From Octopus sinensis (lineage: Eukaryota), in NCBI RefSeq assembly GCF_006345805.1, contig NC_043008.1, positions 71,734,001-71,798,000 on the forward strand: DNA of 64,000 nt. The letters are read 5' to 3'. A model generated the notes under the pieces. The model searched no databases and was not told where the DNA came from. It was given only the letters and a program-made list of their open reading frames with translations. Position 1 is the first letter of the stretch, and each line of letters begins with the position of its first letter. Shown one piece after another: positions 1-64,000 of the stretch. Position numbers and translations under genes: made by a program.

Positions 1-780
1 AAGAAATGCAGGGCAGGATAGAACGAATATGATATGTTTTATTCTTTTGATAATAGTTATGAGCCTTAAGGTATAAACGATGCAAAGAAAAATGTACAGT
101 GTTGTATTAACTGCTAGAAGCCATAGTCACTGCTATCTTACAACTATAAAACTGTTTTGGATAATGCAAGTGCATATACGCTATGCGCAAAACTAAGTTA
201 GCGTGGCCTTGAACACGTAATACATTTCTGCATATATCAACACTGACTACATGGTAGCTGTGCTACTTCGGAAAAAATGAGAAATGAAATATGGCGATAA
301 TTAATACTCTATTGAAGTGAGTTTATAATTTCAGAATATAGATTATTGAGGACGTAATCAGAAAGAAAAAAACTCTAATGAAAGCAATATTAGCCTCTGT
401 CTATCTTAATATCTATCAGACTTTTCACATCAGTTAACTACAGAAGTAAACTACTAAAAACCAAACACACAAATAGACAAAGAACGAATGAAGTTCTTAG
501 CGACGTTAGAAGGCTCTGCTAAATGCTTCTCCAAAACTCGATCAATCGATCGTAATTTTTAAGAGATTACGTTACTATTATGATTTTGCTATATTTCAGG
601 AGAAAGTATATTTAATTGACCCACTAAGACAACTTATTACGAATCTAAGTCCACCAATGGCCAAATGTATGAATAAGATAACTGTACAAATGGCATACAT
701 ACTATTTCCGACAGCTGTTGAAACGTTTGTGTTTTCTCCCCACAACCACGTAGTCTTCCTCTATACTTCCCCTTATTCAG

Positions 781-866
781 GTTTCTCTAGACGCATGTTT
801 CCCTGTAATATCTACAAATATTATGCACATCCTGTTCAGGAGGCAGATACCGAAGAAAAACTGCAT
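781..866 (+). CDS. Candidate internal exon of an unidentified host gene (VSLDACFPVISTNIMHILFRRQIPKKNC, phase 0->2)
   Basis: Pyrimidine tract + ttcag acceptor at 779-780, donor at|gtatgt at 867; open frame; phase matches next exon. Confidence 0.5.
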
Positions 867-1319
867 GTATGTATATTTTCCCTTTTCCCATCAACAACAA
901 TTTCATCTAATTTTCCCTTCACAGTTAGACAAATTTTGAAAACCACGAGGAAAAAGCATAGCCCATGTGCTAAGAACCCAAAGATTGCATAAAATTAAGG
1001 TAATAATCAAGAAGTAAGTGCGTCATCTAGTGAGAGATAACTGAAATTTCATGTACACAGTATAAAAATAACCTAACCAAAAGTAAAAATTACATGGGAT
1101 TATGCGAATGCGATTGAAAAAAAGGTACGCAAATCACAAATCTTTTTCTGGCACTTCCCGAAAAGTAAAGTCACAAAGTTCCCTATTCACATATAGGTTT
1201 GAAGACCAACAGCACACAACGTACAATCAAGTAGAGTATCGTAGAAAAATCTATGCTATATGTTAATGAATGTAAGAAATACAAATTGTGCGTAAATGAA
1301 ATATGCTTATTTGTTTTAG

Positions 1320-1480
1320 ATTTAAGAATTCCAACACTACCGAATTCCAGATTCGAAATGTTCGGCAAATGCAAGCATATGGAGAATTTCCTTTCGGCAA
1401 ACCGCAGGACACCAACCCCTCCGGATTGAGCAGCTGTATGGCAAACATTGGTGTCCTCCCCGTTGAATTCCAACTACTCG
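1320..1480 (+). CDS. Candidate exon (FKNSNTTEFQIRNVRQMQAYGEFPFGKPQDTNPSGLSSCMANIGVLPVEFQLL, phase 2->1)
   Basis: ttgttttag acceptor, cg|gttaat donor (weak); GC-richer than flanks; only one frame open over its length. Confidence 0.5.
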
Positions 1481-1634
1481 GTTAATTATGTCTTTATGGC
1501 CAAAAGGTACATAGCTCTAATTTTCTTCTTTTCATCTTTCGTTTTTATTCACCATTATTCCATTTTTGTATCTACCTGCTCGCTTATTTACGTGATATCT
1601 TGTATACCAGTGTCCTGTTTAGTAATTAAAATAG

Positions 1635-1674
1635 ACAATGTGTACAGAGCCAAAAGATTGTACAGAGGAACGAG
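1635..1674 (+). CDS. Candidate small exon (DNVYRAKRLYRGT, phase 1->2)
   Basis: atag acceptor (in-frame alternative at 1621-1622), strong gag|gtatgt donor; phase fits neighbours. Confidence 0.45.
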
Positions 1675-2026
1675 GTATGTTTTACAAACCTGCCTACATC
1701 AACGTGTCCAATGCAAGTGAAAACTACGTATTGTTAATTCACATTTTTATACTATGTACATTAAATTATATAAACACATATATGTATACATATATATACA
1801 TATATATATATAATTAGGGCTTAGTAAAATAAATTACTTTGCCACATACTGAACTTTCTAGAAATAGCAGCCAAAAAGTTTTTTAGCCATTTCCACTACT
1901 TTAAGAAAATTTCTCTCAGATAATGTTTACTGATTAATAACTAATTAGTTTTACCCTCAATTGTTGATACATACATACATATATATATAAATATACATAT
2001 ATATATATATATATGTGTGTGTGTAT

Positions 2027-3901
2027 AGGGAGAGTTTACGAAAAAAACAAAAGAGGAAGACAGGTGGTGTACTAAACAAACAGATGTATCAGTATAACGC
2101 TGAGGAATAGAAAACGTATTTTACGTTTCGAGCACACGCTCTTCTACAGAGAGGGACACAGAAAAAACAAAAACAAGGAGAGAAAAATGTGTGTAGTGGC
2201 TAACGATCAATCATGGTGACTGACTCGGACAGATGGGTCACATACGAGTGGGGAAAGTAGGGGAGATAACAAAGATGACTCCCAACACGAAGGTGCATGT
2301 GTACATAAGAGAGTATGTATGTGTGTGAAAGAGGGCTGGTGGTCTGAACGTGTGCGTGTATGTATGTGTAGGTGTGAAAATGTGGGGATCGGTGAGTGGG
2401 TGGTGTGTTGTGATGTGATGTGTAATGTTTTATGTTGTAGTGTGGTCTGGTGTGATGTTGTTGGGAGGTGGGGGAGGCGAGAGTGGGGAAATCACGGGTG
2501 GGGTGTGGGTTCGGCTGAAGGTTGGGGTAGAGTTGGGGTTTGTGGTTAGGCAGAGGGTGGGAGTAAAGTTGGGGTATGTGGGAGAGGATATGTGGGATAG
2601 GATGGGATGGGGGATGGGAGGATAGGGAAGGTGGAGTAGGAATGCGTAGGGGTGGGTGGGCTTATGGGGGAGGGGAAGGTGGGTATGTGAGGAGAGAGAG
2701 GAGGAGAGAAGTGAAAAAGAGCGTAAGAGAGAAGAGAGAAAGCGAGGGTGAAGGAGTAAGAGAGAAAGAGAGTAAGGGATAAGAAGGAAAGAGGGGAGAG
2801 AAAGAGAGAAAGAGAGTAGGAGAGAAGGGAGAAAAAGAGAAAGAGAGAAAGAGAGTAAGAAAGAAGAGAGAAAGAGAGTAGGGGTTAAGAGAAGTAGTAG
2901 TGAAGTGAAATAGGAGTGAAAAGACGTAGGAGTCGGGGCAAGAGAGGAGAGTTGGGTGGGAGGAAGTAGAAGGGAGGGAGAGAGAGAGGAGTGAAGAAGA
3001 GTGAGGGAGCAGCGAGAAAGGGAGAAGAGAAAAAGAGAGTAGGGGTGAAGAGATGTAGGAGTTAAGAGAAGTAGGAGTCGAGGAGGTGTTTAAATGAAGA
3101 GGCGAGGAGAGTTGAGCCCAAATGGCGCAAAAGAGCGAAGTGAGAAGATTAATCCCTGTTCACGGCGCATACGGATGGCCTCTGTGCAAGGACAATCCGA
3201 ACACAGACAGGTGTTGCAAGGAGTGACCGGTAGAGCGGAAATGGCGTGAGATCGGGGTGTCATTGCCGAGGCGGATGTCTCGGAGGTGTTCCGCGAACCG
3301 GTCAGCCAAGCGGCGTCCCGTTTGTCCGATGAACAGGGAATGGCAGAGAGAGCAGGAGATGCAGTAGATGATATTGTTGGAGGTGCAGGTGAAGGAGTCG
3401 GTGATGCGATAGGGTCGATGATTGGTGCCGGTGAGGAGGGTGGTGTTGGACAGGTAAGGGCAAGTGCGGCAACGTGGGCGGGAGCTGGGGAACGAGCCAG
3501 GCTGGGAGGTAGGTTTAGTGAAGAAACTGTGGACCAATAGGTCTCGTAGGTTGTGGGCTCGTTTGAAGGAGGGGAAGAGTCGGTTAGGGAAGATGTGTGA
3601 AGTGGACGGGTCGGACTGGAGTTGCCGGAAAGCTCGGAGAATGGTGCGTTAGAGAGGCAGGGTGGTGGGGTGGTAGGTGAGGGGAAAGGGAGGTGGGAGA
3701 CTGCAGGGCGGGTTCGGGGGGAAAGAGCAGATGCACGGTCCACGGAAGTGCTCTAGTAAGGGCGGTGTGGATAGTGGTCAGGGGATAACCACGTAGGATG
3801 AAGTGGCGAGTCATGAGTTGAGACTGAGTCTCAAAGTCATGGTTGTCACTACAGAGCCTGGGTAGACGGAGGAATTGGGAATAGGGGATGGAAAGCTTGA
3901 T
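2027..3901 (-). mobile_element. 5'-truncated Penelope-like retroelement (RT C-terminus, Cys-rich linker, GIY-YIG endonuclease, 3' UTR/pLTR)
   Basis: Frameshifted ORFs: IKLSIPYSQFLRL..CS..RGYP, RPRCRTCPY, CTSNNIIYCISCSLC..FIGQTGRRLADRFAEHLRDI, PISRHF, and APFGLN at the C-terminus; terminal region 2027-2215 has an HHR-like motif and abuts (TA/TG)n. Confidence 0.9.
2119..2150 (-). ncRNA. Degenerate minimal hammerhead ribozyme in Penelope terminus
   Basis: Minus strand CTGTAGA-A-GAGC gtgt GCTC-GAAA-CG-TA; A6->U core change, poor stem I. Confidence 0.45.
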
Positions 3902-4509
3902 ACACCTGTACAGACACACATACGTACACACCCAGACATGATGCTATAGAGGTGCCATCACATACATTCGGGTAAATGTGGCAAGTAACTTCTACTCTGT
4001 TATGGAGCCATGAAATAACCCCAGTAGGGGCCTACAGTCAGCTAGAAAGAACGGCAAATTTTCTGATTAAACACACCTTAAATCCTGGAAAGGAAAGGAC
4101 CAATTTTGAGTGTGCAATTCTGTCTACACTGTGTCTGAACTGCCTCTCATTCTCCGAGTGATGCCTATCGCGAAGTGAACAAAAACGAAACTGGCACATA
4201 ATATATCATGGCGATATCTATAGATTGTCCCATAGATTGATTCCCTTCGTAATTGATGGTCTGTCTTGCTGATGGTTGTTTTTGATGCATTCTGTCTCTT
4301 CAATCTAGCTCAAGCTGCTTTTACATCTTCTCCAAGTAGTCAAGCTATTCTACAATAAGCTTACAGCAATGGTTTTCTCCGTATTTGTTTTTGTCTTTGT
4401 TACTTTTATACATCATATATTTACAATCATCGTGTGTATATAAAATTTCTATATTGCATTTACTTTGACTATTTGTACTTAACGTTGTGTACTTAATCTA
4501 ATAGTGTGT

Positions 4510-5200
4510 CGATGTATACAAAAAAACAACCGGACAATTTCAAATAAGCGAATGTCAAATGTCATTCTTAATCTCAGAATGGCAACACTTCACCAGGACA
4601 GTAGCTGGATATTACATGGTCGTTCGTCAAGTCGATTATTGAACTAGAGAAATATTATTTGTTTTCATTTTTACATCGCTTTATAAAGAAGTGTTAACAT
4701 TATGTCCGAACATAGGTGCTTTGTCGAACGATTTCCCCAATATTTACCTAACTAGAAGGCTTACAGGTCGAGTCTAGCGAAACAAATAATGCCATGAACA
4801 TGTGTTCGCTCAATACTTCAAAGAAAATACCTAATATTGTTTCTAGTTGATATCCCTAAGTGTTTTAGGGATAGCACTGACCTGACTCCCTTATCGTACT
4901 TTATACTGAAAACATTTCGAAATGCTTCCCACTTATAAAGCTTATAAATGGATTGATTGATGGTGATTTCAAGGGCTCTGTGAAAAGGGGTTGAGATAAA
5001 CTTCGTCCACTTGACAACTGCCAAGACATCTGTGAAGAAATGAGAAGGGTGACGAATGACTTGGTTAAAAACTAATCTGTAAAAGTTAATGCAAGTATAT
5101 TATCGAGTTGGCTGATCAATAAACACTTTTTATTTACCGATTCACCTTTCTTTCATTTATCAACGAAAATGGCGGATACTTTGACAGTCCAAGTCAGAAA
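4510..5200 (-). mobile_element. Degraded mariner-like transposase remnant
   Basis: Minus-strand LYKWEAFRNVFSIKYDKG resembles the mariner HTH region (VYxW..F..G..S..D..RSGRP); heavily decayed. Confidence 0.35.
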
Positions 5201-5297
5201 TTTCTATCATATTTCGCAAACAATAACTCAGAATAGATTCCTAAGAAACTGATTGCATCACATTCACAAATCATTATATACATATACCTATACACAC

Positions 5298-5600
<303 letters not shown>

Positions 5601-6118
5601 CAAATACTTATATGTGTGTGAGTGTCTGCGCTTCTGTGTATGTACATCATTTAATTTAAACTGATCAGAGTGCGTCTTGTCGAGATCACAAACTATATTA
5701 TGGAAGCATAACCACTATGACTACCGTTGCTCAATCTACGGTTACTCTGCACAATCACAGAAAATTGCTTTCAACTCAATTTCTTTTTGTTTTACTTCTA
5801 TTACGTTTTCTTCCTTTGTTTTTCTATGTATTTTGTCTGTTCATTTCGTATTTTTAGAGATTAATGATTTGCGGAAAAACGAAAACTAACCATCTCGAAG
5901 ATTCTGCTGCATGTCGGGAAATGAATGATCACATAGCTGAATGTGCTGTCACATGAAGATCTTAGTACGTATGTATGTGTATTCGTATATGTGTATCGGT
6001 GATATATGTACATATTAATACACGCACATATATACATACATATATGTATGTGTATATATACATATACCTATATATATGTATATAGATAATAATTATGCAT
6101 ACATATATACAGAGATAC

Positions 6119-6185
<67 letters not shown>

Positions 6186-6409
6186 TTCATACATACATAC
6201 ATATATACATGCATAGATATAGACATATGCCTTGTTTTTATGTATATGTATATACCTGAATATATGTTCTTATACATATGTGTGTGTGTGTATGTGTGCA
6301 CGATGTATAATTTAAAATAATCAGAGTGCGTCGTTTTCTTCGAGATGACTCATATTACAATGTTATTATGGAAACAGCTACCTTGACTGTTGACCTACTG
6401 GATGAGACT

Positions 6410-6760
6410 GACAGACTATGACTCTACTCCCAGGAGTTAAGACCGAAAGGATATGCTGTGATATACGTATGGAATATCTTGGAAGGAATTTGTACTAAAT
6501 TTTGGCATTGAAAAACTATACCAGCTCCCGAACTGGACGTCAATATGCCATTGCAAAGATATAAGCCACGCCATGGGCAGAATGTACTGGAATAGTTTGA
6601 TATTCAAGTGGCCATGGCCACTTGGTAGCATGCTAAAATATCTGAAAGGTCGGCATGGAATAGAGGCTGATGATTTTAAGAAACAACTTGACCTCCTGCT
6701 ATCTACGACCCAGATGAGCCTATATCGCGGCGAGAAAAACAAAAGAGGGCAAAAATATTT
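6410..6760 (+). mobile_element. CR1-type LINE 3' ORF2 fragment
   Basis: LYSQE..ERYAVIYVWNILEG..NFGIE; GIEADDFKKQLDLLLST..DEP matches the CR1/L2-group C-terminus. Confidence 0.65.
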
Positions 6761-6941
6761 AACTTTCTCTTTCACATCAGAAAGGCCTTTCAAAAGGTGA
6801 TAAACCGTGTGGTGGCCTATCACGTCCACAGCCTTTGGGATGAAACGCACATGGGAATGATACATGGACGCACACACACACAAAAGCACATATATGTATA
6901 TGTGCGTGTATGTATGTATGTATGTATGTATCTATGTATGC

Positions 6942-6986
<45 letters not shown>

Positions 6987-7009
6987 CTCTGTATATATAT
7001 ATACATATA

Positions 7010-7424
7010 GGCGCAGGAGTGGCTGTGTGGTAAGTAGCTTGCTAACCAACCACATGGTCCCGGGTTCAGTCCCACTGCGTGGCATCTTGGGCAAGTGTCT
7101 TCTGCTATAGCCCCGTGCAGACCAATGCCTTGTGAGTGGATTTGGTAGACGGAAACTGAAAGAAGCCTGTCGTATATATGTATATGTATATATATGTATG
7201 TGTGTGTGTGTTTGTGTGTCTGTGTTTGCCCCCCAAGCGTTGCTTGACAACCGATGCTGGTGTGTTTACGTTCCCGTCACTTAGCGGTTCGGCATAAGTG
7301 ACCGATAGAATAAGTACTTGGCTTAGAAAGAGTAAGTACCGGGGTCGATTTGCTCGACTAAAGGCGGTGCTCCAGCATGGCCGCAGTCAAATGACTGAGA
7401 CAAGTAAAAGAGTAAAGAGTAAGA

Positions 7425-7426
<2 letters not shown>
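7010..7426 (+). mobile_element. tRNA-derived SINE, family A (CORE-like cttgggcaagt, internal (TA/TG)n, (agagta)n tail)
   Basis: A box tggctgtgtggt, B box ggttcagtccc; near-identical copies at 25202, 49304 and 46123 (-). Confidence 0.9.
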
Positions 7427-7482
<56 letters not shown>

Positions 7483-8393
7483 GCAACTTTAGTGAACATG
7501 GAATTGCGAAAATTATTGCAAGCTATAAATTTTGAAATGTTATATCAAGAACTTCAATCAATAATGTTTAATATATGTGAGGGGGGATTAAGGTATGGAG
7601 GTACATGGGTGTATGTGAGCGTGTTGTGCCTGTGGTGTGTGTGTGGGTGTGTTTTTAAGTTTGCGTGCGTGTATATGTGTCAGTCAGGGACATCGTCACT
7701 GGATTTCAGAAACAAACGCTTATACAACACTCTAACCACTTTCTGGATCAAAATAGTATATTCCATTGACAAGCAAAGAAAAATGACTAGTGCTAAGTTG
7801 ACTGCATATTTTATATCGGAGTACCTTCTCCCAGGCTTTCCCTCAGAAGGGCACTGCAAGACAGCAGTGGTAAATCAATTTGAAATCAGATGTTTATTCT
7901 ATACTGGTTGTCCTAATCACAGCTCCGTTTCAAAACAGGAGTCCAGTCTGTCCCCATCAACAGCCATGGCTTTGACAGTGCCACCAGCTAATGGACTTTC
8001 ATTACCATGATCTGGTTTTATATAACAGTGTCCCTCTCCAATATCAGTTGGCTTCACCACGGCTGATGAGCCTCATCAGTCACCTGCAGAAAAGATATAT
8101 ATGCATTTAGAAAAAAAAACATCTACAAAAAAATACATTTAAAAAACATTTAGAAAAGAATTATATATTTATATAAACACATAGATAAATAAATAAATTC
8201 ACAATTAAAACTATAAATAAAATAAAATAAAAGTAAAACTATGAATATACATAAATATGTGAAAGATCGCAGCTTTGAAGTTGAAACATTTTTAAATAAT
8301 TAAAATAAAATAATAATATAAAAAATTTATAAAGATAACATATATATATATATATATTTGCATGTATATATACATGTATACATAAATACATAC

Positions 8394-8490
<97 letters not shown>

Positions 8491-8673
8491 TGCACACACA
8501 CAGACACATGTACATATAATGCTGGAGGCCGTTGACTACACATGAGTTCTTCCGCTAGTATACAAATCATATATATACATAAATTTTCGGTGCGATTTGT
8601 TTTGTTATACGGTGCCTGGTTTTACAATACAGTACATAATATTAATGGTATTTATATAAGCCTCAAGCTTATA

Positions 8674-8872
8674 GCGATCACCGTACAATGACTAAGAAAA
8701 ATAATGTAATAATGGGGCATGTAAGCCCCCAATAAAAAAATGCAGTCTTAGTCACGTTAACAATGGGATGTGGGTTCCTGTCTCATTCGGATAGGAAACC
8801 CTACATTTTCCTGTCTACGGCTTATATGCCCCATTATTTGACTGTTTTTCTTAGACATTGCACAGTAATCGT
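8674..8872. mobile_element. Old foldback/MITE-like element
   Basis: ~55-bp imperfect inverted arms (..ctaagaaaaa..aataatggggcatgtaagcc / ggcttatatgccccattatt..tttttcttag) plus an inner hairpin. Confidence 0.55.
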
Positions 8873-9007
8873 TATATATATATATATATTACGGAGATGT
8901 ACTTGCATAGCAAGTGACTTGATCTGAGATCCTGTGCTGAAACATATAATTGCAGCGTGAAAGGTGGTTTTAAATGGTTTATAAACACCTTCCACGCTGA
9001 AATTGTT

Positions 9008-9009
9008 TA

Positions 9010-9100
<91 letters not shown>

Positions 9101-9108
9101 ATATCTAT

Positions 9109-9184
<76 letters not shown>

Positions 9185-9243
9185 TTATATGTCTATCCAT
9201 TTATCTATCTATGTATCTATCTATCTATCTCTCTCTATCTATC

Positions 9244-9306
<63 letters not shown>
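9008..9306. repeat. (TATC)n + (CT)n + (TA)n microsatellite
   Basis: Direct inspection. Confidence 0.95.
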
Positions 9307-9308
<2 letters not shown>

Positions 9309-9608
9309 CACTTGAAATAAAAAATATTCCCCCAAACTAAACATAATTCTTGAAAGAGACACACAAACATACGCACACATATACACATACAATTCACTTA
9401 TATACGTACATATTTTACCCAAAGGTCCCCATAAACACTCCTAAACATTCACATACAATCATAGTGTAGAAAGTATTCTTTTTTAATTTTTTTTGAAAGA
9501 CCATGCAGATTATTTGGGCCCGATTAGGACCAATCGATCGAATCGGCTTAAGGCCGGCCCTGTGTGAGTGTGTGTGTTTGTCTGTGTGTGTATGTGTATT
9601 TTTTTGTT

Positions 9609-9639
<31 letters not shown>

Positions 9640-10125
9640 ACTCTTCTATTTGTTTTTGTAATTTGTGGGCATGAATCAGTGTCTGAATGTATAATGAAAT
9701 GCAATATCAATGTTCCTGACGATAATTCCTGTCAACCATCCCCGTCTTTCATATCAACCATGTTTCTCACCCGGCTGCCAGATGATGTGACATAAATTTC
9801 ATTTAATTCTGTCCCTATGTAGGAGTCTAACCTATGACAGGTGGTTTGTTCTTGTTTAGACTTATATCAGACCTGATCATGCAGGCTCATATTCAAATGC
9901 CTTGCTGCCATAACTTACGTCTCGTCCAATCTGTCATACAGTATCTAAGATTAATTTATCAAATGATCTGCTTTTAGAAGATAGTCTGGAAGGATTTGAC
10001 TCACAACTGGAGTCGTTTATTTCACCCAACAGTGCTACAAAGTAGTCGATGTTCGAAATGATGAGCTATGCTGAATTATTTTGTATATATTTGCTGATTA
10101 TAATATACAGGGGAGAATATATATA

Positions 10126-10587
10126 AGATCTTTTCGGTTTGAACAGCAGATTTTTAAAATAATTTCCACGTCCTAAACACTTTTAAACTTCGTATACTGG
10201 TAGAATGTGCTTATAAAATATCTTTTTCTCTTGGTTTTATTGAGAAAATTCTATAGTTTGTAAGATATTTGTTGATTTTTTCTTCAATTTCTGCAATTTC
10301 AACCAATCAATGACGTTTATTGAGGTGAAAACATTCTGTGCCGTATGAATATGTCCCTCGTTTAAGAAACAGAATGGGTTTATTTACATTTCTGAAGAAA
10401 AAAGATACCCTTCCCCCCACCCCTAACCCTAACCCTAACTAACCCAAACTAATCCTAACACTAACCCTAACTAATCCTAACCCTAAAACAGATTGAAAGG
10501 CAATAGATCGATACTAGGGTCATAATTATGGGTGACAATTTCATATGACACCGCTAGAAAAAACTGCCGTTCAAACCGAAAAGATCC
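10126..10587. mobile_element. Non-autonomous DNA transposon (MITE) with ~30-bp TIRs, TA flanks and internal (CCCTAA)n-like tract
   Basis: gatcttttcggtttgaacagcag ... ctgccgttcaaaccgaaaagatc; TA on both sides; ccctaa repeats at 10421-10486. Confidence 0.85.
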
Positions 10588-11644
10588 TATATATATATAT
10601 CAAGGTTAGTGAAAATCATATATAAATGATATGCATTTTTCGAATACAAGAAAAATTAAAATCAAATGATAATTCATCTACATTTGATTTCAGAGTATTG
10701 AAGAGCAAAATTAAATAGTACTTAGCAGGCAACAAGTTATTCTACTGTCTATTCCAAGTTACTGTTTTAGCTAAAGTGCATTTTGGTTGCACGTATTATT
10801 ACCAAATACTTAAAACACACGCAGAACACACATTCATGCACACAAATTCACACACACACAAGCACACAGGCACATACATGATAACAATCAAATTTATTGA
10901 GATCAGAAACGGGGAAAAGAGAGATTTGAACTGGAGCAGAATAAAGAGAATTGAAAGCATCGTAAGTCAGCTGTTGTGACATTTTTCTCCAACTGCTCTA
11001 TAAGACAATCTAATTCACACTACGACAATAATGACACTCACAGACATACTAACACATAGGCACAGATACGTTCACTATCTCACTGACACGTTCTCTTACA
11101 CAAACACTTACACACACAATATAAAATGTCAGTCAACATTGTTGGTTACTAATATTGATTTTGGCTGAATTTTAAAATAATCCATTTCCGATTCTCAGCG
11201 GATTATTGTGAAGTGTTTGATTAAAAACAGGATAACGGCTATTCCTCTATGCAAGGTCAGATCACATATACAGGATTGTTGTCTGAGTTTTCACCAAAAT
11301 TATTTTTAGAAAATAAATATTTTAAAACATTAAAACCTACATCAGATGTGACATACTTTCTATATTCATGGCTTAGGTTTTAGTTTTGTGTAATTTCTCT
11401 TTCTTTTCTTTGCATATTCTTTGAATATTATCGGCGAATTTGATCGAATATTCAGCTTATTTTGTTTTCAATATATTTTATTGTGTCTGACTCTAATTCA
11501 CTACTAACAAACCAATTCAGTTTCAAGAGGTGTTATGAAGTACGCTGGTTGTAGTGGTATAGAATATGTGTGTATATGTTTATATGAATATATATGTGTA
11601 TATATTATATCTGTGTGTATACATGTATATGTGATGGTTTAATC

Positions 11645-11745
11645 TTTAGGGTATTCGGCTTACGCTCGTAAGTTCATGAGTTCGATTTCAGATGGCATTT
11701 TGTGTCCTTGAGCAAGATTCTTTATTTCATGTTGCTCCAGTTCAC
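11645..11745 (+). mobile_element. Degenerate CORE-like SINE fragment
   Basis: B box gagttcgattt followed by gtgtccttgagcaag..tttatttcatgttgctccag. Confidence 0.55.
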
Positions 11746-11814
11746 GCATATATACTTCTAATTTAAAATGCTAGCCTTGTCACATTCTGTCTCACGCAGA
11801 ACGTCAATGAGAAC

Positions 11815-11878
<64 letters not shown>

Positions 11879-12954
11879 ATATACATACAAATATATATAT
11901 GTAATGGATCAAATACGCAACAGAGGACAATAACATATCCGGACAGATAGACGATACAAAGACGGACACGAAAAGCAATAATTATAGAGACAGGAAAAAT
12001 GGACGGGTCATTCGTGGTCTTCTTTTCTCAGTCAAGTTAGCAGATGTCCTTACAGGTTTCGAGCAGTTACACTTGAAGCTCTTCGATCTGGTTGTCCCCG
12101 CAAAAAAGACCAAGCCAAGGGCATTATATTTTTTGCAAGAAAGCTAACGAATGTATACAAGAAAAAACCCAGCAAAAACATGGTGCAAAATTACGAATAC
12201 AAACAAAGAGAATATAACAACAGGTGTATTTCGACTGAGAACGAATCAAATTCAGTAGGCGTGTATAAAGTGAAAGCCTTAAGGCAGGTACATAGGATAC
12301 GGACATACGAGGTGCTGGCGGTCGGCAATCCGGCCAAGAAAGAAAGAAAGATCATGGCTGGCCGAACACCGGTCACGTGGAAGGAGGAGAGAGAGAGTTA
12401 GGAGGCACCGGGATTGATGGTGGTGGTGATGGTGGCGGCGGTAGAGTTGGATGTAGTTGTGATGCTGCTGCTATGAGCTGTCTTTTGTATCGGAATCTTC
12501 AATTGGATTGGAGGGAATTCAGTTTCATATTTTTTTATGCTTCTGTTATGTTTGATTGACGACAGGGTAATTTCTTGCGCGTAAATTTGAACCTGCTGTG
12601 CTCGTCTCCCCTTCAAGTTGTGCGTAGTTGGTGGAGGGTACTACGGCATCTTGCACCTCTCTATGTGAAGCATATCTCATTTCCTTGTCTTTCAACTAGG
12701 CTGGCGAAGCCAGGCTTGTTGAAAAGTTATTTTGAGATTACGGCTCCCAAATGCGCAGTAACAGCCCAAAGCAGCCAACCTATACAAAGGTGGTGTTTTG
12801 GTTAAACGTTTTAAAAGAAAATAAGTAATTAAAAACATTTCGAAACCGAAATTTAGAGGAAAAACTTACGATCGTTCAAACACATGCATTCCATCAGGAC
12901 GGATAATAACAACAACAACACCACCACCACCACCACAACCAATAATAATAATAA

Positions 12955-13665
12955 TAGAACAGAGACTGAAGGATTTTTAATTGCAGCACAAGACCAAAGC
13001 CTTCCCACTAGAAATTACTACTGTAATAAAAAGAAATACATGTATCTGCATAATATGTGAAGATGGAGAAGAAACAATAAATCATACTGTCTCTGGTTTC
13101 CCAGTCCTGAGTAAGAAGGAATATATTCAAACTATACCAATACTATGGAATAACAACAGAAAAAAGATGGTATAGACACATCCCAGAAAAGGTCAGAGAA
13201 AAGGAGAAAGCAAACACAGTATGGGATATGCTGACGAACAGATAGAGAAAATAAGCCCAATAGGCCGGATATTGTTCTCAGAGATCACCAGGAAAAAATG
13301 CTTTCTAATCGATGTATCAATACCAACACGTGACAATGTTTCTCATGATACAAAAACCTGGAAATAGTTGTAACCCGAATGTGGAGTCTAAAAAAAGAAA
13401 CAATTCCTATGCTAGGCGCATTAGGTATGATAAAAATATTCAGACAAATACATAACAAAAACACCTAGACTAACAAGTATATTTAACATACAGTAAACAG
13501 TACTACTAGGCACCTCACACGTGCTACGTAAAGTACTTTAAATGCAATGAAAATAAGAGCATCACAACAAACCAGAGCACATATCCAAGTCACACTGAGC
13601 TGCACTCGGTACTGCAGTGAAAGCACGTGATAAAAGTAAGACTACTGAATATTAATAATAATAAA
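12955..13665 (+). mobile_element. R4/Dong-like LINE 3' fragment (RLE domain + 3'UTR)
   Basis: Diverged copy of 14960-15740 (ETEGFLIAAQDQSLPTRNY, RPDIV, same 3'UTR); begins and ends in (TAA)n. Confidence 0.85.
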
Positions 13666-13823
13666 AATAACCGCAACAACAAAAACCATACTAATGATTT
13701 TAATGTCTGGGCATGTATGCCTTCGCTTTTGTTTACCTGTCCCCTTCTCATTCCACACTTTTCTATGCCAAATTCCATGCTTATATCTTTGCTGATGTGT
13801 TATACAGTCTGTTTTAAGGAATC

Positions 13824-13873
<50 letters not shown>

Positions 13874-13889
13874 TATTATTATTATTATT

Positions 13890-14432
13890 ATATGTTTGAC
13901 TTTTGCTTTACATTTGCACAAGCTGGCTCCAAGTCTCACCCAGAGATCTCAAGAGACAACAAGTTGGAAGTTCATGTTGGTGTCATGCCTAGGGTGCCAT
14001 ATATTTGGTTTTGTACTTAGTGTTGTACTAGTGAATGCCTAAAGAACCATACGAAAATTATGTTTGTTTTAAAACTTGAGATTACATAGAAAGTATTTTG
14101 CGTAGGATATGAGCAGTTTCCATGAGCACTATCTTTTGAATTTCTGCCATTTTTGGATTTCCTGGTGTCTGAGTTAGGTAGCAATCAGCCCCTTTTGCTA
14201 TCATTCCCAGGGCACCTATGACAACAGGTATTGTTTTAGTCTTCAGGTTCCACATTTTGCTGATTTCTATTTCCAGATCTTTATATTTGCTCAGTTTCTG
14301 GTAGGTCATGATAGATACGTTTATATCGATTGGGACAGTCATATCAATGAGGAGGCATGTTTTTTGTCTGAAGTCTTTTACTATGATGTCTGGCCTATTC
14401 GCGTCTATCTTTCTGTCAGTTTGAATGGTGAA
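13890..14432 (-). mobile_element. R4/Dong-like LINE 3' fragment, second family
   Basis: IQTDRKIDANRPDIIVKD..LLIDMTVP..KLSKYKDLEIEISKMW..IPVVIGALG..TAHILRKILSM; flanked by (TTA)n. Confidence 0.85.
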
Positions 14433-14458
14433 GTTATTGTTGTTATTATTATTATTAT

Positions 14459-14547
<89 letters not shown>

Positions 14548-14595
14548 ATACTAATACTACTACTATTATTATTATTGTTATTGTTGTTGTTGTTG

Positions 14596-14659
<64 letters not shown>

Positions 14660-14663
<4 letters not shown>

Positions 14664-14950
14664 TCTTCGCAACACAGTGTAGGTAAAGATGCACCGGAGC
14701 TTTTTTTTTATTTATCTGTCAAGTCACAAGGATCTCAGATAGTTAATACTTTCCTTAAGATGTGCGCTGTGCCCAATAAGGCTGCTTTTTGCAAGACATC
14801 AATCTTGCATGGGATTACCAGTTGTTTTAGTAAATATTGAAGTTTCAAAGGGATTGAGCCCAACGCTCCGATCACCACTGGTATCACTTTTACATTACCT
14901 ACTCGCATTCCATAGTCTTGCCATTTCCACTTTCAATTCGGAGTGCTTAT
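14660..14950 (-). mobile_element. R4/Dong-like LINE 3' fragment, third family
   Basis: LKVEMARLW..VIPVVIGALG..LQKAALLGTAHILRKVL on minus strand; (TAA)n tail. Confidence 0.8.
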
Positions 14951-14959
14951 TGTCGCTGT

Positions 14960-17900
14960 TATTATTATTATTATTCAGTAGTTTTATTTTTTATAGCGTG
15001 CTTTCACTTCACTACCGAGCGCAGCTCTGTGTGCCTTGGGTATGTGCTGTGATTTGTTGTGATGCTCTGATGGTTATTGTATGGAAAGTGTTCTGCGTAG
15101 GATGTGTGCAGTGCCTAGTAGTGCAATTTTCTGTATGTTATATGTGTTTGTAAGACCTGGTGTTTTTGTTGTATTTGTCTGAGTATTTTTTTATCATGCC
15201 TAATGCACCTACTATGATAGGAATTGTTTCTGTTTTTAGATTCCACATTCTGGTTGCCTCCATTTCCAGGTCTTTGTATTTTGAAAGTTTCTCCATTTCT
15301 TTTAGAGACACGGTGTCATCTGCCGGTATTGATACATCAATTAGAAAGCATATTTTTCCTTCATGATCTCTGACAACTATATCTGGTCTGTTGGCCTTAA
15401 TTTCTCTATCTGTGTGTATCGGCATATCCCAGAGTATGGTTGCTTTCTCGTTTTCTGTGACCTTTTCTGGTGTGTGCCTATACCATCTTTTTTCTGTTGT
15501 TATTCCATAATATTGGCATAGCTTCCAGTGTATGTAGGTTCCAACTCTGTCATGTCTGTGAATATATTCCTTCTTAGCCAGAACTGGGCAGCTAGAGATA
15601 ATATGATTTATTGTTTCTTGTCCATCTCCACATATTCTGTAGTTACTTGTAATATTTCTTTTCATTACATGCTTTTGGTAATTTCTGGTGGGGAGGCTTT
15701 GATCTTGTGCTGCAATTAAAAATCCCTCTGTCTCTGCTTTGAGTCCTGAGCTTCTCAACCATTGCTGGGATTTTTCTTTGTCTATTTCTTTTGCATTTAG
15801 TTTAGTCCAGTATTTACCGTGGAGGGGTTTTTCTTGCCATCATTTTATCATGGTTCTTTGCTGTTCTAGTTTTAGTTTGGATTTCATTTGTTTTATAGCT
15901 TTTGTTGTTTCTTCTTCTTCTTCTTCTTCTTCTTCTTCTTCTTCTTCTTCTTCTTCTTCTTCTTCTTCTTCTTCTTCTTCTTCTTCTTCTTCTTCTTCTT
16001 CTTCTTCTTCTTCTTCTTCTTCTTCTTCTTCTTCTTCTTCTTCTTTATATTTGTTAGGTGGTATGATTTCTTGTTTGTATTTGTCAGCTTCCTTAAATAC
16101 TGAGAACAGTTTTTTGTTTTGCTCGTGTTTTGCCGCTATTTGTATCAGTTGTCCTTCCGTCTTAAGTAGATATTTTTGCAGTCCTATGGTGGTTATTTTA
16201 TAGTAGTTTTCCAGCTGTATAAGGCCTCTACCACCTTCTATACGTTGTATATATAGCCTTTCTATGTCAGATTTTCGGTGATGCATCCTAGACCCTGTAA
16301 TTATTTTTCTTGTTTTCCTATCTATGTTGGTCAGTTCTTTTAGTGTCCAGTTAAGGTTATTGTAGCTGTAACTTATAACTGGGACTGCTAAAGTGTTAAT
16401 ACCTATTATCTTGTTTTTAGCATTGAGCTCTGTTTTTAGTATTGATCTAACTCGTCTATAATATTCTTTTTTTATTTTCTCTTTCATTTGTGTGTTGTGT
16501 CTTATCTAGTTCATGGATTCCTAAGTATTTGTAAGTTTGGCTTTGGTCTAATTCTTTTATTTCATTGGTTTTATCTAGTGTGATGTTGCTACTCTTAACT
16601 AGTTTTCTTCTTTTCAGGGTTACTTTGGCGCATTTTTCTAATCCAAACTTCATATCTATTTCTTTGGTAAATCCATGAACTGTCTTTAATAGTGTTTCCA
16701 GCTGTTTGTCATTTGTAGCGTATAGTTTTAGGTCATCCATATATAAAAGGTGGCTGATCGTTTTGCTGTAACATTTATATCCGCATCCAGTTCTGTTTAG
16801 CATATCAGATAGAGGTGACAGTGCCAAGCAGAAAAGGATTGGAGAGAGCGTGTCTCCCTGGAATATTCCTCTTCTAATGGGGATGGCTTTGGTTTTCATG
16901 AGTCCCTCTTTTGTTTGGAGCTGTAGCACTGTTTGCCATTTATTCATAGAGTGCCCAATGAATTTTATAATTGTTGGTGCTACTTTGTTAATGGCTAGTG
17001 TTTCGAGGATCCATGTGTGGGGGATGCTATCAAACGCCTTCTTGTAGTCAATCCAGGCCATACTGAAGCCTTTCTTCTTTCTGTGGCTGTCTTCAGTTAT
17101 GGCTTTATTGATCATTAGTTGATCTTTACAGTCGTATGAGCCTGTGCGGCATCCTTTCTGCTCTTCTGGAAACAGGTTGTATTAGTCTAGGTGCTTGGTC
17201 AACCTTTGCGATATCACTGCAGTAAATGCCTTGTACATCGTAGGGAGACAGGTTATTGGTCTGTAGTTTTCTAGTTTTGCTGTCTCATTTGATTTGGGAA
17301 TTAAGATGGTTTTCCCCTTCGTGAAAATTTTCAGCCAGCTTTTTGTGCATTCCTGTTAGATATTTCAACCAGAAGTTGGGGATCTTGTCATGCCCAGGTG
17401 CCTTCCAGTTGCTTAGTCTTTGCAGTGCCTGGGTGACCTCTTCAGTTGTTATGGGGATCCAAAGTTGCTCAGATGCTGAGTTTGTTATTTCAATACTCCT
17501 TTTTTTTCGTTGTTCGTTCGCCGACCATATTTCTCTTCAGAATTCTTCCACTTCTTCTGCCGTTGGTGCTGCAGTAATTTTTATTTTATTTTTGCCAAGT
17601 TCTTGGTAGAACTTTTTGGGGTTGGAGTTGAACTTTTTGTTTTGTTCAAAGAAGCACTGGCGTTTCTCGTACCGGCGGATCATTTGTGCTTTGGCAAGGA
17701 TATCTTGCTTTAGCTTTTCTTTTATTTCAGGTAAATCTTTTTGTGTGATGTTGTATTTGCGGAGTATTTTTGTTTTGTTTTTGTTGCTTAGTAGCGTTGA
17801 TTGTCTACTGATTTCATTAAGAATCGACAGATCTTTTCTTATTTTTTGTATTTTGTTTTGGATGTTATTTATCCACAGGATTTGTTTGGGTGGTGGTACT

Positions 17901-19063
17901 CCTGTTTGGACAGGTTTGAGTGAGTATCCAGCTTCTTTTGTGGCTGCAGTGGCTGCTGCGTATACTAAGTTATTTAGCTCAGTGATATCGCTTTTTGTTT
18001 CTGTGGCTATTAGATCCGTGACGGCTAGGTTAATACTGTTTATAATTGGTGTTGTTGTTTCGTCTATTCTGATTTTTGGGAGGTATGGTCGGTGGTCCAT
18101 TTTGAGCTCTGTGGTTTTTAGTTCTTTGATTATTCTACTTTTTATATTATCATATTCATTAGGCTCCCCTTCATTGTTTCCAGGTTTTAGATTTGTGTCG
18201 TTTTCTTTCTTATTTGTATGTTTGTTTGTCGTGTTTGGAGTGTTACATTTGTCTTCGTGTTTTACTGTTTCAGTGTTTATATTATTGGGCATTGTTGTCT
18301 GGCTTCTATCTACATTTTCCTGATGTTTTTTTCTTTTAGATGTTCTATTTCTATTTCTGAAATTTTTTTGCGTTGAGAATATATCTCCGTATATTTGCTA
18401 GTTTTGTTAGGGTTCATTGCTATATCCAAGTCTATATTTATGTTGTTTTCATTCCATATTTTATATGTATGTGTTGTTGTGTTTTCATTCTTTGGGTAGA
18501 GCGCTGCTGTAAAATAAGCATGTAGGATAGAAATGTATTCCTCACGTGTCCATTTATGTCTTTTAGGTTTTATTTGCGGGACATGAGGAACAACGTCCGG
18601 CCCATTATTTTGACGGTCGTCATTTTCGTAGGGTACCGGTCCGTTCATTTCTGTTGTCACATTGTTTTGCACGTGTAGTTTTTCGCACATTTTATGTTGT
18701 AAGTTTAATGTACGTACTTCCCGATTGCTATTCTTGGGTGGAATAATATCGGTGTTAGTTAATTTCTTCGTAGTTTTTTTGTACATGGTGTTTGGGGTCG
18801 GAGATGATCTGATGTTGATGGGTCGTAATGTTCCGCGCATGTTTACATGTGTTGTGTTCGAGGTGGAGATGATATCGAGTTAAAATACATCATTTCGTTT
18901 CGAAAATAGTAATAAATTTCAATGGGTATCACTTACTCAGATATAGTCCAATCCTTTGTCAGTAAACTTTTGGCTCCATACGATGTCTATGTATTCGATG
19001 TTTGTGGATAGATTTCGGAGCGCTGTTTTAACGCTCTCACATGTTTAACGTCCCCGGTGTAAT

Positions 19064-19066
<3 letters not shown>
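14960..19066 (-). mobile_element. Near full-length R4/Dong-clade non-LTR retrotransposon (RT + CCHC + PD-(D/E)xK RLE), inactivated by stops/frameshifts
   Basis: WIDYKKAFDSIPH, RGIFQGDTLSP, HLLYMDDLKLY, GGRGL, RHDRV..IHW, NRPDIVV..LIDVSIP..EKLSKYKDL; both ends embedded in (TAA)n, the known Dong target. Confidence 0.92.
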
Positions 19067-19106
<40 letters not shown>

Positions 19107-19118
19107 TATTATTATATT

Positions 19119-19149
<31 letters not shown>

Positions 19150-19163
19150 TATTATTATTATTA

Positions 19164-19211
<48 letters not shown>

Positions 19212-19213
19212 TA

Positions 19214-19244
<31 letters not shown>

Positions 19245-19290
19245 CATTATTATTGTTATTATTATCATCATCATCATCATCATCATCATA
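19067..19290. repeat. (TTA)n/(TCA)n microsatellite
   Basis: Direct inspection. Confidence 0.95.
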
Positions 19291-19390
19291 TGATGCGTTG
19301 ACATTTTAAAATCTTATTCTCTTCGTCATTATTCTCGTTTTGAAGAACTGTAAATTGCTATTCCCTGCGTAAAATCATATTTTATTTCAG

Positions 19391-19473
19391 GAATACTAGA
19401 TGGGAAAATGTTGTCGTTTCATTTTTAGCAACCGCTGGTCTTGGGAATATTAGAACGCCCACACTAAGAATCG
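19391..19473 (+). CDS. Candidate exon (NTRWENVVVSFLATAGLGNIRTPTLRI, phase 2->1)
   Basis: tttatttcag acceptor, atcg|gtaaag donor; start phase fits 1635-1674 and end phase fits 24478. Confidence 0.45.
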
Positions 19474-19919
19474 GTAAAGAATGTTCGTTCCTAGTCGCAA
19501 GAAACTCATATAAATGATGAATGATGTCAACGAAAGGAACTAGGATTCTGTATTAACTGATAAAATGGTGCTAAATAAATACCCAAAATATCAAAATATT
19601 TGGAGAAAAACTACGCCCGCAGGCATATTTGGAGAAGCCAATGTGCAGAAGATGAATGGTGCGGAAGATGATTGAAGTTAGAGGAAACTCTTGTATCACA
19701 TATAGTATGATACCTTACTCTGCATTTTCTATGCACTAAAGTTTAATCTTAACATATTTTGTTGCTTTTTGTCCCTTTACATCTATTTATACTATACAGT
19801 TATATTGTCACATAATTTTTTGCTACGTTTCTATATAACACCTTTTATATTATGCGTTTGCTCACTAGTAGTCCATAAATAAAAGACTACTACTACAGCA
19901 GCAGCTGCTGCTGCTGCTG

Positions 19920-19952
<33 letters not shown>

Positions 19953-20366
19953 TTTTTATTATTATAATTACTATTGTTGATGTTTTTGTTATTTAGTCTG
20001 TCGTACTATTATCAGAATAAATATTGGTAGAGAATAGTATCAATAATTGTCTAATTAGAAACAGAAATAAATCTTTAATGAGTAACTGGCAACATTAGGT
20101 AATGAACACAAGTAACGGTAATTAGCTTGCACAGGTATTTTATCAGATATTGAGGTATTGGTGTTGCTCTGGTTGTTGTTGTTTCTGTCGCCATAGTCGT
20201 CATTGGTGATGTTTGTTCTTAGATTTTTCTTTCCTATCAATATATCAATATTTTACTTCTCTCACAGGTAATAAAATGGTGAATATAGATGAAATGGCAT
20301 AGAATTATTAAGTAAGAAAAATATAAAAGCAGCAGTAGCAGCGGCAGCAGAAGTAGTAGTAGTAGT

Positions 20367-20423
<57 letters not shown>

Positions 20424-21056
20424 AGGAAAAACAAAATAATTGGTATAAACAGTATGTCTCTCTGTAATTAGCCACATTTTCAATATATTAAAATGCAAAT
20501 AGAATAAATAAAGAAAGAAAGACACGAAAGGACATTTATTAAAAGATTAAAAATAATTCTCTATATCTTAGATAGACGGTGAATATATGTATTTGCTACG
20601 TACTTAAGAACGAGGAAGGCAAATACAAAAATAGAATTGTTCTAAAGAGTCTACGGTGAAGACTACAAAAATATAACCGGAATAGATGAACATTTTACGA
20701 AAGATTTAGACAACGGATACGAATTTATGGATATTGTATAGTGACAGAATGAACTAAGTACACAAAATAGGTTTATAATATGGAGGCAACAAAGTAGAAG
20801 AACAAGAGAAAAATTAAAAGTAATAAACAAAAATTCATGAGATAAGCGATGCAAAAGAAAAAGGGGAAAAAAATGTAAACATGATAAGCGATGGAAATTT
20901 TGCGAAAGGTCATAAATGTGAAAAAAATCGAAAATATCATGGTCTAAATAATCTGGGAGGGTAATTTACATGCCAACAAATGCTGCAGTTGACCAGATCA
21001 CAGAAGTGCGACGAAATTTTTGACATGTTAAGAAATGAACGGAAATATATATATAT

Positions 21057-21285
21057 TGCTTTACTGCCCACAATGGGCTAAACATAGATGGGACAAACAA
21101 GGACAGACAAAGAGATTAAGCCGATTACATCGACCCCCAGTGCGAAACTGGTACTTTATTTATCGACCCCGAAAGGATGAAAAGCAAATTCGGCCTCGGT
21201 GGAAGTTGAACTCAGAACGTAACGACAGACGAAATGCCGCTAAGCATTTCGCCCGGCGCGCTAACGTTTCTGCTAGCTCGCCGCC
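21057..21285 (-). mobile_element. tRNA-derived SINE, family B (Nin-like domain)
   Basis: Reverse complement of the 26316-26545 element. Confidence 0.85.
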
Positions 21286-21399
21286 TTATGAAAGGAAATA
21301 TGTATATCAGTTATCTAAATGGGTTCTTCTGTGATGTAAATTTTTCAATATGGAAACATAATCTCAGATGAAGCTTCTTGCTACATTAAATAAATTGTT

Positions 21400-22250
21400 A
21401 GATAAATAACACTACTGGGAAACGCATATTTATTTTAGATTGTAATAAGTTAACCAAAGACGGATACCGTAATACAAGTGCCTTCAGATGGTCTTCAATG
21501 AAATTTTGGAAAAGCTTTAAAACCATTCTGCACACACTGCATCGGAGCATCACTAACATGTGGGTCCGAATATCGGCCAGGTCTATCGAGAAGATTGTAA
21601 TGCTGTTTCTTTTAGATGAAAAATGCAAATTGTGTTCCTATGTTCGGTAACTACGGTGAAACAGGATTGACTGAACTGTTTGAAATCATGACAGGTCACC
21701 TGGTTCTCATCGACTCCCTCTTAAGACAGAAGGAAGAGCATAGTCTTTAACTCTTGCAAGCTTAGTGAGACTGATGAAGTTGATGCCGTTAAGTATTTGC
21801 TTTTCTTCTTCTGGAATGACGTTGATGGGAGGAAGATAACAGACGGCCACTATTCAGAGGAGAAAAATCCTGGGCAATCTAATATGAGTCTGATACGTAT
21901 TTTGGTTGGGTTTTGGGACCAACCAGTTCAGGTGAGCGGGGGATAAACAAGCAATAAAAACGACAGAGGAGGTAGCAGGTCTGTGAGCTTACGTTATTGA
22001 GTAAATACTATTTAATCAAGGGTTATTAATTTTCGATGCTGTCCAAGACACCTGTGAATTTAGAAAGAGCACCGTTCTTGTTGTGGGTTCCACTTGAACC
22101 TTGCAGGGAGTCAGCGGCTATGGAAAACCGACATATTTTATGGCTTTGAAGTGAAGGATTAGCTTTGTTATGGGCTCTTAGGTATTATAAGGATGTGTTC
22201 TTCCAAATGCTCGGCGATAGTGAAATCAAGTATTTGAAGAGATAATGAGT
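21400..22250 (-). mobile_element. Possible highly decayed Penelope-type RT fragment
   Basis: Weak remnants FTVVTE..NTIC and KYVSDSY resembling PLE RT motifs; no intact ORF. Confidence 0.25.
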
Positions 22251-22699
22251 TTTTCAGTTATGTATTGTTAATGTTAAATGAGGGCGTGGTGTGATGTGTT
22301 TTCGTAATATAAGTTGTGTTTCCGCCAGAGGTATTCCACGGTAGAGCGTCACACAGCATCTTGAGCGGAAAATGAGAGGAGGACAGAATACAATAAATAT
22401 AATGTAATATATACATGACGTTCGGCTGAAAATTTCATCGGTGGATAATGAAGGGTTGATGCTAGAGATGTGTACAATCGCATGCTTTAATTTCAATAAC
22501 TGCATTGTTTCATTTTAGGTAAACGGATATCAGCCTTTTCAAGCAAGACATCAGAAGTACCGACTAGCAGCAGAGATATTACTCTTTCATCACTGTGATA
22601 CACGTTCCCAGTCAAGTGATTTTTCACGGTGGGTAACAAATAATAGCTAGATGGGGCCGAATCAGGACATTAGAGACGGTTATCAACCAGTTCAAAGCT

Positions 22700-23300
22700 G
22701 CAGTCAATGAAAACAATGTCTAATGTATCCCCCAAAACCCATACCATGACCTTCACTGCAGATGAAAATATCTTGGCCTTCTTTTGAGCAGGTGAGGAGG
22801 GGTGTATTCACTATACGGATTATGCTATTTTCTCTGGCTGAAGTGATGAGCTAGGAAACTTTAAAGGAAACGAGTTGGATCTACTTCAAACAATGTCTGA
22901 TTTTGGTAATAGCAGTGGCTCTTTATCATCAGTAGTATGTCATCCATTATCTTGTGGTGGAAGTTACAGATTGTTTAGACCGTGGGCTATCTTCAAGACT
23001 CTCCCTTCCCCTCCTAAATTCAGCTGGCCACTTTTGCACTACTGATAAAACTAGAGCATTTTGCCCTAATGTAGCAACCATGTCAGCATGAATATCGTTG
23101 CGGACTAAACCGTTTCGTTTTACTGCAGGTATATTAGAATATCATGATGTCAAATTTTGTCCATTTTGAAGAGATGTCATTACGAGTCATTTTGAAGTAT
23201 TCTTTGAACTGTCAGATATCAATGTAACCAGAAGGAACCAAAGCAGTTATTCATACTAATGGCTGAAATTAACGCATGTAAAATTTCACAACTTTAACAA
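22700..23300 (-). mobile_element. Mariner transposase 5' fragment
   Basis: MDKI start at ~23165 and HHF..PE..HPSSPAQKKAKIFSSAVKVM..IVFID, matching the mariner catalytic N-terminal half. Confidence 0.7.
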
Positions 23301-24477
23301 CACACTTTCATGGTTGGCCTAGGAGACTTTCAACCCACCCTCATAGAGTGAAAAGATTCACACTCAGCAAGAACATGTAATGTAGAAAACTACAATTGAG
23401 AAAGTGCTCTCACCGTGATCTTCAAGATATCAGGGATTTGTGACGTTCATAGATAACCCTATTGGTGGAGGTGCATTCTTCATTTCACTTTTCTTTATTG
23501 TTGTTATATTTTACATGACTAACTCCTCCGCCACTATATTCTTGTCTCCTTCATTGTATTGTCCGACATGTCGTGGATGATTGTGGTCATTTGTGAAATT
23601 ATTCATCATGACATTTTGTTTATATATATATATATATATCATGAAAGGCAAAGTTATTGTTGCATACATCCGAAGATAATATCTCTTATTGTGCGTTTAT
23701 AAGCACAAGCTTATGCATGTGTCTGTGTGTTTGGAGCGGGGGGCGTGCGTGTGAGTCCGTGTTTGTTTGTAGGTACTTTTTATATTAACTAATCTCTAAC
23801 TTTCCACACTTCATTTCGGTATTTTTTTATGAGACTAATGTTCATGTATTCTTATTTGCTTTTTCTTCCTTCTTTCAAGTTTTAGGCAGAATTATTCATT
23901 TTCCTTTTTATCATTCATCTTTTTGTTATTCATTCTCTACGTTATTATTTACATTCATACCAATCAAAATGTATGTTCTATTATTGAAGATATGAAACAG
24001 TTACAGCAAACACAATAGAATATATATTGTAGGTATCTTACATCAAACACAAAAACACAGGCACACACAAACATACACACATACTGATATACATACATAC
24101 ACGCTACAAAATATATCGCTGCGCCTAACGTACAATCAATATAGAGTATATCTACAAATATATTAACCATATTTACACAACACAGCAAGGATTCAAACAA
24201 ATATGTTTTCATGAACATCTTAACGTTTAATGATTTATTTTATTCAACCAATCATTAAATAAAAATATATATCCATGTAACTCCTAACCAACTGAAATCC
24301 ACATCATGTACAAACTCATAAATTAAAGCCATAATAGCAGTGTTTGTGTTAAAAACTTCCCAGCATGTAACCCATGCATCTACTCACTATTAATCTTTAT
24401 AATTTGCTGTTGAAAACAGCGACAAAAATATGTCGAATATAATCTTTTATGAATGTATATTTACAATTTCGTCTCAG

Positions 24478-24570
24478 AATACTTCTTCCCGAAGAAATTT
24501 CAATGTCAACCGAGCAATGATATCCGATATATAAAAGCAAATTGTACAGACAATAATCACCTGACGATCG
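24478..24570 (+). CDS. Candidate symmetric exon (EYFFPKKFQCQPSNDIRYIKANCTDNNHLTI, phase 1->1)
   Basis: tttcgtctcag acceptor, atcg|gtaatg donor, 93 nt open frame, N-C-T sequon. Confidence 0.45.
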
Positions 24571-25201
24571 GTAATGTGAAACATTGCCGTGCGATTCACA
24601 AAAGGCGATCGTATATTGATGTGCCTTTAGTACATGACTTTTTTGTATAATGTCATACGCTAAACATACATACACACAGCCGCCCGCTCACACTGACACC
24701 TTTTTGTCTGTGCGTCTCTCTCTGTCTGTCTGTTTGGTTGTCCCTGTCTCTATCTGTATATATACATAGATTACTATATATAACTATACATATACACGCA
24801 TATATTTCTGTATCTATTTCGGCATGGTGGTGTCTCTCAGACACCCTTATTTTTAGTTGTAAAAAATTACTACCTTTGTATGGTATTTTTCCCATGCTGG
24901 CCACTTGATAATATCGATATCATCTTTATTTATAATGTGGGTGAGAGACATATCTTGCAAAACCTGAAACCTGCAGGTACCACATTATCCATTTTCCGGG
25001 TGTTTCATCTTTCAGATGTTCTCCCTGGAGGTAAGACGGTTTTTTTTCTCTATTTTGTTGCACACACGCATTTTTACTAATACATACGCGGTGAAGCTAC
25101 ACATTAGCGTCGTATTTTTACGTTCGCTATTTCTAGTAAATATCGGTACTTAGTTGTGCCATTTATTTACTAATTTGTATATATAAATATATATATATAT
25201 A

Positions 25202-25610
25202 GGCGCAGGAGTGGCTGCGTGGTAAGTAGCTTGCTAACCAACCACATGGTTCCGGGTTCAGTTCCACTGCGTGGCATCTTGGGCAAGTGTCTTCTGCTAT
25301 AGCCTCGGGCCGACCAATGCCTTGTGAATGGATTTGGTAGACGGAAACTGAAAGAAGCCTGTCGTATATATATGTATATATGTGTGTGTGTTTGTGTGTG
25401 TCTGTGATTGTCCCCCTAGCATTGCTTGACAACCGATGCTGGTCTGTTTACGTCCCCGTCACTTAGCGATTCGGCAAAAGAGACCGATAGAATAAGTACT
25501 AGGCTTACAAAGAATAAGTCCTGGGGTCGATTTGCTCGACTAAAGGCGGTGCTCCAGCATGGCCGCAGTAAAATGACTGAAACAAGTAAAAGAGTAAAAG
25601 AGTAAAGAGT
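25202..25610 (+). mobile_element. tRNA-derived SINE, family A
   Basis: Near-identical to 7010-7426. Confidence 0.9.
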
Positions 25611-25640
25611 ATATGTGTGTGTGTGTGTGTGTGTGTATGT

Positions 25641-26832
25641 ATATGTAAAAAAATACTAACTGGGACAAGAATGCAAAACATTTAGAAGATGATACAAAAA
25701 TATGGACGGGACATTCGAAGCCTTCAATTTTCAGTCAAGAACCGGATCATCCTCGCAATTTCGGCTGATTAATCTTGAGATTGCTCCGACCTGGCCAGCC
25801 CCAAAGTAAAATCTAAGCCAAGCGCATTAGATTCCTTGGAAGAAAGCATCGAATGTATACAAAACAAGGACGGGAACGAATAAGAATACAAAAATACGTA
25901 AAAACAATAATGATAATAATAATAACAAAAACAGGACGTCACAGACAGGCGTCTTTTCGACAGGACGAGTAAACTTGAGCTGGCGCAATTAGAAAATGCC
26001 TTGAGGTGAAGAGAGAAAAAAGAATGTGTCTTGCCTCGGCGGCTGCTGACCACGAAAAGGCAGGACAGCAGTCCAAAGGCAGTCACGTGTGAGAAGAGAG
26101 AGGAAAATAGGGACAGAGGAAGAGAGAAAAAAGGGAACAAGGAACAAAGAAGGAGGAGAAGAGAGAGAGAGAAAGAGACAGATCAAAGTGGAGTGCAAAG
26201 TGTGAAAGGCAGAGAAATGTTGGAGAGGGGGAGAGAGAGAGACAGTGTTATAGAGTCGTACCAAGTTTAAAGTAAAATGTACTACATACAAGACCAAAAA
26301 GGGTACGGAAGTCGCGGCGGCGAGCTGGCAGAAACGTTAGCGCGCCGGGCGAAATGCTTAGCGGTATTTCGTCTGTCGTTACGTTCTGAGTTCAAATTCC
26401 GTCGAGGTCGACTTTGCCTTTCATCCTTTCGGGGTCGATAAATAAAGTACCAGTTTCGCACTGGGTCGATGTAATTGACTTAATCCCTTTGTCTGTCCTT
26501 GTTTGTCCCCTCTATGTTTAGCCCGTTGTGGGTAGTAAAGAAATATATATATATGTATATGTAAAAAAAATACAAACTGGGACAAGAACGCAAAACATTT
26601 AGAAGATGATACAAAAAACACGGACGGGACATTCGAAGCCTTCAATCTTCAGTCAAGAACCGGATTATCCTCGCAATTTCGGCTGATTAATCTTGAGATT
26701 GCTCCGACCTGGCCAGCCCTAAAGGAAAATCTAAGCCAAGCGCATTAGTTACCTTGGAAGAAAGCATCGAATGTATACAAAACAAGGACGGAAACGAATA
26801 AGAATACAAAAATACGTAAAAATAATAATGAT

Positions 26833-26835
<3 letters not shown>
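25641..26835. repeat. ~280-bp direct repeat (25641-25925 / 26557-26835) of an unclassified retroelement-terminus-like repeat
   Basis: aactgggacaagaa..cgggacattcgaagccttcaa..cctcgcaatttcggctgattaatcttgagattgctccgacctggccagcc present twice; distant relative at ~11900-12230. Confidence 0.8.
26316..26545 (+). mobile_element. tRNA-derived SINE, family B (Nin-like domain)
   Basis: ggcggcgagctggcagaa head, gagttcaaattcc B box, gcctttcatcctttcggggtcgataaa Nin-like central motif. Confidence 0.88.
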
Positions 26836-26866
<31 letters not shown>

Positions 26867-27456
26867 TATAGATATATATATGCGCATCTATAATTTGTAC
26901 ATATGTAAATATGTGCATATTGTATAGTTATATGTTTGTGTGTGTAAGTGAAGATGTGTATATGTATATATATGTTATCTTGTATATTTTTGCGTAGGTG
27001 CAAGTCTTACAAATACAGCATATACATTTAAATACTTTAGGATATGCTGTGTAGTATATTCATCATTCGATGAGAATTTACAGAATTAATTCTGTTTTGG
27101 TTACAACTGATCCTGTTCACAGTAGGTAACAATATTGTATATCAAAGTGAAATATTCTTCTTCTGAAGGGAAGGTTGGGTGTGATGAGTAATCCACTTCT
27201 GACTGTGAACAAAGAGAAAAAAGGTTGAATAATTTGATACGTTATCTACACACTTATAAATACACGGATATAAAAGAACAGCCTTAGTGCAGGGCGACAT
27301 AGTGGGATCTCAGTTAATGAAGCAAAAATAGAGAATATATACACACGTGTGTTAGTGTGTATGTGTGTGACTGTGTGTGTAACTGTGTATGTTTATCTGA
27401 ATTTATATATATATGTGTTGATGCATTTTGTTTATATTAATATTAGACGAGTATAA

Positions 27457-27650
27457 GGCGATATGCAGGTAGTATCGTTACGGCACCTGACAAAATGCAT
27501 TATGTTATGTCTTCCAACTTTAAGATCTGGGTTCAGACGCCACCGGTTTCAACTGTGCATTTCATCCTTTCGGGGTTCAGCACAATAAATAACAGTGCAG
27601 CACGGGCGTCGATGTAATCGACTAACCCCTATCTCCTAAATTGCTTGTAC
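27457..27650 (+). mobile_element. Diverged family B SINE
   Basis: gcatttcatcctttcggggt..gtcgatgtaatcgact. Confidence 0.6.
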
Positions 27651-27699
27651 CAAACTTGACAACAAACTTGACCATCATTTATGTATTACTGTTTATATT

Positions 27700-28106
27700 T
27701 ATTTCTTTATTGCTCACAGGGGCTAAACATATAGGGGACAAACAAGGACAGACAAATAGATTAAGACAATTACATCGTCCTCAGTGCGTACTTATTTAAT
27801 CGGCCTCGAAAGGATGAAAGGCAAAGTCGACGTCGGCGGAATTTGAACTCAGAACGTAGCGGCAGACGAAATACCTATTTCTTTACTACCCACAAGGGGA
27901 TAAACACAGTGAGGACAAACAAGGACAGACAAACGGATTAAGTTGACTATATCGACCCCAGTGCGTAACTGGTACTTATTTAATCGATCCCGAAATGATG
28001 AAAGGCAAAGTCTACCTCGGCGGAATTTGAACTTAGAACGTAACGCCAGACAAAATAACGCTAAGCATTTCGTCCGGCGTGCAAACGATTCTGTCAGTTC
28101 GCCGCC
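27700..28106 (-). mobile_element. Two tandem family B SINE copies
   Basis: Two successive gaaa(g/t)gatgaaaggcaaagtc..cggcggaatttgaac units. Confidence 0.85.
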
Positions 28107-29076
28107 TTAATTACTGTTTATATTGCGTAGTTGCCCGACAATTTTGCTTCTGTACAAGCGCATCGCATCACCCAATATCACACACTTTGTAGCCATTGGT
28201 TAATTCACTGTAATGTGGTGAATATTAGGACAAAAATCCCACATGGAGTATCCTACCAACATACTCTACGTATATATAGATGCTAAAATCCGAAAATAAA
28301 ACTAAAACACTTCCCGAACATTACATCCTACAACTATACGAACACCATATTTTATTCCTCTCAGAGACAGGAGTTTGTCATTCATGAATCATAGTCCATC
28401 TCTAATATCCATATTATACTCAATATTCTTGTCTCAGTTCAATGAGTTGTATTTTCGTATCTATTGTTTCCATTCAGTCCCGCCATACTCCACTCCCTCC
28501 TTCACCACTAGCTGTTTACAACAATAACTTTCGGCTTTTCTCATTTGAAGTCTTCCTATCTCGACTCTTTCAAATACCTCTACCAACGCTATCACTGATC
28601 GAACACCTTCAGCTAGAAATAGTGTAATGTGGATATACATACAGAAATGACTGTATATCTGCAAATATCTTTCTATATAATTATAATAATTGTGTACGTC
28701 ACATAACTGTATTGACAAAAACATTGTTTCTATGGTACCTATTTTTAAACCTTAAGTGTCATATACATCTTAGCATTATGCTTTTTCAGTATCATACTAA
28801 TGTACTTGTACATATGTAAAGTACTTCAAATAATAAATATATGAAAACATATTTAATGAAGTGTCGTCTTTGTCAGAATTAAGTCTCTAACTTCACTTAA
28901 ATAGCCATAGACAGTAGTCTATCGCTACTACCCAGCATACGATTGCATGCTAGTCAGTTCTTTCGTCTTCCACTCCTAACTTAATGGCGCTTCAAGTTTG
29001 CTTAATGCTAGGGACTCCAGTGAGAAAGAGAGAGAGAGAGTGAGAGCGTGTGTGTGTGTGTTTGTGTGTGTGTGTT

Positions 29077-29107
<31 letters not shown>

Positions 29108-29299
29108 TTGTGTATGTGTGTGTGTGAAGCAATTTTGTGTTAATTTTGTTAGTCGTTTAGGTAACTTGATTTGTTATTGGAATTGAATTCTTTGGCTTTG
29201 TAAAGGAAGCCGGTACTAGGAATGCTATTTTTTCTATTGTGAATGAAAATAGAGAGGGCGGTGTGGATGCAAAAATACCTTTCATGTGTTTCATAGATT

Positions 29300-29760
29300 A
29301 CATATAAACTTTTGACAAAGTAAGACATGATATGTCATTTGAAGAACTCAGTAACATTGGTCTACATGGAAAAGACCTCCAAATGTTAAAGAGCCTGAGC
29401 TGGAACATATCAGCGTGCACTAAGGTGGAAGTAACATGCAGTGAAGCTCTCTTCAAATACTTTAGTGAATTAATCATAAAAGAACCGGAGAAGGAAATAG
29501 ATTTTCGGGTTAGAGCCAAACGCATCAACAACATAAGATATTCACATGATGCAGTTTTACTTGCATTTCGGAAAGGGAACTTCAGAGTTTTCTGGGTATA
29601 GTGGTTAGAGTAAGTGATAGAAAGGGTATGTTCATAATTTTCCAGAAGACAGGGTGTATGATGGTGAGAGAGGAGGGAAGCCCAAAGTTCATGCTGAAAA
29701 TGAACAAGCAAATCATTAAGCAAGTATTATCTTTCAACTACATTTGAATTTTGATCATAG
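29300..29760 (+). mobile_element. RTE-clade LINE RT fragment
   Basis: FEELSNIGLHGKDLQMLKSLSWN..LFKYFSELIIKE..INNIRYSHDAVLLA (INNIRYADD motif of RTE). Confidence 0.7.
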
Positions 29761-30333
29761 AAGAGACAAGATATGAGAAAGAGATCAAAAGATGAATAGT
29801 GCTGACAAAATCTGCATTCTCAAGATTGTATTACTTCAGAAACCGTACTCCAAACATCGAAACCAATCTCCGTATACTAAACTTCTATGTCACCTCTATG
29901 TTAATGCATACATCCATTCAGAGCTCACCTTTAAAATCCACATACTGTGTACTACTACAGTTCAGCCATCACGCATAAAATGGTGTATGACACTCTGTGA
30001 GTACAGCATAGGAGTTTTCACATAAGCACTACATTCCTCCCCACCATCGTCATAGATCAATTGAGCACTAGCTCTATATGGAGGTAACATTAGGTGCATA
30101 TGCTGAGATTGAGATTAGTGGTACTGCATGTACCCATTGATATATGTAAGGAATGCGCAATACAACACAATGCCATATTCATTACAATGTTTCCAGATTG
30201 ACACCAACATTTTAAATTAGCAATGTACAAAATCAGTCAAAAAATTAGGAAACTACACTCATTTACATTTTCTAGCAAATTACACAAAAAGGCAACACTT
30301 ATGGCATCGTCGATGAGCAGCTCAGCTCTCTAT

Positions 30334-30464
30334 TCACTTTATACACTAAATTTCACATTTGTCACCCCTTCTAACCGGTTTAGAACAGTTAGATTCTATT
30401 AGATTCTAACTGTTCTAAACCGGTTAGAAGGGGTGACAAATGTGAAATTTAGTGTATAAAATGA
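30334..30464. repeat. Near-perfect ~60-bp-arm palindrome
   Basis: tttatacactaaatttcacatttgtcaccccttctaaccggtttagaacagttaga and its exact reverse complement. Confidence 0.95.
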
Positions 30465-31919
30465 CATAACGCACATTTTGCGCCGAATTCAGCCAGAGTA
30501 TTTTCGTGACCAGGTGGACAATTGTTTGATAATTGAGCTCTGATTGGCCGTATGCAAATGAGTTCATAACTGGGGTCCGGAATTCTCGTGGGAAACAAAT
30601 TTCGCTAACGAGACATCAGTAATGACAACGGGAGGGCTACACAAATGTACACAGATTGATGAAGTATGATCAGGTGGTTCTGAAACTGTAATTGGCGCAA
30701 AAGCTGAAGTAAAAAGAATTATATCGAGAGTCGTTTACGCCGTAAGCGGACACATTAAAGTTATAAATTTCATTTTCATCAAATTAAAATTTAACGGCAT
30801 TAAGAAAGACAAAGTGTGTGTGCGTGTGTATTTGTGTTTGTGTGTGTTTGTGTGATATTGCAATATTACAGAACACAAATTCTCATAAAGAAGCCAGTTT
30901 TGAGGGAATGATGATGATGATGATGACGATGATGATAATTTCGATGGCTATTGATAGTCTTCTGGGAAGTTGTGATGTTGTTGTTGTTTTTGCTGGTGTT
31001 GTTGTTCATGATGATGATGATGAGGAGGAGGATGATGGTGATGATGATGACGAAAATGATAATTTTGGTGCTGATAGCGTTGACAGTGTTGGAGGTAATG
31101 GTTATGGTTATGAAGAGAATATCATCGAAATCAGACTTGGTAATCAAACATGAATTCTAAGATTTCCTGATCTCAATATCTATTTACTATTATTGCCTCA
31201 AGAAATAGTTGCTGGGTTTCTCACACCGGACAATGTTGCTATTGTTGCTGTTGTTGATGGTGTTGTTGTTGTTGTTGTTGTTGATGATGATGATGATGAT
31301 GATGATGACGATGATGATGATATCATTATCACGATCATGAATATGATGATTATGATGATCGTGATGATGACCATGACAGTGATATGGGTTTCGCTATGTT
31401 TCAACCAGCTTTTACCTTTTCGTTTTTAGTTAATTATAGTAGGTCTTAGGCTATTATTCAATTGTGATGAGAAAGGAGGGACATCATCCATGATAAACTT
31501 GATACTAGCATGGAATATATTTTTGTGTAGATGTGTGAGTATTTTGCTGCTCTTTTTAATTGACTAATCAGAATAGAAAAATTAGTGCGCATGGCTTGCT
31601 TTACGGTCAACAGGACAGATGCCAGGAAAAGAGATTTGACTGCACTCTGATAAATGTAACCAAGAATATGTGTTGTTATATAAGCAGATGAGGAATGAGT
31701 CTTTCCATCCACTGTATATGTGGCCCACTTGATGGATTTCATCATATTCAGTGCTTTAGTGGATTGGTCGGCAAACTTTTTATATCATTACTCCCTGATG
31801 AAATTGTTGAAAGCATAGTTCCACTTAAATCGTAACCTTACTTTCTAACATAACATTATAAACCTTGAACTCGTATTGATTTCAAATTTTGGTACAAAGA
31901 CAAATATTATGGAGGAGGT

Positions 31920-32067
31920 CACAAGTAGATTACATCGAGCTCGGTGCTCAACTGGTACTTATTTTAGCGACCACGACAACGGCGGAATTTGAACTGGAAC
32001 GAACGACCGGACGAAATACTGCTAAGCATTTTACCTGGCGTGCTAACAATTCTACCAGCTCACCGCT
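31920..32067 (-). mobile_element. Diverged family B SINE
   Basis: ggcggaatttgaac..gaaatactgctaagcatttt..cgtgctaacaattctaccagctcaccgc. Confidence 0.7.
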
Positions 32068-32314
32068 TTGTCACTGAACTAATATTCCAAAAAATAGTAT
32101 TAGCAATAAGGGATGAACTATAGCCCATTCGCAAATCAGCAGTATATTGTTAATGCTTATATTAAAGTAGAAGGTTGTCGTCTGCATTATATCAGAGAGC
32201 ATCAAAATGAATTAAGAGTTGCTTTATATTCAAAGCTCATGAATTTTGCGAATTTTTGCAAAAGAAGAAACAATTAGATTTCTAACCCTAAAAATTCACT
32301 CCATAATTGCGTAG

Positions 32315-32592
32315 GGCTTATGGCGTTGTGGTTGAGAGCGCGGGCTACTAACCCCAAGACTCCGAGTTGATAATAATTATAATAATATAATTATAATAAT
32401 AATAATAACAACAGCAACAACATCGAAAAATACGTTAGAAATGAGAACCCAGGTTCGAAATTTCCCCAAGACACCTGATAAAGGCTGGAGGTTATATCAG
32501 CCGAAAATTTGTGTTAACAACAAACAAGATGAGGACAAATGTAAATAATATAAATAATGTAAATAATTACTCATCTCTAAAAATAGAACTGT
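32315..32592 (+). mobile_element. SINE-like element: tRNA-like head, (TAA)n linker, degenerate hammerhead, AT-rich tail
   Basis: tggcgttgtggtt A box, cgggctactaacccc anticodon-like arm, gagtt B-box remnant; ACAC-CTGATAA-A-GGCTG..CAGCC-GAAA-ATTT-GTGT at 32471-32514; tail repeated at 57328-57410. Confidence 0.6.
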
Positions 32593-32619
32593 ATTAAGAA
32601 ATGGTTATAATAGAGATTC

Positions 32620-35400
32620 TGGTATTCCTGTTATTCTTGACTCTTTATTTACAGGCAGTCCAAGAACTATGCTACAGTCATATCAGGATGCCATATCCAT
32701 TGTTTGTAAATATGGGAAACCCGTTTTCTTTTAACTTATACGTGCAACTCAAGACGCCCTGATATTACAAACAACTTGGGATCCATCGAAACAGCTCAAA
32801 ATAGGCCTACTTAGTGTCACGCGTGTATGAAGCTCATCTTAATGAATTGATGACTGATATTAAAGACAGATATGTTCTGGGAATTCCCGTTGCTCACATT
32901 CACGTCGTTGAATTCCAAAAGCGAGGTTTGCCACATTGTCACATGCTAAGTACGTTACGCGAACAAGATAAACCAAGGACGGTAACAAACTGATTCTCTT
33001 TTAACAGCTGAAATCCCCGACAGAAACGAACTTCTTCGTGAATTAGTCACATCACTGCCGATTCACGGACAATGTGAAAAGAATTTTCCTAAAGAATTTC
33101 ATGAAGAAACTATAGAAAACGTAAATGGATATCCAGCCTACAAACGAAGATATAAGGAGGATTCAGTTCGTGTCGGAAATTACATTGCCGACAATAGAAT
33201 TGTAGTGCCTTTCAATAAGTACCCACTAAAGAGATAACTAGCTCATGCTAACTTGGAAATCTGTTCATCCGTTAAAAGCATAAAATATATTTTTTAAGTA
33301 TTTTTTATAAAGGACTTGACTGTGAAATGATGGGATTTATTTCACTGGAACAAATGAAATGGAGAAATAAGACCGCATCAACAGTACGATAAAATAAAAC
33401 AATTCTTATCCTGTAGATATATTTCCGCCCCTGAAGCAATGTGGCGCCTCTCCAACTATCCTATTGCATAGCCAATTTCATACAGTGTATCGTCTAGCCG
33501 TACGTCTTTCGGGTGAACAGAACGAGTATTATTGACAGGGAGAGCAACAAGGAGCAGTTGATAGGGCTCGAGAACGTGACACAACATTAACTTCTTGATT
33601 CAAATGAAACCAAAATGATATAAATGCACGCCATTTTTTGTATTGTGAAATTCCTGAACACAACGTATTCAATAAGAAAAAACACATGTTGTACACACAC
33701 ACACAATGAGCATGCAGTATTGTCAGCAGAATGTACTCTGTGAGTCCAAGAGATGTTGAAAATTTTAATTTGAAGCTGTTTTTACTTCATGTTCCTGGAG
33801 CCACTTCCTATGAAGACTTAAAGACAGTGGGAGGAGAAATTTTACCAGCGTTTAAAGAAGCTTGCATCAGACTAAGATTATGGGATAATGACGAAGAACT
33901 AACAAATATTTTGAGAGAAGTAGTAGCATTTAGAATGCCACGTTAGTTACTCAATTTGTTTGCCATGACTTGCTTATTTAACCATCCTCAAAATGCCCTT
34001 CAAACATGGAATAATTACAAAGAAAACATGATCAAGCATTTAGTTTCAGAGCATGATACTACTGCCGAAAATTTAGCTTTACTTTCATCGAGTGGAGTAT
34101 TCAGAGAACATGGAACCTTTTGCAGAACGTTTGGTTTGCCATTGAACAAGTATTTACACAGGATAATGACGTGCCCATTGAACCTGCTAATATAAGTACT
34201 TTAAATAACGAACAGCTTCAAGTACTACACACTGTAATGGACGCGGTTACTGCCGTCGAAAGAGGCCAACTAGAAAATGGAAATTGATTCTAGCTAGACG
34301 CCCCCGGTGGTTCTGGAAAAACATATTTTCAATATGTTACAACGTCATATTATTGCTAACGGAATTACTGTAAGCATGGTAGCATGGCAAAACTATTCAC
34401 AACATATTTAAGTTACCACCGACAGAAAATAGTGTTTGCAGTGTACCACCAGATTCAGAACACACTATCGAACTTTGATGCATATAAGTTTATATAGTAA
34501 ATGCAGCATCAGTGATTTCCAGTAATGCTTCACATGCCATAGATAGGTACCTAAAATACATAATGGGAAACGATGCAGTCTTTGGAGGAAAAATATTTCT
34601 ACTTGGAGGCGATTTCAGAAAGCTCTTCCAATTGTTCCCCGAGCTCCTCCAGCAGCTATCATTGATACATGCATTAAAAGATCCCATTTATGGCATCATT
34701 TTCATCACCTTAGGTTAACTAGAAATATGAGGGCAGATGTTAATGAACAAGAATTTACTTCGCAATGGTTCCCTAAACAATGTTCTCCAAGATGTTCTAC
34801 TACATATTGTTGACGTACCTACATCTTTTTGCTGTCGAACATCACTTGTCTCAGAAAGTTTTAACAACTGCGCGCCAGAATAAATGGAAAAACGAGTAAT
34901 TTTATCTACTATAAATTGAAATGAATGAAAGAGTTCTTAATATTATACCAGAGACACTTAAAACGTACTTCAGCACAGATTCAGTGCCCTGCAATAATGA
35001 AGAGATAATGTAAAGGAACTCGCATGTAAGTGCAAAGACTTCATGAACATCGTGTAGATGCATCAATGGTAACAGGCTCTAAAAGAGGTCGAACAGTTCT
35101 ACTTCCCAGAATTAAACTTAGTCCAAGTGATGCAAATATTTCATTCACACTAAACAGACTTCAGTTTCCACTTCGACTTGCATATTCAATGACAATTAAT
35201 AAGGCTCAAAGGCAAACATTTGAAAAAGTTGGAATACATTTGCCTCAGCCACTATTTTCTCATGGCCAATTATATGTCGCATTTTCAAGAGCACGAGCTA
35301 TGACAATATCAAAGTAAGAGTTATGAGACTCAATCAGGATAACAGACAAGGCCAAAAACGTAGTCTGACATACAAAATATTGTCTACCTGGAAGTACTGT
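32620..35400 (+). mobile_element. Decayed Helitron RepHel (HUH Rep + PIF1-like helicase)
   Basis: FTGSPR.MLQSYQDA..YGKP; HVVEFQKRGLPHCHML; ISAPEAMWRL; LDAPGGSGKT; FGGKIFLLGGDFR; RLQFPLRLAYSMTINKAQRQT..FSHGQLYVAFSRA; many stops and deletions. Confidence 0.93.
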
Positions 35401-35694
35401 GAGGTAGGACCACGGCACCAGCTAACATCACCACCACACGGGCCGCTCCATCATTACACATCCATATCACAACTTTAACATCGGGGAACCAGTTAGAATC
35501 TCTCACGACATACTAGCAAACCACAAAATTGCACCAGACAGCATCACGACTACCTCCCAGCCAGTCATATATATGTATGTATGTATGTAAGTATGTATGT
35601 ATGTATGTATGTATGTATGTATGTATGTATGTATGTATGTATGTATGTATGCATGTATGTATGTATGTATATGTGTGTATATGTGTGTGTATGT

Positions 35695-35900
35695 TTGTGT
35701 CTGTTTGTCTCATCACCACCATTGCTTGACAACCGATGTTGGTGCATTTGCGTTCCTCTAATGTAGCTGTTCAAGAGAAGAGACTGATAGAATAAGCACT
35801 GCTTGCAGGGAATAAGTCCAGAGGTCAATTTCTTCGAATAAAGAGTGGTGCTCCAGCATGGCCACTGTCAAATGACCAAAACAAGTAAAATAATAAAATA
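35695..35900 (+). mobile_element. Family A SINE, 3' half
   Basis: attgcttgacaaccgatg..gatagaataagcac..gctccagcatggccactgtcaaatga. Confidence 0.8.
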
Positions 35901-36109
35901 ATAGCAGAAAAACATTCCGTACCCCTATACCAAGAAGTTTCTTTGAATATGTACGATGTATTTTAAGATTAAATAATAATTCCGTTTCCTTTGTGTAACT
36001 GAGATATTTTGGTTGGATTATATAATCATTGGTGTTACATTAACTTCTATATTCTGTAACTGTCACAATATACTTTTCTAGGACGGAAATTTTTTGTGGG
36101 GAGGAGGCC

Positions 36110-36220
36110 AGTTGAGTAGATCAACTCCAGTACTCAACTCGTACTTAATTTATCGACCCCGAAAGGACGAAAGGCAAAGTCGACCTTGGCAGAATTTGAA
36201 CTCAGCACGTAAATACAGAC
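36110..36220 (-). mobile_element. Family B SINE fragment
   Basis: ttatcgaccccgaaaggacgaaaggcaaagtcgacc. Confidence 0.75.
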
Positions 36221-36798
36221 GGTCATAATATACAAACATTTCTCATGGCACCAGAACACTGTTTATATATGCTTACCTTCTTTATGTTTTCCGTGAAATT
36301 TTCAGGGTTCCAGCTGGTTATTATTATTATCTGCGGTAAATATAAATATTGATAACAACAACAAAGGACATTACTAGCATCTGTGGCAGTTGAATTGCTT
36401 TGACTCTTATTTCTAGTAATGCTGGTGTTTATCCGTGCCCTTTGTCACGTAAGTGACGTGTATATTTCTGCCTTCAGGTTGTAAAATTACGAATTAGCCA
36501 CCCATGTTATTCATAATTTTCACTTTTACCGTTTATGAAATCAACGTATGATTTCAACAGATATCATATAAACTGACAAAGGGAGCTGAGTTTAACTCCG
36601 AGTGCGGAGAGAGCCACCGCTGAGCATTAAGATGCGTTAAGCATCAAAATCGAAACCACCGATGATCTGACTATGGTTGCTGCTATAAGGAGCTTGCCTG
36701 CCTTTATGATAGTGCTTTCTCTGGCTATTCAGATCTTTTGACTCTTAGTTCTAGAAATGTTGGTGCTGATCAGTTACCTTTGTCACTTTAGTGACACA

Positions 36799-36860
<62 letters not shown>

Positions 36861-37703
36861 CATTTTTTTAATATATCTACCAAGTGGTATTAACATAAAT
36901 AATGAGGCATATGTTTGTATTAGAACCAAGAACGTAGTTACTGTAGGAAAAGAAATACGGCGCACATTCTCCCTTTCGAATTACAGCTGACAGTCTTTAA
37001 AAAGATAATCACAATTTTTAAAGAGAATTTATAACTGAAAAAAGTCGAGACAATATTGCTTAAAATGCTGTTGCTCATGATATTGCTCGATCAAGGCTGA
37101 ATGAGAGTTGGAGAAGGAGAACAACAAGCTATCTTAAGCATGTTAAATGAAATTGACGAAAATGAACGTCGAATTTCCTTTTAATTAATGATTCCCGGTC
37201 TAAGGTGTGTAAAGTAGGGGTGGGTGTGCTCGGGAGCTTGTGTGTAAGATGGGGGTGTATGAAAAGAGAGTAAAAACCAAGGGAGAGCAATGAAATAGAA
37301 GAAAAAATACAAACTAATGCAGCATGGAAACTGTGACCTGTTTACATCATGATGAATTTTTTCTTCTTCCCTTTAGAGTTAGCATATTCTCACTTCTAAT
37401 TGAATCGTTAATTTTTGCTGTAATTAGTCGAAATGCATTCAGCTTCAGAAAGTGGCACGAAGGAAAACAGCAACAGGAATGTTGCTAAATGTGGGGAATG
37501 GTTTCAAGAACACTACGAGAAACGTGTGAATTACAAATACAAATTGTGCTGAAAAAATTACGACGAACTTCAGTGATTTTTTTCGCTATGGGATTTATTA
37601 TTATTAATAGAGAATTACCGGTCTTATGACAATTTATACTCCGTTTTCTTTTACGTACATACATACTTCCATGCATGCATAAACACATACATACATTTAC
37701 CTG

Positions 37704-37759
<56 letters not shown>

Positions 37760-38390
37760 GAGGGTATTACTCATCATGTGACAGGGATTTCATTGGAGTA
37801 TAATTTAGTTACTAGGAAATATAGAATGCATAAAAGTTTTAAAGTTGCTTATACAAAATAAATTGAATACTACATTTCAAATGAAAGATATTTATTGCCT
37901 TAAATTAAAAGTTAATGAAAATACATTTTCGGGTGTATATTTGCAATATATATATGTGGATATTTTCGAGAGTGCAACAAGATCAAAAGAATCTATGTTC
38001 AGCCACTTAGAATACTTTTGTAATATTTTTCTGAATTTTATGAACATAACAACAATATACTGGAACTAAGGAATATCACTACAAGATTCATTAAAATATA
38101 CGCATTGTTCCGAAAGTTATTATTGTCTATCACCAAACGTCAATTGAGCAGTCTTTCTGTCCTGCTTATTTTAACTATCTTTGCATCTTAATTTTACTCT
38201 CTTTCTTTCACTATCTCTCATTCCCCACTTTTCTCTCAATGATGCCAAGTCTGACTGCTGAATTAACCAACAATCAACCAACGAAAGTTAATATTCTCTA
38301 ATATTATATAAAGGTTCTTACATCCTATGTTTATATACCTTATATACCACCATTTTCGAATAATTACTGAATGAAAACCTTAGCACGCAG

Positions 38391-38549
38391 ATGTGTGTTC
38401 ATCTCTACTGGATATTTTTCCACAATGGTCAACTTCAGCGTCGGTGGCGTTATTCTGTGGTAAGCTAAAAAAAAACTTTGATCATCTAGACGTCGGTGGA
38501 ATTATTAGTGATCGCCCGTCATCCGAAGAGTTAGCTTGTCCAAGATTAT
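38391..38549 (+). CDS. Weak candidate symmetric exon (DVCSSLLDIFPQWSTSASVALFCGKLKKNFDHLDVGGIISDRPSSEELACPRL, phase 1->1)
   Basis: gcag acceptor (poor pyrimidine tract), at|gtaaga donor, 159 nt open. Confidence 0.3.
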
Positions 38550-38998
38550 GTAAGAAGTACGCTTTGCTGATGTTTTGATATCGTCCAATCAAGTGGTGTT
38601 ACATAACGATGAAAATATGGCACACTTTTAGACATACATACATATACACAAAAACATATATACATATTTATATATATATATATATACACACATCACGCAC
38701 ACACACATAAAAACACATACACATACAGTTCCACACTCATACACTGTGTGTGTGTGTGTGTGTGCGCGCTCGCATGCGTGTGTACGCATAATATTTACTG
38801 ATTTCTCAAGGGAGGAACGCTTTCGCGGCAGGTCAGAGTTGCCTCTCTTGGTATCTGGTGCTGTGAAAAATTAATGTATTCAAGCCGATAGATACCGTTC
38901 TGAGCTGTCTAGGACGCACTAGCATGTTTTTGGCTTAAGTGAGAATTGTTTCCTTGATGGTAAATTGCAGACCAAGGCCTTTGCAAGTTCAAATGCTT

Positions 38999-39046
<48 letters not shown>

Positions 39047-39150
39047 CCTCTGTTTATTTATGTATATATCTCCCTCTTGCTATACATACACACACAAGCA
39101 CACACATACTCCTCCACCCACCCCCATATAAATATATATATGTATATATC

Positions 39151-39404
39151 GAATGGTTGTATACTGTCCATCTAACACAAACGTGACAGTAGGGGGGTAC
39201 ACCACCGCTGTATAGCCCTAGGAAGCATCGACGCCTCCTAATGGCTTTGACACATTTTTCCTGTGTCCTTATATAAATGTATATAAGGACACAGGAAAAA
39301 TGTGACAAAGCCATCAGGAGGCGTCGATGCTTCCTAGGGCTATACAGCGGTGTTGTACTCCACTACTGTCACATTCGTGTTAGATTGACAGTATACAACC
39401 ATTC
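39151..39404. repeat. Foldback element, ~125-bp inverted arms, between (TA)-rich tracts
   Basis: gaatggttgtatactgtc..ccgctgtatagccctaggaagcatcgacgcctcc..cctgtgtccttatata and its reverse complement. Confidence 0.92.
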
Positions 39405-39589
39405 TATCGCCCCACCACCGTACATGTCTCTACGAGAGATTTAGAAATTTAGTATTTCTGATATATATATAGTAAAATATATATCCCAACTAAATGCGGC
39501 GGTCCCATAGAGCACGATGTTACTGCTGGTTTTTGCCCCAGGAAGACATACATATATGTATGTATGTATGTATATATGTATGTGTGTAT

Positions 39590-39735
39590 ATATGTATGTA
39601 TACGACTGTCTTCTTTCAGTTTACGTCTACCAAATCCACTCACAAGGCTTTGGTTGGCCCGAGGCTATAGAAGACACTACAACACAGAACCATGTTTGGG
39701 AAGCAAGCTTCTTACCGCCTACCACGCCTTCACCT
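39590..39735 (-). mobile_element. Family A SINE, 5' part
   Basis: ctttcagtttacgtctaccaaatccactcacaaggctttggttggcccgagg. Confidence 0.8.
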
Positions 39736-40466
39736 ATATGTATATGTATGCATATATATGCATAGATATATAATTTATGCATATATAGATATGTGTACGT
39801 ATATATACAGGTATAATGTCTGTATATATATGTGTGTGCGCGTGCGTGTGTGTGTAGGTGTAGGTGTGTACAGCTATATGCTTCTATATATTTACTTGTA
39901 CTTATAAGATTTTGAGTAAAACTGGACATAGAAACATGGTGCCGTTCATCATTCATTCTAAACCTCCACACAATCTGCAACCTTGCTTTTTATTAAACGC
40001 TTTTTGTGGTTTCTGGTAAGAAAATTTTGCTGTTGTGCCACAAGCAAAAATCCGTCGCTTTCACCTAAGTTCACTCGTGTATTCACTGGCATTGCTGATA
40101 TCTAAATTATTCATCTTTCATTATAGGTTTTCTCCTCAAAACTGTTCATCTACTGAAACCTGGCTTCCTTGCTTGTGGGCTCCCTTGAAACAAAAGCAAT
40201 ATTTCTCTCGGTTCATCTACTATTCACACTTGTAATACTATTCTATTGTAGCTAATAGATGTTTTTTTCTTACAGTAGATGCTTTACACTATCGCCTAAG
40301 GCTCCATGAACACAATATTCGAATCAGTACAATATTTCTTTGACGAGAAAACGGTTCAGTAATTGGTGGCAAGTGGGATTCCATACTTCTCTTTGCACTC
40401 TGTGTTGAGTTACTGCTCAACTCCAGGTCGTCGATAAATCAAGCTACAGGTCGAAGCTGGGGTCCA

Positions 40467-40680
40467 TTCTTCTTCTTCTTCTTCTTCTTCTTCTTCTTCT
40501 TCTTCTTCTTCTTCTTCTTCTGCTTCTTCTTCTCTTCTTCTTCCTCTTCTTCTTCCGCTTCTTCTTCCTCTTCTTCTTCCTCTTCTTCTTCCGCTTCTTC
40601 TTCCTCTTCTTCTTCCCCTTCTTCTTCCTCTTCTTCTTCTCCTACCCCTCCTCCTTCTTCTCCTCTTCCTCCATTTTCTT
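40467..40680. repeat. (CTT)n microsatellite
   Basis: Direct inspection. Confidence 0.95.
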
Positions 40681-41879
40681 CGTCTTCCCACTCCCATTTT
40701 CTACATTTCTGCTTGTTTGCCTATTTCTTTCTCGAAGAAACCGATTATAGTCAAACATGGAGAGGGGTGATTTCTGCTTCTTCACAAAATGCTTTGACAA
40801 TATGTATATCATTACGGTACCCTTACTACCCCATTAGAAGTTCAAAGACCAAGACTTCAGGCATAAAGTATTTGTGGTGGCTTCTTGGTCGTGTGTTACA
40901 AAACCAGGCTTCCCCTCGTTTTCCGCCTCTTATATATTTGAGACTAGTCGAGAATATATAACTAAAATTACTACTAGAAAAGTTGGGGCAGTTATCCTAA
41001 TTCCAATTTTACATGTAGCACCGTTTTCAGAAATAGTCTAATTCATATAAAATAAATTATCAAACATTTCTAACAGTTATGTGTATTGTACAGTATCTAG
41101 TTCATTAATTTATAATTATTTGTAAGTCTGTGTCTGGTTTAATTCTCTTATCTTCGTTCTTCATCTATCATGATATTAATGTTTTTGATTAATTTTCCTC
41201 TCTTAGCGTATATTTCTAATTCGAATCTAATATCAATTACCCTAGAAAACCTGTTTACTATCTCTCTCACAAAGTTTCAAGATCTTTATCATCCGTAGCA
41301 TTCAACCTAGGTCATCCATTTACAAGAGATAGGTGATTATCCTTCCATAGAATTCTCTTTTACATTGGTTGATAAAATTATGAATACCAGATAAAAAAGC
41401 GAGAAAGGAGGCTGTGGTTGAATATTTCTCCTGGGACCCGATTAATTATTGTAATTTCTTCCTGTGTCAGTAACTTCGGAGTAGCTTACCGTTTGGCCAT
41501 GAAGTGTTAAATGTATCTGTTTTATTGACTTGTTCATGACAAGTTACTTAGATCCATGAGTAAGGAACAAAGTCAAATGTAATTTCAACTTGACCTTTAA
41601 GGGACTTCTAAATCTATTTCTGTGTAAGACTGACTAACGTGCTCGCAACATTTCCCCATATCATTTCAAGAGGAACAAGCATCAAATCTATTATTTGTCC
41701 TAATTTATGATAACTTAGATATGCTTTGGCCAACGTTTGGTCTAACTTATTAGCATCATCTGACAGAATCTGTGAAGTAATCATTAAGACAAGTTTTGTG
41801 GTATCATGGACCATTCAAGTAGGGAATTGTTGTTAACTGAGACTAAATAGTGCACGAGTCGTATGGAACGGGGCCCCAA

Positions 41880-43400
41880 TTCTAAATTTGATATTACGGT
41901 TATTTGTGTAATGATGGTTATATATTTACCTCATTGTACAAATGATGCAGCACTCACAGAAGTACTGGAGAAAATAAAAGTTCAATGTTTTAAGTTTAAC
42001 CCAATAATGGAGATAATTCTTGCCGCTTATCTTTCTGGAGTGACTCAATTCTCGTAATGTTTGTTTGGAGTGGAGAGACGATTGCTGGAAGTAGATTTCT
42101 AGATGTAATCGTGCAAAAGAGGAGAAGGGGACATTGGTGAAACCTTGCTCCCTGGACCGAAAAGTTCTAAGGATCCAGGCGTTCATCCTGCGAGACACAT
42201 CATGTGAGTACTCCGGTCGAAATTGTTGTCAATATCCACTCCTATTTTCGGTTGCTGTTAGTAGTTCCCTTGAAAGAAGAGAATATGTTTTTGAGCGCTT
42301 TTTAAAATTTTAAGTGCATATGTTCAAATTTTCCATCATTTAACCTCATGTTATTTTTGTCCGCCAATTGGCTTACAGCATGTAAACTAGACTGCATTTC
42401 AGTTCGATGTTCTTTTCCATGAATAATTTTCTCAAGCTTGGAATCGTCTGCGAATATTTATTTCGCTGTATTTTATGACGCTTCAAATTTTGTTTATATA
42501 GACTATGAAAAGGAGCAGGCGCAAAATTGTCCCCTGTGGGGACAAGATGACTTTTGCAGGGCTAATGGATTCCACTGATCGCATCATATGTTCTGTTCAC
42601 CAGGAGATACTTAATCCAATGTAGAAGTTTTTCACGGACTCCAATATTTGACAATTTTGACAGGAGGGCATAGGGCCGATGCTGGCGGACGCTTTACTGA
42701 AGTCAAGATATATGACATCAGAGTTCGAAACTGATCCCAAAGCTTTAAGAAGATCATCAATATGAAGCCAAAATGTGGCAGTCTCTGCTGCATCAAAAAC
42801 CATGCTGGTTGGAATTTAGGAGTTTGTAACTCTCCAAGGAAGGCAGATAACCTTGATCTCGCTAACCATTCAAACACTTCGATGAGAGGGGAAGGGAGCG
42901 AGAGCGAGTTAGAGTTAACTGCAAAAAAATACTTGTTTCCATTTTTGAAAACCAGCATTATAGGTTAGGATAAGAATTGCATCAGTATATATCCCGAGTC
43001 TGAAGAATTGCTCCAGAGCTTGGTTAGAGTGGTTGCAGGCTGCTGTCTGTATTCCTGAAGGACATTAGTGGGGAAGCTAACAACACCCACTTTCAAATAA
43101 TACTTGATTTCATATATCGCTGCTATGATGATATCTGAGGAAGTAAAAGTTATGTTAGAGATAATATGCTGGGGATTAAGTTCGTTCATATCCATAGCGT
43201 GAATATCAGACGGATCACTAAAGACAGAGCAGAATTGTTTGTGCAGTATTTCGCAATTTATTTACCATTATGTTATCGTCTATCAGTGGATCCTCGGGTG
43301 TTATAGCTGTCTTGTGCTTGTTGGGATAGGAATAGAACACTTTCTGTTTGATTCTTTTGATTACACACACGGTCTTTGATTATCAATTCAGTCCTTCTTA
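41880..43400 (-). mobile_element. Decayed CR1-type LINE ORF2 (RT)
   Basis: DVIYLDFSKA, PQGTILRLLLFIVYI, FADDSKL, WILRTFRSR on minus strand. Confidence 0.85.
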
Positions 43401-43815
43401 TCGCTATTGAATGTGGATGCTGTGGATGGTAGTATTTCAACTGTTTGATTTAATTGTAAAATCAGGATCAAAAATGTATAAAACACATAAATCACTAATA
43501 TTCAAAGGCCCGAAGGCGACTTACAGAAGAATCGACGGTCATCAAGGAAACCGCCTTTAAGACACTGGAGAATTGTGAAATGTGGTTCTGGAGGCGAGTG
43601 GAGAAAAACTGCTGCACGAACCATGTGAGCAATGAAGAAGTGCTTAGGTGGGTTGGAGAAAGCGGTGTTTATATATACATATACATACGTGTATATACAT
43701 ATATACATACGAATATACACACACACGCACACACACACACTCACACACACACATAGTCCTATTTTTATCGACTGTCATATTAGTTTGGCGATAGCTATTT
43801 ATATATATAAATATA

Positions 43816-43856
<41 letters not shown>

Positions 43857-44119
43857 CAATTAAGGACAACTACTTAATAAGGAAAACTTAACAAGAAATT
43901 GTCAGGTAGATAGCGTGAAAACCTCATAAGAGAAAGAATTTCGAAAATAATTATTTCTTATTGAACATATTAATTTATATATAGAGGGCATTATACATCC
44001 ATGCCAGATGGCATTATACATACATGCCACACGCTAAGAGGGACAATTAGTCATTTCTACCAAAAATATTACTAATCCCACCGAATGCAATTTTTCAAAG
44101 TAAGACATTTAAAAAATAT

Positions 44120-44167
44120 AGACCTGTATCACAGTGATTTCATACTTACGTATTCATCAGCAGGCCT
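44120..44167 (-). ncRNA. Type I hammerhead ribozyme (copy 1)
   Basis: AGGCCTG-CTGATGA-ATAC gtaa GTAT-GAAA-TCA ctg TGA-TA^CAGGTCT on minus strand. Confidence 0.88.
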
Positions 44168-44595
44168 GGATGTATCATACATAAACGACCTTGCCTCGCT
44201 TAAGCCGATCAGCTAACTGATCAACATCAACGAAGCACATGGGTGAGTTTACATATATTACATCCTGTAAATGTCAGACTTTTACGAATTGCATTTCGGG
44301 AAAGGAAAAGTTTTTTCGGAATAAAAATTTAGCAATTAAGGACAACTACTTAATAAGGAAAACTTAACAAGAAATTGTCAGGTAGATAGCGTGAAAACCT
44401 CATAAGAGAAAAAATTTCGAAAATAATTATTTCTTATTGAACATATTAATTTATATATAGAGGGCATTATACATCCATGCCAGATGGCATTATACATACA
44501 TGCCACACGCTAAGAGGGACAATTAGTCATTTCTACCAAAAATATTACTAATCCCACCGAATGCAATTTTTCAAAGTAAGACATTTAAAAAATAT

Positions 44596-44643
44596 AGACC
44601 TGTATCACAGTGATTTCATACTTACGTATTCATCAGCAGGCCT
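44596..44643 (-). ncRNA. Type I hammerhead ribozyme (copy 2)
   Basis: Identical to copy 1. Confidence 0.88.
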
Positions 44644-44974
44644 GGATGTATCATACATTTGGCATGGATGTATAATGCCCTCTATATATAAATTAATATG
44701 TTCAATAAGAAATAATTATTTTCGAAATGTTTTCTCTTATGAGGTTTTCACGCTATCTACCTGACAATTTCTTGTTAAGTTTTCCTTATTAAGTAGTTGT
44801 CCTTAATTGCTAAATTTTTATTCCGAAAAAACTTTTCCTTTCCCGAAATGCAATTCGTAAAAGTCTGACATTTACAGGATGTAATATATGTAAACTCACC
44901 CATGTGCTTCGTTGATGTTGATCAGTTAGCTGATTGGCTTAAGCGAGGCAAGGTCGTTTATGTATGATACATCC

Positions 44975-45022
44975 AGGCCTGCTGATGAATACGTAAGTAT
45001 GAAATCACTGTGATACAGGTCT
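44975..45022 (+). ncRNA. Type I hammerhead ribozyme (copy 3)
   Basis: Stem I aggcctg/caggtct (7 bp, one G-U), core CUGAUGA, stem II auac/guau with GUAA loop, GAAA, near-palindromic stem III, AUA triplet; cleavage predicted after 45015. Confidence 0.9.
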
Positions 45023-45449
45023 ATATTTTTTAAATGTCTTACTTTGAAAAATTGCATTCGGTGGGATTAGTAATATTTTTGGTAGAAATGACTAATTTCC
45101 CTCTTAGCGTGTGGCATGTATGTATAATGCCATCTGGCATGGATGTATAATGCCCTCTATATATAAATTAATATGTTCAATAAGAAATAATTATTTTCGA
45201 AATTTTTTCTCTTATGAGGTTTTCACGCTATCTACCTGACAATTTCTTGTTAAGTTTTCCTTATTAAGTAGTTGTCCTTAATTGCTATATTTTTATTTCG
45301 AAAAAACTTTTCCTTTCCCGAAATGCAATTCGTAAAAGTCTGACATTTACAGGATGTAATATATGTAAACTCACCCATGTGCTTCGTTGATGTTGATCAG
45401 TTAGCTGATCGGCTTAAGCGAGGCAAGGTCGTTTATGTATGATACATCC

Positions 45450-45497
45450 AGGCCTGCTGATGAATACGTAAGTATGAAATCACTGTGATACAGGTCT
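45450..45497 (+). ncRNA. Type I hammerhead ribozyme (copy 4)
   Basis: Identical to copy 3; cleavage predicted after 45490. Confidence 0.9.
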
Positions 45498-45633
45498 ATA
45501 TTTTTTAAATGTCTTACTTTGAAAAATTGCATTCGGTGGGATTAGTAATATTTTTGGTAGAAATGACTAATTGTCCCTCTTAGCGTGTGGCATGTATGTA
45601 TAATGCCATCTGGCATGGATGTATAATGCCCTC

Positions 45634-45676
<43 letters not shown>

Positions 45677-46122
45677 TTTTGGGGATTCGGTTTGCAAGAT
45701 TCTTTATGTGAGTTTGTGTGTTGAAGCATATTTTGTGGTGTCAGGGTAGAGTCATTCTTTTTTATGCCGTATTATTTAACACGCTTCCCGGTTCAGTTTC
45801 CAGTCATCTACTTCGATATTTTTATAAATTTTTCGTTGCGTCTTGCAACCTTTTCAATATACGTTGACTCTGTCCGTTTTCTGAGCTGCGTTCTTTTGTT
45901 TGCTTGTGCGCATCTGTGTGGCTCAGTGTTCGTGCCCATACACATATGTATGTATGTAGGTATGCTTGTATGTTTGATTATGCATGTATGTTTGTGTATG
46001 CACACACACACGCACACATTCACACATACGCATATACTTACACGCACACACATTCAAACGCGCTCACATATATATAAATACATCAGATGTTTAGGCTAAA
46101 TTCGAAACTACTCTCTGTTAGT

Positions 46123-46324
46123 CTTTTACTCTTTTACTTGTTTCAGTCATTTGACTCCGGCCATGCTAGAGCACCGCCTTCAGTTGAGGAAATCGACATT
46201 TTGCAAGCCTAGTACTTATTCTATCACTCTTCTGGCAAACCACTAAGTTACGAGGACGTAATCACACCAGCATCGGTTGTCAAGCGATGTTCGGGAGACA
46301 AACACAGACACACAAACACACTCA

Positions 46325-46371
<47 letters not shown>

Positions 46372-46578
46372 CACTCATATATATATATTTATATATATAT
46401 ATATATACATATACACGACGGGCTCCTTTCAGTTTCCGTCTACCAAATCTACTCATAAGGCTTTGGTCGGCTCGAGGCTATAGTAGAAGACACTTGCCCA
46501 AGGTGCCACGCATTGGGACTGAACTCGAAACCATGTGGTTGGTAAGCAAGCTACTTACCACACAGCCACTTCTGCGCC
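46123..46578 (-). mobile_element. tRNA-derived SINE, family A
   Basis: Reverse complement of the 7010-7426 type. Confidence 0.9.
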
Positions 46579-47187
46579 TATAAAATTTAAACAAAAAGCA
46601 ATATTACATCCAACAGTAAACTTACTCCCAAATTTCAAAACATTCCAACTAGATTATGGTCAACAACTCATTACTCAAAGTAGCAGAGCTTAGATTTCAC
46701 CATGTCTAAGAGTTTGTTCCAGACCCTGGGGCATGATTTCCTCACTGTTCCCTGGGAAGGTCTTGGCCACTAACCAGGCCTTGATGTTGCTGGAAGAACG
46801 GCTGGTGTTTTTCTGAATTTCACCCAACAGATACTAGAATTTGAGACTAGTGAAGTAAAAATTCTCCGACAAGTGGCCCTGAATTTTACCGGAGGTATGG
46901 TAAAGGAACGAATCTTGTTACCACGTATAAGACTTTCCAGCACCGACCATCTTTGTCCAGGATTTGGTCACAACCCCAAGTCATCTGCATTGAGACTAAG
47001 GCCCTGTTCAATATTTGTTGGGTGGATTCTGCCGAGCTGACTCAGAACGCCTGCTGTACCACTTCCTGTCCACAGTTTGTTTGTCTCCATTACAGCTGTC
47101 TAATTCACGTCTTACAGCATTTACAGTGTTCCTAGCGCATACGGTAGCAAGTCATGATGTCACACGAACACGCGTATACACACACAC

Positions 47188-47283
<96 letters not shown>

Positions 47284-48260
47284 AGAAACACATACAGAAA
47301 CACACACACGATGAGTGAGAGAGAAACTGAAAGAGATAAATATAGTGTACCAAGGCGGACAGACATCATAGAGATATTCATGAAGATTTAAACGTATATG
47401 TAATGATCTAACCATCTCTCCGTCTGTCTGGTTAACACTGCTTATATTAAATGTACATGAATGGGCGTGTGTGTGTGTTTGTATGTGTATATATATATAT
47501 ACTCGTATGGATTTATACATGTGTGTGTGTATGCTTGCGCTATGTATGTGCATGTTTGTGTCTATATGTGGGCGTGCACGAATGTGTGCGCGCATTTTTT
47601 TTTATGTGTACGGTGTCCGTAAATAAATGTAGTGGAAGCTTTATTATTCAGGTTATCTCTCACTCGATCGTACACGGGCTATTAATATTTCACTACTCTT
47701 TGTCTGCAAAGAATTATAACGTTATTTGCTTTATGTTATATTTCTATTACATTTTCACCGTATTTACCCATGTCTTCCTCTATAGTCCACAGATGTGTCT
47801 ACTACATCTGATTTGTTTATAATGCTTCCTACACTTTTCATATCTTTGCTGTATAAAGCAGAAGTTAGCAAATACAAAGTCGATGGTTCATCCCATGGTG
47901 ATTCCGTTGAAATCTGCATTAAGTTACCTTTTCTATAATATAATAGAAGCCATTTTTTTCTTTTTACATTTCTCTATTTCTACATTTGTATTTACTTATC
48001 ATGCTTTGCATTATCATTCTATGTATTGCTGACCACTGACTCCTGTTTCGATATGTGTAATATCTTTGTAGGTGTGGAAACGGGTGAAATATTATAATGT
48101 TGAAACTTTCGATTGTTGAGTTTCAGTGAGGGGACGATCCCTAAAAGGAATCTAGTACGATGTGTACTTTATACATACAAACATCCACACGCATTTACAC
48201 ATATACACAGAAACACACACACACACACGAATAAAAATTAGTGACCTCAATTTAAACAGA

Positions 48261-48682
48261 GGCGCAGGCGTAGCTTTGTGATAAGAAGATTGTGTCACAA
48301 CCATATGTTTCTGCTTTTACTCCCTCTGCGTAACACGTTTAGTAACTCTCTTTTACACATAACCTCGGGCCGACCAAACCGTGTGAATGGATGTGGTAGA
48401 CGGAAACTGAAACAAGACCGTTGTATGTGTGTGTGTGTGTGAAAGCCTGTGAGTGTGTATGTGTGTGTGTATGTTTGTTTTTGTGTCAGTGTTTTACCCC
48501 CATGTCATGGGAACCGGTCTTGGTGAGGTAATTTAGCGGTTCGGCAAAACAGAAGGATAGAATAAGTACCAGGCTTTATAATAGAGTACTGGGTCCGAGT
48601 TATTCGACTAATAGTTCTTCAAGGCGATGCCACATTGTGGCCGCGTTCTACTGAATGAGACAAGTAAATGATAAAATATAAA
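48261..48682 (+). mobile_element. Diverged family A SINE
   Basis: ggcgcagg head, cctcgggccgacc..gtagacggaaactgaa, gatagaataagtacc. Confidence 0.8.
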
Positions 48683-48970
48683 AGACACATCAACTTCCTT
48701 GTCTATTTAGCTAGGTTCTTCGGCACCTGATCAGAGCGTAAAATTGCCACGTGAATCTTCCGATCCCCACAAAATACACTGAGTTGACCTGAAATGCGTT
48801 TCATTTATCAGAGATGAAGGCACTGCAGCAATTTCAATTGTTATCACGGAAGCGAATTAATAAATAGATTTCTGAACGTATATCGAGATACTGATGCATA
48901 CATGCATATATACATAAATAAACGCATACATACATGTATATACATATGTATATATATATATATATATATA

Positions 48971-49225
48971 TAATTTAGAGAAAAACCTCTATTAAACAAT
49001 TCAATAGTGAAAGACGTTATTCACACCATATAGAAAACATATAGTATAAAAACCTTATTCTAAAAATCAATAAAGTACATAAACAATAAATAGTAAATAT
49101 TATTTATTGTTTATGTACTTTATTGATTTTTAGAATAAGGTTATTATAGTATATGTTTTCTATATAGTGTGAATAACGTCTTTCACTATTGGATTTTTAA
49201 TAGAGGCTTTTTTCTCTAAATTATA
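48971..49225. repeat. AT-rich foldback (~120-bp arms) inserted after (TA)n
   Basis: taatttagagaaaaacctctattaaa..gtgaaagacgttattcacac..ccttattctaaaaatcaataaagtacataaacaataaata and its reverse complement. Confidence 0.9.
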
Positions 49226-49303
49226 TACATATTTATTGTGAAATTTGATTTAGAATTGCTAAATTGAATTTTTTCCTGTAAGATTGGAATTATATTCCCT
49301 ACT

Positions 49304-49690
49304 AGGAGTGGCTGTGTGGTAAGTAGCTTGTTTATCAACCACATGGTTCCGGGTTCAGTCCCACGGCGTGGCACCTTGGCCAAATGTCTTCCACTATAGC
49401 TTCGGGCCGACCAAAGCTTTGTGAGTGGATTTGGTAGACGGAAACTGAAAGAAGCCTTTCGTATATATGTATATATATGTGTGCGTGTATATTTGTGTTT
49501 GTCCCCCTAGCATTGCTTGACAACCGATGATGTTGTGTTTATGTCCCCGTCACTCAGCGGTTCGGCAAAAGAGACCGATAGAATAAGTACTGGGCTTACA
49601 AAGAATAAGTCCCGGGGTCGAGTTGCTCGATTAAAGGTGGTGCTCCAGCATGGCCGCAGTCAAATGACTGAAACAAGTAAAAGAGAGTAA
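49304..49690 (+). mobile_element. tRNA-derived SINE, family A
   Basis: Near-identical to 25202-25610. Confidence 0.9.
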
Positions 49691-49696
49691 AAAGGA

Positions 49697-50302
49697 CATG
49701 GTCTCTTTGTATTGACAGGGGAGATAACACTCCCCACCGTAAACGACATGCATTAGATTAACATATTTTTGTATAGGAAATTAGCTCTCATCTGTAATGT
49801 TCACTCCATGACGCCTGTCAATATTACAGAAGATGTCATAGGCTTCAGTGACTGATTTCACAAAATGACAATTAGTAATGCTGTTGCTCACTGCCCCCTC
49901 GTCACTGCTAGTGACAATGAATTATTTCCTTGTTAGTTTTAAATTGCTGAAAGCCACCCTAATTATTTCATAATTTATACATTGCCATTTTGTGAAATCA
50001 GACACTGATTCCTACGGTATTCTCTATAATATTCACAGGTATGAGTTAGCCTTCACCATCCGTGATGGAGTGAGCATTTCAGATGAGTATTAATTTCCTA
50101 AACGAAAGTAGCATGCTAATGTAATGCATCTCGTTTACGGTGGAGAGTATTTTCTCCCGTGTCAATACAAAGAGACCAGGTGCATTTTGTGGTTAAGGAG
50201 TTTATTACTCCTATTTCTTGCAATGCTGGTGCTCACTACACCCTTCTCGATCTTTGTGATGATCAATTATTTCATTGCTCCTTTTAAATTACTGAAAGCC
50301 AC
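49697..50302. repeat. Old inverted + direct duplication (A-B-A'inv-B')
   Basis: tggtctctttgtattgaca..caccgtaaacga.atgcatta.atta inverted at ~49980-50180; aatgctg.tgctcact..ttttaaatt.ctgaaagccac at 49877-49957 and 50222-50302. Confidence 0.75.
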
Positions 50303-50457
50303 TTAAAGTATTTTATGTATGTGTGTGTGTATATGTATGCATGTATGTGTGTGTGTGTATATATATATGAATATTTATAAATATATATACATATGTTTAC
50401 ATATGTACATACGTATAGATAGATATGCATGCATATGCATGTGTATATATGTACACG

Positions 50458-50498
<41 letters not shown>

Positions 50499-50699
50499 GA
50501 TCACACCCCAGTGTATGTATGTATATACACATACATCGGAGTGGCACCATTATGAATCTAAAACGACGAGAGGCGCATTGTGACCAGTGATGTATAATAC
50601 AATAAGATGGTCTGTTCGACACTGTGATATATAGGTATTTGTTCTTGATTGTATGTATAAAAAAATATACTTGCATACACATACATATATTTTTAGCTT

Positions 50700-51068
50700 T
50701 TAGATTTTACTTTTTCCCTCAATGGACTGCGAGTATGCTGCGCAACCGACTTGACGAATATTTAATCGAAAGAATCGATTCTGGTACTTATTTTTAAAAA
50801 GCCTGTTATTATTGTATTGTTATCTTATGAAGAACCGCTATGCTACGAAGACATACACACACCAACACCGATTGTCAAGAGATAGTGGGGGACAAACACT
50901 GATACAAATACACACACATGTATGTACAGATTACCGTCCATCAAGTCCTTTAATAAGGCGTTGTTCAGACCGAGGGTACAGTAGGAAACACTTGCTCATA
51001 GTGCCACTGAATAGGACTGAATCAAAACTACGTCATCGCGAAGCAAAATTCTTACCACACAGCCACAG
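50700..51068 (-). mobile_element. Diverged family A SINE
   Basis: acaccaacaccgattgtcaag..acacttgctcatagtgccac..cttaccacacagccac. Confidence 0.7.
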
Positions 51069-51754
51069 TGACTTCGAAATTTCGGCCTAAGCAATCACAG
51101 GTGCGTGATATTTTTATATTCACCTAGCCTTTATATAGTTTCTGCTAAGCTTTATATTCTTGCGGGATAACCTCTAGCTTGGCAAAATAATCAGGTTAAA
51201 CTTTCAAATAGTACCAAGAACTCGCAAAGAAATCTGCTGACCAACTGAAATTTTTACGTTCTTTTGTGAATAATAAAATGGTTCTCTGCAAAAGTAGCAA
51301 GTTATCTTTCTCTTTTATGTAATACTTCTTTCTTACTTTAAACTTACCACAAAAAGAACATAGGAGTATTCATGCATATATTCTTTATTGTTCTCTCTGT
51401 TTCAGTCATTTCAATCTAGCTATCCTGAAGCAGCGTTTTGAAAGGTTTTAGTCAACTAAGCATCCCTAAGAGTTGCTTTTTAAGCTAAGTACTTATTCCA
51501 TATATATACAGGAAGGCGCGAGACTTATTGGTAAGGGTGTTACACTCGCGATTACTAGATCGTGATTTCAATTCCTAGATCAAGTGGTGGGGGTGTATTC
51601 TTGAGCAAAACACTTCATCTCACGTTGTGAAGTGCTAAAATTAGATCACTATAAACAAAACAATTTTGCAGGCCGTTCGGAAAAAGCTGAACGCTCATAC
51701 ATCGTCTTCGAAGGGAGAGTCCATCATATATATAATATATATATATATATATAT

Positions 51755-51795
<41 letters not shown>

Positions 51796-51797
51796 TA

Positions 51798-51844
<47 letters not shown>

Positions 51845-51885
51845 TATATATATATACGAGAAAGAAGCAACAAGAATGGATAGGT

Positions 51886-51976
51886 TTTTAGTACGATCGT
51901 TTCATACAAGGACAGGTTTTATTAAAAGTTGCAAAGATTACAGCATATAAACGAGTCCCGTACTCATCAGCTAAAA
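51886..51976 (-). ncRNA. Type I hammerhead ribozyme with extended stem II (left arm)
   Basis: Reverse complement of 52266-52356. Confidence 0.75.
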
Positions 51977-52265
51977 TACATGTAAGTTCTCTAGACATCC
52001 TAGTGTTTGAGGCTATACTCATGAAGTAATGTAGATAATTAAACAGATTTCTAAAGTTCATTAAAGTTCCTTAAAGTTCCTTAAAGATGATGTATAGTCT
52101 TATCACAGAGTTGATAAGACTCTGTGATAAGACTCTGTGATAAGACTATACATCATCTTTAAGGAACTTTAAGGAACTTTAATGAACTTAGAAATCTGTT
52201 TAATTATCTACATTACTTCATGAGTATAGCCTCAAACACTAGGATGTCTAGAGAACTTACATGTA

Positions 52266-52356
52266 TTTTAGCTGATGAGTACGGGACTCGTTTATATGCT
52301 GTAATCTTTGCAACTTTTAATAAAACCTGTCCTTGTATGAAACGATCGTACTAAAA
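52266..52356 (+). ncRNA. Type I hammerhead ribozyme with extended stem II (right arm)
   Basis: TTTTAG-CTGATGA-GTACGGGAC..(~40 nt)..GTCCTTGTAT-GAAA-CGATCG-TA^CTAAAA; palindromic stem III ACGATCGT, GUA triplet. Confidence 0.78.
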
Positions 52357-52555
52357 ACCTATCCATTCTTGTTGCTTCTTTCTCGCTTATAATACCCCCA
52401 CATTACTGTATTGTTAAATCAGTATAGTTTTTTTTGGTGCATCTAAGTTAGGTACCATATTCAAGTAAATTTTTTAATTAACTTGAATCTTTATTGCTCT
52501 TTATATATATATATATTATATATATATATATATATATAAAATATATATATATATG

Positions 52556-52592
<37 letters not shown>

Positions 52593-53138
52593 ATACATAT
52601 ACATACATATATATGTATATATATACATATATATATACATATATATATATATGTATGTATATGTATATATATGTATATATATACGTATATATATGTATGT
52701 ATATGTATATATATATATATATATAATATATATATAATATATATATATATATGTATGTATGTTATTTATATATATGATGGACTCTCCCTTCGAAGACGGT
52801 GTATGAGCGTTCAGCTTTTTCCGAACGGCCTGCAAAATTGTTTTGTTTATAGTGATCTAATCTTAGCACTTCACAACGTGAGATGAAGTGTTTTGCTCAA
52901 GAATACACCCCCACCACTTGATCTAGGAATTGAAATCACGATCTAGTAATTGCGAGTGCAACGCCCTTACCTGTATATATATATGGAATAAGTACTTAGC
53001 TTAAAAAGTAACTCTTAGAGTTGCTCAGTTGACTAAAACCTTTCAAAACGCTGCTTCATGATAGCTAGATTGAAATGACTGAAACAGAGAGAACAACATA
53101 TCTATATATATACATACATATATATATGTAATATATAC

Positions 53139-53192
<54 letters not shown>

Positions 53193-53195
53193 TAC

Positions 53196-53240
<45 letters not shown>

Positions 53241-53305
53241 TTACATATATATATATACATACCTATATATATATACATATATATATATATATAAATATAT
53301 TATAT

Positions 53306-54620
53306 TAAATTAGAGATAAAACCACTATTAGGCAAATCAAACAGTGAAAAACATAATCCAATACACAAAATTAATTTTAAAATATTAAAGTTAAAATAAA
53401 AAATTATTTAAATAAATTAAACTTATAAATTTTAAATATATATATATACAATATATATATATATATAATATATATAATATATATATATATATATAATATA
53501 TATATATATATGTATGTATGTATGTATATTTTTATATTTATATATTATTTTATTTATATATTTATTTATTTTAAAATGTTTGAAATAAATATCAAAAGTA
53601 TTAAAAGTTTAATAAAAGATAAAGAGTAAAACACTACGATCGTTTCATGGGTGTACCAATTCGAATAACAATAATTTAAATTCAATTAATAATTTGAGTT
53701 ATGGTTACAGGTGAATTGAAATATTTTTTAAATAATCAGAAATATTCAAACAATATTTTTAAGGTATAAATAATATAATGATTTTACTTATAATATACTC
53801 TATTATCAAACTAGAAACTTAAAACTTAACAATTATGATTATATCAAAATCGATTATAATGTTAAATATTAATTTTAATTTATAAGGAACCCACCAATAA
53901 TCTAATATTGGTAATAGTCTATATCTAATTACATAAATGTTTTTTTTAATGACTATTATATATAAATTATCAATGAAAATATATAATTGTATATAAATAT
54001 TATAATTAAGATCTAAAATAATCTCTATAAATAAATATATATGCACATATAATAAAGACCTAATAAATTAATTTTTCATATTTAAGGATGAATTAGCTAA
54101 TTTCAAAAATACAAACAAACAAACTTAAACGAACTTTCGGAAATCTTATTTAAAATAATTATAGAAATAATCAATTCGTAGTTATATAGTATCGAATAAA
54201 TACTGTAAATACTATAAATATATTTATCAATGGGAATATACTAGCGAATATCAATTTAAAAAGACAATAACTAAGTTATGCTATTAAGTTAGACATGGCC
54301 TACACCAATCATTGGTCGAAACATATCTAAGTTTATCTAAGTTTATCTAATTTTAATTATAAGAAATTTAAAACTACAATTAATACTGTCAAACATGTAT
54401 ATACAAAAACCTAACTTTAGACAACTCGTATACTTGCTATCAAACAAAAAGTCTATCGCTAAGTAATATCTTACGAATAAACTTAAATTTAATATCTAAT
54501 AATATAGAATATTACGATAATTAGATCATTACATAAACAACGATATTTACATAAGAAAAATATTATTACACTAAAGACTTATAAAATATTAAAATTTACA
54601 ATTTAACGATCTTAAATATA
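53306..54620 (-). mobile_element. Very AT-rich decayed element, possibly Penelope-derived
   Basis: End resembles the 48971 foldback terminus; half-HHR GAAACGATCGTA on minus strand at ~53631-53648; flanked by (TA)n. Confidence 0.3.
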
Positions 54621-54624
54621 TATT

Positions 54625-55046
54625 TCGCCATACACACACACACGCACACACACTCACACGTGTCTTCATTGCACACATACACACACACGCGCACACGTTG
54701 AGCTCCCCACACGCACTACACCCACACAGACTACATCCACACACATTCCCCCTCTCACTTTCTTTACCATACAGTCTTTGATATAGCTCTCCTGTCTTTT
54801 AAAAAACATTATTCTCCTACTTTAACTACTTCCGTCTTTTAGTATGTGACCTCGTCTGTGTCACTAGTGATTTCCCCCTGTCTTCCCTTCTCGGGATCCT
54901 TCCTTTTCCTATGTTTCCGACGAAGAGGTCCGCTCGAAACGTCAAACTCTCCTTCCTTTCTTTCCTGAGCGTCCAATAATACTTTATTTATTCCACGTCG
55001 TTGCGTTGTTGTTTTTTTTTGTTTTTGTTTTCTTGTTTGGATTAAC
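54625..55046 (+). mobile_element. Penelope-type 3' terminus (pLTR-like) fragment
   Basis: Similar to the 2027-2215 terminus (gctcgaaacgt..ttcct(g/c)agcgt); ends in (TA)n; contains a minimal HHR. Confidence 0.65.
54913..54947 (+). ncRNA. Minimal hammerhead ribozyme variant (Penelope-type, dimer-dependent)
   Basis: GTTT-CCGACGA-A-GAG gtccg CTC-GAAA-CG-TC^AAAC; U4->C; 4-nt palindromic stem III ACGT. Confidence 0.6.
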
Positions 55047-55054
55047 TATATATA

Positions 55055-55101
<47 letters not shown>

Positions 55102-56629
55102 TTCAGCTATTTGATTTCCTCATTTGTTTTTCCTTTCGTCTTATCTTCTCGATGTCCAATTTTCTATCCGTTTTGAGATAACATTGAAACAACATCTTAG
55201 AATATATTTGAGGTTGCTATTGTTGATAGTATTGGTATTATCGTTGATTTTACTTTTGTCGTCGTCGGTAGCGTTGATCTTTGTACAGTTGTTTGTCATT
55301 AACAGAAGCAATTCATATACAATTCAACGGACATGCGCGTGAATTGGGATTTTAATTGACAACAGTTACGGAATCAAAAGGACTACATACATATATTAAC
55401 ACACGCTTGAACACAAACACAGACCCTTCTGTTTAGTTTGTTATCATGTGCAGATTTGATGCTTCATTTTTTGCTCACTATATCGAATGAAGTGTGGGAT
55501 TATTTGATATCACTACATCATTGTTTCTCTCATCCAAAATTCACTTCTTTGCTTTAGTGTAGGTCTCGAATGGTGCCAACACTCGCTAGGCTAGCAGGCT
55601 GGCAGACGAACATCCCTTTTGAACGGAGCGCTTGTCTGTCGCAGGGTTACACATTTATAGCTCAAAGGACTGGAGCAAATTGAAAGGAAATGTGTTGCTC
55701 AAGAACGCAACGCACCGACTGTCTGGGGATCAAAACCACGATCTTCCCATCATGGATGTAGTATCCCAACCATAGATCATGCACGTTCCTGTATTTGTGA
55801 ATTAGAGAACATGCCGGCAGCAGTAAAATCTATTTCAGAAGCTGTTAGATGATTACGAATTATATCAGAAGAATAGCAATCACCTCTTTATCTTAAAATC
55901 TTGAGGAAAGTAAAGAAAACGATAAATAATCTAAGAAACGCGGCTATTCTCCTTCATATAACGAAAGAACACGAATGAAATGCACAAATATTTTCAATCT
56001 ATTTTCATGTTCACAAAAATTATGAAACCAATCATAATTCATCCAAACGCATTTAACGAAGAAAAGTTAGAAGGAGAGATAAAAGAGCACATAATTTATG
56101 CACAAGAAAGACATTAGGAAAAATTTTTCTCGGTCTGAATAGGAAATTGGATGTGATGCTGGGTTGTAAACAAAGGATGTCTAAGACGTGCACAAAATAT
56201 AGCTGTGTTGTCTATCCAACCAAATGACATTTCTTATATAAATTATAAACTAGTTGCTGATACTAAACGAATATTTTTGCAGTTATATTTCTTTATATTA
56301 ATCCCTTCACATTTAGACATTAATGACCTTCATTTTGATACCTTGGTATGCGAAAGATTTTTGTGTAGCTGTATGTAAAAATATGCTTGAAGTTATCATC
56401 AGATTTTATGCGTAGTGTTACATGAGAAAAACTTGCAAATTCATTCATTTATACATACATGTTACGTGTATAAGTATACATATAATTACGAATATATACA
56501 TATACATGACAGAAGTAAATAGACATACCATAAAACACGTTTACTTTAACTTGAGAATGTACATATCTTTTATTAATGGACATTTTTATGTATCAGGTTC
56601 TATGTCTGACTGCTTAATTATGCCGTGTA

Positions 56630-57325
56630 GAAAAGAAGCATTGGAACTGTTCAAATGTAAAATGTGGGTCAATCTGAAGGTGAACTTAGCATAAAATCAC
56701 AGAAAACTTCGGGATCTCGCTTTCTATAGTTAATAGGATGATTGTGCATTTCACCAGAGAGGAGAAGGAGTTCACCGCACCTTGCCCAGGTTGACCATGG
56801 CCTTCTGACAGGACCCTTGGGATTATTAAGTGAAGTGTGGAGGATAATCCCCTGACATAGCAGAACAAGCTGATGTCAGTCCCAGAGTAGCTGTCCGTTC
56901 TCTCGAAAAACTTGGCAACAACTATGGCAGAACAGAAACTAGCCAATATTAAGCAGAGAACAGATTAGGCCAGTGAGATGATGGAGTGGCCGCTAGCATT
57001 TGGGGACGCTGTCATATTCTCTGATGAATCCAGATTTGCTATATTTTCTGACAATGGTCGGTTGTAGGTCTGGGAACTCTGTGATCAACAATTTTACATG
57101 AAAAGATTGCTGCCAACAATGAAACAAGGCAGCTATTCTGTGATAGTCTGGTCAAAAATTTGGAGTTATAGTCAATCGGTGCTGATGGAATGTGATGGAA
57201 ACATAAACTCAGATAAATATGTGTCCAAATTGCAGAAAAGAATCCTTCCAATCTTCCCCATTGGTGAAATGATTAAGAAGACTGTTTATTTATGAAAGAT
57301 GGGGTTCCTTGTAGCACTGCTAAAA
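56630..57325 (+). mobile_element. Tc1-like transposase remnant
   Basis: VIFSDESRF, ECDGNINSDKYV..LQKRIL, FMKDGVPCSTAK. Confidence 0.75.
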
Positions 57326-57517
57326 AGAACAAAGAAGATGAGGACAAATATCCGTCAATTGTAAATAAAGTAAATAATGTACATTATTCTTCATCAGTTA
57401 AATATAGAACTAGAATGGCTATAAGTATACAATTATTTAGTTTTTATGTCTGGTATAGTTAAATCTGCCATGGAAAATTTATCAGTTCTCATCCACATGA
57501 ACTGTTCCATATATAAA

Positions 57518-58356
57518 CGAGGTTGTATCAAAAAGTTCCCGGACTAGTTCCATAGTGCGCCCTCAGGTGGCAGCACATAGTTACGTGCACAGTGAGAGCT
57601 ATCAGTGACTTTCATGAGGCAGTGTGCCGAGTGGCATCGCTGTGCTTACTGCACAAGTTGTGAAATGTGTGTATTTACGATCAAGTGTATGCTGTTTTCT
57701 GTGATTTCTCCAGGGACAAGAGCGGATAGCCAAGGTGAAATTTTGCGATAAACTTAAGAAGTCTGCTACAGAGACATTCAACATGGTTTTGCAAGCTGAC
57801 GGCGATGGGGAAATGGTTTATACTCAATGTTTCGCGTGTCTCAAGCACTTTAAAAGTAGAAGAATGTCCCTGGAAGACGATGAGTGATCTGGAAGACTTG
57901 CCATGTGCATCACCCCGGGAAATGTGGTATTGTGCCGTCAATCGAAAGTTCTACTACGTCGTTTTGAAGCACTCGAGGGAGGACATTCGGTGAAATTGAC
58001 CGGACCTGTCGGGCGCGAAGAATTAGATTCTTCAACGATCTCTCCTCGCTCGTGAGTTTCTTGCCTGAAACAATATAGTATCCCTTCCGCACCCACGCTA
58101 TTCGCCAGATTTAGCACATGCAGATTTCCGTTCCTTTCCCAAGGTGAAAAGACAGCTCAAAGGCCACCGTTTTGAACAACGTTGCCAAATTCTAGAGCGA
58201 ATCGCAGGTCATCGTATCCCTTACAGAAAACGACTTCTATGCCAGGTTTCGTAAGTGGCAAGAGTGCTTGGACCTGTGTATTGCTGTTCAAGGTGAATAA
58301 CTAAGGTTTTTTAAAAATTAAATATAACTTTCCGGGAACCTTTTGATATCACCTCA
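57518..58356 (+). mobile_element. Internally deleted mariner element with TIRs
   Basis: TIRs cgaggttgtatcaaaaagttcccgga / tccgggaaccttttgatatcacctca; HPRYSPDLAHADF (YSPDLAP motif); TA at right end. Confidence 0.88.
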
Positions 58357-58365
58357 TATTGCTAT

Positions 58366-58366
58366 G

Positions 58367-58448
<82 letters not shown>

Positions 58449-58461
58449 CAGATAGATAGAT
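58366..58461. repeat. (GATA)n microsatellite
   Basis: Direct inspection. Confidence 0.95.
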
Positions 58462-59509
58462 TGCGTAAATATATATATATATAATTACACGTTAATACAT
58501 GTTCATATCTAGCATATTCCTTCTCTTTTTTTTTACTTATACCTTTGCTGGCTTAATTCGTAACATTAATTAAGAAATGTATTAATGCTTCCTCGTCTGT
58601 CTTTGCATGCTTAAACTATTAGTCATCATAAAAGCTGAAAAAGCTTACATTCACTCGAATACATGTAATTGACTATCGACAGTGTCTTCTTTATTGTAAT
58701 ACAATTAATACCATAACCTCATTCTCAATCATAATACTAACGTATTTATTTTGCTGTCTACCTTATTGTTTGTAAGCAATGACGTTCTTTGTTAATGATT
58801 TTGATATTTTCCCGTTAGAATATGGTTGTTTATTTTTTATCCGTCTGCTGTCTTCATATCTGCGAATATTTTGTAACACCAAACTTAAAAAATCTTAAAA
58901 TGTATTTCTACCTATTCTTTTCCACTTTCTCAATATACTAAGCCTATCCAGCTGTATCCTCTAATTCTTCGGAATTGTTTATCGTTTCACAAATTTTAAA
59001 AATATTTATGTGTGTATGTATGTGTGTGTGTGTGTGTGCGTAAGCAAACTAGAGAATAAAATTATATAATTTTCTGATTCTTTACTTCATCTACGTTCAT
59101 TTATATGAAAATTCTATACCTCCTCTAGATTTTTAACTATTTTCTTTCCCTTCATCAAGTTTACAAATATATCAGTGTCTGAATATATCAATATGATACA
59201 AATGGTTTTAGAATCGCTCGAATGTTTTTTTTTAATGACTTTTACGATGTTGTTTAGTTTTCATTACAAAAAAGAAAAAAAAATGTTTCATTAAGAAAAA
59301 TAGCATATTACAAAATCTCGTTCAATGAAAAACATAGATAATGCTGCTACAGCATAGATAAAATTGTTATAAATATATACTCTGTTATGTGTGTATAATT
59401 TGTATACAGGTATTTTTGCTGCTTATTTTGTTTTGATTGATTGACTGTTTGTAAATGTGTGTATGCTTATGTTTCTCTATGTGTAGGCATGTATACATAT
59501 TCATATATA

Positions 59510-59589
<80 letters not shown>

Positions 59590-59747
59590 CAGGGAGAGCG
59601 GGCGAGAAGAGGAAGAAAGTGAGAAAGACAAACAAAGAAGGAATAAATGAAATGAAACCTCCTTTAAGTATAGGGGAACACATCATTGGTAAATGTCAAA
59701 TACAAAAGGAATATTTGATAACCTAAAAAACACTAACGATAAGAATT

Positions 59748-59788
<41 letters not shown>

Positions 59789-60509
59789 AGCGATGATGAT
59801 GGTGGTTGTGACGACGACGACGACGACGATGATGAGGATAAAAATAATGATGATAATAAAATGCAAAAGAAAGACTTTTGAGAAGGCACATTAGCTGAAT
59901 TGCTGTAGGACAGAGCAGTTATTGAAATCTGCTCGAATTACTCTCGAGATTTCACGTACGTTTGCTATTCATCATATTATATTTGATAATGTTTATTATC
60001 ATACTGTTTGGGAAATAACTGAAGACTTCGTATCAAAACATCTTGGGAAATTACCAAGTCAGTTGCTACGAGAGATACCACTGTATATTAATAATGCCAC
60101 ATAATGATAATAATATCCACAGCACAGCCAAAACCACTACTACTGCTGCTCCTGCAACTACTACTACTACTACTAGTACTACTACTACCACCACCACCAC
60201 AACCACTACCACCAATTGTAGTAGTAGTAGTAAAATAATAATAACAATGATTATAATACTAACAATAATAAAAATGCCAACGACAATAACAAAGATAAAC
60301 ACTGACACATATATTCAACAGGAATCCTTAAAATTATCATTTCAAATATTAAACGTTTCTATAAGATTCTGAAATACTTTTCTGATGTGTCGTTTGTAAG
60401 AACCTTCTGCACAATAGAGAGAACCATTAGAAAATATAAGATAATACTATAGGTTCAAAAAATCATCTAAAACATTTACATTTTTATAACTAGTTTTTAA
60501 ACTTCGACT

Positions 60510-60850
60510 TAGCTGGAGATACAGCGGTAGGGTGGTGTTAACGGCAGTGTCAGGGCTATGCCGTCGGGAACCTTTGTTCCTGGTAGGGCCACCCAAGGCG
60601 GATTAGTCTGGCACCGAGCGGTATTAGGGCCGTAGCCTAGCCAACGGGGATCTGGTGAAAATTCCAAGAGACGTCTGATCGGCAACTGGCGGCTTCGAGG
60701 TCGTTCTGTCCCAGCGTCTGTGGAGACTCCGTCACGCGGGATATGCATGCGGGATGTCGGGGACCGCTTGTGTATTCAATATTCCCACGAAACCTCTCAG
60801 AGAAGAAGCCAGCTCAACTCGCCCTGGGTGAATGCCGTCACAAGTACAAG
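60510..60850 (-). mobile_element. GC-rich LINE 5'UTR-like fragment (RTE-type motif)
   Basis: Minus-strand cttgggtggccctaccaggaacaaaggttcccgacggcatagccct resembles the conserved RTE 5'UTR motif (recalled, not aligned). Confidence 0.45.
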
Positions 60851-61389
60851 TAAAGTACAGTTGCTGTTCTACATCTTCAGGTCTGTGTTGATGCACAGAC
60901 AGAGATGGCCCGTTGATAGATAACTAAACAATTAAGTGTGTATGCTTGGATTTCATGCAGCCACAGTTCACGACAACGTTTACGTATTTATGATTTAAAC
61001 AGTACTCTGTATACTGTCTCAATGTTATTTTTAATGACATTGTTTTTAGACAGTTTCCATTTAAATTCACCATTATACAACGAGACGTGCGAAAGTTTGT
61101 ATATAAAATGCAACTTAATTTTCAATTACCTCATGTAGTGTATTTTTGAAGCTACTATTATTAACCGTTAAACTCGCTAAATATACGATGTATAGAGCGA
61201 TAGTTCGGCTATATAAACCTTCATGCATGCATGCGTACATACATACGTGCACACATACATATGTTATCAACAGACACTCACACACACATACACTCACGCA
61301 CACATACATACACATATACAAACATATATGTTGATAACACTTAGAAGGAAGTGCTTCTTTTCCAGTCACCAAAAAGAATGCAGCTTTGG

Positions 61390-64000
61390 CCGGGAGAGAA
61401 TGATGTAATCAGAAGGTATCCAACGATCATCGGGTGTTTTGACCCTGAACCGTAACACATTCCCGTTGGGAGATCAGCAGAGGTGGCCAAATCATTGCTT
61501 CTTATCTCCACCTGGCTTCCAGCTCAGCTCCTCACTTCTGCCACATAACCAGCAAGAAGCTCTTTCTGCTGCCTCTCCTATCCTGCGCACAGCCATCCTT
61601 CGCTCTCTCATTCGAATTGTCATAAGCATCTTCCATACCGACTCAACAGAGAATCGTCTACAGCCAACCTTGGCTCGAAAAAGCCATCGCTTTTCCCGGC
61701 AATATCGCAGAGGTTCTCATACCTGGCATGCTTCAAACTGTAGGCCTAATCACACCCTTCACCCTATGTGGTGGTAAGCTTGATCAAGATTATTTTTCTT
61801 GTTATTTTCAGACCATTGAAACGTATCTTGCCTCAGGGTTGCATGAACGGCCTGGAGAAACAGTAGGTTCTCCCCAGGTCTATTCTCATATCTCATTATT
61901 GGTACCCATATAGTAAGCTATTTATCTTTTTTTTGGTCTTCTCTGGCTGTTCTCCTTTCTCGAACTTATTTACTATTGTTGTTATTCTCTGATGATGATG
62001 TTTCTTGAGCCTTTCTTACTCCAGCGTGTGAGCGAGTGTTGCAAGTACCTGTCATGGGCACCACTAGTATCTCTTTTGAGAAAAATGTGATTTTGTATCC
62101 TGATAACAAGTATGTCCGGATGCTCATTTCTCCACAATGTCTACACACTTCGCCTCCACTCGAAACCCCTCTGTGAATTGTTGTTGTCGTTGGTAGTATG
62201 TCATATGCTGCACTTAATAGGAAGAAAATACGGAATGGTTCGTGTCAACAGGTCCGTCCATATGACCTTCCTGTTAGGGAGGTTTTATTCAGGCTAGGCA
62301 ACCAGAGACACGTGTCCTACAGTTCTTCGTTTCTCCTTGTTCCGTACTTCTGCCTGGACCATCGCACTCTTCTCCTTGATGTCTGCCTTCTGCAATTTTT
62401 GGAAATAGGAAGAACCAAGATCCTGCCGTCCTCTGCGTGTAATTCCAATGATGTCTCGTAGCTTCAGTATAATTTCAGCCAGTAAAAACTTTAATGCTAG
62501 TCATCGACATTCGCTCGGAACTTGTTGTAATACATGCATATCTGAGACACTCATCATTGGAGTTCCTGTATATATGTCATTAGAACTCTACATTTCGCGA
62601 CTTTCAGTTCCTCCCCTACGAATGACAGGGGAAGTTGTAGACATTCAGATCATATATACAGGCCTATTGAAGTGAAACTTGTCGGGGGGGGGGGGCCTCA
62701 TCAGAATGTCATACACTGTCAGTAACCAAATGAGTCATGGAAGAAATCTGTGGAAGTCCAGGAAAATAAAAGATGGGGCTCTACTAGGCCTTTTGTTTTT
62801 CTGTAAGCCCTGATTTTTCAGTCCTTCTCAGAATTCTCTTGGTTGCTTCTCAGCACTGATGACATTCCTTCTGTCAGGAAGTCAATTATTAAACCTCTTT
62901 CCAAGGCATTTTTAATAGATTTTCCTCTACTGATTGAATAACCTCTCCTTGTACTTTAAGCTGGATTTTTTTTATTCATTTGCCTTTCTTCATCACCATA
63001 CACCTTGATTAAACTTCAGTATACCCCATGTTGACATTTGTTCAACAGAAATCAGTGACCTTCCCGCCTCCACATTGGATGTGGTTGTCACTGTAAGATC
63101 ATTTATGTAACCCCCTATTGGATATTTAAAGCTTCCTGCTTCCGTTGTCGGTTTTTGCGGTTCTTTATCGCAGCTATTATGAGGAGGTTCATTCCAATGA
63201 CGAAAATGATGAGAGAAAATTGTGCAACCATTTATGATTCTTTTCTCCAGGTCCTGACTTCAAGTTGTGAAGCGGGCTGGTTTGAAGTGGAGCTGGATGC
63301 ATCCAAAGTAGCTGGTAGTTATTCCCTGCACGTGCAGAAGGATACCTTAGTAGTCTATGCATATATAAGGGCGTACGAAATTGATCCGTACGTAGTAGAT
63401 AGATTTAACCATACCACTGTCTGATCACCTTTATTTATTATGGCCTGTAAAACATGGAATTCCAGCTTTGTCAATAGAAGTGTTAATGTATTCATTCTCA
63501 GTCCTGTACGAAGTCATCCTTTTGGCCAATGCAGAAAACAAAACTTTCCCCTCAATCCTCAGGGGTAAGATTGTCTTGAATTGGTTTATGATTAAGGAGT
63601 TTTCTTCTTTTGCCACGAATCACCATTCTGTCTATTTTCATCATGGTGGAATGATCCCCTTTCTCAAATATTTTGGAACAGTATTAACAAACTCCGAAGG
63701 GGCCGTGGGCATTTGTTTTATACATTATAAGATATACCAATTGGGTCAGGAACTGATGCTGGTCTTCTTCACAAGTGACCAGCATCTTCTTTGCAAAGTA
63801 ACCAGATGAGAAGCTTGTTTCCCAGTAATAATGCTCCAGTGGCATTTGCTCTCCGAGGTTGTCATTGTGAGTCTCTCTCAGAAACGCGTCTACATCTTCC
63901 CTGGGCCTGGTCAGTTTGCCTGGTTTGGTTTCACCCGACAGCGCTTGGGTAAACCTAAACCAATTCTTTATAAATTGCGCTACATTCGGACAGAATCCAA
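61390..64000 (-). mobile_element. Decayed HERO/NeSL-like RLE non-LTR retrotransposon, continuing past the window end
   Basis: NQFKTILPLRIEGKVLFSALAKRMTSY..YINTSIDKAGIP; EPFRIFFLLSAAYDILPT; CRHCG..LLSG..HD; IILIKLT; IGEAAERASCWLW. Confidence 0.82.

Follow-up and report, generated by a model that had tools for sequence, protein, structure and literature searches.

What kind of element carries four copies of a hammerhead ribozyme motif in a piece of octopus DNA that has no meaningful coding capacity and is bounded on both sides by (TA)n, and how did it come to be inserted there? The element lies in a 64-kb stretch of DNA that was analysed as a whole, here called the window. It is best read as one insertion of a non-coding 476-bp hammerhead family whose mobility likely depends on a Penelope-like RT/GIY-YIG enzyme of the Neptune type that acts in trans and targets (TA)n, and the probability of this reading is about 75%. 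The class of the element, a non-LTR retrozyme with Penelope-like mobilisation, can be assigned with considerable confidence.

The locus is composed of two inverted arms that diverge from 44656-44660 (Table 1). The 3' ends of both arms run into (TA)n, both arms are truncated at their 5' ends, and about 3 nt (CAT) at the inversion junction are compatible with either arm. A search of the 64-kb window for the 34-nt hammerhead core gives exactly four matches, two on the plus strand (44982-45015 and 45457-45490) and two on the minus strand (44636-44603 and 44160-44127). A descriptor based on pairing finds the same four motifs in the window and nothing else. The four 48-nt type I motifs are identical, two on each strand, and consist of a 7-bp stem I, a 4-bp stem II with a GUAA loop, the near-palindromic stem III AUCAC-U-GUGAU, and the cleavage triplet AUA. 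An earlier note on this DNA had described four type I hammerheads with a complete core and these same stems, and both descriptions agree with the core search and the descriptor. The monomers that it had proposed were recovered as the cut-to-cut spans of 475 nt (45016-45490) and 476 nt (44602->44127). The near-identity that it saw between units amounts to one indel and two substitutions between these two. It was also right that (TA)n lies at both ends of the element and that the units hold no meaningful ORF, the longest ATG ORF wholly within the element being 67 aa and spanning the inversion junction. Its 476-bp tandem unit stands as a unit length, but the single tandem array that it described is in fact two divergent inverted arms. 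This two-armed design was missed by that note, as were the fixed ends, the haplotype structure and the candidate partner described below. A SINE in the flanks of the element is presumably octopus-type.

Table 1. Features of the retrozyme insertion in the window, and loci elsewhere at which a LINE is linked to the retrozyme unit
Feature	Position	Strand	Basis
Left (TA)n target microsatellite	43796..43855	.	
Minus arm, 804 nt, 5'-truncated at unit phase ~421	43855..44658	-	
Minus arm 3' end = site B, phase 273, ...CCTTAATTGCTA, into (TA)n	43855..44658	-	
Hammerhead motif, predicted cleavage between 44127 and 44126	44120..44167	-	descriptor
476-nt cleavage-to-cleavage monomer, predicted fold -143 kcal/mol, z -8.2	44127..44602	-	
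Hammerhead motif, predicted cleavage between 44603 and 44602	44596..44643	-	descriptor
Head-to-head inversion junction of two truncated 5' ends	44656..44660	.	
Plus arm, 989 nt, 5'-truncated at phase ~116-120	44656..45644	+	
Plus arm 3' end = site A, phase 154, ...GCCCTCTATATATAAAT, into (TA)n	44656..45644	+	
Hammerhead motif, predicted cleavage after 45015 (AUA)	44975..45022	+	descriptor, fold
475-nt cleavage-to-cleavage monomer	45016..45490	+	
Internal 23-bp duplication of the window subfamily	45112..45158	+	
Hammerhead motif, predicted cleavage after 45490	45450..45497	+	descriptor
Right (TA)n target microsatellite	45634..45674	.	
Retrozyme-linked LINE	L031:2261-7542		
Retrozyme-linked LINE	G000 C1:154829262		
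Retrozyme-linked LINE	G000 C3:18012295		
Retrozyme-linked LINE	G000 C4:47498445		
Retrozyme-linked LINE	G000 C6:14967592		
Retrozyme-linked LINE	G000 C6:103451394		
Retrozyme-linked LINE	G000 C11:72907923		
Retrozyme-linked LINE	G000 C13:5880552		

A comparison with the Rfam hammerhead model, which had been proposed as a check, returned no match at the gathering score in the whole window and none at E<=10 in 43800-45700. The identification of the motif therefore rests on the descriptor and on covariation. The descriptor and the fold both recover the type I core CUGANGA / GAAA / UH, with helices I-III in type I order. Covariation was counted over 17 variants that are related to one another, so that the counts are not independent. 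Changes on both sides of a pair are found at five of the six stem I pairs, in keeping with the type I identity claimed at the outset, and at three of the four stem II pairs. Among these variants 95% of cells pair, compared with 22-44% when the partners are slid. The core and stem III were fixed by the search pattern and are uninformative in this comparison. The first pair of stem II is A-U where G-C is usual, and 7 of the 17 variants leave it unpaired.

The motif is abundant in the genome. The exact 32-nt core occurs 513 times and a looser core pattern matches 4,311 times genome-wide, while the reversed control gives 0 in both cases; 513 exact cores against none cannot be due to chance. The subfamilies are 63-92% identical to the window unit. 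The family is dispersed, and it is young and non-coding, as had been suspected from this one locus.

The predicted folds favour the motif in pairs. The canonical monomer hammerhead folds at -10.5 kcal/mol, and the minimum-energy fold of the monomer, at -12.9 kcal/mol, mispairs the core. The best fold of two copies is a double hammerhead at -32.7 kcal/mol, against -10.5 per canonical monomer, as would be expected if, as had been suggested, the palindromic stem III favours dimers. The full monomer is predicted to fold far better than its shuffles (z -8.2, with -6.4 and -4.0 in other subfamilies), and in this fold stem I pairs the 5' end near the 3' end. The fold of the whole unit is conserved: in a consensus over seven units, 23 of the 87 pairs have a two-sided change. 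According to the accessible text of 10.64898/2026.07.22.740005, one of nine predicted Xenopus retrozymes cleaved in vitro, so that cleavage of the octopus motif cannot be assumed.

The ends of the insertions follow a strict rule. They were mapped in all 59 locus clusters that the first 100 listed places of the exact core form (contigs 1, 2 and part of 3). This set is unbiased, and 39 of the 59 are two-armed. One of these 39 has lost an end to a LINE, and all 38 resolved two-armed loci pair site A (phase ~150) with site B (phase ~273), three ends that the text rule left undecided having been classed by phase and by eye. Neither A+A nor B+B pairing occurs among these 38. If ends were chosen independently, A+B in 38 of 38 would have a probability of 0.5^38 = 4e-12 or less. 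The 20 single-armed loci end at A (13), at B (6) or elsewhere (1), and the outer ends are followed by at least three TA repeats in 95 of 98 cases. In the 77%-identical subfamily F2, 16 of 18 resolved two-armed loci are A+B; the other two pair a minor site (phase 111) with B, and none is A+A or B+B. The F2 set comprises 23 loci that are mostly best matches and is not unbiased. Older F3 copies, read by eye, end at homologous sites. The tail is ~120 nt long.

The inner ends behave differently and are scattered over all phases. Of 98 inner ends, only one falls no more than 5 nt from the cleavage site, compared with 2.1 expected under a uniform distribution. Arms cross cleavage-site junctions uninterrupted 129 times, and indels are not enriched there. 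Because the inner ends are not piled up at the cleavage site (phase 1), a cleaved linear monomer was rejected as a run-off template. Classical single-template twin priming, in which the B arm would start near site A, was rejected as well, given that the inner ends spread over all phases. Support for microhomology at the head-to-head joins is weak: six of 11 insertion-free joins overlap by at least 2 nt, against 19% expected (p 0.009), with exact extension resolving 14 of the 39 junctions.

The units within a locus are more alike than units of different loci. Substitutions within a locus amount to 0.7% in F1 and 0.1% in F2, compared with 2.4% and 0.7% between loci. The 46 F1 loci counted are those with at least four unit pieces; they hold 34 distinct haplotypes, with 122 locus-fixed variants (109 of them in both arms), 162 private variants and 23 that are partly shared. 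Fifteen of the fixed variants are confined to one locus. In F2, 255 units hold 36 fixed variants, 54 private ones and one that is partly shared. Since a locus-specific haplotype is found in both arms, each insertion appears to have descended from one unit, and the haplotypes lean towards a template that was a single monomer, probably circular. Gene conversion or assembly polishing could also have homogenised the units. A parent unit with a private variant that is fixed in a daughter locus was matched only by five single-site coincidences, which are unconvincing.

The template could instead have been an uncut linear multimeric transcript. The hammerhead would then only trim RNA or be gated by protein, and the homogeneity within a locus would come from homogeneous young source arrays together with gene conversion. 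This is an unlikely account, although one locus speaks directly for it. At L150, one arm passes from a unit that carries a LINE to one that lacks it, an order that requires a template of at least two different units and not a monomer circle. Uncut RNA is also the main substrate of the Poseidon_Ac PLE in vitro, where hammerhead cleavage is dispensable, as far as the available text of PMC11167929 goes. The lack of any accumulation of cDNA ends at the cleavage site suits an uncut template and fits a circle equally well. The 34 haplotypes in 46 F1 loci, however, with 15 fixed variants confined to single loci and most fixed variants in both arms, require a bottleneck of a single unit. Hardly any private variant is common to units of the same index in opposite arms, and such units are about as distant as other units (in F1, 0.72% compared with 0.84% and 0.68%). 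Arms of up to ~15 units with star-like variation likewise argue against a linear multimer and for the single monomer.

The element is not an autonomous PLE, as it holds no RT + GIY-YIG ORF, and a partner was looked for in the same genome. Two Neptune-type families have intact RT + GIY-YIG ORFs, one of 784 aa (L333, with its ORF at 2643-4994, and L335) and one of 835 aa (L194); their Neptune label rests on the cysteine linker, following the accessible text of Craig 2021 (10.1101/2021.04.23.441226), and the GIY-YIG domain scores just below the Pfam cut-off. Copies of the 784-aa family end in (TA)n at either of two positions, which lie ~35 nt from each other. Across 26 of its loci, seven of the eight two-armed loci with both ends readable pair a short end with a long end, and the eighth is ambiguous. 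This family is proposed, tentatively, as the partner of the retrozyme. The 835-aa family is GC-rich, targets (TA)n, and carries a minimal hammerhead variant of its own. The 30 loci read at +-1.5 kb show one end only and no divergent arm, and this family is the weaker candidate. A 5'-truncated, frameshifted copy of it lies in the window at 3093-3898 (-).

Penelope-like mobilisation, as put forward in the earlier note, is thus supported by the anatomy of the insertions; a shared sequence is not found, as the unit does not convincingly resemble the 3' ends of either Neptune family. PLE 3' fragments at L141 and L150 have marginal or no likeness to the unit. One chimeric two-armed insertion is present at L042:944-4869 (G000 C1:64838943-64842868). 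Its arm 1 is Neptune of the 784-aa family with the long end, and in its arm 2 a 132-nt stretch of Neptune 3' UTR directly adjoins three retrozyme units that end at A. This single fusion may be a later insertion with deletion. It is the one direct Neptune-retrozyme junction among 233 loci with unit sequence, some of them overlapping, that were screened against the two Neptune families. The unit is therefore not always attached to a Penelope ORF, the finding that would have made it a mere pLTR tandem in the terms of the earlier note.

Several other hammerhead-like motifs were observed in passing. The 784-aa Neptune family has one at L333:5720-5790 and in L335, read by eye, in which U3-A8 replaces C3-G8 and stem III is palindromic. 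The minimal motif of the 835-aa family (L194:3370-3420) has U for A6 in most copies read. More non-coding hammerhead-like elements, with other palindromic stems and (TA)n ends, are found at L141 (~4500-4600, minus strand), L179 and L336. The genome seems to hold several unrelated hammerhead-like families.

The unit might also be the detached pseudo-LTR (pLTR) of an autonomous PLE that was not found, with the copies being its 5'-truncations and tandems. Vertebrate retrozymes derive from pLTRs, according to the available text of 10.64898/2026.07.22.740005, and only two Neptune families, each with more than 12,000 candidate matches, were examined in depth. Wherever an arm is truncated, however, it continues into more unit and never into an ORF, both in the unbiased set of 59 and in the other sets of loci that were mapped. 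The predicted fold closes over exactly one unit, and the single direct Neptune junction in the screened loci weighs in the same direction, leaving a detached pLTR improbable. A satellite spread by DNA events (extrachromosomal circles, unequal crossover or fold-back repair in TA tracts) with a vestigial ribozyme is very improbable: long tandem arrays do exist, some F1 ones (L032, L033) with nested shared variants as local expansion would yield, and a DNA circle would also produce single-haplotype arrays, but the 3' ends are fixed in ribozyme orientation while the 5' ends are random, A and B are strictly paired, the autonomous 784-aa Neptune obeys the same end rule, and stem I and the whole unit covary at the RNA level.

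The retrozyme unit is itself a target. At eight loci other than the window, the 3' end of an antisense 5.28-kb LINE falls at phase 120 of the unit; in the window this phase corresponds to 45135 and lies within the 23-bp duplication. The LINE encodes a zinc knuckle, an RT and a zf-RVT domain by Pfam, and the ESM Atlas returns 'RT' only; from the domain layout we take it to be L1/Tx1-like. The 5.3-kb insert at L031, considered as the body of an autonomous parent, is this LINE in antisense and was rejected. The junction reading took in 22 of 25 loci, including all eight that are retrozyme-linked. The 5' junctions vary and two copies have 13-14 bp duplications, so most of the LINE copies at phase 120 are independent insertions. 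Four target classes occur across copies that are only a few percent apart. In a tree of 24 of the 30 copies, with six short ones omitted, target type follows lineage: it needs 5 changes, where shuffling gives a mean of 13.5 and none of 200 shuffles reaches so low a number. The retrozyme-linked copies do not form one clade (p-AU 0.0003). That target type tracks lineage across near-identical copies suggests that the target is inherited through read-through RNA rather than altered by a change of endonuclease. The eight retrozyme-linked ends are among 70 exact LINE 3' ends genome-wide, and this 11% is below the 20% rule for LINE target specificity given in the accessible part of PMC4494074.

Two further observations concern this LINE. 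The same LINE-retrozyme junction is present in both arms at L150:533-7201; the 5.3-kb LINE was therefore likely a passenger, and both cDNAs would have come from one chimeric RNA species. Elsewhere, 23 of the 70 exact LINE 3' ends lie in ~1.1 Mb of one contig (G000:C28:4367210-5497292), and the four LINE copies read in this cluster sit in one repeated target.

Parts of the unit are covered by contigs of four sequencing runs whose RNA nature is only guessed, and some of these contigs span the cleavage site. Among the datasets that match the unit, none is on record as RNA. One contig, at a depth of ~9, has eight clustered A-to-G changes over window positions 44755-44805, at which ~200 genomic units have G in 0-2.5%. 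The cluster looks like A-to-I editing of paired arms, in a run guessed to be RNA that carries another species label.

On the preferred reading, that of a non-coding family mobilised in trans, insertion would proceed as follows. A multimeric transcript would fold into double hammerheads and be cut to ~476-nt monomers. Stem I would keep the ends of the monomer close, so that they could be ligated into a circle. Both strands of (TA)n would be cut by the enzyme, which is probably a dimer. Two cDNAs would be primed on a shared template, one starting at A and the other at B. Each would circle the template for 0.05 to ~15 turns, and the two truncated 5' ends would then be joined head to head. For the Poseidon_Ac PLE, the accessible text of PMC11167929 reports two internal RT start sites in vitro, cutting of both strands and a predicted dimer.

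These steps can be combined with the LINE in a joint reading, in which a dimeric Neptune primes two cDNAs at one (TA)n break, rolling round the monomer circle, and the LINE homes to the unit. It is a conjecture with slightly less than even chances. On it, the two RNA sites would be obligately different, the circle would be made by the ribozyme, and a LINE lineage would home to one nucleotide of the unit and hand its choice of target on to its daughters, likely through read-through RNA. If the joint reading is true, the tails, inverted arms and tandems of PLEs would be explained in one step, and the family would be a genome-wide record of Penelope-like transposition on a small RNA circle.

The PLE cycle is still undefined according to the available text of Craig 2021 (10.1101/2021.04.23.441226), and that of 10.64898/2026.07.22.740005 states that the retrozyme mechanism remains to be elucidated. 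At issue are the way in which PLEs acquire their tails, inverted arms and tandems and the question of whether RNA circles truly serve as the template. Strict end pairing, single-haplotype arrays and a candidate enzyme make the mechanism testable. The family offers a 476-nt substrate whose start sites are mapped and thousands of copies of the motif, and its genome also encodes an intact candidate enzyme, so that these questions can be put to the test in vitro. It is a clean genomic test case for Penelope-like transposition.

Among known systems, double hammerheads of satellite transcripts (PMC4209133, as far as its accessible text goes) likewise have a palindromic helix III, which is weak in the monomer and extended in the tandem dimer. 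The octopus motif differs in its first stem II pair, which is A-U, and in its longer stem III palindrome of 11 nt with a single central mismatch. A plant LTR retrozyme, with a type III hammerhead in its LTRs and a 4-bp target duplication, was rejected because the octopus element has type I topology and no LTRs.

The Neptune/Naiad PLEs described in the available text of 10.1101/2021.04.23.441226 share with the octopus family partial tandems, an inverted 5'-truncated copy, a (TA)n bias and a tail at one end. The octopus insertions thus have the Penelope-like anatomy of a partial tandem, an inverted 5'-truncated arm, a one-end tail and a microsatellite bias. Two internal start sites (PMC11167929) and a hammerhead that lies upstream of the ends are further features in common with such PLEs. 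Unlike the Neptune/Naiad PLEs, the retrozyme has no ORF, and its tail is ~120 nt long compared with their 30-40. Stem III of its hammerhead is palindromic and complete at 4-5 bp, whereas the PLE form is minimal, and the whole retrozyme unit is repeated head to tail up to ~15 times per arm.

The closest likeness is to the non-LTR retrozymes of PMC7229834 and 10.64898/2026.07.22.740005. In the accessible text of both, these are non-coding, low-GC tandem repeats, each unit measuring a few hundred bp and holding one type I hammerhead; they are dispersed as monomers to multimers and are proposed to spread through RNA circles with Penelope-like machinery. The octopus family has at least two consecutive non-coding units with one type I hammerhead each, and it is a dispersed multicopy family that is not tied to an ORF. 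Its unit of 453-495 nt is longer than the 170-400 nt RNAs of PMC7229834 and lies within the 51-972 bp of 10.64898/2026.07.22.740005. Its two-armed loci, 39 of 59 in the unbiased set, with paired fixed ends in (TA)n, are unlike those of PMC7229834, the available text of which does not contain the words 'inverted', 'microsatellite', 'octopus' or 'cephalopod'. Expression and circles have been demonstrated for the retrozymes of PMC7229834, whereas the octopus family is known here from genome sequence. No cephalopod retrozyme was found in the openly accessible literature, although Repbase, Dfam or supplementary files may list the family, and the available main text of a 2026 Octopus repeat annotation (PMC13282606) does not contain 'ribozyme' or 'retrozyme'. 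The octopus family is a real, young hammerhead retrozyme with a predicted ribozyme, and it is added to the known metazoan non-LTR retrozymes.
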